Made by a program: the position numbers and the translations under genes
Notes under the pieces: model-generated
The model's database searches: none
What the model was told of the DNA's origin: nothing
Seen by the model: only the letters and a program-made list of their open reading frames with translations
Origin: Pseudomonadota bacterium
Lineage (GTDB): Bacteria > Bdellovibrionota_B > Oligoflexia > Silvanigrellales > Silvanigrellaceae
NCBI GenBank assembly: GCA_039799905.1
Contig: JBDLRP010000027.1
Location: 1-56,040 of the forward strand
Direction: 5' to 3'
Length of the DNA: 56,040 bases
Shown here: piece by piece, positions 1 to 56,040 of the stretch
Layout of the letters: each line of letters starts with the position of its first letter
Numbering within the stretch: the first letter of the stretch is position 1

Positions 1-2
1 CG

Positions 3-119
3 ATTGGTCTCAACCTGAGTTTTCTTGGCCAGCAACGGCAGGTTGAGTCACTCGGGAAAGTTGTCGACAGAGCCATCAAAAGTCAGCTGAGCAAAGGGCA
101 GAACGGTCTTCCGCGTTAA
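3..119 (+). CDS. 3' end of an unidentified CDS truncated by the window edge
   Basis: Open frame IGLNLSFLGQQRQVESLGKVVDRAIKSQLSKGQNGLPR* ending TAA at 117-119, convergent on murA; no start visible. Confidence 0.4.
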   Translation: MGLNLSFLGQQRQVESLGKVVDRAIKSQLSKGQNGLPR

Positions 120-164
120 AGCAGAACCGTCAATCTAGTGCACTATAATTCAATGCACAAAGAC

Positions 165-1538
165 CTATCCTTCAATCAACTGGACGTCGGCACCCATGGA
201 CTGCAATTTTGGTACGAGATGATCATATTTTCTTTGTAGCTCTTGAATATTGGAGAGCCTTGTCGTGCCGCTGGCAACCAGCCCTGCGACAACCAGACAC
301 ATTCCCGCGCGAATGTCGGTTGGCAATTTGAACTGTCCACTTTTAAGTGGAGTGGGGCCTTGAATGATCGCCGAATGGACGAAGTTCCTGTTCTTGAAAC
401 GGCACGGGGCCTCGCCCAGACAGCATGAAAACAGCGAAATGTTGGCTCCCATTTGGGTCAGATATTGCGTATAGCCAAGGCGGTCTTCAAAGATAGTTTC
501 GTGCAGAACACTGGTGCCTTCTGCCTGCGTAAAGAGGACCATAAACGGCTGCTGCCAGTCGGTCATAAAACCGGGATGCACTTCTACTTCAATGTGCGAT
601 GCTTTGAGCCGGCCGTTTTTGGGAGCGCTGACGTACACTCCCTCTGAATTGACCCTGAACTCGGCGCCCATGCGCTGAATGTAGTTGAGAAAACTGTACA
701 CCGGATCGTGCGGCATTTTTTCGATCAGCACGTCGCCGCCGGTGGCAAGTGCAGCAACGGCAAATGACACAGCCTGATTACGGTCGGGCATGACGCGCAA
801 CTCGCATCCGCGCAATTTGCTGACACCCTGAATGATGAACGTGCGATTTGCATTCACAACAATGTCAGCGCCCATCTTTTGCAGCATTTTTACCAGCTCC
901 AAAACCTCGGGCTCAATGGCGGCGTTTTCAATGATTGTTCGCCCGCGCGCACGTGACGCAGTAATGATGAGGTTTTCGGTCGTCATCACGCTGGGGAAGG
1001 GCAGCACGATGTGCGCACCGTGCAAACCTTCGTCACCGACGCTCATATGGTAGTATCCGTCTTCGAAGACCACCGTCGCGCCCATGTCCTGAAGACCGCG
1101 GATATGAAAATCAACAGGACGCTTTCCTATTTTGTCGCCGCCAAGTGTTGCGGCCATCTTGACCTTTTTGAAGCGGTGCAACAACGGGCCGGCGGCAAGT
1201 ATGGCGATTCTATTCCGCTCGCACAACGTCTTGGACAATTCATAAACATTGAGACTCCGGCCCGTGAGCCGCACGGTTTTCTCGTCGAGATATTCAACCC
1301 CGCCGCCGAGCGCCGCGAACAGATCCTCAACCATGCGGCGTTCGTTGACCTCGGGCGCACCCTTGATGAGCACAGGTTCATCCGTGAGCATGGCGGCAAT
1401 GATACACTTGGTGACCTGATTGGAACTGCCTGCAATCGCTACGCGGCCCCCGCTCAAACGCCGTCCGCCATTGATTTGAATGATAGGCTCTTTGCTCACG
1501 TCGCAACTCTCCAGCGGTTCAGTCCGCGGGACTAGCAT
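165..1538 (-). CDS. murA: UDP-N-acetylglucosamine 1-carboxyvinyltransferase (MurA), Asp115-type
   Basis: Motifs GGDKIGKRPVDFH, PSVMTTEN, NAAIEPE, HPGFMTDWQQP, HETIFEDR, DIRAG. Confidence 0.9.
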   Translation of the reverse strand: MLVPRTEPLESCDVSKEPIIQINGGRRLSGGRVAIAGSSNQVTKCIIAAMLTDEPVLIKGAPEVNERRMVEDLFAALGGGVEYLDEKTVRLTGRSLNVYELSKTLCERNRIAILAAGPLLHRFKKVKMAATLGGDKIGKRPVDFHIRGLQDMGATVVFEDGYYHMSVGDEGLHGAHIVLPFPSVMTTENLIITASRARGRTIIENAAIEPEVLELVKMLQKMGADIVVNANRTFIIQGVSKLRGCELRVMPDRNQAVSFAVAALATGGDVLIEKMPHDPVYSFLNYIQRMGAEFRVNSEGVYVSAPKNGRLKASHIEVEVHPGFMTDWQQPFMVLFTQAEGTSVLHETIFEDRLGYTQYLTQMGANISLFSCCLGEAPCRFKNRNFVHSAIIQGPTPLKSGQFKLPTDIRAGMCLVVAGLVASGTTRLSNIQELQRKYDHLVPKLQSMGADVQLIEG

Positions 1539-1585
1539 ATGTCGGATTGTTTGAAGAAAACAAGAAAGAAAAGAGCAAGAAAAAA

Positions 1586-1662
1586 TGGTGGGTGCTTAGG
1601 GACTCGAACCCCAGACCCTCGCCTTGTAAGGGCGACGCTCTAACCAACTGAGCTAAGCACCC
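1586..1662 (-). tRNA. tRNA-Val(TAC)
   Basis: Reverse complement folds as a cloverleaf: acceptor GGGTGCT/AGCACCC, anticodon loop CT-TAC-AA, GTTCGAGT T-loop, encoded CCA. Confidence 0.97.
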
Positions 1663-1675
1663 TGGAGCTGAGGAT

Positions 1676-1705
1676 GACCTAGCCCTGAATGACCGCCGGA
1701 GTCAA
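1676..1705 (-). promoter_or_regulatory. Putative sigma70 promoter for tRNA-Val/murA
   Basis: TTGACT-N18-TAGGTC on the minus strand, 13 nt upstream of the tRNA 5' end. Confidence 0.45.
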
Positions 1706-2379
1706 GCCTCATCGAAAAATTCCGGATGTGAGTGCGGATTTCGCACGAAAATCCAAAAAAGACCGAAGAATGTACCCAGTAACGAAAGCCCTTCCCAGCC
1801 CTGCAGCTGCAAGAGTGTCTGGCTCTCGGCGAGCGCCAGCGCAAAGGCAAGAAGAGTGACACTCCAACTGCCGAATACGACCCACAGACAACTCAAAAAA
1901 CGATTCCGTCGTTCGAGGAAAAAGCGCGTGGTCGGGCGCTCCCTGAAACGCATCCGGAACTCGCGAAATTTCGCATGCCAGAAGCGCGCCAACAGAACCG
2001 TCACCAAAATCTTTCCTGTTACAAGATAGAGCATCGGATGAATCAGCGATTGTCTTGCAACAGACGTATAGGCCGCAGCAAACAGCAATAAAACAGCTGT
2101 TTCCGCCAGACCCGCAGCCTGGGCTGCGGCAGTCAGCTGAAGACACAACAGCGATAAGGCAAAACTCAAAATCAACAGCATGAAAACGACGGCGAGAAAG
2201 AGCAGAACGAATCGTGTCGGGTCATGAGAGGAGGCGAACAAAAGCTGCAGACAATTGACTTCAAGAAGACACATGCCTGCAATCGCCGCAACCAATGCCG
2301 GAATCGCGATGAAAACAAACGTTCGAGCCCTAATAAAACGCTCGTAGAGGCTGATGATCGCACTCAAAAAACCTGCCAC
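1702..2379 (-). CDS. Hypothetical multi-pass membrane protein
   Basis: 225 aa with about 6 hydrophobic segments; no family motif recognised. Confidence 0.65.
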   Translation of the reverse strand: MAGFLSAIISLYERFIRARTFVFIAIPALVAAIAGMCLLEVNCLQLLFASSHDPTRFVLLFLAVVFMLLILSFALSLLCLQLTAAAQAAGLAETAVLLLFAAAYTSVARQSLIHPMLYLVTGKILVTVLLARFWHAKFREFRMRFRERPTTRFFLERRNRFLSCLWVVFGSWSVTLLAFALALAESQTLLQLQGWEGLSLLGTFFGLFWIFVRNPHSHPEFFDEA

Positions 2380-2424
2380 AAAATTTACCTTTTCAACACC
2401 GGCTGCGGCTAACCCGCAACGACG

Positions 2425-3423
2425 TTATGCAAGTCTGTTAAGGATGGCCTCTCCTCTGGCCAGCGCATCACACAGCCTGTCCCATGCTCCCCGACGCAAG
2501 ACCCGCTGTAGCGAAAAGTGAGTTCCGTCGCCCGCGTGCTTCGCCCTCCAACGGTATTCCGAGCGTGACCGAGCGGAACGCTGTGAATCCTCATCCAAGA
2601 GGGGTTGCTTTGCTATCAGGCACAGACCAAGTGACCGCTCGTCGATGGCAGAGAGAAAAGCTTCCAGCCACATATTTTTTTCCGAATGAAAGCCGCTCGG
2701 AGCCAACGGATGACCGTCGATGGCGAGAACAATCAGTTGCTGCTCACTAACAACAATTCCGTCGATCACCTCATGAATCGCCTTGAGCGTCGACTTCCGA
2801 TACATGAATTCAAGAGAGCGGCGCAGTACAATGCTGAAATTCTGGTTTTGCACGAGACCCGACAACTCACACAGCCTCGACCACCAGCGAAGGGATTGAC
2901 GTTGGCCGGCATTCAGTTCGGCGATGATGACATCTTCAAGCCAGGAGACATTTTGCTGAGCAATGTATCCCGATGATGCCGACAGCCAACACCAGCGCAG
3001 TATGACCGCAAGGAAATCAGCCTGCGAAGAAACGACCGACACCACCTCCACGCGATCAGGCAAATTAGCCAGGACTTTTTCACCATGGCGAAGAAACTCA
3101 TCCGCCACATCGATTAGAGTTCCAAAGCGCATTCCGCGTCCGAGCACACAAGGGCAGCCACTGGCTGTCGACGGCGCGGCGAAGACGGCAGGCGCCGACA
3201 GGCTCCACCCTGGACAAGCAACTTCAGTGTCAGATTTTTGACAAGGGAATCGCGCGGGCGTCAATTCTCCCCACACACCTGAAGACGCCTGTCTGAGGCA
3301 CTCATCAGCTGGGAAATTCTCCGCCAAACCAGAGAATGCAGCAGTGGTCACATCGCTCCAGTGGCGTATTTTAGATGGCTCCCGACCAACCATGGACTGC
3401 CCACCTTGGCATTGAATTGACAT
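2425..3423 (-). CDS. Hypothetical protein, possibly a degenerate DnaC/IstB-like AAA+ protein with an N-terminal Cys cluster
   Basis: 332 aa; C..C-P-GW...CPC cluster, LIVLAIDG (Walker-B-like), GAWDRL; no Walker A; start may be the second Met. Confidence 0.55.
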   Translation of the reverse strand: MSIQCQGGQSMVGREPSKIRHWSDVTTAAFSGLAENFPADECLRQASSGVWGELTPARFPCQKSDTEVACPGWSLSAPAVFAAPSTASGCPCVLGRGMRFGTLIDVADEFLRHGEKVLANLPDRVEVVSVVSSQADFLAVILRWCWLSASSGYIAQQNVSWLEDVIIAELNAGQRQSLRWWSRLCELSGLVQNQNFSIVLRRSLEFMYRKSTLKAIHEVIDGIVVSEQQLIVLAIDGHPLAPSGFHSEKNMWLEAFLSAIDERSLGLCLIAKQPLLDEDSQRSARSRSEYRWRAKHAGDGTHFSLQRVLRRGAWDRLCDALARGEAILNRLA

Positions 3424-3593
3424 TTAAGACCTGTTGGCGTTTTGTCTGCCGCTCGAGGACTTGTTATCGTTTTAATGTGCAACTTCCAAGGGGGGAGCTT
3501 GGCCACACACGATTCCGGCAACCGGTGCGGGAATTAATATGTTGGGCAGCACCGCCGATAACGGATCTAGTTGGGCATTTGGAGCAGACTTAT

Positions 3594-5054
3594 ATGTTGT
3601 CAAAAAAGACAGATCGGAAATCCGAACAAGGCTACCCACGCATGGGTGGATCCGTGTTCAAGTGTCTGTCTGTATTGATTTCTGTCGGGTTCGCCGGTCA
3701 GTTGACGGCAAGCTCCGACAGCGCCAATGTGCAGGGCAAAACTGCACAGACGGCTACCAAGACAAAAGTCATTACGGGTGAGGTTCCAGCCGCTGTAGAG
3801 AAAAACAGTGCTATGCCTCAACCAGGTCAGCCCGCAAAAGAGCCAAAACAGCAGGTCGATGCCAAGTCGTCCACATCCAATAACGAACCAGCAGAAACTT
3901 CAATCAAAACTGTGACCAACGCCCCGCAGACCGAAACCGCCACTGCGTTGAAACCAGCCGCGGTAGTTCCGGTTGTCGCCGGCCCCGAGAAACCCATCGG
4001 TCACAGTCTCAAAACTCCCGAAGCACAAAAACGCATCGAGATGATGATGGCAAATGCTCACCAAGACGGAAAGATTGGTCCGCTTGTCGCAGCGCCAGCC
4101 CCCGCAAAGGCTACCGCTCCGCTGGTGAATGGCAGATACGGGTTCTCCGCGAACGGAATTTTTCAGGGCACCCCCAAGGCACTTGTCAGCCTCGGTAACA
4201 ACACACCTGCATACGCGCTTATTGTCGAAAAACTTCACCACAGACTCTCCGTTTTCAGAATGAACGAAAGCGGAAAATACGAAATTGTCAAAACCTACAG
4301 AGCCATCAGCGGACGCGATCCGGGCGACAAAATCGCACGCGGAGACCTGCGCACTCCGGAGGGAATCTACTTCGTCACAGGCCGGCTCAACGACGAGGAG
4401 CTGCCACCAAAATATGGCCGAATGGCATTCACACTTGATTACCCAAATATCTACGATAAGCGGCAAAGAAAATCGGGATACGGAATTTGGATTCACTCCA
4501 CCGACGATCCCTCGCGGCTGCAAAAGCCGTTCGATACAGAGGGCTGTGTCGTCCTGAGCAACGAAGATATTTCGGACCTTGAAAAGTACATCGACTTCTT
4601 CGAAGTGCCGGTGGTCATCACCAAGGAAATGACTTCAGTCAACGACGATGAGCTCATTCCAACCCGCCGCAAGGCCCTTGAAATGGTCGACGCGTGGCGA
4701 AAAGCTTGGGAGTCTTCGAGCTTCGACTCCTACATGTCGTACTACTCGAAAAACTTCCGCTCCCTCGGCAAGAACAAGGACCAATGGCAATCCTTCAAGT
4801 CGAAACTGAGTGATGAGCGCGGCAATGACATTCAAGTCACGATTAGTGAGCCAAAGATCGTTGCTTTTGAAGACCAACTTTTAGTCGTTTTCCTGCAGGA
4901 CTACAAATCAAAGAAACACTCCGACTTTGGACGCAAGTTTCTTTATCTCCAGTGGGAAGGCGACCGTTACAGAATTATCGCGGAGAAATGGTACAAGTCT
5001 CCGAAGTCGGAAACTGCACAAAGGGCTTTGAGGAGTCCTGCAAAGCAGCTTTGA
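3594..5054 (+). CDS. L,D-transpeptidase/carboxypeptidase (YkuD) with C-terminal NTF2-like domain (Csd6/Pgp2/Bd1075-like)
   Basis: GDLRTPEGIY, LDYPN, GYGIWIH...TEGC catalytic His/Cys; C-terminal WRKAWE..YMSYYS..FLQDY..GRKFLY..IIAEKW; ATG 3594 follows GGAG; N-terminal hydrophobic segment and low-complexity linker. Confidence 0.88.
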   Translation: MLSKKTDRKSEQGYPRMGGSVFKCLSVLISVGFAGQLTASSDSANVQGKTAQTATKTKVITGEVPAAVEKNSAMPQPGQPAKEPKQQVDAKSSTSNNEPAETSIKTVTNAPQTETATALKPAAVVPVVAGPEKPIGHSLKTPEAQKRIEMMMANAHQDGKIGPLVAAPAPAKATAPLVNGRYGFSANGIFQGTPKALVSLGNNTPAYALIVEKLHHRLSVFRMNESGKYEIVKTYRAISGRDPGDKIARGDLRTPEGIYFVTGRLNDEELPPKYGRMAFTLDYPNIYDKRQRKSGYGIWIHSTDDPSRLQKPFDTEGCVVLSNEDISDLEKYIDFFEVPVVITKEMTSVNDDELIPTRRKALEMVDAWRKAWESSSFDSYMSYYSKNFRSLGKNKDQWQSFKSKLSDERGNDIQVTISEPKIVAFEDQLLVVFLQDYKSKKHSDFGRKFLYLQWEGDRYRIIAEKWYKSPKSETAQRALRSPAKQL

Positions 5055-5089
5055 CTTGAGCTGAGCGGCACAGGGGAGGTGCGGCAGAT

Positions 5090-6127
5090 ATGGTAACAAC
5101 AGCTCCAAAAAATTCGCGGAACAAACGCCTGCACATTGTATTTTTCACTGATGCATCCAAGACAAAATCAACTTCCTTCAGCATCCGCAACCTGACCATC
5201 GCAGGCTGTCTGACACTTTCTTTCTTCACGGCCGCGGGTGTTTCGCTCTACCTGTACAGACAAAATAGAAGTCAGCTTTCGGCCAAGGACGCATACATCC
5301 GCGAACTCAAATCAGCGATCACCTCGTATGCGGTCACCAACGAGAAAAATCAGCTGGCCATGGCGAACGAATCGGACCCCCAAACGGATCTCACCCGGAA
5401 AATCGCGGTTGAAATCCAGTCGCCCAGCCAGGGAGAAGTCAGAGTCGCGGCAAACACATCAGACAATACGTTGGCAAACCTGCAATCGAGTTTGTCGAGT
5501 CTGAGCACGGTAAGCGCGAATCTTGCACGCAATGAAAAGGGCGATGCTAAAAACGCAGCCAACAATTCAGCAGTAAAACAGGTAGCCGAGTCGGCTGCAC
5601 AACAGGCAAGCAGCATTTCGACAGAAAAGACCGTCGCACAGGTGAACACGCCGGCCAGTGATTCTGCCAGTTCAGCAGACTCGGCAGCGGCAAATCCAGT
5701 TGTGGGTCGTCCCTCTGGCCTTATGGGAATTCAAGTTGAAGAGGGGCACGCGACTGAAGTCAATGGTCAGACAACACTGCACTTTCAGCTTGTGAATACT
5801 GCTAGGAACAAAAGCCAAAGCTGGACGGGACGGGTTTGTGGAGTTGCGGAGCTGTCAAACTCCACTGCGGATTCGAAAGGTTCGACTTCTGTCGCCATGG
5901 CGGCACGCGGATCCGTTTCGGGCTACCTGGCGCTGCCGGGTGGATTCAAAGTTGAGTCGGCGAGAGCGCCCAGCAATGGGTGTGCCGACGGAGAACTGGT
6001 TCGCTTTTCGAGGCTCCGCCCCACTGAACTTGTTATTCCGGCCAGACAAGATTCAATAAAACGCGTCACGATCTTCTTTGTTGAGGCGGGAAGCAACCGC
6101 ACACTTTCGCAACATATTGAATTATAA
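5090..6127 (+). CDS. Hypothetical single-pass membrane protein (TM, coiled coil, linker, C-terminal beta domain)
   Basis: GGAGG upstream of ATG; one N-terminal TM; Ser/Ala-rich linker; two C-terminal Cys; 35 nt after the LD-peptidase gene. Confidence 0.75.
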   Translation: MVTTAPKNSRNKRLHIVFFTDASKTKSTSFSIRNLTIAGCLTLSFFTAAGVSLYLYRQNRSQLSAKDAYIRELKSAITSYAVTNEKNQLAMANESDPQTDLTRKIAVEIQSPSQGEVRVAANTSDNTLANLQSSLSSLSTVSANLARNEKGDAKNAANNSAVKQVAESAAQQASSISTEKTVAQVNTPASDSASSADSAAANPVVGRPSGLMGIQVEEGHATEVNGQTTLHFQLVNTARNKSQSWTGRVCGVAELSNSTADSKGSTSVAMAARGSVSGYLALPGGFKVESARAPSNGCADGELVRFSRLRPTELVIPARQDSIKRVTIFFVEAGSNRTLSQHIEL

Positions 6128-6225
6128 AAGGTTTATTTTCAGGTCCGACCTTTTTTAAATCCCCGCTCATACATCGCTGCAAATCTTCCGATGCCGTCTA
6201 TGTAACAAGGGTGGAGGATGCGCTC

Positions 6226-7071
6226 ATGAAACAACGAAATCTCGTCATGGCGTATGTGGCTGCAACGTCTGCTGTCTCGACTTTGATGGGTGGCTTCGTG
6301 GCTTGCGGTGCGCAGTCCTACCGGATTTCGGTGCACGGAGAGGTCGCAGACAAAATCGACCGACCTAACACCCAATCCAGTGGTTCGAACCTTAGTTCTG
6401 GCAACCTCCCCGGCGTGCATAGCTCTGCCGGATGGAAGAGAAGCCTGCCGATTCGTTTCGTCACCAGCGACGAGATCTCACCCGACATCGTTAAACAGCT
6501 GCAGGCCGCCATGAAGGCATGGGAAATGGCAGTGGGCAAATCACTGTTCGCCTATGATGGACAAGAGGCCAAGAAGGGTTCCGATTTCCGGCAGCTCTAC
6601 GAGCCACTCAGTGACGGCAAAAATGGAAACTATTTCGATAACAACTGGTTTGGCGCGACTGGTAAACCCAACAGCGTGCTGGCAACGACAATCTGGGAAA
6701 ACTCTCCCAGGGACACCGCTTCCATTGTCAAAGCCGACATTCGCTACAACGCGGAATTCTACGTTTTCGGCAACTCGCTCGAAGAGTTCAGTGAAGGTAA
6801 ACGCACAATCGTGGACATGGAAAGCTTGGCGATACACGAACTCGGGCATCTTCTGGGACTCTCACACGTCAAAGAGAATGAAGATCGATTCAGCGTGATG
6901 AACCCATCGCTGTTTATTGGTGAAGGTATGATCACGCGACGGCTCAGCAAGGGTGACATCGTGCGCATCCGCTCGGTTTACGGGGTCGGCGACCCGACAC
7001 TCGCACAGGCATTGGAAAAGGCAGATGACGTCGCAGAAGATGGCGAGAGTTCCGGCGAAACCAGTATGTAA
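6226..7071 (+). CDS. Matrixin (M10-like metzincin) metalloprotease, probable lipoprotein
   Basis: HELGHLLGLSH zinc motif and SVMNP Met-turn; FVAC lipobox-like signal; GGAGG before ATG 6226. Confidence 0.88.
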   Translation: MKQRNLVMAYVAATSAVSTLMGGFVACGAQSYRISVHGEVADKIDRPNTQSSGSNLSSGNLPGVHSSAGWKRSLPIRFVTSDEISPDIVKQLQAAMKAWEMAVGKSLFAYDGQEAKKGSDFRQLYEPLSDGKNGNYFDNNWFGATGKPNSVLATTIWENSPRDTASIVKADIRYNAEFYVFGNSLEEFSEGKRTIVDMESLAIHELGHLLGLSHVKENEDRFSVMNPSLFIGEGMITRRLSKGDIVRIRSVYGVGDPTLAQALEKADDVAEDGESSGETSM

Positions 7072-7090
7072 GATGGTTACACAGATTGTA

Positions 7091-8044
7091 TCAGGTGCCT
7101 CCACCTTGTTTGTGGGTCAGCAGCCAAGCACGGTGGATGAGCTCGTTTCGGAAGTCGGGCGGCAGCGTCCGACGGGTGATGTCCTGCACCGCCGATTGAT
7201 TCGTCACCTTATCGGAAAGCTTGAAGCTGCGCAGATTGTTTGAAAAAAACAAGACCCCCTGCGGATTCAGATGACTCATGCAGATGTCTATAAGCCATTC
7301 ATGATCCCGTTGGACGTCAAATGTTCCATCCATTTTTTTCGAATTGGAAAACGAAGGTGGATCAAGAAAAATAAGATCGAATTTGATGCTGTCAGGCAAT
7401 TCTTCCAGCCATCGGAGGACATCTGCACGGATCAGAGGATGGCGGCTCGCATCAAATCCGTTGAGTGCGAAATTCTCCGCGGCCCAATCAAGATAAGTCG
7501 CACTCAAATCAACTGATACGACGCTGTCTGCCCCGCCGGAGATTGCATGTGCGCTCACAGCACCTGTGTAGCAGAACAAATTCAGCACACGTTTACGCGC
7601 AGAATTCTCTCTGACCCACTGTCGTGAGCTCCGATGATCCAAAAAAAGACCCGTATCCAGATAATCCGACAAATTGACTATAAACCGCAGCGGCCCTTCC
7701 TGAACCTGTCTGCGCTGCTCGGTTGAATCGACTCGCTGATATTGCGAGAGGCCCTTTTGCCTTGCACGTTCTTTTACAAAAATCTGCTCGGAACCAACAC
7801 CGAAAACTTCCTTCAGCCCGTCGAGGACCGCTACAAAGTGGAGCTCATCGCGCTCTTCGAACTGCCTATTGAAATAGCGGTAAATCACCAACGCACCAGC
7901 GTAATAATCAACGCTGACGGCAAATTCGGGAATATCTCGGTCATACACACGAAATGCATCGCAAGGGTATTTTTCAGCCCAACCCTTCAGCGAGCGGAGA
8001 TTCTTTCTGACTCGGTTTGTGAATGAATTCATTTTTTTCTTCAA
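7091..8044 (-). CDS. Stand-alone RlmK-type class I SAM-dependent 23S rRNA methyltransferase
   Basis: FTNRVRKN..FRVYDRDIPE, RQKGLSQY, VNLSDYLDTGLFLDHR, LNLFCYTG, DPPSFSNSKKM..FDVQRDH match the C-terminal half of RlmKL; start may be ATG 8032. Confidence 0.85.
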   Translation of the reverse strand: MKKKMNSFTNRVRKNLRSLKGWAEKYPCDAFRVYDRDIPEFAVSVDYYAGALVIYRYFNRQFEERDELHFVAVLDGLKEVFGVGSEQIFVKERARQKGLSQYQRVDSTEQRRQVQEGPLRFIVNLSDYLDTGLFLDHRSSRQWVRENSARKRVLNLFCYTGAVSAHAISGGADSVVSVDLSATYLDWAAENFALNGFDASRHPLIRADVLRWLEELPDSIKFDLIFLDPPSFSNSKKMDGTFDVQRDHEWLIDICMSHLNPQGVLFFSNNLRSFKLSDKVTNQSAVQDITRRTLPPDFRNELIHRAWLLTHKQGGGT

Positions 8045-8068
8045 TTTGTCAGAGAAGCAAAATCAGGT

Positions 8069-8467
8069 TCAAAAACGGGCCGTGGAATACTCTTCGAACA
8101 GCGACCAACAGCGATTGTCCCTGCTGTAGAAGGCGAGCATGACCCGCTCGGACTCCCAAGTCTTATAGGTTGCCGAACGAAAGGTATAGTAGCGCAGGTA
8201 AAGGCCTGAACTCTTGCCGAGCACCATGTTGTCGGGGGTGGGCATAAAGTCGTCGAGGTAATAGCACTCGTTGCCGTCCATGCGCATGAAAGGAAGCACC
8301 GTGGAAACTCCCAGGTCTTTTCTCTTTTCTGGTGCTGTCACACACCCCGCGGCTCCAGCGCAGAGTGTTGCCAATAACAAGGATCTGATGACAGCCGGCA
8401 GGCCGAGCAAATGCTTTGGCGCGCCAGTTGAGTTGTGACGAATCACTGCCATAATACTGAATGACAC
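8069..8467 (-). CDS. Small hypothetical lipoprotein
   Basis: Hydrophobic stretch ending AAGC lipobox; start uncertain. Confidence 0.65.
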   Translation of the reverse strand: MSFSIMAVIRHNSTGAPKHLLGLPAVIRSLLLATLCAGAAGCVTAPEKRKDLGVSTVLPFMRMDGNECYYLDDFMPTPDNMVLGKSSGLYLRYYTFRSATYKTWESERVMLAFYSRDNRCWSLFEEYSTARF

Positions 8468-8562
8468 GGTGACTTCCCTCCGGACGTCTCTTCTGGACTA
8501 TCGGCCGCCCGGAGAACGCCTGAAGAGACTGTTGGGAATCTTTTTCAATCTGGAACCGATTT

Positions 8563-10014
8563 ATGACGTGCGTTGGGAAAATGTTTTCATCTGAGACGGT
8601 CAAAAGCACACTGCCTCAACATCTCTTGCTGCCATTCCTCATGGCATTGCTGCTTATCGTAACAGGCTGCGCGAGCACACCGGTTGCTTCCAACGGTCGC
8701 ACCCCCGAATCAAAAGATGAAATCAAAAATCTCGTACAAGCAGGAAAAATTTTTGAGTGCCGGCTCAGCAGCGCCGACTGGACCATCCCCGGCGACGTAA
8801 GTCAGGCACAGATGTTCAAAAGTGAAGGAAGATGGGCCCTCATCTACGAGGCGCTCCTGCGCAGCGGTCCACGCAGTGTGTTCCAGCCCCTGCAGGCAAA
8901 TTTTTCCTTCAATGGCGACGGAATCGCCATGGGACAGCGTGGTTCTCCTAGGGTCACCGACGTCAAGACCTTTGAGGACAGCAACCGCAACAGGTGGTTT
9001 GTCAGCCGGTCCAAAATGGCCAATTCGGAACTCTTCAACGGCTTGGTGGAAGTGCTCGCCAACGGCAAAAACTTTCGCTCCGTGATTCCCGTTCCCGCCG
9101 GTGAATCGGTTCAGCAAATATGGCCAAGTCTTCCTGCTGTTTCTGGGTTCGCCAATATTGTCGTACGAAGCACCCCCTCGGATGACTCCGGCACCGGCAA
9201 CGACGATGAGAGCATCTTCAGGTGGTATCAGGTCGGCCTTGCAGACAACTCGGCAAAACTCATAACTCTGTACAAGCCCAAACAAGAAAACATCCAACCG
9301 GCAGGCTTCATCTCGATGGAGAAAACGACAGAGCCCGTGGCCGTGACGATTGTTCAGCCCCGACTCGACTCTGCCGATGCAGACCCGCGTGCCGGCGACC
9401 AGACAACTAAAATTTCACTGCGCAGAATCTTCACGCGCACTCCGGCCGAGCGGATTGTGTTTTCGGCAAAGGGAAGTTTCTCTAGCCTGACTCTCTCCGA
9501 CTCTTCCGTGGCACCGTCGACCCATCTCGCATGGATCCTCACACCGCTCAGGGGAGGAAATCGTTTTCTCCAAACTGTCACTCTGCCCGTCAGATTCATT
9601 CCCGAGCGATACTTCAGCCGTCCCAACGCCCGTGATTTTGAGTCATTTTTGGCGACAGAAATCAACTATGACGCAAACACTCCTGATTTCTCCTTCAACC
9701 TCTCTAAAGACAATCAGCCGATTCCCGTTCTCGCTTGGTGGGGCAAACTGGAAAACGACGTTGCGCTGCTCGTGCAGGTTCTCAACCCGGCTTTTCGCTC
9801 GCTCAAAGGAAATATACTCAAGACGGAAGACGGTACCGCTTTGGGTATTCAGTTCCAGCCCTCTCTCGCAGTCATTCCACCAAAGCCACACAATCGGGTG
9901 ATGTATTTTTCTGCGGCTCCGACACAAAGCGAAAAGAGTATCATGATTCTCTCCAACCGCTCCGACTCAGCCGATGTATCCAAGGAATCGAATCTCTATC
10001 TTTGTTTGTTCTGA
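8563..10014 (+). CDS. Hypothetical lipoprotein (beta-rich)
   Basis: LLLIVTGC lipobox; long ORF; start may be 8581. Confidence 0.75.
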   Translation: MTCVGKMFSSETVKSTLPQHLLLPFLMALLLIVTGCASTPVASNGRTPESKDEIKNLVQAGKIFECRLSSADWTIPGDVSQAQMFKSEGRWALIYEALLRSGPRSVFQPLQANFSFNGDGIAMGQRGSPRVTDVKTFEDSNRNRWFVSRSKMANSELFNGLVEVLANGKNFRSVIPVPAGESVQQIWPSLPAVSGFANIVVRSTPSDDSGTGNDDESIFRWYQVGLADNSAKLITLYKPKQENIQPAGFISMEKTTEPVAVTIVQPRLDSADADPRAGDQTTKISLRRIFTRTPAERIVFSAKGSFSSLTLSDSSVAPSTHLAWILTPLRGGNRFLQTVTLPVRFIPERYFSRPNARDFESFLATEINYDANTPDFSFNLSKDNQPIPVLAWWGKLENDVALLVQVLNPAFRSLKGNILKTEDGTALGIQFQPSLAVIPPKPHNRVMYFSAAPTQSEKSIMILSNRSDSADVSKESNLYLCLF

Positions 10015-10022
10015 GGTTAGGC

Positions 10023-11741
10023 TTGTCATTACTGCCCGAGCGAAAAATTGACTACAAATTCTTGCCCGCCCATTTTGATCCGGAAAACGAGAACATGGTC
10101 GGCGAAATTGTCGACTTCCTGAAAACAAAGCCACCGCAGAATTTTGAGTCGGCTGCCCGCTGGTACGGAACATTCTTGGAACTTTCTGACGCTACCAATG
10201 AAATCCAGACAAGGCTCGATCTGCTTTTTTCTCTCGAAACTCAGAATTCCGATCATCAAAACCGCATCACACGATTCGAGCAGAAAATTCTGGCTCAACT
10301 GATCGGCTCACGTGCAGAGCTCATGGACATTTATCTTCAGTCACCATGGCGTGGCTCGATGCATGCCGATGACAACGAGAAAATCAAACGCGAAATCATG
10401 TCGCGTCGCAGATTCACATCCCCCGAACTTGGCAGTCTTCAACTCGAAGAAAATCAGCTCATACGAGAATTCAAAACCTTCTCGGCAAACGCAACTTGTC
10501 TGTACTTCGGCAGGCAGACGCCTATTGGCATCGTCATCGGCAGAATGAACGACCCGCGACCGGAAATCAGGCGCGAAGCCTACATGTCGCACTGGCGGCG
10601 CATCAGTGAATCAAGATGCTGGCTTGAAGATCTGTTCACAAGCCTGCTCAAGAACAGACTTATGCAGGCGCGTGTCACAGGTGCAAAATCATACACTGAG
10701 CTGTGCTTTTCGGATCTCGGCAGATTCGACTACAGCGTACAGGATTGCGCTCGACTCAGGCGCAGCATCGAAGAATCCATCGTCCCGCTGGTGAGCAATC
10801 TTCAAAGCAGGCAGCTTCTGAGTCTTGGCACCGAATCGATGCGTCCGTGGGACTTGGGCATCTGGCCGCGCCTGACACCGTCGGATTCTCCAGCAATGGG
10901 AGATGTCGATAAGATCGTGGAAGCAGCCGAACGAATTGTCGGCCGGATTCATCCGGGCTTTGGAATTATTTTTAAGGATCTCCGTGAACGGGGATGTCTC
11001 GATGTCCACCCACGCAATTCGAAAGCACCGGGTGCCTTTTGTGTGACGCTGCCTGAGTCGGGCACACCATTTGTGTTCGGAAATTTTGCCGGTCATTTTC
11101 GTGATGCGTTCACACTGATCCATGAATTTGGTCATGCACTGCATGGTTCGGCTGTGCTGCAGATAAAAAATGCACTTGTGCGATATCCCGGTTTGGAATT
11201 CTGCGAAGTGGCATCGATGGGACTCGAATTTCTTGCCCAACCTTTTCTCGCCGAACTGTGGCCGCGCAGCGGCGATGCTGGAAAAGCTTGGGGCCTTCAC
11301 TGCTTTAATGCACTGCAGTTCTGGCCCTTTATGGCGATGCTTGATGAATGGCAGCACAGGGTCTACGACGAAGAAATGCTCAACCCCGATGACAGAGCCG
11401 CGCTATGGAAAGAACTCTCTGCACGTTACAGACCGAACACTGACTGGAACGGCATTGAGGAGTTTGAGGAACTCGGCTGGCTCAGCCGACCACATCCGAT
11501 GACCTCACCCTTCTATTATATTGACTACGGAATCGCTCAGCTGGGTGCTGTGCAATTGTGGCTTGCCGGTAAACGCAACCATAAAGTCGCTGTTGAAAAT
11601 TACATTCGCGGACTCAGTCTCGGAGCGCAACGCAGTCTGCCCCAGCTTTTTGAGGCGACCGGCCTGCGTTTTGATTTTTCGCCGCAGTGGGTCGGACATC
11701 TCGGAAAAGTACTCGCCGACGAGATTGATTCACTCATATAA
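10023..11741 (+). CDS. M3 family oligoendopeptidase (PepF-like)
   Basis: HEFGH, CEVAS, KAPGAFC, PFYYIDYGIAQLGA; likely TTG start at 10023 after GAGG. Confidence 0.9.
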   Translation: MSLLPERKIDYKFLPAHFDPENENMVGEIVDFLKTKPPQNFESAARWYGTFLELSDATNEIQTRLDLLFSLETQNSDHQNRITRFEQKILAQLIGSRAELMDIYLQSPWRGSMHADDNEKIKREIMSRRRFTSPELGSLQLEENQLIREFKTFSANATCLYFGRQTPIGIVIGRMNDPRPEIRREAYMSHWRRISESRCWLEDLFTSLLKNRLMQARVTGAKSYTELCFSDLGRFDYSVQDCARLRRSIEESIVPLVSNLQSRQLLSLGTESMRPWDLGIWPRLTPSDSPAMGDVDKIVEAAERIVGRIHPGFGIIFKDLRERGCLDVHPRNSKAPGAFCVTLPESGTPFVFGNFAGHFRDAFTLIHEFGHALHGSAVLQIKNALVRYPGLEFCEVASMGLEFLAQPFLAELWPRSGDAGKAWGLHCFNALQFWPFMAMLDEWQHRVYDEEMLNPDDRAALWKELSARYRPNTDWNGIEEFEELGWLSRPHPMTSPFYYIDYGIAQLGAVQLWLAGKRNHKVAVENYIRGLSLGAQRSLPQLFEATGLRFDFSPQWVGHLGKVLADEIDSLI

Positions 11742-11771
11742 AAAAAAGGAACCCAAAGGGTTCCTTTTTTT
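11740..11771. terminator. Bidirectional intrinsic terminator
   Basis: A-tract GGAACCC-AAA-GGGTTCC T-tract between the convergent M3 peptidase and rpsO. Confidence 0.9.
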
Positions 11772-11794
11772 CGCCATATCGTGCGCGGCACTCG

Positions 11795-12064
11795 TTACTT
11801 ACGAATGTTCAGCGCAGCAATGAGGCTGCTATAACGACCTGCGTCCTTGCGGCGGAGGTAGTCGAGCAGGCAGCGGCGGTGGCTGACCAATTTCAACAAT
11901 CCACGGCGACCCGCGAAGTCCTTCTTGTGGACTTTGAAGTGCTCGGTCAGCGTGTTGATGCGCTCGGTCAGCAGAGCAACCTGAACTTCGGTTGAGCCTG
12001 TGTCTTTGGCGTGAAGCTTGAACTTGCCGATCAGTTCTTCGCGTTGCTGTGAGGTCTGTTGCAT
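11795..12064 (-). CDS. rpsO: 30S ribosomal protein S15
   Basis: [37 protein letters not shown]. Confidence 0.98.
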
Positions 12065-12181
12065 GTTACGTCTCCTTGCATGCTTTTTTTGCGGAACTTC
12101 CGCTGATTTTTACCGGGTCAAAACCAGACTGGGGACGGCCGACCAAAGCCTCTTCCGCCATACCAGTGATGACCTACACGA
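12065..12181 (-). promoter_or_regulatory. Structured 5' leader of rpsO (candidate S15 autoregulatory RNA)
   Basis: About 117-nt UTR with nested pairings GGTCA/TGACC, ACTGG/CCAGT and ATGGC/GCCGT. Confidence 0.4.
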
Positions 12182-12187
12182 CTCGCT

Positions 12188-12216
12188 GGGCTAGCACCCA
12201 GACCACAGAAAGGCAA
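12188..12216 (-). promoter_or_regulatory. Putative sigma70 promoter for rpsO
   Basis: TTGCCT-N17-TAGCCC with extended TG. Confidence 0.5.
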
Positions 12217-12224
12217 GCCACAAG

Positions 12225-13550
12225 ATGCATCAAGCCCGCGATGAATCAACGCCCCGCATTGCCAGGCTGCCTGACGGCTTTGGCTTCGGCGGTTTTATTC
12301 CGCGCGCCACGAGCACTCGGGAGAACATTCCCATTGGCGGCTATGTCACCGATAACTATCCTGAAAACATGATGTATCAGGCTCTTGTCGAGTCGATGAA
12401 AGGGGTCGGTCAAACCATTCCCAATCCGGCTGTGGGATGCGTTTTGACACGCAACGGTAAAATCATTTCAGCCGGTTATACAGAGTCATACGGCGGCAGG
12501 CACGCCGAACGCGTTGCCTTCAACAATTTGCAGCAACTTCATGAGGCAAGTGCGGGACTCGACGCGTTCGTCACACTGGAACCTTGCTCACATCACGGCC
12601 GACAGCCACCTTGCTGCGAGCTATTTGAAAACTCAGGGATCAGGTCACTTTACATCGCAATTCCAGACCCCAACCCCTTGGTCGGCGGAAAGGGACTGAC
12701 CGCCGTGGCTGGCAACGTCCAAAATCTCAACGTCGGACTGGCGAAGCATGCCGCAACTGCATGGCACCTTCCTTTTCTCGTTGAACATCGACTCGGTCGG
12801 CCATTGGTTGTCGGCAAATGGGCACAAACTCTCGACGGAGCGTTCGCCGATCAATCCGGCCGATCACAATGGATCACTGGCCCCCTTGCACGCGCCTACG
12901 GCCATTGGCTGAGGCAGAAATATGATGTGACAGTTGTTGGGTTGGGCACTCTTTTGCTTGATCAGCCGTCGCTCTCGGTGCGCGATTGCTGGCGACCAAA
13001 CGAGCGGCAACCCGACGTGTGCATCATCGACGCCTTGGGAGAAGCAACTTGCGAAGATGCGAGACTCAATTCCGGACTTTCAAAAATTTTGCAATCCACT
13101 GCCAGTGCGCGCAAAGTTGCGCTCGTCACAACCGCAGAAAATGCGTCCCAACTCGCAGGCAAACTGCCGGAATCTGTGGCCTTGCTCACGCTCAGCGGCG
13201 ACACTGCTGGCACCGACTCACTGATATCGGCACGCAGGGTTGCCCAATTCTGGACCTCCGACGCGATGCGCACGTGGCTCGATCGATTGCCGCAGAGCAT
13301 ATTTATAGAAGGCGGAGCGACGCTGCTGTCTGGCTTGCTTGAAATTGATGCGTTAGATCTCTTGCACGTTTTCATTGCACCAATGGTGCTGGCCGGAGAA
13401 GCACGGCGTCTCCAACGGCAGGGGCATACAGCTCCGCCCTTGAATAGCGCAACCCATTTTGACGTTCTCTCCACGTTCGCTCTGGGCAATGATATGCTCA
13501 TGGAGCTAATGCCGAGACGCATGAGCGAAACGTTTTTCCGCGAGGACTAA
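12225..13550 (+). CDS. ribD: Bifunctional riboflavin biosynthesis deaminase/reductase RibD
   Basis: PNPAVG, HAE, TLEPCSHHGRQPPC, KWAQTLDG, SQWITG, EGGA; start may be 12369. Confidence 0.93.
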   Translation: MHQARDESTPRIARLPDGFGFGGFIPRATSTRENIPIGGYVTDNYPENMMYQALVESMKGVGQTIPNPAVGCVLTRNGKIISAGYTESYGGRHAERVAFNNLQQLHEASAGLDAFVTLEPCSHHGRQPPCCELFENSGIRSLYIAIPDPNPLVGGKGLTAVAGNVQNLNVGLAKHAATAWHLPFLVEHRLGRPLVVGKWAQTLDGAFADQSGRSQWITGPLARAYGHWLRQKYDVTVVGLGTLLLDQPSLSVRDCWRPNERQPDVCIIDALGEATCEDARLNSGLSKILQSTASARKVALVTTAENASQLAGKLPESVALLTLSGDTAGTDSLISARRVAQFWTSDAMRTWLDRLPQSIFIEGGATLLSGLLEIDALDLLHVFIAPMVLAGEARRLQRQGHTAPPLNSATHFDVLSTFALGNDMLMELMPRRMSETFFRED

Positions 13551-13558
13551 ACAGACAC

Positions 13559-14602
13559 ATGTCGGACATCACGCCTTCAAGCGATTTATCCCAGCCAGCA
13601 GGTGCACCGCCCGCTGTGCCCGAGATTGCGCCATCGGCAGTGTTTCGCGCCGACAAACTCACGCCGCTCTTGTTGCGATTCCTCAACCGCCTCAAACAAA
13701 CAGGAAAATCCGTACACACCATTTCTGCGTACCGGAATGATCTCTCGATTTTCTGCCAATTCCTCATGGCAGAAAAAATTGACCCGCGAGATTTTCAATC
13801 GCAGTTTCAGGAGCGCTGGACTCATTACTTGAACCAGCATGGAAGGAAATCTGCTGCGAGTGTGCGACGGGCACTGATGAGCTCGCGCACGTTTTTGCAC
13901 TTTCTCATCAAAGAAAAAGTAATCGAGCGATCTCCACTTCTGGAGGCAAAATCGCCGCGGCAACCAAACCACGATCTCCTAACGGTGAAGCCTGAGCATT
14001 ATTTTAAATTAACCCACTTTCTCTCTGCAGCCGAGCGGGCAGCAGATCCGAAAGCAGTGCGCGATCTTGCACTCATCCAGCTGCTCGGCGAGTGCGGACT
14101 GAAGGCAAGCGAAGCTGCGCAGGCAAAATGGTGCGACATACTGTTCGAAGGAACACCCGAGTCGGAAACAGCAAGCGTTTCGATTCGTATCGCCGGACAA
14201 AATGAACGGGTGGTCAAAGCAGACGGTCATCTCGCAGCGACACTCGCAAAACTCAAAAACGCCAGACTTTCTCTCTCTTTGACTGCAGAGCCACAAGACA
14301 AATTGTTTTACGGTTTTCTCAACGTGAGCCGGCGTTTGAAGTCGGGTGGATTGCACCGTCACGGAGTCAAGTTCGTGATTTACGAAATTTGCGAAGAAGT
14401 ACTCGGCATACCCTACAATTCTGAAAGTCTGCGCAACCACGCAATACTGCGGTGGCTGGACCTGGGTCTTGGAACGCAGCAAGTCGCTACTCTGGCAGGA
14501 TATTCATCTCTCAACTCACTCGAACGCTTCCGCGCCAAGGCCAACAGCCAGCGTCGTCCGCAGCGCCGATCAAAAAGATCTCAACCCGAAGGACAGGCAT
14601 AG
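13559..14602 (+). CDS. XerC/D-fold tyrosine recombinase homolog, predicted catalytically inactive
   Basis: Core-binding domain (SVHTISAYRNDL, SVRRALMSSRTFLHFL) and RDLAL box; catalytic positions read GLKASE, ESLRN, LAGYSSLNSLERF. Confidence 0.88.
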   Translation: MSDITPSSDLSQPAGAPPAVPEIAPSAVFRADKLTPLLLRFLNRLKQTGKSVHTISAYRNDLSIFCQFLMAEKIDPRDFQSQFQERWTHYLNQHGRKSAASVRRALMSSRTFLHFLIKEKVIERSPLLEAKSPRQPNHDLLTVKPEHYFKLTHFLSAAERAADPKAVRDLALIQLLGECGLKASEAAQAKWCDILFEGTPESETASVSIRIAGQNERVVKADGHLAATLAKLKNARLSLSLTAEPQDKLFYGFLNVSRRLKSGGLHRHGVKFVIYEICEEVLGIPYNSESLRNHAILRWLDLGLGTQQVATLAGYSSLNSLERFRAKANSQRRPQRRSKRSQPEGQA

Positions 14603-14604
14603 AT

Positions 14605-15516
14605 ATGATGCAGCAAGTCATCGGACAATGTGAAATCCTTGAGCTGGTCGGATCAGGCGGACTTGGTGAGGTCTACAGGGCAAAACATCTGAAAACTGGC
14701 AATATCGTTGCTCTGAAGCGATTGCACGACAAGTATCAGAACAATCCAAAACTCCTTGGCCTCTTCCACAAAGAAATCCTCATGCACTCCCAGGTGTCGC
14801 ACAAGCATTGTGTGAAATTCTTTGAAGCAGACCTGACTCCACCCAATGCGCATATTGTGACGGAATTCATTGAAGGACTGAATTGTCATTACCTGCTGAA
14901 GAAAGTCGGCCCGCTTCCTCCGCTGATTGCCTGCTCCATCACACTGGATCTTCTCCAGGGACTCGACCACATCCACTGCCTCGATCTGGTTCACTCCGAT
15001 CTCACACCGGCTAATATTTTGCTGGAAGTGACTGGCAGAACAGTTCTGGCCGACTTTGGCCTGAGCTGCAATCAGGAGGTCGAAGATTACGAGGGCATGA
15101 CGGTCGGCACTCCGGGTTATCAGGCTCCCGAGCGGTTGCAGCACCAACCTATGACGCCACTTGCCGATATATATAACGCCGGCATCATTTTGCACGAACT
15201 GCTGACCGGTGATCGGATCTTCCCCAATCCCGACAGCAAAGATGTCATGGCCCGCATGAAGAATCTTCCGAACAAGATTCACTCAAGCGGCGACACGATG
15301 GTTGACGACTACATCTACAAGATGCTCAAGACAGCACTGCATCTGAATCCACAAAAGAGATTCCCTTCTGCACGGGAGTTTATGTTCGCGCTCTATCAGG
15401 TTCTCAAAGCATATGACATCCGCTATACGAGACGTGCAATTCTTCAGTGGATGGCTGACGTAAAACTCACGAAGCTTGCACCGCAAGAACCGAAACAGAC
15501 TATCTACATCCGCTGA
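14605..15516 (+). CDS. Soluble Hanks-type Ser/Thr protein kinase (non-RD)
   Basis: GSGGLGEVY, VALK, HSDLTPAN, DFG, GTPGYQAPE, DIYNAG; no TM or sensor domain. Confidence 0.92.
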   Translation: MMQQVIGQCEILELVGSGGLGEVYRAKHLKTGNIVALKRLHDKYQNNPKLLGLFHKEILMHSQVSHKHCVKFFEADLTPPNAHIVTEFIEGLNCHYLLKKVGPLPPLIACSITLDLLQGLDHIHCLDLVHSDLTPANILLEVTGRTVLADFGLSCNQEVEDYEGMTVGTPGYQAPERLQHQPMTPLADIYNAGIILHELLTGDRIFPNPDSKDVMARMKNLPNKIHSSGDTMVDDYIYKMLKTALHLNPQKRFPSAREFMFALYQVLKAYDIRYTRRAILQWMADVKLTKLAPQEPKQTIYIR

Positions 15517-16316
15517 TGAAAACCGAATCACGCTTCAGGATTGTATCCCTCGTACCGAGCATCACAGAAACCCTGTGCCATTTCGGGCTAATCGAACAGA
15601 TCGTGGGTTGTACGAGCTTTTGTGTCGAACCCAAAACACTGCGCCACGCTGTTCCGTCGGTCGGCGGAACGAAGGATGCGCGCATCGCCGACATAATCGC
15701 ACTGCGTCCGACTCATGTTGTTGTGAACCTCGAGGAGAACACCGCACAACTGATCGAAACTCTGCGCAATCTGCAGGCTGCTCATCAGTTTCTCCTGATC
15801 GAGACGTTCATTGACAAACCGGAAGATAATTTTGCGCTGATCGAACTGCTTGCCTCTGCATTTTCGCTCGGCGCAGAGACCGACAAGTGGATCGCAGATC
15901 AGCAATCCGCATTCCAGAAATTGAAATCCTCCCGATCGGTCGGAAGCTCATTCTCGTTCGCTTATTTCATATGGATGAATCCCTGGATGGTCGCGGGCAA
16001 CACCACCTACATTTCATCGGTTCTGTCTTTGATCGGCGGCGTTAACTCGATACAGACATCGCGCGAGCCAAACGAGAGGTATCCTGAAGTGAAAGCGGAC
16101 GATGCGCGCCTGAGTGTCAGCGATGTTCTGTTGTTTTCCTCCGAACCGTTTCCTTTTAAACTGCGGCACATGCAGCAATTTCAGTCAGAGGCAAAGATTT
16201 TGCGGCCAATGCTCAAAGTCGATGGACAAGCGCTGAGCTGGTATGGCAGCAGATTTTCGGAAACACTGACCTATCTGGAGAAACTCGATGCGGAAATACA
16301 AAAAGCGTCTCATTAA
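15516..16316 (+). CDS. BtuF/TroA-like helical-backbone metal/cobalamin receptor family protein, no signal peptide
   Basis: RIVSLVPSITETL, VGCTSFCVEP, VGGTK, EEN, SSEPFPF, VDGQALSWYG; TGATG overlap with the kinase stop. Confidence 0.85.
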   Translation: MKTESRFRIVSLVPSITETLCHFGLIEQIVGCTSFCVEPKTLRHAVPSVGGTKDARIADIIALRPTHVVVNLEENTAQLIETLRNLQAAHQFLLIETFIDKPEDNFALIELLASAFSLGAETDKWIADQQSAFQKLKSSRSVGSSFSFAYFIWMNPWMVAGNTTYISSVLSLIGGVNSIQTSREPNERYPEVKADDARLSVSDVLLFSSEPFPFKLRHMQQFQSEAKILRPMLKVDGQALSWYGSRFSETLTYLEKLDAEIQKASH

Positions 16317-16908
16317 TTTTTCGCTCGCGGGTGCTTTTGCTTTTCTCGCGATGCTCGCAAACAATATTCAGGCTGGCGATCAACCGGTTCAGCCAACGTC
16401 GAATTCAGTTGCCCAGCAATCCAATCAACCTGTGTCTGGCAATGCAGCTGCAACAGTACCGACCTACACGGTCATTTCTTGCAACGACGGCGATACCTGC
16501 CGGCTCAAGTCATCCGACAACACACAGGTTAAAGTCCGTCTTGTCGGAATTGACGCACCCGAGACGGGAAAAAAGAATCGAAAAAAACAAAAAGAAGGTC
16601 AGGCCGGCGGGATTGAGGCCAAAGAGTTTCTCAACACCCTCGTTGTTGGAAAGACGGTCACCTTGCGCAGCTATGGAGCCGACCACTACGGTCGCAATCT
16701 GGCTGAAATTATGGTCAACAATGAACCTGCAAATTTGCGCATGGTGGCTGAAGGCTGGGCAGAAGTCTACCGCGGCAAACCGCCGCAGGGTTTTGATCTA
16801 TCACGCTACAAAGCAGCTCAGGAAGATGCCGTCAAAAACAAGAAAGGCATCTGGAGCCTGCAAAACTACGAAAGCCCAAAAGACTTCCGCAAACGCAACA
16901 AAGATTGA
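16288..16908 (+). CDS. Secreted thermonuclease (SNase-like)
   Basis: DGDT, VRLVGIDAPE, DHYGRNLA, MVAEGWA, KGIW; N-terminal signal peptide. Confidence 0.92.
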   Translation: MRKYKKRLINFSLAGAFAFLAMLANNIQAGDQPVQPTSNSVAQQSNQPVSGNAAATVPTYTVISCNDGDTCRLKSSDNTQVKVRLVGIDAPETGKKNRKKQKEGQAGGIEAKEFLNTLVVGKTVTLRSYGADHYGRNLAEIMVNNEPANLRMVAEGWAEVYRGKPPQGFDLSRYKAAQEDAVKNKKGIWSLQNYESPKDFRKRNKD

Positions 16909-16917
16909 TGGCAACCG

Positions 16918-18987
16918 CTAATCGCTTTTGCCCCGCGTATTTTCTCGGGCCGAAAAAAATGACCTGACATTTTCAGCAACCGCCGACGGCAAACCAGCCT
17001 GCTCCATCAGTTCCTCAACACTCGCCTGAGAAATTTTCTCAACACTGCCGAATACTGTGAAAAGTTTCTTTCGCCGCTTCGGTCCGAGTCCGGCAATTTC
17101 TGTCAGCAGACTGCGCAAACTCCGGCTGTCACGCTTCTTACGGTGAAAGCTGATTGCAAAGCGATGCGCTTCGTTGCGAATTTGTGTGATGAGCTGAAAT
17201 TCAGGACTCGCGTTTTTAAGAACAAGTGTGTCTGTCCCCTCATCAGGAACGAGGTCGCCGCTCGCATTGCGGCGTGGAACAACGACTCTCTCGGAACTTG
17301 CGGAGACTTTTTTATCTCTGAAGTTCGATGACGTTCGTGACTTTGCAATTCCAAAAAGCGGAACTGCATCAAGCCCGAGACTCTTGAGCAACCACGCCAC
17401 TTCGCGCACCTGCGGTTCCCCACCGTCCACAAGCAGCAAATCTGGAATTTCATGGCGGCGATCCTCGCGAAACCTCCGGCGGATCACTTCACGCAGGCTT
17501 GCAAAATCATCCTGACCGACAACTTCGCGGATCGTATATTTTCGATATTCATTCTTCGCCGGCTGCCCTTGTCTGAATACGACGCCCGAGGCAACTGTTG
17601 AGCCACCCTGAAAGGTTGAAATATCGTAGCATTCAATCCACGCAGGAAGCCGAGGCAGCGACAGCAGTTCCTGCACACCGGACATCCGCCTGTGCGCAGC
17701 GTCGTCGGCATTCAAAGATTCCTGCAATTTTGTTTTCGCATTGCCGAGCACCATGTCGCATAATCCTGAAAAAGCATCGGCAAACATTTTCCTCTGCGAT
17801 CCGCGCATACGTTTGGCTTCATCGGCAGACGACGAGCAGGAGATTTTCACGGATATTTTTTCGCGCTGCTGCCGTTCGGCCTTGCCGGCTTCAAGTGAAT
17901 TGACAAGTAATTGCAGTGCAACAAGCTTGTCGTCGCTCAGTACCTCTGTGCCCGATGGTAAAAATATCGTTGGTGGAATTTCATGATCGGCATAAAAACG
18001 ACCGATCACTTGAAAAACAAATTCACTCTTGGCTTCCGAATCAAGGGACGCAGTCTGAGCCTTGTGCTCTAAATTGAGATCAACAATCCGCTCGAGACCT
18101 TCTTTGATGACGTGCGAATTACCGCCAATCAACTTGCCGTCACGGACAACGGCGAAATACACAGCAACGGCTGAGCTGCTCCATGCAAAATCAATCACGT
18201 CAGCGTTGAAGCCGGGAATGAGAGTGACACTCTGCTGCTGCGCCAGTTTCTCCAAAGCCCGCAGCTGGTCGCGCAACTGCGCAGCCTTCTCGAAATTCAT
18301 CACTTGCGCCGCCGACGCCATGTCGGATTTGATCTTTTGCGACAACTCTTGCGTCTTGCCAGACAGCAGCGAAAGCACCCGCTCCACCAGGTCTTGATAG
18401 TGGGACTTCTCCACGCTCAGCTTGCAGGGCCCAAGGCATCGCTTGATGCTGTGATAATTGCAGGGCCTGCTGACCGTCTTAAAAACATTGGGCGTGCACT
18501 TCACCAGCGGAAAAAAGCGTTGAATCACACTTTGGGTCGCATGCAGTTCGGCTGCGTTGGAGTAGGGGCCGAAATAGGCTCCGCCGTCGTTCCGGCGCTT
18601 GCGCGTTTGGATGACCCGCGGCCAGGACTCCTCGAGAGTGACCTTCAGGTAAGGGTACGTTTTATCGTCTCGGAGCAGGATGTTGTAGGGCGGCCGGTGA
18701 TGCTTGATAAGGTTGTTTTCCAGCAACAGCGACTCGTTTTCATTGTCGACGACCATCATGTCGAAATCGCAGATCCGCGCCACAAGCGCCCGAGTTTTGG
18801 GAGTGTGGCGGTCTAACCCCGTGAAATAACTTCTTAACCGATTCTGAAGATTTTTTGCCTTACCGACGTACAAAACTTTCCCGTCGGCCGATTTATGGAT
18901 ATAGACTCCAGGAAGATGAGGGACGTTGGCCAGCTTCTCCCGGAGGTATGCCAATCGTTGATCCGAAGACCGGTTTGGGTCAGCCAT
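16918..18987 (-). CDS. uvrC: Excinuclease ABC subunit C
   Basis: GIY-YIG (PGVY..LYVGKAKNL), YNILLRDDKTYPY, FEKAAQLRD, IECYDIS, LVDGG, RNEAHRFAI, HhH GLGPKRR; start 18987, or up to 19014. Confidence 0.96.
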   Translation of the reverse strand: MADPNRSSDQRLAYLREKLANVPHLPGVYIHKSADGKVLYVGKAKNLQNRLRSYFTGLDRHTPKTRALVARICDFDMMVVDNENESLLLENNLIKHHRPPYNILLRDDKTYPYLKVTLEESWPRVIQTRKRRNDGGAYFGPYSNAAELHATQSVIQRFFPLVKCTPNVFKTVSRPCNYHSIKRCLGPCKLSVEKSHYQDLVERVLSLLSGKTQELSQKIKSDMASAAQVMNFEKAAQLRDQLRALEKLAQQQSVTLIPGFNADVIDFAWSSSAVAVYFAVVRDGKLIGGNSHVIKEGLERIVDLNLEHKAQTASLDSEAKSEFVFQVIGRFYADHEIPPTIFLPSGTEVLSDDKLVALQLLVNSLEAGKAERQQREKISVKISCSSSADEAKRMRGSQRKMFADAFSGLCDMVLGNAKTKLQESLNADDAAHRRMSGVQELLSLPRLPAWIECYDISTFQGGSTVASGVVFRQGQPAKNEYRKYTIREVVGQDDFASLREVIRRRFREDRRHEIPDLLLVDGGEPQVREVAWLLKSLGLDAVPLFGIAKSRTSSNFRDKKVSASSERVVVPRRNASGDLVPDEGTDTLVLKNASPEFQLITQIRNEAHRFAISFHRKKRDSRSLRSLLTEIAGLGPKRRKKLFTVFGSVEKISQASVEELMEQAGLPSAVAENVRSFFSARENTRGKSD

Positions 18988-19006
18988 CCCGCTCTGTTCC
19001 TTTCGC

Positions 19007-20314
19007 ATGACCACGCAACCACCCCAAGGAGAGACTCTGGTGAGTCAATACCCGCAACTCCACCTGACCAACGATTCGTTCATCTACGCCTGCCAGTCGG
19101 AGTTTGCCGCCCGCACCAAAAAAGACGGCTCGTTCAACTCTCATCTGCGATACGAGGAATTCCTCACAAGCTCATTCTCCCGACCGGCGAATCCGACCAT
19201 GAAGGATGTCGCCCGTCTGTTCACCGCCATTGCCAAGCACCAAACTCAGGCCACCGCGCAGTTTCGCAGAAACGAACCCATCAATCTCGAGACGGTATCC
19301 TACTTCACTTGTGCAATTGCGACACTGTTTGCAGACCTCGAATCCGCATGCAAGGAATTGTTTGGCACAGGCCTTCCAATCATTCCCGAAACTCCTCCGG
19401 AGTACTCGACGGAAGCGCCGATTGCCACTTCCTTGCTGAACGCGCGCAGCACCTACCTCTCGCAGGGTCAATCTGGAGACTCAGAACCCGCTGTTTTTGA
19501 GGCATTTCCGCGCAGTGAATTTCCAAACCTGACCGCGGAACAGCAGGCTCAGCTCTGGTCGTGCGAACTTTGGGACCTGATTGCAGACGCACTGCATTCC
19601 TCACTCGGCGAATATGCTGATGCGGCCATGGGCTTTGCGTACTGGAAATATCAGGAAGTGCCACAAAAGCCGGACATCGACTGGCGCGTCAGGCCACCTG
19701 TTGGTGAAGCATACGCCAAAGCATTCAAGCCACTCTTGCGCAAACACTCCGATCGCGGCGATCGCTCGTTTGACAAGCGTGACCGTTTTGATCGCAAGGA
19801 CCGCGGCGACCGTCCCGACCGTGGCGAACGCACCGACAAGCACGAGCGCGGAGGCCGTGGAGAGCGGCCCGCCCACACTGGTGAAGCAAGCGCAGGCGAG
19901 CAACCAAAAACAGGACACGAGACACGCAAACCACGCAGCGAGAGTGGTGCTCCGCAAAGAGACGGATTGCCGACCTCTGCTCAAGCAAGACCTGAGCGTT
20001 CAGAACACACACGCCAGCCGCGTGGCGAACGCCGCGGCGAGCAATCCGATCGTCCGCGGGGCGGACGCGAGGCGCGCACACCAAATACCGGCCCTCAATC
20101 GAGTGAACAGCAGCTCAACGAGGCTCTTGAAGAAGTCAGACAAGCCATTACTTCGCTCAGCAAAAATCCCGCGATGGGCGAGATCCAATTGAAGCCAAAC
20201 AACAGCTTCATCAGGCGTCAGCAGCACAGCTTGGCGGTTGAACTCGGCTTCGATACCGAAAGTCGCGGCGAAGGACGAGACCGTGGCGTTGTGATCCGCA
20301 CAGCGCAGGTCTGA
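19007..20314 (+). CDS. R3H-domain nucleic-acid-binding protein with unknown N-terminal domain and charged disordered linker
   Basis: C-terminal LKPNNSFIRRQQH...ESRGEGRDRGVVI is an R3H; central R/D/E/G-rich region. Confidence 0.8.
   Translation: MTTQPPQGETLVSQYPQLHLTNDSFIYACQSEFAARTKKDGSFNSHLRYEEFLTSSFSRPANPTMKDVARLFTAIAKHQTQATAQFRRNEPINLETVSYFTCAIATLFADLESACKELFGTGLPIIPETPPEYSTEAPIATSLLNARSTYLSQGQSGDSEPAVFEAFPRSEFPNLTAEQQAQLWSCELWDLIADALHSSLGEYADAAMGFAYWKYQEVPQKPDIDWRVRPPVGEAYAKAFKPLLRKHSDRGDRSFDKRDRFDRKDRGDRPDRGERTDKHERGGRGERPAHTGEASAGEQPKTGHETRKPRSESGAPQRDGLPTSAQARPERSEHTRQPRGERRGEQSDRPRGGREARTPNTGPQSSEQQLNEALEEVRQAITSLSKNPAMGEIQLKPNNSFIRRQQHSLAVELGFDTESRGEGRDRGVVIRTAQV
19751..19870 (+). 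repeat. Degenerate in-frame repeats encoding DR/ER triplets
   Basis: gatcgc/gaccgt/gaacgc units encoding DRGDRSFDKRDRFDRKDRGDRPDRGER. Confidence 0.6.
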
Positions 20315-20341
20315 TTCCAAGTCGAATGCCGTAAAATAATC

Positions 20342-20373
20342 AGACGCAGCGGTCAGGAGCTGCGTCTTTTTTT
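20342..20373 (+). terminator. Intrinsic terminator after the R3H gene
   Basis: AGACGCAGC-loop-GCTGCGTCT followed by a T-run. Confidence 0.85.
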
Positions 20374-20375
20374 AT

Positions 20376-21737
20376 GTGCTGTTATCCGCATTGTGCATGA
20401 GTACGCGGATCAATTTATTACTCCATAGCGATCATCATTCACATTACAATCAAAGGCTGCTGGCTCGAATGATGAGCTCGGTTGAAAGCTGTTTCATTCT
20501 CATAGTTGTCGTCGTCGCTGGTCTCGTTTTACCTTACAAATCGGAGACCGAACCACTCCTGAAGCGCTGGGCGGACTCACCTTTCTTTGCACAGATTCGC
20601 GCTGAGAGCCTCACCCACAATGGACAGCACGCGGCACTCGACGAATTGCGGGAAAACTTTCTCATCAATGAAAAAATTAAAGATCCACTCCTGCGCGAGG
20701 AGTTCGAACAATCAGGTCTTGCACATTTGCTCGCCATCTCCGGCGGACAGACAGCACCAGCGGCGGCAGCCATTTCATTTTTTATGCTGATGATCATTGT
20801 GGCATGCACGCGCACTCTTAAAAACGAAAGCTCACTCAAATGGCTTGCGGGTCTGCGGCTTGCAACAGGACTCCTGCATACTCTTGTCATATTTTTTCTT
20901 GTCGGATTGTATCAAAGCAGTGGCGCCCTCACCCGTGCGCTTGCCAATCACATCACACTCTGCGCGAGATCGTTGCTACTTTTTACCGTCAACGACCGGC
21001 ACAATAACTGCGGTAAGACACGCGGTCTAATGCTGGCCTCCCCTTGGTGCTTGGGCTGGATATTGTTGCAGAACCCCGTTCGTGATCTATCGTTCCTGTT
21101 GTCCGCGCTCGGGGCACTGACAAGTCTCTTTGTCTCACAACTTCTGGCTTTGGTGATCCGGGCAGACAGCACGGAAACATTGCCCCTGCCGGGCAGCAGC
21201 CGGCTGCTTGGGAAATACCTTTTCGCTCCGGTGTCTATGAAAATATCGATGGCGATTGTTTCAGTGTCGCTGACTAGTGCTTTGATGTCGCTGTTGACGA
21301 TACCTTTTTGGCCTGCAGGAAATATTCTTGAAAAGGTGCTCGCAAATATTCTTGCAGGTCCGTGTGTCATGTTCATCATAACACCTGCAGCGCTTGGCAT
21401 CTGCGTTTCAGTTGTGTTCGAATTGGCCGGCCTCGGGTTTGCGTGTCATGCAATGCTGCGTTGTGGGCTCGAGATACTGCTCTACACGGCACGAACATTC
21501 GGAAACCCAGTTGACCAAGTAAATCAGCAGCAGAGCGCAGAATTTTTTGCCTCGATGGGTGTTTCCCCCTCCGTTGTCATTGCCTGTGAAATCCTGCTCC
21601 TCTCGGTATTGACGGAAATGCTCAGAACCCGACTCGGCGAGACAGAAAATCTCCTGCTGCCGAGAGCCGACAAGCGAGTGTCAGCATTCGTGAGGGCGAA
21701 GACGCACGCTTTGAGATTTTTTGATAAAATCCGATAA
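20376..21737 (+). CDS. comEC: ComEC/Rec2 competence-domain membrane protein, minimal form
   Basis: FEQSGLAHLLAISG, LTRA, DLSFLLS, LANILAGP; multiple TM segments; no beta-lactamase domain; start uncertain. Confidence 0.75.
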   Translation: MLLSALCMSTRINLLLHSDHHSHYNQRLLARMMSSVESCFILIVVVVAGLVLPYKSETEPLLKRWADSPFFAQIRAESLTHNGQHAALDELRENFLINEKIKDPLLREEFEQSGLAHLLAISGGQTAPAAAAISFFMLMIIVACTRTLKNESSLKWLAGLRLATGLLHTLVIFFLVGLYQSSGALTRALANHITLCARSLLLFTVNDRHNNCGKTRGLMLASPWCLGWILLQNPVRDLSFLLSALGALTSLFVSQLLALVIRADSTETLPLPGSSRLLGKYLFAPVSMKISMAIVSVSLTSALMSLLTIPFWPAGNILEKVLANILAGPCVMFIITPAALGICVSVVFELAGLGFACHAMLRCGLEILLYTARTFGNPVDQVNQQQSAEFFASMGVSPSVVIACEILLLSVLTEMLRTRLGETENLLLPRADKRVSAFVRAKTHALRFFDKIR

Positions 21738-21759
21738 GTGTACAGGTAGGGAGGGCGTT

Positions 21760-22059
21760 ATGACCTGTCTAAAAAACCTCATTGCTTTCGGGACGTTGTT
21801 ATTTGCTCTGAGCTCGGGGGCCGCACTGGCTCAGGGCAAGGGTGGGGGAAAAAGCCTCGAAAACAGCAAATCAGTGAAATATAAATCAAAAACCGAGGTC
21901 AACTTTGACGACGCGACCATCGAGGGTTCCGTCCGAACACCTTTTGGTCAGGGTATCAACTCTCGTGATCAAAAGTTTAACCGCAATTTCATCAACGTGA
22001 GGAAAAACTTTCACGACCAGATGCTGCTCAGTACAGGTGGTATCTCTCCGTCGCCATAA
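21760..22059 (+). CDS. Small secreted protein resembling gliding-motility protein GltF/CglF
   Basis: Signal peptide ending ALA; YKSKTEVNFDDATIEG...FINVRKNF resembles the CglF pattern as I recall it; GGAGG RBS. Confidence 0.7.
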   Translation: MTCLKNLIAFGTLLFALSSGAALAQGKGGGKSLENSKSVKYKSKTEVNFDDATIEGSVRTPFGQGINSRDQKFNRNFINVRKNFHDQMLLSTGGISPSP

Positions 22060-22074
22060 TCTCGGAAATAAGAA

Positions 22075-24087
22075 TTAGGAAAGCATTTCAACCAACTGGG
22101 CTTCCGTCAGAATCGGAATGCCCAGCTTTTTTGCCTGAACGTATTTCGACGAACCCGACTCCTCATTACAAACTAAAAAGTTTGTCTTGGCACTGACAGA
22201 ACTGGCGACCTTGGCACCGAGCTTTTCCAACTTCCGTGCATAAATCTCCCGCGGCTGCGAAAGTGCGCCGGTGATGCAGATGCTTTTTCCCGCAAGCGGG
22301 TGGTCCGCCAGATGTGCCCGCTCCTGCGCTGTCGAGTCGGCTTGGACGGTGACAAAGTTCAAGAGTTCATCGATCCAATTCCTGCGCGACTGGAGTGATT
22401 CAATAAAATCACTTGCCGACTTTCCGGCCCATCCGCGTTCAGCCGCAAGCTCTTCGGCGTGCGCATTCAAAACTCTATCCAGCGTCGAAAACCGCGCTGC
22501 GACTTCTCTGCATTTGACGATGCCGCCGCGCTTGAGACCAAGTGACGCAAGAAACACACTAAGAGGAATTGTCTTTTTCTGACTGATGGAGGCAACCAGA
22601 TTCTCTGCCGACTTTCTCGCAAAACCCTCGAGGGATAAAATGTCATCTACGCTCAGCCGGAAGAAATCAGCCGGAGTCTTCAATAAATTGGCCTCGCGCA
22701 ATTTGGCGACCGTTTTTTCAGATAAACCCTGAATTTCCAGCGTCTGGGCGAAATACAAAAAGCTTTCCTGATCCTTCGAAGGACAAGACAACAGAGGCTG
22801 GGAGCAGTAGAGATCAGGGCCAGTCACCGCCAGGGAATAGCCGCACGGACAGGTGGTCGGGAGCTCGTATGCTCTTTCAGCTTCTTTTTCCAAACCGATG
22901 ATCGAAGGAATAACTTCACCACTTCGAGTAATTCTGACTAACGCCCCGGGTGCATATCCCCCGCTGCGGATGAATTCTGCATTGTGAAGTGTTGCGTACG
23001 AAATTTGAGCGCCCGAGAGCTGAACAGGCCGCACCTGTGCTCGAAAGGTAACCTTTCCACTGCGCCCAATACTTGTTTCAATCGCAAGAATTTCGGTTAC
23101 GGCACTTTCGCTTTCCTGCTTGAATGCAAGACTTCCACGCGGATGGTGACTGGTTGCCCCGAGTGCTTCAAACAATTCCTCATCGTTGAGCCGAATGACA
23201 ATTCCATCAATCTGATGATCGCGGCTTTGTGAAAATGCTCTCAGGACTCGTTCAGCAAGCCGTGTGTCGCCATTTTCGAGTGACATGAGCTCCGTTGTTT
23301 TTTCTGGAATGCCCGTGTCAAAACCGAGCGACTGGAGAAACTCCAGTTTTGAGAAATAACCTTTGCAGGTTCCCTTGATATCGAAGACAGCAGTTTGTGC
23401 AACCGAAAGAATTTCGCCTGCAGGCTGGGAATCAGACTTTCTGAACACGATAAAATCGTACGCTCTAAATCTTAGAACATTTAAAACATCAATCGCCTCG
23501 TCAACCTCTTTGCGTCCGAAGGTCCCCGGGACTGCATTGCGATAGCTGTCAAAGCGTTCCGAAAAAGGAGCGAATTCATTGATGGGAAAATACATTTCAC
23601 CGCGCACTTCAAGGCGCAAATCATTCCATCCGTCTGGGAGCATGATGTGCTTTGGCAAGCTCAACACATGCATGACGTGTGCGGTCGCATCTTCTCCCAG
23701 TGTTCCGCTGCCACGCGTACTTGCACGCATCAGGCGGCCGTTGAAATCAAACTCAAGTGCCATTGCCATGCCATCCACTTTGTCGCTCAGTACAACCGGA
23801 CGGCCCGCAGCGAAATCGGAAAGGTCAGCACTCTCGTAGCTTTTCGCAAGCGAGAGCATCGGCGGCCTGTGCGCAACTTTTTGCGCCGATTCGCGTATCT
23901 GATAACCCACGAAATGAAGCGCAGGATGTGACGGATCGAGGGTGCGCAATTCGTCTTCGAGCGCATCATATGCTTCGTCGGTGACAGCAGGACGGCCCAA
24001 ATAATAGAGTTCTTTGTAGAGGAGAATCTGCGATGCAAGACGTTCAATTTTTTCACGATTGCGAATGGCGGAATTTGTTTCAGTCAT
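22075..24087 (-). CDS. ligA: NAD-dependent DNA ligase
   Basis: PMLSL, KVDG adenylation motif, STRGSG..GED, EVRGE, IDGIV, ATLHN, GEVIP, Cys4 finger, C-terminal BRCT. Confidence 0.96.
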   Translation of the reverse strand: MTETNSAIRNREKIERLASQILLYKELYYLGRPAVTDEAYDALEDELRTLDPSHPALHFVGYQIRESAQKVAHRPPMLSLAKSYESADLSDFAAGRPVVLSDKVDGMAMALEFDFNGRLMRASTRGSGTLGEDATAHVMHVLSLPKHIMLPDGWNDLRLEVRGEMYFPINEFAPFSERFDSYRNAVPGTFGRKEVDEAIDVLNVLRFRAYDFIVFRKSDSQPAGEILSVAQTAVFDIKGTCKGYFSKLEFLQSLGFDTGIPEKTTELMSLENGDTRLAERVLRAFSQSRDHQIDGIVIRLNDEELFEALGATSHHPRGSLAFKQESESAVTEILAIETSIGRSGKVTFRAQVRPVQLSGAQISYATLHNAEFIRSGGYAPGALVRITRSGEVIPSIIGLEKEAERAYELPTTCPCGYSLAVTGPDLYCSQPLLSCPSKDQESFLYFAQTLEIQGLSEKTVAKLREANLLKTPADFFRLSVDDILSLEGFARKSAENLVASISQKKTIPLSVFLASLGLKRGGIVKCREVAARFSTLDRVLNAHAEELAAERGWAGKSASDFIESLQSRRNWIDELLNFVTVQADSTAQERAHLADHPLAGKSICITGALSQPREIYARKLEKLGAKVASSVSAKTNFLVCNEESGSSKYVQAKKLGIPILTEAQLVEMLS

Positions 24088-24089
24088 AG

Positions 24090-24116
24090 AAAAGGCTCAC
24101 CTGTGAAAAGTGAGCC
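24090..24116 (-). terminator. Terminator-like hairpin overlapping the ligA ribosome-binding site
   Basis: Minus strand GGCTCAC-TTTTCACAG-GTGAGCC-TTTT directly before the ligA ATG. Confidence 0.4.
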
Positions 24117-24163
24117 CAGATTGGCTTGAAATTTGTAATCTATCAACCGCAGATGCTGCCTTT

Positions 24164-26101
24164 TTAGGGGCGACCTGAGGAAAAGGCATCGGCATTCAGA
24201 ACGATGCGACGCTTTCGCCCTGCCTGCCCGAGTGCACCGTGTTCCCAGCCCGAGTACTTCAGTTTGGCCTTGGAACCATCTTGAACAAAAATTTCAGCAC
24301 GTTTGTTGAATTTAATGTCGATCTTTCCTGCCTCGTGCCTTCCCGCGTAAACCCTCTGACCATCGGCAGTCACCTGAATTTCGAGCGGCTCGCTCAAAGT
24401 GAGCACCGCGGCAACGGCACCCGTTACGTTCAATTTATTTACTGGCCTGGTTGCAGCAGACTCATCCGTGTTAGCAAGCGCAGCCTCATCCGCACCTGTG
24501 GCATTAGTCGCTGCCGCAACGGATGGTGATACAGGCGCTGTGGGCTGGGACGCCACAGGATCAACAGCTGGCAAGCCTGCCGGACTGCTGGTCTTCTCTG
24601 ATGTCGAAGTCGGCACTGAATCTGATTTTGGAGTCTGCGTGTTTGTATCTGCTGCTGTGGCGCTCTGATCAACATTGGCCGGAATTGCCTGTGCTGGATT
24701 TTCACCCGTCACAGAAGCAGCTTCTACTGGCGCTGTCTGAGTGGCTTCTGAGCTGTTCGCCCCCGCGACGCTGTCGGTCGCAGTGGTTTCTTGCCCCGCA
24801 GACTTTGCTTCGTCCGAGGTACTTGTCACGGCGGTTTCCTGAGTCAGAAGTCGGCCACCGACAAGCACGAGTACACACGCCGCAAGTAAACCCACTGCCA
24901 TTTTAAATCCGCGCGAACCGCTGGTCTGCTCTGCCTTCTCGGTGGATTCGCCTTGCGCGGAATCCTGCGAGTGGCTGAGCAGATAGGACTCCGCAGCGCT
25001 GAGACCAGGACTGTTTTCGGGTGCTGCTGTCGCGGAAGCTGCTTCCGGTTCTACTGGTAGAAGCGGAGGTTCGACAGCCTGAACGATGGTCTGACTGTCG
25101 GCATGCAGCTCGGATTCGACCGGCTGAACGGCCTGCGCTTCCACAGTTGCGACGGGCGACTGAATTGTTGTTTCTGAAATTTGAACTGAAGAGGTGTCAC
25201 GATCCTGCCGACCGCGACCGTGTTTTTTATTCTTCTTTCCTTGATGGGTCGTGTGCTGATGACTGTCGGGCTGACTCTCGGCAGGAGCGCTGGCTTGCAC
25301 GGGCTGCTGAACTGGGGCTGCGACCTGCATAGGCTGCTGCACAGGTGCGGGTATCTCCACACCAAGCACGGCGGCGGCCACAGCAAGAGGCTCGGGCGCT
25401 CTTTCGAGTGTCGCGGCAGCTGCAATTGGTCTTGTTTTTTGCGGAGGAGGCTGCACATCTCCCATATCGAGGGAAATACCCAAAATACTTGCAACGTCGG
25501 GTGTCACGACGTCGAGAGGCTCCTCCTCGGGAGTCATTTCCATCGCCCGATGAGCAGGACTGGGAATGCCAGTGGCACGCTGAGCCTGCACAGAATCGGT
25601 TGAGCGCAAGTTGCGTGTGGATGTTGTCAAAGTGTTGGTTCTGGAGGGAACCTCGGAAACCCTTGGCAAAGAAACTGATGGAGTGTTGGTGTCTGCTGCA
25701 AGACGTGCGTTTGCTGCCTCGCGTTCAAGATTCACATCACGTTTCGCACCACCGATTTGGTAGGGTGCCTGTGCGTCGTGCTCTGCCGGCATCACCGTCT
25801 GATTTGCTGCCTGATCCAATTCAGGAACAGACACTGAAAGCTCTCTTGCGTAAATGCGAATGAGCCCTCTACCGTTGAGCCCGGGCGGCAGTTCGTTCCA
25901 CTGGCCCTCTTCAATCGCAACCAAATAATGTTCGCGCACTTTAATCTTTGCAGACAGTGCGGATGTTGAGCGGCCAATAGACTCACGTGCTTTGCGCAGC
26001 CGCGCGCCAACCTGCTGAGCAGTGTCAGAGTTGACTCCCAGTGCCGTGCGATTCGCTGATGTTTCCATCTCTGTTCCCATCACGTGTCTTAAACCTTTCA
26101 A
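24164..26101 (-). CDS. rodZ: RodZ-like protein (N-terminal HTH, long linker, TM, C-terminal periplasmic domain)
   Basis: VGARLRKARE..KVREHYLVAIEEG..RGLIRIYAREL HTH; one TM; C-terminal IQVTADG; start probably 26080-26083. Confidence 0.75.
   Translation of the reverse strand: MKGLRHVMGTEMETSANRTALGVNSDTAQQVGARLRKARESIGRSTSALSAKIKVREHYLVAIEEGQWNELPPGLNGRGLIRIYARELSVSVPELDQAANQTVMPAEHDAQAPYQIGGAKRDVNLEREAANARLAADTNTPSVSLPRVSEVPSRTNTLTTSTRNLRSTDSVQAQRATGIPSPAHRAMEMTPEEEPLDVVTPDVASILGISLDMGDVQPPPQKTRPIAAAATLERAPEPLAVAAAVLGVEIPAPVQQPMQVAAPVQQPVQASAPAESQPDSHQHTTHQGKKNKKHGRGRQDRDTSSVQISETTIQSPVATVEAQAVQPVESELHADSQTIVQAVEPPLLPVEPEAASATAAPENSPGLSAAESYLLSHSQDSAQGESTEKAEQTSGSRGFKMAVGLLAACVLVLVGGRLLTQETAVTSTSDEAKSAGQETTATDSVAGANSSEATQTAPVEAASVTGENPAQAIPANVDQSATAADTNTQTPKSDSVPTSTSEKTSSPAGLPAVDPVASQPTAPVSPSVAAATNATGADEAALANTDESAATRPVNKLNVTGAVAAVLTLSEPLEIQVTADGQRVYAGRHEAGKIDIKFNKRAEIFVQDGSKAKLKYSGWEHGALGQAGRKRRIVLNADAFSSGRP
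25290..25350 (-). repeat. Tandem 30-bp in-frame duplication in the RodZ linker
   Basis: Encodes APVQQPMQVA/APVQQPVQAS. Confidence 0.6.
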
Positions 26102-26107
26102 AAAAAG

Positions 26108-26881
26108 CTATCTGGTTATTTGTTTACGCAAAGCAAGCGCGCGCTTCTCAATCACCGGATCAGGTTTTGCCTTCAGAATCGCGTCCAGATGACCGAGCGC
26201 CTTGCGCCGATCGCCCAGACGATGAGCTACTGCGGCAAGCTCAAGCTGTGGCTCAAGACAACCGGGACAAAAATCAACCGCCCTCTGAAACGATGCCTTT
26301 GCATCAGTCAGCCGTCCAGAGCTCAACTGACATTTTCCCATATTAAAGTAGGGCGCAGAGTATGTCGGATCGATCTCCAATGCCGCCTTGAATTCTGCCG
26401 CCGCCTTGTCACAGCGCTTTTCCTGCAGGTATGCCAAACCCATGTTGAGATGCACACGCTCCAGGAAGAGATATTTTCCGCGTTTTACAATCGCGCTCAA
26501 AGCATTCCGTGCTTCGGCGTTTTTTCCTGTCAGAATGTGTGTGTAGGCGAGGTTGAGCTGAGCATCGTCATTGTCAGGTTGTTTGTTTATAACAGTCTGA
26601 AAGCTCCTCGCCGCAGCCTCGGGATTGCTCAAGCCGATGAACGATAAACCCAAAAGCATGTGCACTTCCGCGGGCGAATCGGGATGTCGGGAGCGCGGCG
26701 AAAGGAAATGCACCGCGCGCTGAAATTCACCCTGAGCCACCATCTGTCTGGCAAGCTCAAGACTGGCCAGCTGATTGCGTGATTCTGGAGTGTCGGCTTT
26801 TGTGCTCATGCAGGCCGCACTTAGAGTTGTTGTCAGCAATGTCATCCACAGAGCCAAGTTCATCTGACGATTTCCCATCAC
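26108..26881 (-). CDS. TPR lipoprotein, PilF/PilW/Tgl-like type IV pilus pilotin candidate
   Basis: SAAC lipobox; several TPRs; directly upstream of the rodZ-like gene, as in pilF-rodZ arrangements. Confidence 0.75.
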   Translation of the reverse strand: MMGNRQMNLALWMTLLTTTLSAACMSTKADTPESRNQLASLELARQMVAQGEFQRAVHFLSPRSRHPDSPAEVHMLLGLSFIGLSNPEAAARSFQTVINKQPDNDDAQLNLAYTHILTGKNAEARNALSAIVKRGKYLFLERVHLNMGLAYLQEKRCDKAAAEFKAALEIDPTYSAPYFNMGKCQLSSGRLTDAKASFQRAVDFCPGCLEPQLELAAVAHRLGDRRKALGHLDAILKAKPDPVIEKRALALRKQITR

Positions 26882-29277
26882 ATCTGTGTCATTGTTCCGC
26901 GTTCGGACGAAAGCACTTGTCGTGGCTTACCCGCAACATCGCTCGGTCCAACCAATCCGTCCTTGACCATTCTGTCCATCAGCCGTGCAGCTTTGTTGTA
27001 TCCTATGCGGAAATTCCGCTGCAGACTTGAAGTACTCACCGTTCCGGAGGCCACAGCAAAATCAATGGCGCGATCGTAGAGGTCATTCTCATCCATCTGG
27101 GTTCCCTCGACACCCTGCTCGTCAATTTTCCCGCCCGCAGCTCCGTCATTTTTCTGACTGATTTGCTGCGCGTTGCGCTGCACGGCGGCCATTGTTTCGT
27201 TGTCGTATCGGGTCGGATAAAGCTCACGCAGTTTGTCGCTCAATTGATTTATTTCGCGGTCGCCGATGTAAGCCCCATGACCACGAACGATGCGATTGGT
27301 TCCGGGTGGAAGGAAAAGCATATCGCCTTTGCCAAGCAGCCTTTCGGCACCGACGCTTTCAATAATCGTGCGGCTGTCATGCTTCGATGCAACCTGAAAG
27401 GAAATTCGGCAGGGCAAGTTCGCCTTGATAACACCAGTGATGACGTCAACACTCGGCCGCTGCGTTGCAAGAATCAGATGGATTCCGGCCGCACGCGCCT
27501 TTTGCGCCAATCGCTGGATTGAGTCTTCGATGTCGCGCGGGGCGGTCATCATCAGATCGCACAGCTCGTCGATGACAACGACGATGTATGGAAGCGTCTG
27601 TGGAGTTTCGCCGGCCAACTGTTCCACGGTGAGCCTCTGCGCCACAACTTCGGCGTTGAACGCGGCGATGTTCCTGACTGCCGCCCTGCGCATCAGCAGA
27701 TACCGCCGCTCCATTTCATCGATGGCCCATTTCAATGCTCCAGCAGCTTTCGAAGGGTCGGTCACAACCGGCATCATCAGGTGTCCGATGCCGTCATAAT
27801 TAGAGAGCTCCAGCATTTTCGGGTCGACCAAAATGAAGCGGACTTGATCGGGAGAACGGGACATCATCAGACTGAGAAGAGTTACGTTGATGCCAACCGA
27901 CTTTCCTGAACCGGTTGCTCCGGCAATCAAGAGGTGAGGCATCGTGCTTAGGTCAGCAACCAGCGGTGAGCCGTCGACATTTTTACCCAAGGCCATCGGT
28001 AGCGGCGACGAGACATCGCGGAATGTCTGGTGTTCCATGACGTCACGCATTGCAACAGTTTCGCGGATGGGAGCGGGAACCTCGATGCCAATGGTGCTCT
28101 TGCCCGGCTGCGGCGCCATCAACACACTCTGCGCCTTGAGTCCGAGTGCGAGGTCCTCCTGCAGAGACAGAACTTTCGTGACTTTTATACCAGATGCCGG
28201 CTCGAACTCATGCACGTTGACGACAGGTCCCGGTTGACTTCTGACAACTCGCCCCGTCACACCAAATGTTCCGAGCTTCATAGCCAGTAGATGTGCTTGT
28301 GCATCCATACTTTTTTGAATGGAAAGTGAGTCTCCCTGAGCCGACTGCCCCGCCGGCAACAAAGCGAGAAGGCCCTCAAAGACAGGGACAGGCACAGCAT
28401 CAGGCGACAACTTAACAGCTGAACGAGCAGGCATACTCTGTGAAAGCGGCCGCTCTGGAACAATTCTCACCTGTTCGGGTGACTTTACACGCATGGTTAC
28501 TGGTTCATCGGCAACTTGAACCTCTGTCATTCTGTGCTCGATCTCCGGTTCTGCCGGCGAAACGTTCTTCTGGTCCCTCTTCTCTCGGCGCACCGGCGCC
28601 TCATTAACAACAGCGCGCGCCTTCTCGTTGGTTCCGGTATCCGATGCCTCTGCGGCGATCTCCTTGAAGCGGCTCCAAGGAAGTCTGTTGAGCATCCAGA
28701 CAACAGCAGCAACTGGATTGACCCCAAGACATAGCGGCAGACTGGTGAGCAATCCGGCAAACAAAACAATCCTCACTCCAGAAACGCTGAGCACCGGAGT
28801 GAGGCCGCCGACCACTTTCAAACCCAACCAACCCGAAATGGGAAACGAGATTCCAGAGAATGAAATTTCATCGCGAAAGGAAGCGAGCAAACCAAGGAAA
28901 CAAAGCACAAGCTGCGGATAGCCGAACAACCGCAGAGCCCAACGCGCACGCACCCTCGGCCTTTGAAACAATTGGAGGCTGTGCACAAGTGCCACAGCGC
29001 TGAAAACATAGGCTCCCAATCCAAAGAGCTGAATCAGCCACTCCGATATATTTGCACCAAATGAGCCCAACAGATTCCGATAAGAGGCTCCCGAGGCGAC
29101 ACTCGATGTCAGAATCAGATGAAACGACGAGGCATCGCGCGGATTGAATGAGAAGACTGACAAACATATGACAATTGCTGCTGACAGCGCGACGAGCGCA
29201 AAATAGTCACCAACAAACACAGAATTCTTTTTCGAATCCGAATTCCAATCTAAACTGAAGCGAGTCATCGCACCCAC
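26878..29277 (-). CDS. ftsK: DNA translocase FtsK
   Basis: 4-TM N-terminus; MPHLLIAGATGSGKS, VIDE, LAQKARAAGIHLILATQRPSVDVITG; gamma domain LQRNFRIGYNKAARL. Confidence 0.97.
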   Translation of the reverse strand: MGAMTRFSLDWNSDSKKNSVFVGDYFALVALSAAIVICLSVFSFNPRDASSFHLILTSSVASGASYRNLLGSFGANISEWLIQLFGLGAYVFSAVALVHSLQLFQRPRVRARWALRLFGYPQLVLCFLGLLASFRDEISFSGISFPISGWLGLKVVGGLTPVLSVSGVRIVLFAGLLTSLPLCLGVNPVAAVVWMLNRLPWSRFKEIAAEASDTGTNEKARAVVNEAPVRREKRDQKNVSPAEPEIEHRMTEVQVADEPVTMRVKSPEQVRIVPERPLSQSMPARSAVKLSPDAVPVPVFEGLLALLPAGQSAQGDSLSIQKSMDAQAHLLAMKLGTFGVTGRVVRSQPGPVVNVHEFEPASGIKVTKVLSLQEDLALGLKAQSVLMAPQPGKSTIGIEVPAPIRETVAMRDVMEHQTFRDVSSPLPMALGKNVDGSPLVADLSTMPHLLIAGATGSGKSVGINVTLLSLMMSRSPDQVRFILVDPKMLELSNYDGIGHLMMPVVTDPSKAAGALKWAIDEMERRYLLMRRAAVRNIAAFNAEVVAQRLTVEQLAGETPQTLPYIVVVIDELCDLMMTAPRDIEDSIQRLAQKARAAGIHLILATQRPSVDVITGVIKANLPCRISFQVASKHDSRTIIESVGAERLLGKGDMLFLPPGTNRIVRGHGAYIGDREINQLSDKLRELYPTRYDNETMAAVQRNAQQISQKNDGAAGGKIDEQGVEGTQMDENDLYDRAIDFAVASGTVSTSSLQRNFRIGYNKAARLMDRMVKDGLVGPSDVAGKPRQVLSSERGTMTQM

Positions 29278-29303
29278 CCATCCTCAGAAACGAAGGAGAC
29301 CAC

Positions 29304-30026
29304 ATGGACCAATTCCCGAAAGGCGGTCAGGCCTTGTTGGCCGACGCCATGATCGGTTTATTGTCACCTTTGGATTCTCTCAGATTCATGCGCCGCAAAA
29401 AATCCGTGTTGGTCATCGGACTGGCGCCTTACCTTATTGCCATTGTCCTCTATGGTATGCTTGTTGGCCGGGTAGTGACCCCAATGTTGATCGGTTTTCT
29501 GCTTGAAAAACAGCTTATTCCGGTTGGATGGGCAACAAACCTGATGTTGGGTGCCATCATCTGGATCTTTGCCCTGACGATTTTTGCACTGTTGGGACCA
29601 TCGGTCATCAACACACTGGCGAGTCCCATCTTCGATCGGGTCGCGAGCCACACCTACGAAGACTTTAGCGGAAAAAAACTGCCACCCGAGTCGCTGGTCA
29701 TGTTTGTGAAGAGTTTCCTTGGCGAGTGTTCCAAACTCGCCATTTGGCTCATGGTCACCATTTTTCTGGCCTCGATGCCATTTGCTGCATTTATAGGCGG
29801 ACCACTGGCGCTGTGGTTTCTTGGATGGACTCAGGTCGACCGAACTCTCAACCTACAGACCATGCGCCTGCATGACAGACTCATGTTTGGCGTTTACCAC
29901 GCACCTGCCTGCGTCTGTCTTGGCTTGTGGGGTCTCGTGCCAGGCCTGAATACTCTTTTTACATTTCTCATGGCTTCGTCAGGGGCCGTTATTGTTGCAA
30001 AAGCTGAGCAACAGACTAATCAGTGA
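29304..30026 (+). CDS. EI24/CysZ-domain membrane protein
   Basis: LASPIFDRVA motif and CysZ-like TM layout; AAGGAG RBS. Confidence 0.7.
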   Translation: MDQFPKGGQALLADAMIGLLSPLDSLRFMRRKKSVLVIGLAPYLIAIVLYGMLVGRVVTPMLIGFLLEKQLIPVGWATNLMLGAIIWIFALTIFALLGPSVINTLASPIFDRVASHTYEDFSGKKLPPESLVMFVKSFLGECSKLAIWLMVTIFLASMPFAAFIGGPLALWFLGWTQVDRTLNLQTMRLHDRLMFGVYHAPACVCLGLWGLVPGLNTLFTFLMASSGAVIVAKAEQQTNQ

Positions 30027-30945
30027 GCTGAATAGTCATGATTTTTACGCGGACGCGACGCCAGGGGATTCAACGCGGGTGATTGCAACTTTCAAGGCTT
30101 ATCTTGAGGCCATCAAATTCAGCCATACAATTTTTGCAATGCCGTTTGCACTGATGGCCTGCATTCTTGCCTTTCGTGGCGGAACCCCACCATTCGCGCA
30201 AGTGGTCTGGATCATCGTTGCGATGATTGGTGCCCGCACGTGGGCAATGGCCGTCAATCGTTTTGCGGACGCCGAATTTGACGCACTCAACCCGCGCACT
30301 GCGACACGCGCTGTTGCCAACGGGACAATCAAAAAATCGTCCATGCTTGCATTTGCCCTGCTGGGCGCCACTGTTTTTGTCGCTGCTGCGGCCGCACTCT
30401 CGCGCGTCGCGTTGCTCTGTTCAGTGCCGGTTTTGCTGATTTTGGGAAGTTACAGTTATGCCAAACGGGTGAGCTTTCTCTGCCATTTTTGGCTGGGCAT
30501 TTGCCTTGGTCTGGCGCCACTGGGAGCGTGGGTGGCGCTGCGCGGAACATTGCCTGCGGAACTTCTGCTGCTCAGCGCGGGTATCACGTTCTGGGTTGGC
30601 GGATTCGACATCATTTATGCCTTGCAGGATGCGCAATTTGACGCAGGACAGGGGCTCAAAAGCATTCCCAGCCGTTTTGGGCTGACTCCCGCATTGTGGA
30701 TTGCCCGTGTCAGTCATCTGGCTGCGGCAATTTTCTTTGCGCTGTTTGGAGTCATATACAATCTGGGCTTGGTTTATTTTGCAGGACTCGGCTTGGCTGC
30801 TCTGCTGATGGTTCAGCAGCATGCCATCGTCCGCAAAGGCTCACTCGAAAAAATTAATTTTGCGTTTTTTAATCTCAACGGATGGATTGCTGTTTTGCTG
30901 TTTCTGGCGGCCGGTATTTCCCTCTGGCTTGAACCGGTGTTGTAA
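29992..30945 (+). CDS. UbiA-family polyprenyltransferase (MqnP-like, futalosine menaquinone route)
   Basis: IKFSHTIFAMPFA, ARTWAMAVNRFAD..DALNPRT, YSYAKR, WVGGFDIIYALQD; start may be GTG 30079. Confidence 0.88.
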   Translation: MLQKLSNRLISELNSHDFYADATPGDSTRVIATFKAYLEAIKFSHTIFAMPFALMACILAFRGGTPPFAQVVWIIVAMIGARTWAMAVNRFADAEFDALNPRTATRAVANGTIKKSSMLAFALLGATVFVAAAAALSRVALLCSVPVLLILGSYSYAKRVSFLCHFWLGICLGLAPLGAWVALRGTLPAELLLLSAGITFWVGGFDIIYALQDAQFDAGQGLKSIPSRFGLTPALWIARVSHLAAAIFFALFGVIYNLGLVYFAGLGLAALLMVQQHAIVRKGSLEKINFAFFNLNGWIAVLLFLAAGISLWLEPVL

Positions 30946-30965
30946 GCTCAAGGAGTCTGTCAGCG

Positions 30966-33413
30966 ATGACTTATTTGCACAAAGACATTGAACCGAAGTG
31001 GCAAAAAATCTGGAACGAGAAAAATATCTTTGCCACCACCGAAGATCCGGCGAAACCCAAATACTACGCACTCGACATGTTCCCATATCCGTCGGCCTCG
31101 GGTCTGCACGTCGGACATGCGCTTGGATATACAGCGACAGACATCGTTGCGCGTTATTACCGGATGAAGGGATACAACGTCCTGCATCCGATGGGCTGGG
31201 ATGCCTTTGGCCTGCCGGCTGAGCAGCATGCAATCGAAACGGGCGAGCATCCGGCAAAACTAACTTACAGAAATATCGACAACTACCGCCGGCAACTTTC
31301 GGCTTTGGGGATGTCCTACGACTGGAAGCGCGAAGTGGCGACTTGCGATCCAAGTTACTATCATTGGACACAGAAAATCTTTCAAATTCTTTTCGACCGC
31401 GGCCTGGCCTACCAAGCGGAGATGGCGGTCAACTGGTGTCCTGCTCTCAAAACAGTCCTTGCCAACGAAGAAGTGATCGACGGCAAGAGCGAACGAGGCG
31501 GGCATCCGGTCATGCGCGTGCCGATGCGCCAATGGATGCTCAAGATCACTGCCTACGCAGAGCGACTGTTGGCAGACCTCGACGTTCTCGACTGGCCCGA
31601 AAACGTCAAAGATATCCAGCGCAACTGGATTGGAAAATCGGTGGGTGCACGCATCCGCTTCGCAGTGGCGGATTACGCCGATGCTCACATTGAAGTTTTT
31701 ACCACGCGTCCTGACACTCTTTTTGGCGCCACATATCTCGTACTGGCTCCCGAGCATCCGCTGGTGAGCAAAATCACAACGAGTGCGCAGATGCAGGCAG
31801 TCAAGGCTTACCAAGATGAAGCCTCGCGGAAATCCGATCTCGACCGCACGGAACTCAACAAAGACAAAACGGGCGCCTTTACCGGAGCATTTGCAAAACA
31901 TCCGATCAGCGGAGAGCTCGTGCCAATCTGGATCAGCGATTACGTGATGATGACCTACGGCACCGGAGCTATTATGTCGGTGCCTGCGCACGACGAGCGC
32001 GACCACGAATTCGCGCGCGCGTTTTCCTTGCCAATCAAACAGGTTGTCAAACCCACAGATGGCACACACGACATCCAAAAATCCGCCTACACGGGCACTG
32101 GAACACTCATCAATTCGCAATTCCTCGACGGCAAGAATGTTGCCGATGCAAAAGCGGCGATGATTGAACACCTCGTGAAATCAGGCAGCGGCGAAGCAAG
32201 CACGACCTACAAATTCCGTGACTGGCTGTTCTCGCGTCAGCGTTATTGGGGCGAACCCATTCCCGTACTCAAGGACGCTCAGGGAAATGTGCTGCGCGCT
32301 TTGAAAGACGAAGAACTCCCGCTGACACTGCCTGAAGTGACAAGCTACGAACCGACAGGCGACGGCAAATCGCCGCTTGCCAACATCAGCTCTTGGGTTC
32401 AGCGCGGCGGCAACACATTTATTGAAACAGACACGATGCCGGGCAGTGCCGGATCAAGCTGGTACTTTCTGCGTTACTGCGATCCGCTGAACGAAAACCT
32501 TCCGTTCGACTTCAAAAAGGCGCAGTTCTGGATGCCGGTTGACCTCTATGTCGGCGGACAGGAGCACGCCGTCGGACACCTGCTTTATTCGCGCTTCTGG
32601 ACCAAAGTCTTGTTTGACGCCGGACTGTGTCCGGTCAGCGAACCGTTCAAGAAACTCGTCAATCAGGGAATGATCTGCCGCAACGGATCGAAGATGTCCA
32701 AATCCAAAGGAAATGGCGTCAATCCTGACGAAGTGCTTGAAAAATTTGGTGCAGACTCGCTGCGGGTTTATGAAATGTTCATGGGTCCTCTCACGCAAAC
32801 CAAAGAGTGGGAAGACTCGAATCTCGCCGGAATCTTCCGCTTCCTCCAGCGCATCGAAAGAATGCTGATCGACGAAAATGGAAAATGCCTGCTGACAGAC
32901 GCCACTGCAACCCGCGATGAGCTGCGTCTCCTCCACAAGACCATCAAGAAAATCACATCCGACATCGAGAACCTCTCGTTCAACACTTCCATTTCGCAGA
33001 TGATGATTTTCCTCAACGGCATGGCCGAAACAAACTGCCGCTCCAAGGAAGTATGGCGCCAGTTCATTCCGCTTCTTTCTCCGTTTGCACCGCATCTTGC
33101 AGAAGAGCTCTGGCACGTGTGCTTTAACGCAGACAAGTCAACTGCTGATGCTGGCTATCCATTCGTCAGCACAAGCGCGTGGCCGCTCTTCGATGAGTCG
33201 CTCGCACGCGACGATGAAATCAAGATTGGTGTGCAGATCAATGGCAAATCACGCGCAGAAATCACTTTGCCGCTCGACTGCGATCAGGATACTGCAGTGA
33301 AAATCGCCAGCGAGGATAAAACTCTATCTGCCGCACTTGCCGCGCTCGACGTAAAGAAAATCGTGTTTGTGAAGAACCGCATTCTCAATTTTGTCGGCGC
33401 ACCAAAGGCGTAA
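30966..33413 (+). CDS. leuS: Leucine--tRNA ligase
   Basis: MFPYPS..LHVGH, FTTRPDT editing domain, KMSKS; AAGGAG RBS. Confidence 0.98.
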   Translation: MTYLHKDIEPKWQKIWNEKNIFATTEDPAKPKYYALDMFPYPSASGLHVGHALGYTATDIVARYYRMKGYNVLHPMGWDAFGLPAEQHAIETGEHPAKLTYRNIDNYRRQLSALGMSYDWKREVATCDPSYYHWTQKIFQILFDRGLAYQAEMAVNWCPALKTVLANEEVIDGKSERGGHPVMRVPMRQWMLKITAYAERLLADLDVLDWPENVKDIQRNWIGKSVGARIRFAVADYADAHIEVFTTRPDTLFGATYLVLAPEHPLVSKITTSAQMQAVKAYQDEASRKSDLDRTELNKDKTGAFTGAFAKHPISGELVPIWISDYVMMTYGTGAIMSVPAHDERDHEFARAFSLPIKQVVKPTDGTHDIQKSAYTGTGTLINSQFLDGKNVADAKAAMIEHLVKSGSGEASTTYKFRDWLFSRQRYWGEPIPVLKDAQGNVLRALKDEELPLTLPEVTSYEPTGDGKSPLANISSWVQRGGNTFIETDTMPGSAGSSWYFLRYCDPLNENLPFDFKKAQFWMPVDLYVGGQEHAVGHLLYSRFWTKVLFDAGLCPVSEPFKKLVNQGMICRNGSKMSKSKGNGVNPDEVLEKFGADSLRVYEMFMGPLTQTKEWEDSNLAGIFRFLQRIERMLIDENGKCLLTDATATRDELRLLHKTIKKITSDIENLSFNTSISQMMIFLNGMAETNCRSKEVWRQFIPLLSPFAPHLAEELWHVCFNADKSTADAGYPFVSTSAWPLFDESLARDDEIKIGVQINGKSRAEITLPLDCDQDTAVKIASEDKTLSAALAALDVKKIVFVKNRILNFVGAPKA

Positions 33414-33414
33414 A

Positions 33415-33447
33415 AAAACGGCCTGCAGTTCTTATGCAGGCCGTTTT
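33415..33447. terminator. Bidirectional intrinsic terminator
   Basis: AAAACGGCCTGCA-loop-TGCAGGCCGTTTT between the convergent leuS and maeB. Confidence 0.88.
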
Positions 33448-33501
33448 AAAATTTTTGTTGCAGCAAAACTTGGCAGCTCCGCCACCTTTTAGTTCATGTA
33501 A

Positions 33502-35772
33502 TCACAGACCGTTCTGAGCTCGATGAACAGTGAACGTCACGAGGTTCACGATCTCTTCGACGTCACTGTTTCTCTGCAGCACGTTGACCGGCTTGCGCAT
33601 GCCAATCAGCAAGGGCCCGATGAGCGTCGCGCCGCCGAGCTTGTTGAGCAGCTTGTAGGCAATGTTGCCTGACGTCAGGTCGGGGAAGACCAACACGTTG
33701 GCAGGTCCCTTCAGCGAGGAAAAGCTGAAGCTGCGCTGAAGGACTTCAGCGCTGACAGCAGCGTCCGCCTGAACTTCACCGTCCACCTCGATATCAGGCC
33801 GCATCTTTTTTACAAGCAGCGTCGCATTGCGCACCTTGTCCGCGAGCGGATGCTTGTTGCTGCCGAAATTGCTGAAGCTCAGCATCGCCACGCGCGGCAT
33901 TTCATTCAAATAAAGACGCGCTGTGTCGTGTGCCTGAATTGCGATTTGTGCAAGTTGCTCTTCGCTCGGGTCGATATTGACCGTCGCATCCGACAGAAAA
34001 ATGCTCTTGTCGCGCCACACGAGCATATAAATTCCAGCAAGGACCTTATCAGGCTGCGTACCGATCACCTGCAAGGCGGGACGAATCGCATCCGGATAGT
34101 TGTGATGAACGCCCGAGAGGTAGGTATCCGCATCACCGGTTTCGACCATCATCGCGGCGTAGTATTGGTTCTCCTGCATCAACTCTTGAGCAGACATGCG
34201 GGTCACGCCCTTGCGCGAGCGCTTTTCCAACAAAATTTGCGCGTAGCCGGCAGTCTTGGGCGACGTTGTCGGATCGATGATCGCCACATCCGCCAAACCG
34301 TCGAGTTTCTGTTCGCGGATAATTCCACGAATGCGCTCAGCGTTACCGAGCAGAATGGGGTCACAAATTCCTTCTTCCACAAGCTGCTCCGCAGCACGCA
34401 GCACCGGCAGGCTGGCGCCCTCGGGAAGAACAACGCGCGTGCGGCTTCCGCGTGTGCGGTTATTTTCAATAGCCATGCGCTTGATCTTGCGCGTCACCGA
34501 AGCCACAACGCCCAACCGGCCTTCAAGGTGATCGCGGTAATCCTCAAGGTCAATTGACTTGCGGGCAAGTCCGCCATCAATTGCAGCCTTTGCCACCGCA
34601 GGCGCAACCCACGTCAGCAGGCGTGGATCAAAAGGTTTGGGAATGAGATAGTCGCGTCCGAACGTATAGTCGTGCCGCGCATAGGAGCGACTGACGCTCT
34701 CTGGAACGTCCTCTTTTGCCAGCTGCGCAAGCGCATAAACCGCCGCCATCTTCATATCTTCGGTGATCTGCCGCGCCTGAACGTCAAGTGCTCCGCGGAA
34801 GATGTACGGGTAACCGAGTACGTTGTTGACCTGATTGGGGTAGTCCGAGCGTCCCGTGGCGATGATTGCATCATCACGAACTGCCAGAATATCCTCCGGG
34901 CGGATTTCTGGATCTGGGTTGGCCATCGCAAAAATAATTGGATCTTTTGCCATGCTGCGAACCATGTCCTGACTCACAGCACCCGCCACAGAACACCCAC
35001 AGAACATGTCTGCGCCATCAAGGCAGTCCGCAAGTGAGCGCTTGCTCGTGTCATTTGCAAAGCGCTCTTTGTACTTGTTCATGCCGTCGGTGCGACCGCG
35101 ATAGACAACACCCTTGCTGTCGCACATGAACAGGTTCTCACGCCGGACACCCAGATTCAGATACATTTGTGCACAGGCAATGGCCGCAGCACCGGCGCCA
35201 TTCACAACGACTTTGATTTCCTGAATCTTCTTGCCGGTAATCTCGAGTGCATTCAGCAGCGCGGCTCCGCTGACGATTGCTGTACCGTGCTGATCATCGT
35301 GAAAAACCGGAATGTTGAGAAGTTCCCGCAGGCGCTCTTCAATTTCGAAACATTCAGGTGCCTTGATGTCTTCGAGGTTGATTCCGCCAAAGGTTGGCTC
35401 GAGCATTTTGCAGGCTGATATGACTTCATCAACCGTCGGAGCGTTGAGTTCAATGTCAAAGCAGTCGATGTCGGCAAACTTCTTGAAAAGGACAGCCTTG
35501 CCTTCCATCACCGGCTTTGCGGCGGCTGGGCCGATGTTGCCGAGTCCAAGCACGGCCGTACCGTTCGACACCACTGCAACCAGATTACCGCGTGCGGTGT
35601 ACTCAAAAACGGCGTCGGGATTCTTTGCGATTTCCTTGCAGGGTTCTGCAACCCCGGGTGAGTATGCAAGGGTGATGTCTTGCTGGGTTTTGCATTCCTT
35701 CGTGACCGCAATTTCAATTTTACCTTTGCGGCCCTTGCGGTGATATTCGAGTGCGTCTTCGCGGATACCCAT
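33502..35772 (-). CDS. maeB: NADP-dependent malic enzyme with phosphotransacetylase-like domain
   Basis: [52 protein letters not shown]-terminal PTA-like domain; AAGGAG before ATG 35772. Confidence 0.96.
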
Positions 35773-35783
35773 GGTGTCTCCTT

Positions 35784-35838
35784 GCCTGTTTTCACAGAAA
35801 ACAGGCCCGAATCTAACGTTCAATGGCTAGATTTACAA
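35784..35838 (-). promoter_or_regulatory. maeB promoter and 5' hairpin
   Basis: TTGTAA-N17-TAGATT (35838-35810), then a perfect 10-bp hairpin GCCTGTTTTC/GAAAACAGGC (35784-35806) just before the SD. Confidence 0.55.
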
Positions 35839-35965
35839 TGGCGGGCGCCCCCATCCTCAAAGCCACGGACGATTCAGGTCAAAGATTTGTCCGTGCAACT
35901 CCTTTCCTACCCACCCCTGAATTCAGACTTTAGGCTGTAAATACTGCCCAAGGAGTACGCAAGCC

Positions 35966-36382
35966 ATGGAACAAACACGCAACAAGGGTCGCTGGTTCAA
36001 GCTGGCAGAAGCGGCGCAGCAGCTCGGCGTTTCTGAAATCACCGTCCGCCGGAAGGCCAAAACGGGTCAACTGAAGGCCATTCTGCGCAACGGACGTTAC
36101 ATGGTTTATCTCGAGGAAGATGACGAACTGGGAATGTTCACTGCCGCTCTGGACATTGCTGTCACCCCAGCAGGTTCCTCTGCGCCAACATCCACGCTGC
36201 CGACGTTGTCGAGAAAAAGAGAATCAACCCAGCTGAACATAGCCAACTCGGCCGCGCAGGATGACCTCATCCAATCTCTGAAGCGTACGATTGAGGATCA
36301 GCAGACTCTGATTTCGTCTCTGGAGGCGTCGATTTCGCGGTTGAGCCAGAAACTGGCTGGCGGACAAAATTCCAATAGATGA
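35966..36382 (+). CDS. HTH_17/MerR-like DNA-binding protein with C-terminal coiled coil
   Basis: LAEAAQQLGVSEITVRRKAKTGQL HTH; heptad-rich C-terminus; AAGGAG RBS. Confidence 0.8.
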   Translation: MEQTRNKGRWFKLAEAAQQLGVSEITVRRKAKTGQLKAILRNGRYMVYLEEDDELGMFTAALDIAVTPAGSSAPTSTLPTLSRKRESTQLNIANSAAQDDLIQSLKRTIEDQQTLISSLEASISRLSQKLAGGQNSNR

Positions 36383-36851
36383 CCTGATACGCAAGGAAAA
36401 GACAGAGCACCACCACCTGTGCCCAAAGCCCCGTCGCAACCAACGGGACACGCAGTGCGTTGAGCGCAAAAATGTGCGGTGCATCCCTCCACACCCAGAA
36501 AAATGCGATCGAAACAAAAACCAGCGGATGACAGACGAACAACACCCCGTGCAGCCACTGCTCGCGTGCGTCACAGAGCTTTGAATGTACCCATTCGTCC
36601 TTGGTGACGAACAGGCAAGACAAAAATGATGCAACCAGAAAAATCAAAAAATTATTCTGGCTGAGCGGAAGAAAATGAGCAACTGAGCATACGCCCAATA
36701 CAGTCAGTGTATCGAGCGGATGGCCGATGCATTCCCAGCGCGGCAGACCGCGCCTGTGGTGAAAGACAAACTCGTCAAAGGCCAGCGCCAGCCCCTGCAG
36801 CACAACCGGCACCGCAGCCAGAGCAAGATAAACGTCACCGCCCGACATCAT
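36267..36851 (-). CDS. Membrane protein with duplicated DE..H / E...H motifs, coupled to the type III PKS
   Basis: About 5 TMs; DEFVFH..ECIGH and DEWVH..EQWLH; TGATG overlap with the PKS stop. Confidence 0.75.
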   Translation of the reverse strand: MMSGGDVYLALAAVPVVLQGLALAFDEFVFHHRRGLPRWECIGHPLDTLTVLGVCSVAHFLPLSQNNFLIFLVASFLSCLFVTKDEWVHSKLCDAREQWLHGVLFVCHPLVFVSIAFFWVWRDAPHIFALNALRVPLVATGLWAQVVVLCLFLAYQVIYWNFVRQPVSGSTAKSTPPETKSESADPQSYASEIG

Positions 36852-38029
36852 CAGCCGGCATCCACAACTTCAAACAGACTACCGGCCACCGTCAAACCCG
36901 GACCAAAGGCCATGCTGATGATCTTGGTGCCCGCAGGATAGCGACTTTCATCTTCGAGAACTTCGTTCCACACGTGCGGCAATGTCGCAGACGACATGTT
37001 GCCATAGCGCTTCAGGACAGAGCGGCTCGCAGCAATTTTCTCATCCGATGCTTCAAGGAGCTCCTGCAGATGATCAATGATTTTTGGCCCACCCGGATGA
37101 ATCGCATAAACCAGATCGGGCAACACGCTCTGCGCGGTCTCGCCAGCAGCGAGAATAAGGCGATCGACAAAACCCTTCACCGAAGCCGAAATTAGAGCTG
37201 GAACATCGCGTGAGAGTGTCATCGCCATCCCCCACGGAAGCGGGAGCCAAGTCATGGCTGCGGCCGACTGCGGAATCTGCTCTTCATTCATCGAAAGCAA
37301 TTTCAGAGCACGCATGTTTTTGGGCTTTTCAGCGCCAATCCGATAGCGGATGAACCCATCTGCAAACAGACTCTGGACAACCAGCTGCTCGGGAGAATGC
37401 AACAGCGGATTAAAATGCATTGTGCAGAGCTCAGTATGAACAACGTCCACTGACACAGAACCTGTGAACGTTTTGCCATCGCGCTGTTGAAGGCTCAGTG
37501 CAGCCGCCATACGTGTCGCCGGCAGCGCTGCATAACAACCCATATGATAGGCATGCAGAACTCGCGTACTTGCAGCGTGGTCGCGCTCAACCACCAACCT
37601 CTGCAGCGGACTGGGGCTTAAGTAGCCTGTACACGTCACATGAATAAGGTCGGCGGAAAATTTGTAATCATTGGGATACAGTTCGTTGCACTTTTCACGC
37701 ACAAGAGTGTCATACATCCGCTGGCGGGCCTCGATGTCGGCACCTGCAGGATTCTGGCTGAGATTAAAAATGCTCATCTTCTCCCAATCAAAGTGGGAAA
37801 AATCGGCGAGCTCATGTCCGCGAGAGGCTATTTTGTCGGGTGAACAGCCAAAACGCGCGATCAATTTCTCAAAAAGTTCCGGACTCAAATCATCTCGACC
37901 ACTCGGACGACCTGCGGCGATTTCAGCTTGCGCGTGAGCTTTTGCAAGCCAGTGGATGGCGTCGGTCTGCAACTTTTCGAACTGAGGCCGCACGACTTTG
38001 AAGCCGCTCATAAAGAGTGGTGTTTGCAT
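36851..38029 (-). CDS. Type III polyketide synthase (chalcone/stilbene synthase family)
   Basis: HVTCTG, HMGC (Cys), ELCT, LFADG, AIHPGG (His), YGNMSS (Asn), AFGPGLT. Confidence 0.95.
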   Translation of the reverse strand: MQTPLFMSGFKVVRPQFEKLQTDAIHWLAKAHAQAEIAAGRPSGRDDLSPELFEKLIARFGCSPDKIASRGHELADFSHFDWEKMSIFNLSQNPAGADIEARQRMYDTLVREKCNELYPNDYKFSADLIHVTCTGYLSPSPLQRLVVERDHAASTRVLHAYHMGCYAALPATRMAAALSLQQRDGKTFTGSVSVDVVHTELCTMHFNPLLHSPEQLVVQSLFADGFIRYRIGAEKPKNMRALKLLSMNEEQIPQSAAAMTWLPLPWGMAMTLSRDVPALISASVKGFVDRLILAAGETAQSVLPDLVYAIHPGGPKIIDHLQELLEASDEKIAASRSVLKRYGNMSSATLPHVWNEVLEDESRYPAGTKIISMAFGPGLTVAGSLFEVVDAG

Positions 38030-38048
38030 AACCTAACTCCGCTAGGTG

Positions 38049-39122
38049 TTATTCAACCGTTGTTCCGCCAGACGTCGACTCTAGCACGGCGACGGCAACT
38101 GCGTCAGGAGGGAGATCCGCCAAACAACCGTGATGTGTGAGTGGACAACTCATTTGTCCATGTTTTGAGCACGGCTGACAATTCAGCTGCCTACCGCGGA
38201 TGGTCAGATGATCGAGCACCTTAGAACCGGGCGAAAGCGGGGCGAAACCCGTATTTGATGGCGTCGGACCAAAGAATACAAAGGTCTTTGTCCCCGTCGC
38301 GCTGGCAATATGGAGAGGTGCCGAATCGGGCGTCAAAACAAACTTTGCCTGCCGTATGACTTCAATCAATTCTGGCAAAGGCAGACAGTCACGCGCATCA
38401 ACAACGCGGTCAAAAACAGTCGCGAATTTTTCATTCTCACGAATTTCATCAATGACCGCTGCTATGTCGGCCGCATCCGATGGACCACCCGAGAGCACAC
38501 ATCGCATGTGCGGCTGCTCGCTCAGCACACGGCCAATCACAGAAGCCAGCAAGCGCGGAGGATATTTTTTTGTCGCCCAAACACTTCCGGGTGCACAAAC
38601 AAAAAAAGGCGAATTCAATTGAAAGTCTGGAAATGCAGTCAGGAACCGCTTGAGGCTGCAATCCCCAGCTAAGGCCAACTTTGCATTTTGAAAATTGGAT
38701 TTGCCGACAAGTCCTGATGCGAGTCGCAAATACCGCTCTGACTCATGCGAGGCAGCAGACTCATCAATCTTTGAAAAAAACGAGTGCGCAAGCGATGAAT
38801 CCTTGAACGTAACCACTCGACTTTGTCTACTCAACACGGTGACTAGGCCACTCGTCAAAGACCGGTGGGCCAAAACAAATACCTCCAGATTTTCATCACG
38901 AATTTGTTTGGCAATTTGATTCAGTGAAAATATTTTTGCAGCTCCGCGCTTTTTCCTGACAATGACAGTCCGTGAAATCCTCTTGTCCGACGAATAGAGA
39001 GCGACGCCGGCAGGATTGGAAAACAGAACTATCTCATGACCCTCAAGCGCAAGCGCATCAATCAGTCGCCCCATCAGAACAAGATCGCCTACGAAGGCGG
39101 TATTGAAAACACCGACCCTCAC
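38049..39122 (-). CDS. Glycosyltransferase family 9 (LPS heptosyltransferase-like)
   Basis: AFVGDLVL, APGSVWATKKYP, PDSAPLHIASA, FGPT, CQPC..HG..CP..HHGC. Confidence 0.9.
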   Translation of the reverse strand: MRVGVFNTAFVGDLVLMGRLIDALALEGHEIVLFSNPAGVALYSSDKRISRTVIVRKKRGAAKIFSLNQIAKQIRDENLEVFVLAHRSLTSGLVTVLSRQSRVVTFKDSSLAHSFFSKIDESAASHESERYLRLASGLVGKSNFQNAKLALAGDCSLKRFLTAFPDFQLNSPFFVCAPGSVWATKKYPPRLLASVIGRVLSEQPHMRCVLSGGPSDAADIAAVIDEIRENEKFATVFDRVVDARDCLPLPELIEVIRQAKFVLTPDSAPLHIASATGTKTFVFFGPTPSNTGFAPLSPGSKVLDHLTIRGRQLNCQPCSKHGQMSCPLTHHGCLADLPPDAVAVAVLESTSGGTTVE

Positions 39123-39640
39123 AGATTCAACTCCATGACTAAAGCGTCCTCTCCCGAGCGGTAATAACCCTTGCGTCGGGAAATCTCCCGAAAACCAAGA
39201 CGATTGTAGAAGTGAATCGCAGGCGCATTATCGACTCCAACTTCCAACAGGAGCCGCCGGACATTGCATGAGCCTAGTTCTGCGAGCACGAAATCCATCA
39301 TCTCGCCTGCATAGCCCTTGCCGCGCAGCGCACTATCAACGATGATGAAATCCAAATCCGCACACTCTGCAAAAAACCTGATTTGCAAAAATCCCTGCAG
39401 CACACCGGCATCATCCGTCAAAGTCACAAGCCGATATTGCTCAACGCCGGTCTGCGGTCCGGCAAAGACACTTTCCACAAACCTCGAGATCTGAACGTGC
39501 GTAGGAGCGTACTTGCTCTGAACCGACAGACGCAGCAGTGAATCTGTCAACTTCACCTGCTGCTCTTGAACAAAATCTGATTCCGCAACGCCAAAAAGCG
39601 ACAAAGTCCAGTTCTCTTTGAGTAATTTCAGTTTGTTCAT
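39119..39640 (-). CDS. GNAT N-acetyltransferase, RimI-like
   Basis: RGKGYA, LLEV..DN..AI.FY..LGF..RRKGYY..GEDALVM. Confidence 0.85.
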   Translation of the reverse strand: MNKLKLLKENWTLSLFGVAESDFVQEQQVKLTDSLLRLSVQSKYAPTHVQISRFVESVFAGPQTGVEQYRLVTLTDDAGVLQGFLQIRFFAECADLDFIIVDSALRGKGYAGEMMDFVLAELGSCNVRRLLLEVGVDNAPAIHFYNRLGFREISRRKGYYRSGEDALVMELNL

Positions 39641-40293
39641 TTCAGTGTGTTTTTATCGGGAGTTGTTTGGTGCCAGTACCAACCAACTGAAAAAAGGTTC
39701 TTATTGCGTTCCGGCAGACCGCGGACTCTTATAAATGCACGCGCTCGCAAAACACTTTCCACCCATTTCTTTTTAACAGCTTCACTTGCTGAAAGAACTT
39801 CACCTGCCAAGTTGGCGATGGGCAACGGGAAGGATGCAGCCCCCAATTGTGAAAACTTTTTGAAACCTGCAAGCAGTTCCTGTTCACGAAGCACAAACAA
39901 ATTGAGCTTCTGAACGTCGATCCATACGAGGGCTATTTCAAAAAAAGTTTTGACGTCGGCGGGCCAAGATTTAATTTGCACAATGGTCTCAGATCCATTG
40001 GACGCCGGCAGTTGCACAGGTTTGAGCCAGTCAGTGGTTAAATTGATTGCCGGTTCATTTTCCTGCTTGGTCAGATTCCACATCATCAACAAAGCAACAG
40101 CATCGGCCGCCGTAAAGACATCGCCACCGACAGTCAACACTGCCCGATTCATCACAACTCGGGTCTGCGCGTCAACTTGGCCCTCAGCAGCAGAAAATGG
40201 CGACACTGCATAGCTCGAGCCGACAAAAACGACTGCCAGTCGAAAAGCTCGCACAAGAAAAACAGAGAATTTGTATCGCAGACATGCGCTCAT
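39637..40293 (-). CDS. Hypothetical exported protein (weak SurA-N-like pattern)
   Basis: Signal-like N-terminus; VVMNRAVLTVGGDVFT; coupled to neighbours on both sides. Confidence 0.65.
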   Translation of the reverse strand: MSACLRYKFSVFLVRAFRLAVVFVGSSYAVSPFSAAEGQVDAQTRVVMNRAVLTVGGDVFTAADAVALLMMWNLTKQENEPAINLTTDWLKPVQLPASNGSETIVQIKSWPADVKTFFEIALVWIDVQKLNLFVLREQELLAGFKKFSQLGAASFPLPIANLAGEVLSASEAVKKKWVESVLRARAFIRVRGLPERNKNLFSVGWYWHQTTPDKNTLK

Positions 40294-40965
40294 TCAGTTG
40301 ATTTTTCCCCAGATGAGAGAAGCTCCCCAAGTGCTGCCGCGATGACGCGACACCCGTGCGCTTTGCAAAAAGCGGTACTCGACCGAGATTATCAGTTCAT
40401 CCGCAAATGGAAACAAAAGAAGAGTTCCCACATGGGCCACTGGTTCAGATAATTCGTAGCGCAACGTCGGCACAAGATTTAAACCAAGACCGGAGTTTTG
40501 CCAGCGCGATACACCCCCCAGACCAAAAGAGACCAGCGGGCGAAAAAAACGGAACAGTCCGAATTGATAAAGTGACTCGGGAATCAGCGGACGCTGCAGA
40601 TCACTTGAGATAAGTGTCCACACATACTGACCTTGCCTCGGCCCCGTCCGGCCCAAATGAAGACCAACCCGACCATTCCAGTCGTCGCGCAGATATTGTG
40701 TCAGCTGGAGCCCATAAGCAGCATTTAAATTTTGCCCCTGAAGTTCGACTATTTGCGCCCCACGTGTGAGAGCAAATGCGCCCACGCTGAGCGAATTTCC
40801 CCTGACAAAATCGCTTTCCCACTCTACCGGCCGAAAGGATTGCCGATCTTTCAGGTCGGCGAGAGAAGGAAAAGAAACAAAACACGCTGCGGCAACAAAA
40901 AAACGTCTGCAAGTTGCGGCTGACGCTGATTTACGACGCGGCTCATTTTGCATTCGCAGCTCCAA
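40294..40965 (-). CDS. Hypothetical outer-membrane beta-barrel-like protein
   Basis: Signal peptide ending SLA; alternating hydrophobic strands with aromatic residues. Confidence 0.65.
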   Translation of the reverse strand: MELRMQNEPRRKSASAATCRRFFVAAACFVSFPSLADLKDRQSFRPVEWESDFVRGNSLSVGAFALTRGAQIVELQGQNLNAAYGLQLTQYLRDDWNGRVGLHLGRTGPRQGQYVWTLISSDLQRPLIPESLYQFGLFRFFRPLVSFGLGGVSRWQNSGLGLNLVPTLRYELSEPVAHVGTLLLFPFADELIISVEYRFLQSARVSRHRGSTWGASLIWGKIN

Positions 40966-41001
40966 GAGTATAGCGTTCTGGACATCTCATGAGGTCAGAA
41001 C

Positions 41002-41475
41002 ATGGCTGAAGTGCAACTTTACACGGACGGAGCGTGTTCTGGAAATCCGGGACCCGGCGGCTGGGGCTGTGTCCTGATTTCTGGAAATCAGGCGCGCATG
41101 ATGTCCGGATTTGAGCCGGCAACAACAAACAACCGTATGGAACTCATGGGAGTGATCTCCGGGCTGGAAGCGCTCAAACGCCCCACGAGCGTGCACATCG
41201 TCACCGACAGCAAATACGTTAAAAATGCCTTCACCGAAGGCTGGCTCGACGGGTGGCAACGCAATGGATGGCGCACCAGTTCAAAAGAACCTGTGAAGAA
41301 TCAGGACCTCTGGCTGCGCCTTTGTCATTTGCAACGGCTTCACTCTCTCAGCTGGGAGTGGGTCAAGGGTCATGCGGGACATCCGCTCAATGAACTTTGT
41401 GACAAGCTCGCCCGCGAAGCAGTCAGCACTCGACAGGGTGTCGATCAGCGCGCAGAAGCCAATCAAATCTCATAA
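41002..41475 (+). CDS. rnhA: Ribonuclease HI
   Basis: YTDGACSGNPGPGG, TTNNRMEL, TDSKYV, VKNQDLW, WVKGHAG..NELCD. Confidence 0.98.
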   Translation: MAEVQLYTDGACSGNPGPGGWGCVLISGNQARMMSGFEPATTNNRMELMGVISGLEALKRPTSVHIVTDSKYVKNAFTEGWLDGWQRNGWRTSSKEPVKNQDLWLRLCHLQRLHSLSWEWVKGHAGHPLNELCDKLAREAVSTRQGVDQRAEANQIS

Positions 41476-42075
41476 TAGAATGCCCAAGTTTATCTGCACG
41501 CGCATATCCAAACTGTCACCATCCGAGAGCCACCTGCGGCCCAACGATTCGTCGTTGCTCCACAGAACTTGCGGCAGCGTCGTTCGCAATCCATAGGCTG
41601 CGCTGCCTGTGAGACGATCGCTGAGTCGCACACGCCAACCAATATCGCCCGCCATTTTTAGCGACGAAACGTAGGCATTTTGCGCCCGCCGCTTTGCATC
41701 ACCGTCCTCGGTCACATCCGAGACCGTGAGATCCGTCTCTGCACGAAAAAATGGACCCATCAGAGAAACCGACTGTGGATAATACTGAAGACTCAATCCG
41801 GCCGTCAGACTGCGCTCCTGAAATCGATTTTTGCGACGAGTCTCCTGAACCTCGCCCAGCCATGCGAACGAAACACTTTCAAAGATGAAGTTCTCATGAG
41901 CAAGGCGATAGCGTCCCCACATCAGATCAGCGGGATTCACCTCGACAAATGAAAATATCCCGTCTTGGGCCGCAAGCTTTTCACGAAGCTTTTGGGCACG
42001 TGCAGGATAAGCAGAGAAGTAAGAAAATAAAATTACACCAAGCACGATTCGCACGACACGACCCAGGGCCGTCAT
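41470..42075 (-). CDS. Small outer-membrane beta-barrel-like protein
   Basis: Signal peptide ending ARA; amphipathic strands; C-terminal VQINLGILL. Confidence 0.7.
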   Translation of the reverse strand: MTALGRVVRIVLGVILFSYFSAYPARAQKLREKLAAQDGIFSFVEVNPADLMWGRYRLAHENFIFESVSFAWLGEVQETRRKNRFQERSLTAGLSLQYYPQSVSLMGPFFRAETDLTVSDVTEDGDAKRRAQNAYVSSLKMAGDIGWRVRLSDRLTGSAAYGLRTTLPQVLWSNDESLGRRWLSDGDSLDMRVQINLGILL

Positions 42076-42121
42076 ACTTCACTCCGGAATTGAGGTTCCC
42101 TGCCTGATTGTAAATTGAGAA

Positions 42122-44428
42122 TTAAAATTTTGGGTCCAGCACTGTCACGGTTTGAACATCACCGGCGCGAATTCTAACGATGTCGGACCACAGCAGACTC
42201 CCGCCGCGATCCTCAACTATCATTGCATACTGACCGGGGCTGGCACCGCAAACAGCGCGCAGATAGCGTGTCTTTTTGATCTCTTTGGATCCACGCAGAG
42301 CAACGACCTTGCACACGTCTTTTCCTGACCAAGTGTCGCGCACGCTGACAACAATTTCCTCAGGGTTCTGTCCGAGCGCCAGCGAATCCAAAGATATATA
42401 TAGTCCGCCGATGGTCTGTTCCTGCAGATGGGGAACATCGACATACTGAGAAACAATGTCATCCCATGCCTCAGCATCGAGTGCCGGCACCGACACAGAA
42501 TCCGACCGGTCCTGATAAATACGCGACTTGAGTGTTTCGATTTGTCTCAACATAACATCTGACATCAGCTGATCGCGCGAAAGCAGCACACGCGACTGGG
42601 GAGCACCGGGGTTGTCGGCAGACAGCCTGACTTCGATGATCTCCTGTCCGCCAGGAAAGAATTGAACGTCCTCGGCAGCCGGACGAACCGCAGAATAAGC
42701 AGCATCAGACTGAAGTAAAAAACGCGATACTTTTGTCCATACGGGAGTGTCAGAGCCGAACAACCAATCGCGGAGTCGCTTGTCTCCAAATTCCGGACTC
42801 ACGCCCTGAGATGACAACTCCAACACCTGCTGTGTGTCCAGCGGCTCGAGCAAAGATACCTTTCGGTACATCGCCTCCGACATATCGAAGGTCAGATCGT
42901 GTTCAAACGTAGAGGGCTCGACGTGCACCACAAACTGCCGGCGGACGCCGTTCACAAGCGCAACTTTGACATCAACCACGCTCTCATCAATGTTGAAAAC
43001 GCAGAATCTGCCATCTTCCGACAGCTCCGACAATTCGGAGGTCGGCAACGCGTTGGCCGAAAAATAATGTGCCTGCAGCGTCTTTTTGCCGGCACTCACC
43101 ATCACCTGACCGCCGGTTAAAGCGGCTGGAGTTTCATGTTCAACCCGTGCACAAAAGCCGCCCAAATTCATTAGATGCATCGATGAAAATGCAGCAGCAA
43201 GCTGATCAACATCACTGGTTTTCTGCAGATTGATCTCAATGCTTTTTTCACGGCCCGAGGCAACAACCGGAATCAACCTGCGGGTCAGGCTACCGTCCAA
43301 ATGCCAGACCAATAGCTCAAAACGAGTGTTGCGAGGAATATCACGCAATTCAAATCCACCAGCCGCGTCCGTCTGGACCTCAAAGGAGGTTCCGGCCATA
43401 CGCAACACAGCTCGGTCTTTCGCGTAACCGACAGGAACTACGACACGTCCACGAACGGTCACCTGATCGGACTGCGCAGGATTGGAGTCGATCGAAGCAA
43501 CGGGAGTTTGCGGAGAAATGCTCTTGAGCTGATCGCTCACTTGCTCTGCCGGCAGCTGAAGGTTTTCGCTTACCGCCCTATCAGCTGCGGTTATCCCGGC
43601 CGCCTGCGAATTGTTCGCAGCCTTCACGGCATCTGCGATGACAGAGGCCGGTGCCGGTTCAACTGCGCGCGCAGCATCCTGAGCTGCATAAGAACGGACA
43701 ACCTGGGTCGGAGTGACCGCATGAACACGTCCATTAACAACCGTGTATGTTTTGAAGGGGTCGAGGCCTGCCGTCTCAACTTCGGAGTCGACGTCTTGGC
43801 CAATCGCATAGCCACTGTCTGCGTCCAGTTCATCCAGCAAAGTCGTTTCAAGTTCTGCCAAACGCTCTTCAGAGACAGGCTCCGTGGAAGCAAGGCTCCC
43901 GACGAAATCCCTCGAAAGCAGACCGACCGACTGACGCAATGATTCCTGCACCATGCCATGGAATGTTTTGCTCACCCGCAGCACTTCATTGCGCGGCACG
44001 TCGGGAGGAAAGGTAATCTGGCCGCTCTGCTTTGCATCCCCAGCAAAGGCAAAACTCTCAACATCGACAACAGCATCCTGCACAGCACCGATTTCTGCAT
44101 TGAGCTTCACTCCCGCGAGAGTGCGCACATCGACCTTCAATGTGGATTGGTTTTCAGTCTGCGCGGTGCCCGCTGTGATGGGAGCGTCAGCTGCGGCCAG
44201 TTCAACTTCGGTTAAAGGAGATTCAGACTCGGTTGAGTTGAGAGCAGCGACCTCGATGGTTTCGCTCAGGCTGGACCAGACGGGTTCTGATTGAATATTG
44301 AGGTCGGCTGCGGCCAAAACGGAGTTGGCAACTGCAGAAACAAGCACTCCACGCCAGAACCACATTGTTCTGCGTGACCCGCTGAGTTTATTGCGTTCGC
44401 CCAATCTACCCCGAGCGTTGCCCCTCAC
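42122..44428 (-). CDS. Large acidic exported hypothetical protein with a carboxypeptidase-regulatory-like beta domain
   Basis: AAGGAG before GTG; signal-like segment; VTVRGRV...TDAAGGFELRDIP pattern. Confidence 0.75.
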   Translation of the reverse strand: MRGNARGRLGERNKLSGSRRTMWFWRGVLVSAVANSVLAAADLNIQSEPVWSSLSETIEVAALNSTESESPLTEVELAAADAPITAGTAQTENQSTLKVDVRTLAGVKLNAEIGAVQDAVVDVESFAFAGDAKQSGQITFPPDVPRNEVLRVSKTFHGMVQESLRQSVGLLSRDFVGSLASTEPVSEERLAELETTLLDELDADSGYAIGQDVDSEVETAGLDPFKTYTVVNGRVHAVTPTQVVRSYAAQDAARAVEPAPASVIADAVKAANNSQAAGITAADRAVSENLQLPAEQVSDQLKSISPQTPVASIDSNPAQSDQVTVRGRVVVPVGYAKDRAVLRMAGTSFEVQTDAAGGFELRDIPRNTRFELLVWHLDGSLTRRLIPVVASGREKSIEINLQKTSDVDQLAAAFSSMHLMNLGGFCARVEHETPAALTGGQVMVSAGKKTLQAHYFSANALPTSELSELSEDGRFCVFNIDESVVDVKVALVNGVRRQFVVHVEPSTFEHDLTFDMSEAMYRKVSLLEPLDTQQVLELSSQGVSPEFGDKRLRDWLFGSDTPVWTKVSRFLLQSDAAYSAVRPAAEDVQFFPGGQEIIEVRLSADNPGAPQSRVLLSRDQLMSDVMLRQIETLKSRIYQDRSDSVSVPALDAEAWDDIVSQYVDVPHLQEQTIGGLYISLDSLALGQNPEEIVVSVRDTWSGKDVCKVVALRGSKEIKKTRYLRAVCGASPGQYAMIVEDRGGSLLWSDIVRIRAGDVQTVTVLDPKF

Positions 44429-44525
44429 TTCCGTCTCCCTTTAGCAAAGAAAGCGCTCAATTCCATTGTCGGATTGCCAATCGACAGAATCCACTGCTCT
44501 TATTACTCCATCCGTCAAGCAACTG

Positions 44526-46115
44526 TCAGTGCCTTACGTCTTCCATGCGAACCTCGAGCTGCACCGAAAATGCCTTTTCAAAGGGAGCCTTCTCGCAGTC
44601 AAGGTCATACAGCTCAACTCCCGCCTCAGACAAATTGTGCGCCCAGACGCTAAGAACGTATTTTCCGGCACGCACCGAGGAAAATCTCACTTTGCGAATA
44701 CGGCCCACCCTACCGCGATCCAAACTTGCTGCCAGCCGCAGCACCGCAGAGAGTTTCGTCACGAATTCCATTTCCGCTGAATCCAGATGCTCAAAAATGT
44801 CTTCATCGGCACGCGGCACGCGCTTGCGATGAAAACGCACCAGAGTCCCTATGATTTCAAGTTCTTTTTGACTAAAACCCATCAAGCTCGAGTGGGTGAT
44901 AAGATACTGCGAGTGCTTGTGAAAGCCCGACTTATTTACAAACTTCCCACATTCATGCAGGTATGCTGCGCAACGAAGCAATTCGCGCCATTCAAGCCCG
45001 GGGTGACTCCTAAATTCCAGTGAATCAAAGAGCGACAACGTGAGGCTCGTGATGTGCCACGCATGAGACTCGTCGATGCGCAGTCGCTGTCCAAACTCTC
45101 GGACACTCTGCCAACGGACGTCCACAGCCTCTCCCTGCAGCCAGGAGGTTTCGCGGGATATTGTGTCGATGACAAGCCCCTCCCTGAGGGCCGTCTGAGA
45201 AACCTTGAACGACGACACACCGACAAGCTCGGCGAGTACCTTCAAAACCATCCCGCCGGCCACAATAATATCCGCGCGTTTGGCATCCATTTTGGGGAGC
45301 AACCGCCGCTCCTGTACCGAACGATTTCTGAACAACAATTCACAGGTCGAGAGCAGATCCTCACTCGAGAGTTCGGTTCCATGCAAAGCCTTGGGCACTT
45401 CAACACCACGACTCGCCATGGCGAGCATCTGCAGTGATTTGATCGTTCCCGAAGAACCGACGGCCAGATCAAATCCCAGCTTACGAATTTCGCGGCTGAC
45501 GGGCTCCAATCGGCTCACCACGTACTCCTGCAAAGAACGCAAATCCTTTTCCGTGAAAGGATCGTTCTTGAGAAATTTCTGCGTCAGACGCACAGCGCCC
45601 AGCTTGAGCGAGGTGGCGAAGCGAACTTCATTCCATTGGCAGAGCAATATTTCGGTGGATCCTCCGCCGACGTCGACTATCAATGTTGCTTGCGAAGCAA
45701 TTGGCAAACCCATGCGTACGCCCAAAGAAACTAGACGCGCCTCTTCAGGACCCGAAACAATATCAACGCGCACTCCAGACTTGCGCGAGAGCCTGCTCGC
45801 AAACTCGCTGCCATTGCGCGCCTCGCGCAGGGCATGTGTCGCAACACAGCGGATGCCCGCATCAAAGCGTGAAGCAACATCACGCATGCGCTTCAACACA
45901 TCGGTCATCTTGTTGAGTGCGTTTGCATCAAGCAACAATCTCTCATCAAGGTCGGCCGCCAGACGCGTCTGTTCCTTCATTGACTCAAGCACGCGGAAGG
46001 TTCCCTCGGGCTGTATTTCGGCTACCAGCATGTGCGTGCTGTTGGATCCGACATCGATGACGGCAATATTCCTTCCCTTGATCACACCCATTTGCGAACC
46101 CGACTGAGCACTCAT
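44526..46115 (-). CDS. ppx: Exopolyphosphatase Ppx/GppA
   Basis: IDVGSNS, ATHALREA, GPEEARL, VDVGGGSTE, LREG, HD-like LHECG..HKHS. Confidence 0.94.
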   Translation of the reverse strand: MSAQSGSQMGVIKGRNIAVIDVGSNSTHMLVAEIQPEGTFRVLESMKEQTRLAADLDERLLLDANALNKMTDVLKRMRDVASRFDAGIRCVATHALREARNGSEFASRLSRKSGVRVDIVSGPEEARLVSLGVRMGLPIASQATLIVDVGGGSTEILLCQWNEVRFATSLKLGAVRLTQKFLKNDPFTEKDLRSLQEYVVSRLEPVSREIRKLGFDLAVGSSGTIKSLQMLAMASRGVEVPKALHGTELSSEDLLSTCELLFRNRSVQERRLLPKMDAKRADIIVAGGMVLKVLAELVGVSSFKVSQTALREGLVIDTISRETSWLQGEAVDVRWQSVREFGQRLRIDESHAWHITSLTLSLFDSLEFRSHPGLEWRELLRCAAYLHECGKFVNKSGFHKHSQYLITHSSLMGFSQKELEIIGTLVRFHRKRVPRADEDIFEHLDSAEMEFVTKLSAVLRLAASLDRGRVGRIRKVRFSSVRAGKYVLSVWAHNLSEAGVELYDLDCEKAPFEKAFSVQLEVRMEDVRH

Positions 46116-48373
46116 TTCGACATCCGCACAGATGAGAGTTCGGTCGTCTCGGGCTTGTTGTGCAAGTCTCCGAGAGTTCGCAGAGCATCCCTCAGGCGCG
46201 AGGGTTGAGCATTTTCCAGACGGGCAAAATCAATCAGCCGCTCCTGCGAGCGAAAACTCTTTGCGCGGATCGGCACATTCTGCACATAGGTACCATCGCT
46301 TCTCATCACATGCGATTTACAGTTGTCGCGCAGGCTGTGCGACAAGACTTCGACAACCTTTGCCTTGAGATGCTCCTCTTCGACAGGCCAGACAACCTCA
46401 ACGCGCTTGTCCATATTGCGCGGCATAAAGTCGGCACTGCCGAGAAAAATTCTTGGCTTTCCATCGTTGCGAAAATAGAAAACACGGGAATGTTCAAGAA
46501 ATCTGTCAATGATCGACACCACCCGGATGTTCTCGGAAACTCCCGCCACGGCCGGCCGGAGAACACAGACCCCACGAACAATCAAATCCACCCTGACCCC
46601 CGCGCAACTTGCTTCATACAACGCGCGGACGAGTGTCTGATCTGTCAAGGAATTCATTTTCAGGACAATATGACCGCCGCCCTTATCTTTGTGCAGGCGG
46701 ATTTCCTCACGGATCAACTCCAGAAAGAAGTTGCGCAAGCCAAATGGCGCAACCTTGATCATGGCAAAATCCGACCAGCCGTGCAGACGGGACAATTTCG
46801 ACTCCGAGGCGAGCAGATTGAATCCGGTGAGCAGATTGAACAGCTTTGCCAGATCGCTGGTCAGCGCATCGTTTGCGGTCAGCATGCCGAAATCAGTATA
46901 TAGACGCGATGTGCTGCTGTTGTAGTTGCCAGTCGAAACGTGCGCATAACGCTGCAAATGCTGGCCCTCGCGGCGGATGATCAATGCGCACTTCGCGTGA
47001 GTCTTGAGGCCGACGAAACCAAACACGACATGTGCGCCTGCGCGTTCAAGACGCCTCGCCCAAGCAATATTATTGACCTCATCAAAGCGCGCCTTCAATT
47101 CAACGACCGCGGTCACCTGCTTTCCTTGTTCAGCGGCCTTCACGAGCGCATCGATGACCGGCGAGTCACCACCAATTCTGTAGAGCGTCTGCTTGATAGC
47201 GAGCACATTGGGATCCTCGGCAGCCTTGCCGAGGAACTCGAGGACGCTCGAAAAACTTTCATAGGGATGATGAAGGAGAATGTCTCGCTCACGGATGACA
47301 TCAAAAATATCTCGTTCCTCACTGAGGCGGTGGTTCATCTTTGGACTGAACGGGGCATCTCTCAGGCTTGCACGAAATTCCAGCTTGGTGAGTGACATCA
47401 GATCGCGCAGATTGAGAAGACTCGGACATTCGTAAACGTCGCCAAGTTCAAGCTCCAATTGGACACGCAGGCGAGAACGGAGCCTTTCTGGCATCCCCTG
47501 CTCAACCTCCATGCGCACGACAAACCGCTGTGCACGGTCCTTCAACTCGAGCTCAATCGACTTCATCAAATCTTTCACTTCGCCTTCGAGCAACTCGTAA
47601 TCAAGATTTCGCGTCACCCGAAAAACATAGGCATCCTCGACTTCACTCCAGGGAAATAACTTTCCAAGGTGACGCCGGATAACATCTTCTATGGCAACAA
47701 ACCGGTGCTCGCGTGCACGTGAGGGAACGCTCATGAAGCGCGAAAGTTTTGGAGGGACCTCGACAAATGCGAGTAGTGGTTCGCCGTTGTCTCCCAGTTC
47801 TTTGAAGGTCACCGCAATATACAACGACAGGTTTGACAGAAACGGAAACGGGTGTGCCTGATCGACCGCCAGTGGAGTAAGAATGGGAAATATCTGATCC
47901 TCAAACGCCTGATCAAGCCTCTCCTGTTCGCTTTTATTCAGGTCGTGAACGCGCAAGAGCGAAACGCCCTCGTCGTGCAGCAGTGGAAGAAAGCTACCCT
48001 GAAAAGTTGCGTATGCCCGCTTCAGCTGACGGCGGATAAAGATTGAAACCTCGTCGAGGGTTTCCTCAACATCGATTCCCGTCTGTGGCTGTTTGGACAA
48101 CGTCTGACCCGACTCCTGATTCTCCAAAAGCTTGAACAGACCTGAGAGTCGGACCATAAAAAACTCGTCGAGATTTGAACTGAAGATCGACAAGAACTTG
48201 ATCCGCTCGACCAGGGGAGTGTCGCGATTCTCGGATTCGCGCAAAACGCGATCGTTAAACGTGAGCCAAGCCAATTCCCTGTTGAGATACAACTCGGGAT
48301 CATCCAGCGGACGAACCGGCAACTTGGTTTTCGCTCGTTTTGAGCTTCGGCTGAGGCGCGAATTCGTATTCAC
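46112..48373 (-). CDS. ppk1: Polyphosphate kinase 1
   Basis: NRELAWL, SNLDEFFMVR, HPFPF, HHPYESF, KARFDE, TGNYN, RFLEHSR, SADFMPRN; GGAGG before GTG 48373 (alternative ATG 48394). Confidence 0.97.
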   Translation of the reverse strand: MNTNSRLSRSSKRAKTKLPVRPLDDPELYLNRELAWLTFNDRVLRESENRDTPLVERIKFLSIFSSNLDEFFMVRLSGLFKLLENQESGQTLSKQPQTGIDVEETLDEVSIFIRRQLKRAYATFQGSFLPLLHDEGVSLLRVHDLNKSEQERLDQAFEDQIFPILTPLAVDQAHPFPFLSNLSLYIAVTFKELGDNGEPLLAFVEVPPKLSRFMSVPSRAREHRFVAIEDVIRRHLGKLFPWSEVEDAYVFRVTRNLDYELLEGEVKDLMKSIELELKDRAQRFVVRMEVEQGMPERLRSRLRVQLELELGDVYECPSLLNLRDLMSLTKLEFRASLRDAPFSPKMNHRLSEERDIFDVIRERDILLHHPYESFSSVLEFLGKAAEDPNVLAIKQTLYRIGGDSPVIDALVKAAEQGKQVTAVVELKARFDEVNNIAWARRLERAGAHVVFGFVGLKTHAKCALIIRREGQHLQRYAHVSTGNYNSSTSRLYTDFGMLTANDALTSDLAKLFNLLTGFNLLASESKLSRLHGWSDFAMIKVAPFGLRNFFLELIREEIRLHKDKGGGHIVLKMNSLTDQTLVRALYEASCAGVRVDLIVRGVCVLRPAVAGVSENIRVVSIIDRFLEHSRVFYFRNDGKPRIFLGSADFMPRNMDKRVEVVWPVEEEHLKAKVVEVLSHSLRDNCKSHVMRSDGTYVQNVPIRAKSFRSQERLIDFARLENAQPSRLRDALRTLGDLHNKPETTELSSVRMSK

Positions 48374-48481
48374 GAAATCCTCCCTGCAAGGCATGACCTC
48401 TCGGGAGCTTAGAACAAAGTTCGAGAGCAGCGCTCAGACCTGTTTTTCATGCCATGACTCCAGCACGGAAAATCCTTCACC

Positions 48482-48997
48482 TCATTCGGAAGGACGCGGA
48501 AGATAGGCAACAAGTTCAGCAACCGGACGTTCGGTTTCGACATCCCTGACCTTCAGCCATGCAATTGATGCCTTGCGAAATGGTCTCAGGACCAGACCCA
48601 AGTCGGCTGAAATCAAGGCAATGAGCCTCTCAATGTTGGGATTGTGTCCGACAACCCAGATGGCACGGTTGCGGCTCTCTGCGGCTGCCTCTTTGTTGGC
48701 ATCCGCCAGAATCAACTCCCACGCCTTTCTGACTGACCCTTCTGGAGAAAAATTGTAATCTCGGACGACGCGCAATGTCAGTCCTTCCAAAACACGTTCC
48801 AAGGTTTGCTCAGCGCGCTCGTAGCCACTCGTAAAAACCACGTCCGGCACTGGCAGAGACATAACCTTCCGCAGTCTTCCAAGACTGTTTGCTTCGCGTT
48901 GTCCGCGCGGAGTCAGAGTCCGCTGGGAATCATCGCCAAAAAGCGAGCCGTCTTCGGCCTCCGCATGCCTGACGAGCAGAAGTTGAATCGTTGCCAT
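48482..48997 (-). CDS. sixA: Phosphohistidine phosphatase SixA
   Basis: LVRHAEA, RTLTPRG, RAEQT, VVGHNP; GGAG before ATG 48997. Confidence 0.88.
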   Translation of the reverse strand: MATIQLLLVRHAEAEDGSLFGDDSQRTLTPRGQREANSLGRLRKVMSLPVPDVVFTSGYERAEQTLERVLEGLTLRVVRDYNFSPEGSVRKAWELILADANKEAAAESRNRAIWVVGHNPNIERLIALISADLGLVLRPFRKASIAWLKVRDVETERPVAELVAYLPRPSE

Positions 48998-49001
48998 GGA
49001 A

Positions 49002-49946
49002 TTAAACTCCGAAAAAAGTCCGCGCAGCGCCGACGTCACTCTGTATCTGCTCTCGCAGCTGTTCAAGACCCGAGAATTTCATTTCCGTACGAATAAATCT
49101 CCGCACACAAAATGTGATTTTCTTTCCGTAAAGATCGCCCGAGTAATCCAAAATGTGGGTCTCAATCTGCAGACGCAGTCCGGATGCAATCGTCGGGCGG
49201 ACTCCACAGTTCATGACGCCGTGGCGGGGTGTGAGTTCGTCCGGAAGAAATACTTCCACAGCATACACACCAAAAGGCGGCAAAAGTGGAAGCTCCTGCT
49301 CCAAACCGAGGTTTGCAGTCGGAAAACCAATCAGTCTGCCGCGTTGATCACCTTGCACCACAATGCCCGACAGTGAATAGGGGCGTCCCAAAAGTTTCTC
49401 GACGAGAGGAAAATTCAGTGCGTGAACGGCTGTCCTGATCCGTGACGACGACACGGGACCGCCATCCACCAGCATGACATCTGCACGTTTGGCTTCAAAG
49501 CCGAATTGCGTCGCCGCCTGAGTGAAGTGGTTCCAGTCACCGGTCCTGCCGGCGCCGTAACAGAAATCAAATCCTATGACTGCTTTCCTTACGGAAAACT
49601 CCTGCAGCAAATATTTCGAAATAAAATCATCAGCCGACAAGCGCGCAAATGTCTCGTCAAACTTCTGAACGACAACGGCGTCGACACCAAGCTCGAGAAG
49701 CAGATTGATTCTTTCACTCAACGGTATGACGGACGGCTTTCCGTTCGAAGGAAGGAGCACATGAGATGGGTGTGGGTCGAACGTCAGTGCCAGCAGCGGC
49801 AAGCCATCCGAAAATTCTTTCAGTGTTTGAATCACACGGCGGTGTCCAAGGTGCACTCCATCAAAATTGCCGATAGTCAGCGCAACGGGCAAACGCGATC
49901 CCACCAAATCTTGTCGTCCGTGTACTGAAAAATCCCAATCAGACAT
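49002..49946 (-). CDS. ribF: Bifunctional riboflavin kinase/FAD synthetase
   Basis: IGNFDGVHLGH, TFDPHP, VSSSRIR, GFPTAN, GVY, IETHI; ATG overlaps the glyQS stop. Confidence 0.96.
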   Translation of the reverse strand: MSDWDFSVHGRQDLVGSRLPVALTIGNFDGVHLGHRRVIQTLKEFSDGLPLLALTFDPHPSHVLLPSNGKPSVIPLSERINLLLELGVDAVVVQKFDETFARLSADDFISKYLLQEFSVRKAVIGFDFCYGAGRTGDWNHFTQAATQFGFEAKRADVMLVDGGPVSSSRIRTAVHALNFPLVEKLLGRPYSLSGIVVQGDQRGRLIGFPTANLGLEQELPLLPPFGVYAVEVFLPDELTPRHGVMNCGVRPTIASGLRLQIETHILDYSGDLYGKKITFCVRRFIRTEMKFSGLEQLREQIQSDVGAARTFFGV

Positions 49947-52900
49947 GCCCTGCAACCTGAACGAGTGAAAAGTCGGCAACGTTGTCGTAAAGACGACGCA
50001 CTCTCAACAACAAGGCCAGCCGGTTCTGGCGGATCTTGTGATCTGCGGCGTTGACGAGAACCTTATCAAAAAAATTGGCCATCGGATGGCGCAATTCGGC
50101 CAAAATTCCCAAATAGCGATCGCAAGCATTGCTCTGCAGAAGATCATGGCCATCTGCCTCGGCTCTCTCCAAAGCCTCAAAGAGCGCCTTCTCCTCGTCT
50201 TCGACAAAATGATTTGTCTCAATCGCGGGATTGTCGCCGTTGCGCAACATTTCTTCGGTCAGTGTGCGACATCGCTTGTAAGGAACCATGGCCAAGGCCA
50301 ATGGCGCTCCTCCTCCCCGTTCATCGCGCACAAGAGCCAAACTTGTCGCTTTAACCCAATCCAAGGACGACGAAACACTTTGACTCGCCAAACGGGCACA
50401 CACAGCTTCCACCGCACCGGCATCATATTGCGTTCGCCAAAGAGCCTTCAAGCGTGCCAGCGTGAATTGAAAGACTTTGTCTTCAGTATCGGCCGACAGT
50501 GTCATTCCAAACGACTGCGCCACCTGAACAACCAATCGAAGACAATCCGACAGACTCAAGGCAACCGCCGGTTTTGCTCCATCCGCTCCGAGCAAGCGCA
50601 AAATCGCAAGAGCAGTGCGGCGCAGGGCAAAGGGATCCTTATTGCCTTTGACATCGGTTCCGTGTCCTACAAGAACGACCAACGAGTCGAGCTTGTCCGC
50701 GAGGCTAACAATCATTCCCAGATCACTGCGCGGCAACTCCGCTGTCGCTCCGGAAGGCGCATAATGCTCAGCGATAGCGTTTGCCACGACTGCTGAATTT
50801 TCGGCAAAGAGTTTTTGCTCACGAACCAAAATGCCGCCCATCAAGCCCTGCATTTCATCGGGAAATTCCTGTACACAGCCCGACTTCAAATCAGCCTTGC
50901 AATACAAGCCGGCCATCTCGGCGGCAGCGACAAAGTCTGCGGAGGTATCGGAACGCGTCTCGGCAAACATGCGGGCAAGTTTGCTGACACGCATGGATTT
51001 GTCTTTCAAAGAGCCCATGCCCGCCTGAAACAATTGCGATTCGAGCTTCTCGTAGAATTGATGCAGAGGCGTGCCAAGATCGCCATCGAAATAGAATGCA
51101 CCGTCGTCGAGTCTCCCCGATACCACGGTCGCCGTTGCTTCGATCATGCTGTCCATGCGTGAACAAGGATAACCAGCGACACCGATGTAGTAAGGCATCG
51201 CCACTCCGCTGCGCGCGTCGACCACAGAAAGATAGTTCATGTGTTCGCGCAGCACGCTCGTAATGAGACGCTCGGGAAGTCGCATGAAGCGCTCTGGGAT
51301 CTTGCCCAGAAACACCTGCGGAGACTCGCTCAGCCCGGCAACCTTTTCTATCAGTCCCTCCATTCCCGAGGGCAGGGATCCGCCAATCGAGTCTGCCAGC
51401 TTCTGAGCCTGCCCGAGAATTATGTTGATACGCTGCTGACGCGACGGCTCAACATCGAGATTGGCGAGTACGTGCAGATAATCCCGAGCATGGTTCAAGT
51501 GAACCGGATGGGGATGAAGAATTCGCTGGCCGTAAGTGTGACTTGCAGCTTTGATGCCAAACGCCGACAGATCAATCACTTTGTCATTCGCCAAGGCACA
51601 GAGCCAACGCACTGGACGCACAAATGGTGTGGCATTTTCCTCGACAATCCATTTCATCTTGAGTCCGGCTTCAATGTTCTGACACCAGCCGATAAATTCT
51701 TTACCCAAAATTGCAGGTAAATCGCCGCCCGTCTCGCTCTTTTGCGCATACAAAAAGATGCCGTCGGGACGCTCCCGCCACTCCAACGCCTGAACTTCAA
51801 TTCCCTGTTTTTTTGCGAATCCGATTGCAGCAGGAGTCAAGCTACCGTCCGCAGCGCGTGCAATCTTTTGGGCCGGACCCCAAAACTCACGCACGACAGA
51901 GGGCTCACGCGCCGGAAGACCGTCGCACAGAAGAGTGAGCCGCCGTGCAGACACCAACAAATTAGCCTCAATTGCAGAAACCTTTTGCACAAATTCCGGC
52001 ACACTGGCGAAACGCTGAAGACAACTCTTTTTCCACTCAGAAAATGCGGAAGAAAGCTGTTCATAAGCAGCCGTCTGAAATGACGGCGGCATTTCCTCAA
52101 CACCAAGTTCAACGCACAGAGAGACTCCGCCGTTGTTTGCTTCCGTTGCGTCAACGGCGGTACCGGACTTGCTCACAACCTGCGCAGGTTGAGCAGGACT
52201 CTGAACACTGGAGAAAGGCAGACGCGGATCTGCAGGCAGACGCTTCATCATTGGATAGCCGAGCTTCTCACGCTCTGCGCAGTAGGCAGCTGCACACAGT
52301 CGGGCACATTCACGCACACGCCCGATATACCTCTGCCGCTCGCTCACAGAGATTGCTCCGCGTGCATCAAGAAGGTTGAATGCGTGCGATGCCTGCAGAA
52401 CGTAATCATATGCCGGAAGAACAAGGTTGACGGCACACAATTCCTTCACATTTTCCTCGCAGAGTGCGAACAGCGAATACAACTGCGTAACGTCGGCATT
52501 TTTGAAGTTGAAGTGCGAAAACTCAAACTCGTTCTGCCGGAAGATGTCGCCATAGGAAAAATGATCATTGTAGGGAATATCGAGCGCGCTCTTCAGGCCA
52601 GTTGCGTACATGTACAACCGTTCAAGGCCATAGGTGATCTCGCCCGAAACGACGTCCAAATCGAGGCCGCCGAGCTGTTGGAAATAAGTGAACTGCGTGA
52701 CTTCTTGACCATTCGCTCTCACTTCCCAGCCAAGGCCCCACGCGCCGAGTGTCGGCCCCTTCCAGTCGTCTTCGAGCAGCGATATGTCATTCTCCTGCAA
52801 TCGGATCCCAATATGCTCCAAGGAACGCAGAAAGACATCGACAATGTCGGCAGGCGCGGGCTTCAGAAAAACCTGCAGCTGATAGTAGTGCTGAAAGCGA

Positions 52901-53109
52901 TAAGGGCTCTCGCCATAGCGCCCATCGACGGGCCGGCGGCAGGGCTGCACGTAAACGCTTCGCCACGGCTCAGGCCCAAGGCCCTTGAGGAAGGTATGCG
53001 GATGAAATGTGCCTGCCCCCATAGCCGCATCGTAGGGCTGGGACCAAAGGCAACCAAACTTGCCCCAGTAGTCGATCAAGCTGAACACAAAACTCTGAAA
53101 ATTCTGCAT
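49939..53109 (-). CDS. glyQS: Glycine--tRNA ligase with alpha and beta subunits fused in one ORF
   Basis: Alpha motifs GAGTFHP, RRPVDGRYG, GAWGLGWEV, EITYGLERL; beta motifs ELGVEEMP, FVRPVRW, KADL, ADKLD, DPFALRR, NRLALL; no internal stop. Confidence 0.95.
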   Translation of the reverse strand: MQNFQSFVFSLIDYWGKFGCLWSQPYDAAMGAGTFHPHTFLKGLGPEPWRSVYVQPCRRPVDGRYGESPYRFQHYYQLQVFLKPAPADIVDVFLRSLEHIGIRLQENDISLLEDDWKGPTLGAWGLGWEVRANGQEVTQFTYFQQLGGLDLDVVSGEITYGLERLYMYATGLKSALDIPYNDHFSYGDIFRQNEFEFSHFNFKNADVTQLYSLFALCEENVKELCAVNLVLPAYDYVLQASHAFNLLDARGAISVSERQRYIGRVRECARLCAAAYCAEREKLGYPMMKRLPADPRLPFSSVQSPAQPAQVVSKSGTAVDATEANNGGVSLCVELGVEEMPPSFQTAAYEQLSSAFSEWKKSCLQRFASVPEFVQKVSAIEANLLVSARRLTLLCDGLPAREPSVVREFWGPAQKIARAADGSLTPAAIGFAKKQGIEVQALEWRERPDGIFLYAQKSETGGDLPAILGKEFIGWCQNIEAGLKMKWIVEENATPFVRPVRWLCALANDKVIDLSAFGIKAASHTYGQRILHPHPVHLNHARDYLHVLANLDVEPSRQQRINIILGQAQKLADSIGGSLPSGMEGLIEKVAGLSESPQVFLGKIPERFMRLPERLITSVLREHMNYLSVVDARSGVAMPYYIGVAGYPCSRMDSMIEATATVVSGRLDDGAFYFDGDLGTPLHQFYEKLESQLFQAGMGSLKDKSMRVSKLARMFAETRSDTSADFVAAAEMAGLYCKADLKSGCVQEFPDEMQGLMGGILVREQKLFAENSAVVANAIAEHYAPSGATAELPRSDLGMIVSLADKLDSLVVLVGHGTDVKGNKDPFALRRTALAILRLLGADGAKPAVALSLSDCLRLVVQVAQSFGMTLSADTEDKVFQFTLARLKALWRTQYDAGAVEAVCARLASQSVSSSLDWVKATSLALVRDERGGGAPLALAMVPYKRCRTLTEEMLRNGDNPAIETNHFVEDEEKALFEALERAEADGHDLLQSNACDRYLGILAELRHPMANFFDKVLVNAADHKIRQNRLALLLRVRRLYDNVADFSLVQVAGHV

Positions 53110-53377
53110 ACATCACCTTCATTTGGGCGCCTGCGGGCAGCCGAATGACAACACTTTAGTCCACTCGCACCGCCGCCGTCCGCCCGCCGAGTCAATGAAC
53201 CGACAGAGCTGAGAAAGTAGGCTCACACGAGCAGCAACAACTGCCGATATTCCCAACATACGCTAATCCAATGCGAGCGGAAAAAATGCAATGAAACACA
53301 CAAAAGAAAGTAATGAAAAGACCGCTCAAAGACACTCGCAGTGCAACAAAAAACACCGCGAAGGCAAAAGACCGCTC

Positions 53378-53683
53378 ATGCAAACACTGGCACTCGGGTT
53401 GGCCATGTGCACAGGCCTATTGGGCCTCAAGCACGCACAAGCACACGGCTTCAATGCCAACCATGTCGACATTGTAAAAACCTTCGGACGAAAATACCGC
53501 GTGATCATAAAATACACGCACGTGGAACTCGGTGAATACCGTGAAGCACACATTGACTTCGACAAAAAAGACGACGCCATCAAAGCCTTTCAAGACCTCG
53601 CAAAAGGGGCAGACTTCTTTTTGGGTGACGTGAAAAACTCAATTCATTTTCACAACCCACCAGAGACCAGTGCACCACTTTGA
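53378..53683 (+). CDS. Small secreted hypothetical protein
   Basis: Signal peptide ending AQA; alternative start 53291. Confidence 0.6.
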   Translation: MQTLALGLAMCTGLLGLKHAQAHGFNANHVDIVKTFGRKYRVIIKYTHVELGEYREAHIDFDKKDDAIKAFQDLAKGADFFLGDVKNSIHFHNPPETSAPL

Positions 53684-53725
53684 GCGCGCTGCTCTTCCGG
53701 CAAAAGACCCTTTGCCAACTTGGAC

Positions 53726-53757
53726 AAAAAAAAGCCCGGCAATCGCCGGGCTCTCTT
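53726..53757 (-). terminator. Intrinsic terminator of the rpmI-rplT-tRNA-rplS unit
   Basis: Minus strand AGCCCGGC-GATT-GCCGGGCT followed by a T-run. Confidence 0.88.
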
Positions 53758-53779
53758 ACCATCAGTAAAGCAGCAGAAC

Positions 53780-54175
53780 TTACACGCTGCTCTCAGGCGC
53801 ACCAAGGAAACGGCTCGTAATGCGAGCAGCTTTACCCTTGAGCTTCTTGATGTAATAAATGCGCGATTTACGGACTTTACCGCGCGCCTTGACGTCGACA
53901 CGGTCAATAAGCGGCGAATGCGCAAAGAACGTTCTGTCAACGCCAATGCCGCCAGCCGAAATCTTGCGAACCATGAACGTACTGTTTGTCGTTCCCTTGC
54001 GGTAACGAATCACAGTGCCTTCGAAGGCCTGAAGACGGAATTTTGCCGAACCGTCCTTGTTTGTGCCTTCCGCAATTTTCACCCACACGGATACCGTGTC
54101 ACCGGCGCGAAACTCCGGCAGAGATGTCTTGCGGAGAAACTTCGATTCAAAAAGAGCCAAATCTGGATGCTTCAT
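53780..54175 (-). CDS. rplS: 50S ribosomal protein L19
   Basis: PEFRAGDTV, RLQAFEGTVI, FMVRKIS.GIGV, GKVRKSRIYY, GKAARI. Confidence 0.97.
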   Translation of the reverse strand: MKHPDLALFESKFLRKTSLPEFRAGDTVSVWVKIAEGTNKDGSAKFRLQAFEGTVIRYRKGTTNSTFMVRKISAGGIGVDRTFFAHSPLIDRVDVKARGKVRKSRIYYIKKLKGKAARITSRFLGAPESSV

Positions 54176-54238
54176 ATCAACACCTAACCCACGAGAGAGG
54201 AACCTAAAGGGACTTCACGGTATCTCAGTGAGAGAAAA

Positions 54239-54316
54239 TGGTCGGGGCGACAGGATTCGAACCTGCGACCTCTTGCACCCCAAGCAAGTGCGCTAGCCAA
54301 GCTGCGCTACGCCCCG
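54239..54316 (-). tRNA. tRNA-Pro(GGG)
   Basis: Acceptor CGGGGCG/CGCCCCG, anticodon arm CTTGC-TT-GGG-GT-GCAAG, GTTCGAAT T-loop, encoded CCA. Confidence 0.97.
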
Positions 54317-54346
54317 ACAGACCAAACACAAAACACTCAAAAAAAC

Positions 54347-54706
54347 TTACTTCGCGAGAACGGTCTTCACCTTCTCAACCACAGCAGTGAAAGCTGCGGC
54401 GTCGTGAATCGCCAGTTCAGAGAGCTGCTTACGGTTGAGTCCAACCTGGGCCTTCTTAATGCCATTCATGAACTTGCTGTAAGGCAAGCCGTGAGCGCGC
54501 GATGCCGCGTTCAAGCGGGCAATCCACAGCGAACGGAATTCGCGTTTCTTAACCTTACGGTCGCGGTATGCATACTCAAGACCTTTGCGTACGATTTTGA
54601 CCGCAACGCGATAGGTTTTGGAGCGGGATCCGCGGTAGCCCTTGGCGAGCTTCAAGATCTTCTTGTGACGACGACGGAGTTTAAAACCACGTTTGGCGCG
54701 AGCCAT
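54347..54706 (-). CDS. rplT: 50S ribosomal protein L20
   Basis: [50 protein letters not shown]. Confidence 0.98.
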
Positions 54707-54781
54707 TTGAACCTTCCTTTCCTCGATAACCGGAGCCCTCACATGAGGGGCTTAGCAGTCCGGGATACCGGTTGAGACGAA

Positions 54782-55048
54782 TTAAAGACCGCTGTTTGGC
54801 AAGCAGCGCTTGACCAACAACATATTTTCAGCACGCATAATCTTCGCCTTTTTAAGACGGTTCTTACGCGAACGAGACTTTTGTCCCGTCAAATGCTGTT
54901 TGCCCTGATGAGGAACTTTTACCTTGCCAGTTCCTGTGACCTTGTAGCGCTTGGCAGCAGCGCGCTTTGTCTTAATTTTCTTGCTGGACGGTGCTTTTTT
55001 TCCACCGGCAGCACGGATCTTGATTGTCCGTTTTTTTGGCTTTGCCAT
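54782..55048 (-). CDS. rpmI: 50S ribosomal protein L35 with N-terminal extension
   Basis: KIKTKRAAAKRYKVTGTGKV..H L35 core; directly upstream of rplT. Confidence 0.93.
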   Translation of the reverse strand: MAKPKKRTIKIRAAGGKKAPSSKKIKTKRAAAKRYKVTGTGKVKVPHQGKQHLTGQKSRSRKNRLKKAKIMRAENMLLVKRCLPNSGL

Positions 55049-55092
55049 ATGGTTGCCCTTTACTCAACATTACACGGTTAAACAGAGCGGCC

Positions 55093-55120
55093 CTTATAGC
55101 ACGCAATACGCACCATGCAA
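55093..55120 (-). promoter_or_regulatory. Putative sigma70 promoter of rpmI operon
   Basis: TTGCAT-N16-TATAAG with extended TG. Confidence 0.55.
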
Positions 55121-55140
55121 GGGTTTTAGCGCATACTTTA

Positions 55141-55173
55141 AAAACAAAAAAAGAGGCTGAAAATCAGCCTCTT
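55141..55173 (-). terminator. Intrinsic terminator downstream of tRNA-Lys
   Basis: Minus strand AAGAGGCTGA-TTT-TCAGCCTCTT followed by a T-run. Confidence 0.85.
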
Positions 55174-55223
55174 CATTAGTCCTTAATCCAGTCGTACATC
55201 AGAGATGTAGAAGAGAGAAAAGA

Positions 55224-55299
55224 TGGTGAGCCCGCCCGGACTCGAACCGGGGACCAAAAGATTAAAAGTCTTTTGCTCTACCAACTGAGCTACGAGCCC
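55224..55299 (-). tRNA. tRNA-Lys(TTT)
   Basis: Anticodon arm AAAGA-CT-TTT-AA-TCTTT, GTTCGAGT T-loop, encoded CCA. Confidence 0.97.
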
Positions 55300-55312
55300 C
55301 ACCAGAATCCCG

Positions 55313-55341
55313 TACCTAATATCGTGATGAACTACTGTCAA
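55313..55341 (-). promoter_or_regulatory. Putative sigma70 promoter for tRNA-Lys
   Basis: Perfect TTGACA-N17-TAGGTA, 13 nt upstream of the tRNA. Confidence 0.55.
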
Positions 55342-55489
55342 CAGGATCAAGGGCGATCATTTAATATTTCTTTCATCTGCTTTTCTCCTGAGTTTCTTGC
55401 ACCGTCAAAGGGAAAGAACTGGCCCCTGAAAAAACACAATTTGAATCTTCTTTGCGCAAGAATAATCCAAACTCGACAATAAAAAAAAA

Positions 55490-55526
55490 CAAAAAAAATC
55501 CCCGAAGGATAACTCCCTCGGGGATT
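55490..55526 (-). terminator. rRNA operon terminator
   Basis: Minus strand AATCCCCGA...TCGGGGATT stem followed by a long T-run, just after 5S. Confidence 0.85.
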
Positions 55527-55536
55527 CAGAATAAAA

Positions 55537-55653
55537 AGGCTGCACCGAGCTACTCTCCCACAGTTAAAACTGCAGTACCATTGCCGCAGGCGGGCTTGAC
55601 TTCGGAGTTCGGAATGGGATCCGGTATTTCCCCGCCGCTATCAGCACAGCCAA
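55537..55653 (-). rRNA. rrf: 5S rRNA
   Basis: CCCATTCCGAACTCCGAAGTCAAG and GGGAGAGTAG motifs; terminal helix GGCTG/CAGCC; ends approximate. Confidence 0.96.
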
Positions 55654-55750
55654 AGCGAAACTTGTTGTTCCTTGTAAAGAACACAGGTGAGAAAGTCTAC
55701 TGATTTTCCATCTAACTTAGATGGATTTTGCAAGGATGTTTCCCAGTGGG

Positions 55751-56040
55751 AATCTCAAGCACGAAGAGCGATTAGTAGTGGTTAGCTCAACGCCTCGCAG
55801 CGCTTACACACCCACCCTATCAAACTTGTAGTCTTCAAGTGCTCTTTGGGATTACTCCCGGAGAAGTTCATCTCGAGATGGGTTTCACGCTTAGATGCTT
55901 TCAGCGTTTATCCCGTCCGAACATAGCTACTCGGCTGTGCCGTTGGCACGACAACCGATCCACCAGAGGTTCGTTCAACCCGGTCCTCTCGTACTAAGGT
56001 CAAATTCTCTCAACTTCTCAACGCCCACGACGGATAGGGA
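55751..56040 (-). rRNA. rrl: 23S rRNA, 3' portion (truncated by window end)
   Basis: Sarcin-ricin loop AGTACGAGAGGACCG and GCTGAAAGCATCTAAGC on the minus strand; 3' end approximate. Confidence 0.97.

Follow-up and report, generated by a model that had tools for sequence, protein, structure and literature searches.

A class-wide, catalytically dead XerD-like protein in Oligoflexia and a polar terminus word as its candidate binding site

The gene at 13559..14602 (+) of the window, i.e. the whole 56,040-nt stretch of Silvanigrellaceae DNA analysed here, raises the question of what a tyrosine recombinase that has lost most of its catalytic residues may do in the cell. The gene is present as a single copy in the genome and encodes an intact, catalytically dead XerD-like protein of 347 aa, as judged from the ORF, a domain search and an AlphaFold model. 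A full-length frame with core-binding and catalytic domains had originally been predicted, and this was confirmed by two Pfam domains, namely the N-terminal core-binding domain (residues 40-120, Phage_int_SAM_1; 13676..13918, +) and the catalytic-fold domain with a remodelled active site (residues 153-328, Phage_integrase; 14015..14542, +), as well as by the fold model (pLDDT 85.3), the best structural matches of which were XerA, Cre and XerH. Residues Y58, D61, F65, R103 and R104 of the core-binding domain were invariant in the class alignment. Alignment and model placed a predicted DNA-recognition helix, RHGVKF, at residues 267-272 (14357..14374, +), aligned with XerD R220-Q221 and with R267 opposite R220.

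Alignment with Escherichia coli XerC and XerD (NC_000913.3) bore out the claim that five of the six catalytic residues are replaced, the protein reading K-A-E-R-Y-F instead of R-K-H-R-H/W-Y. K182 occupies the Arg I position (14102..14104, +; R148), A212 that of the catalytic Lys (14192..14194, +; K172), in a column that is variable within the family, and E289-x-x-R292 replaces H-x-x-R (14423..14434, +; H240/H244 and R243/R247), with the Arg alone retained. Y315 represents the His/Trp III position (14501..14503, +; H266/H270), and F324, with codon TTC, that of the nucleophile (14528..14530, +; Y275/Y279). The basic tail RRPQRRSKR (14552..14578, +), also part of the original prediction, is found in Silvanigrellaceae and was modelled with low confidence and no helix; the region past the Tyr position has a median length of 23 residues in this family, most members of other families having shorter tails (medians of 15 and 9).

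A first search returned 94 close relatives with 34-100% identity, several of them named Silvanigrellaceae (lineage Oligoflexia), followed by a gap down to ordinary Xer proteins; K182, E289, R292, Y315 and F324 were present in 94/94 rows of this first alignment. A profile matched in 123 of 131 Oligoflexia genomes, and 81 of the 83 good ones carry the gene at E<=1e-12; 40 profile-found loci were retrieved for residue checking. Among the 171 non-redundant family proteins over which residues were counted, 168 retain only the second Arg (five catalytic positions scored), with K182 in 170, E289 in 166 and R292 in all 171. The nucleophile position was shown to be Phe in 98/98 Silvanigrellaceae-type rows and His in 68/71 others, Tyr being found in 3/171, two of which belong to a small family, f3. 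Position 315 is Tyr in 97/98 Silvanigrellaceae proteins and Leu in 70/71 proteins outside Silvanigrellaceae and f3, and R267-H268-G-x-K271-F272 is nearly invariant across the class. Ratios of dN/dS were 0.059 and 0.065 for the two of 28 pairs in which dS was unsaturated, and synonymous codon changes were observed at the replaced residues while the amino acids stay. An RNA-library contig spans 14419-14569 with one differing letter, which, together with the 94/94 alignment rows, excludes sequence error.

Class-wide fixation, low dN/dS and the near-invariant recognition helix support the predicted selection for a non-decaying, non-cleaving protein that would bind DNA; orthologues retaining R-K-H-R-H-Y and a sequence error were both looked for and neither was encountered. 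A decaying pseudogene or a sequence error, for which the lost residues and nothing else would speak, is vanishingly improbable, given the intact frame, the class-wide presence, a dN/dS of about 0.06 where measurable and the synonymous changes at replaced residues; the 94-row alignment, dN/dS and the residue counts in 171 proteins excluded it. That the protein still cleaves DNA, with Y315 or another residue as nucleophile, is very unlikely. The Tyr at 315 in nearly all Silvanigrellaceae proteins and the Tyr kept at the usual position in 3/171 would favour such cleavage, as would the partial activity that Cre keeps with R173K, seen in vivo, and with W315Y; against it, Cre Y324F gives zero recombination and Cre H289E is inactive (PMC2943603), so that the claim of a dead enzyme rests on the Tyr and His II changes. 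Furthermore, the candidate sites described below are single half-sites, and Leu at position 315 in 70/71 other members rules out Y315 as a class-wide spare nucleophile.

Regarding ancestry, 36 of 38 family members score better on the XerD model than on that for XerC (one tie, one lower), and the dead protein is likely to descend from XerD; in a quick tree, which did not separate XerD from XerC ancestry, the family represents one side of a branch with 99% SH-aLRT. On the XerC/XerD models the protein scored 77 bits and the family 75-170 (best 169.9), compared with a cut-off of 329.6, and a canonical XerD over the cut-off was found in 0/86 genomes. A single match was present in 14/86 genomes, and among the matches listed this was the dead gene itself in 12/12. 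The dead gene is the only PF00589 match in genomes G047, G048 and G049, and these three genomes without any other tyrosine recombinase indicate that no Xer partner is needed; G074 carries two phage-type integrases besides the dead gene. G047, G048 and G049, all of family f15, show neither an active tyrosine recombinase nor an FtsK-gamma match, and two of them are single-contig genomes.

The window's genome, in turn, encodes two Xer-like proteins (L001:1024-2034, L002:910-2028) that are divergent sisters, retain complete catalytic sets and score far below the XerC/XerD cut-offs. A dif-like site lies 5 kb from one sister (G000:C25:37328-37348, L146), is conserved in the genus and family, and is located at the terminus in Silvanigrellaceae; its arm reads TTATCA, not TTATGG. 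The two sisters are probably a replacement resolvase pair in Silvanigrellaceae, and with this pair and site, dimer resolution in the window's genome is seemingly performed by other proteins. The adjacent genes are not part of the system: ribD upstream (12225..13550, +), in a gene order conserved at family level only, and a Ser/Thr kinase gene downstream (14605..15516, +), which is a neighbour in part of Silvanigrellaceae. At non-Silvanigrellaceae loci (L087-L124), the usual arrangement has an unknown ~236-aa gene and a PAS/HAMP histidine kinase gene transcribed divergently from the dead gene, which is followed by a tadA-like deaminase gene. An FtsK gamma domain is encoded at 26908-27093 (-) of the window, 12 kb from the gene, a distance that recurs in several congeneric genomes.

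The 400 kb opposite dnaA in G049, G074 and G119 were searched de novo for terminus words, every 10-13-mer being scored. The top word common to the antipode regions of G049 and G074 was ACTTACCATAACC, i.e. GGTTATGGTAAGT, which occurs 4 times in the former and 3 times in the latter, where 0.009 and 0.002 copies, respectively, would be expected. Its last 11 bases are identical at 9/11 positions to TTATGTTAAAT, which a table of PMC2731167 gives as the XerD arm of proteobacterial dif sites, and by its letters the word is a solitary, XerD-arm-like half-site of dif. Outside Silvanigrellaceae, the exact 13-mer was present in 226 copies in 43/63 genomes, compared with 13 reversed controls (summed by hand). 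A relaxed word, the pattern of which was defined after variants had been inspected, gave 580 matches versus 191 for the control and was above control in 52/63 genomes and below in 8. The word was at background in the outgroup, where a related pattern gave 33 versus 24 control matches with a maximum of 2 per genome (151 genomes of the phylum Desulfobacterota; summed by hand). The relaxed word had 0 matches in five family-f5 genomes that have the gene (G006, G007, G009, G011 and G012), and in G095 the word was present and the gene undetected, the neighbouring gene being likewise missing from that assembly.

Site placement is tied to replication geometry. In three single-contig chromosomes (G048, G049 and G074, of which G049 and G074 contributed to the word definition and G048 is independent), 24/25 sites were polar, with minus-strand copies up to the terminus and plus-strand copies beyond it, and 13/25 were within the last tenth of an arm. 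The word orientation opposes GC skew, and the dif-outer end of the word points to the origin on both arms. In G047, 14/14 sites were polar, two standing alone and the others forming two opposed arrays of six; the arrays flank the terminus (C1:779645-780000 and 912846-913137; L237, L238 and L244), with copies 31-79 bp apart. Site orientation on G001:C8 switches at the skew maximum. The innermost opposed sites enclose the GC-skew maximum in G047, G048, G119 and G001:C8; the maximum falls outside them by 12 kb in G074 and 25 kb in G049. Eight of the 14 sites in G074 are spread along the arms, one of them 0.56 Mb from dnaA, and of 10 sites inspected in G049 and G074, 6 fall between genes.

A partner arm was found at 0/29 word sites, and a dif-geometry pattern was at background across 86 genomes, with one candidate, in G001. 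This innermost G001 site (G001:C8:110758-110778, L256) has the spacing ATAA-6-TTATGG and lies 8 kb from the skew maximum. Proteins of family f3 keep the Tyr in the contexts RQRFY and KQRHY (L085:2974-3879, L086:2983-3873); this family and the G001 site may reflect a transitional state in which a residual dif persists.

Within Silvanigrellaceae, the exact 13-mer GGTTATGGTAAGT occurs in just 1/23 genomes, and CGGTTATGG is carried instead. In G119, 10/11 copies of CGGTTATGG were located within 1.20-1.52 Mb, all polar. Across seven genomes, 71/75 sites within 350 kb of the switch were polar, with the switch in G118 and G123 taken from the sites themselves and four G125 sites below 1 Mb excluded. 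The genomes are related and hence not independent, so that p-values are overstated. In four genomes with the switch placed by an independently found dif-like site, 37/40 sites were polar, and the same-genus G108 showed 9/9 polar about its dif-like site. The window's own genome has 17 lagging-strand sites (3.4-6.4 expected) and 1 leading-strand site (5.3-5.8 expected), the latter orientation being mildly depleted (1 versus about 5, p 0.02-0.03); among 12,867 G-rich 9-mers there, none was more strongly biased to the lagging strand than CGGTTATGG, and no single-base variant behaved likewise. Clustering is not visible in this genome owing to its fragmented assembly, and the 56,040-nt window has no CGGTTATGG site. 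Fourteen of the 18 own-genome sites are on the sense strand of ORFs. The total CGGTTATGG count was not above the reversed control in Silvanigrellaceae, the signal residing in position and strand, and in G128, where the gene is absent and SMC is kept, CGGTTATGG was unenriched (3 copies versus 19 controls). The Silvanigrellaceae smc gene is near the terminus and contains one CGGTTATGG copy (G118:C1:1638962, G125:C1:3310152, G122:C1:1213894).

Unloading of SMC by Bacillus XerD is reported to be independent of both catalysis and XerC. The B. subtilis protein unloads Smc-ScpAB at dif-like XDS sites (PMC11840125, PMC11894783, PMC8357415, PMC12322038, PMC8242196, PMC10945525), arrays of which block SMC translocation (PMC11840125, PMC11894783, PMC8357415). 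We consider it an about even chance that the Oligoflexia protein is a non-cutting XerD descendant that binds the terminus word and unloads SMC in the same manner. Binding of the word by the dead protein is quite probable, as suggested by the likeness to the XerD arm, by elimination in G047-G049, by the fact that protein and word change together in Silvanigrellaceae, and by the absence of the word in G128 and the outgroup; if it is bound, an action on SMC is somewhat favoured. The protein would then clamp as a non-cutting monomer on the polar half-dif word near the terminus and unload Smc-ScpAB rings coming from the origin, the Bacillus XerD/XDS unloading function having been retained after dimer resolution was lost, and the strict orientation may reflect the face that SMC or the replisome must meet first. 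ScpA was found in 86/86 genomes and SMC in 27/27 and 5/5 tested, a near universality by which their presence discriminates little, and two parS-like sites are present on own-genome contig C5. The arm-scattered G074 sites fit awkwardly with a pure terminus unloader. Among the three roles originally offered (regulator, architectural factor or Xer/FtsK modulator), architectural factor fits best, and a general role as Xer/FtsK modulator fell away with the three genomes that lack another tyrosine recombinase and the 15 gene-bearing genomes, of two families, in which FtsK-gamma found no match.

The same geometry would also suit a polar fork trap, in which the word-bound protein passes forks from the origin and arrests those overshooting the terminus, like Tus/ter or RTP/ter. 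This would be a third, independently evolved trap, XerD having become a polar clamp and one dif arm a ter site, often after total loss of Xer recombination, and we regard it as a doubtful, if serious, alternative. Tus and RTP are not known to be recombinase-fold proteins. Their sites are non-palindromic and opposed on the two arms around the terminus (PMC6549158), a layout shared by the word (24/25 and 37/40 polar), and a trap would explain the strict polarity, the arrays on both sides of the terminus in G047 and the skew maximum within the innermost opposed pair in four genomes, while depletion of the reverse orientation, as observed in the window's genome, would be a prediction of fork block. 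Conversely, the skew maximum lies 12 kb (G074) and 25 kb (G049) beyond the innermost pair, sites far out on the arms would seldom be met by an overshooting fork, and an Xer-derived trap was not found in the literature searched. It is rather unlikely that the word is bound by another protein, the dead protein having a different DNA target, even though only likeness, elimination and co-occurrence link the two and the gene occurs without the word in five genomes; in Silvanigrellaceae, the active Xer-like pair could bind CGGTTATGG. Such a binder is difficult to reconcile with the 9/11 identity to the proteobacterial XerD arm TTATGTTAAAT, with the persistence of the word in genomes that encode no tyrosine recombinase besides the dead protein, with a word that differs in the one family whose protein has a long branch, or with the TTATCA arm of the Silvanigrellaceae dif.

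An organiser of the terminus acting through FtsK or the division machinery, whose polar sites would guide or stop a translocase or tether the terminus at mid-cell, is improbable. XerD is known to bind FtsK-gamma (PMC5052618), which is present in 70/86 genomes, and strand-biased sites that become denser toward the terminus resemble translocase guides; nevertheless, FtsK-gamma matched in 0/12 f5 and 0/3 f15 genomes, and f15 has the gene and clear polar sites, so that an FtsK role fails where sites persist with FtsK-gamma missing. The XerD E184 contact position is also H224 here, and KOPS words are already polar in the window's genome. There is equally little probability, if not slightly less, that the protein is a transcription regulator acting on operators near promoters, as does MrpR, a repressor of the same fold that no longer functions as a recombinase (PMC10516654). 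The divergent histidine-kinase operon outside Silvanigrellaceae and the 6/10 intergenic sites in G049 and G074 would agree with such a regulator; the sites, however, are arranged by replication geometry and not by gene content, and ORFs contain many of them, on either strand.

SMC unloading at the terminus remains the preferred reading, and a close known counterpart is B. subtilis XerD/XDS, which likewise combines an XerD-type protein, dif-like terminus sites, site arrays and SMC with ScpA. The Oligoflexia protein differs in being catalytically dead in genomes that lack XerC and XerD and, often, any active Xer. Its candidate sites are strictly polar, some along the arms; no statement on the polarity of XDS was found in the literature searched. 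With XerC/XerD (TIGR02224, TIGR02225; PDB 1a0p), it shares the two-domain fold, the spacing of catalytic positions, Arg II, Glu I and the helix-J arginine; it differs in the loss of five of six catalytic residues, in scores under the cut-off, in half-sites rather than dif, and in that no C-terminal helix is predicted past the Tyr position. Of the features that define these recombinases, the fold is present, and the catalytic set, a score at the cut-off and a two-armed dif site are not.

Reuse of a dead recombinase fold is already known from MrpR (PMC10516654) and streptococcal YnbA (PMC1914069). YnbA of streptococci and lactococci (NF002685) is similarly a conserved host protein that lost catalytic residues and the C-terminus in a lineage with another resolvase, although its substitutions and phylum are different, and the available part of PMC1914069 reports no target site. 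The NF002685 profile matched the present protein weakly (E 1.4e-5). A location of ynbA beside scpAB was not borne out, PMC8136486 describing xerD as lost there. MrpR (YopR; PDB 8A0A) shows that the tyrosine-recombinase fold can be reused as a non-cutting, sequence-specific DNA binder; it differs, however, in being an SP-beta phage master repressor with both Arg missing and Lys and Tyr still in place (PMC10516654), whereas the Oligoflexia gene is a chromosomal core gene with candidate sites placed by replication geometry. What is new is a class-wide dead XerD paired with a polar terminus site in genomes often without Xer recombination. Neither this dead-XerD family nor the word was found in the literature searched, and the available part of a tyrosine recombinase classification (PMC8138268) names no such group.

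The arrangement would constitute a natural separation of the two jobs of XerD, with dimer resolution lost and terminus marking retained class-wide. If the preferred reading is true, SMC unloading by XerD would extend beyond Bacillota; otherwise, a new fork trap may be revealed. A candidate target for a dead Xer protein makes the proposal directly testable, e.g. in the cultured Fluviispira multicolorata (Silvanigrellaceae) or in B. subtilis, and the polar terminus-word search is transferable to other dead Xer families. The single-contig genomes without active Xer, and the two families without FtsK-gamma, raise the question of how chromosome dimers are resolved there.

Two minor observations concern repeats. 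At L279 (G001:C114:1962 and 3726), two direct word copies flank a 257-aa frame with a partial XerD-model match at 2306-2992; this may be an element that integrated at a half-site. G049 (L150-L169) also carries several dispersed repeat families with 13-21 copies per 400 kb, e.g. CGCTTCCTAGCTC.
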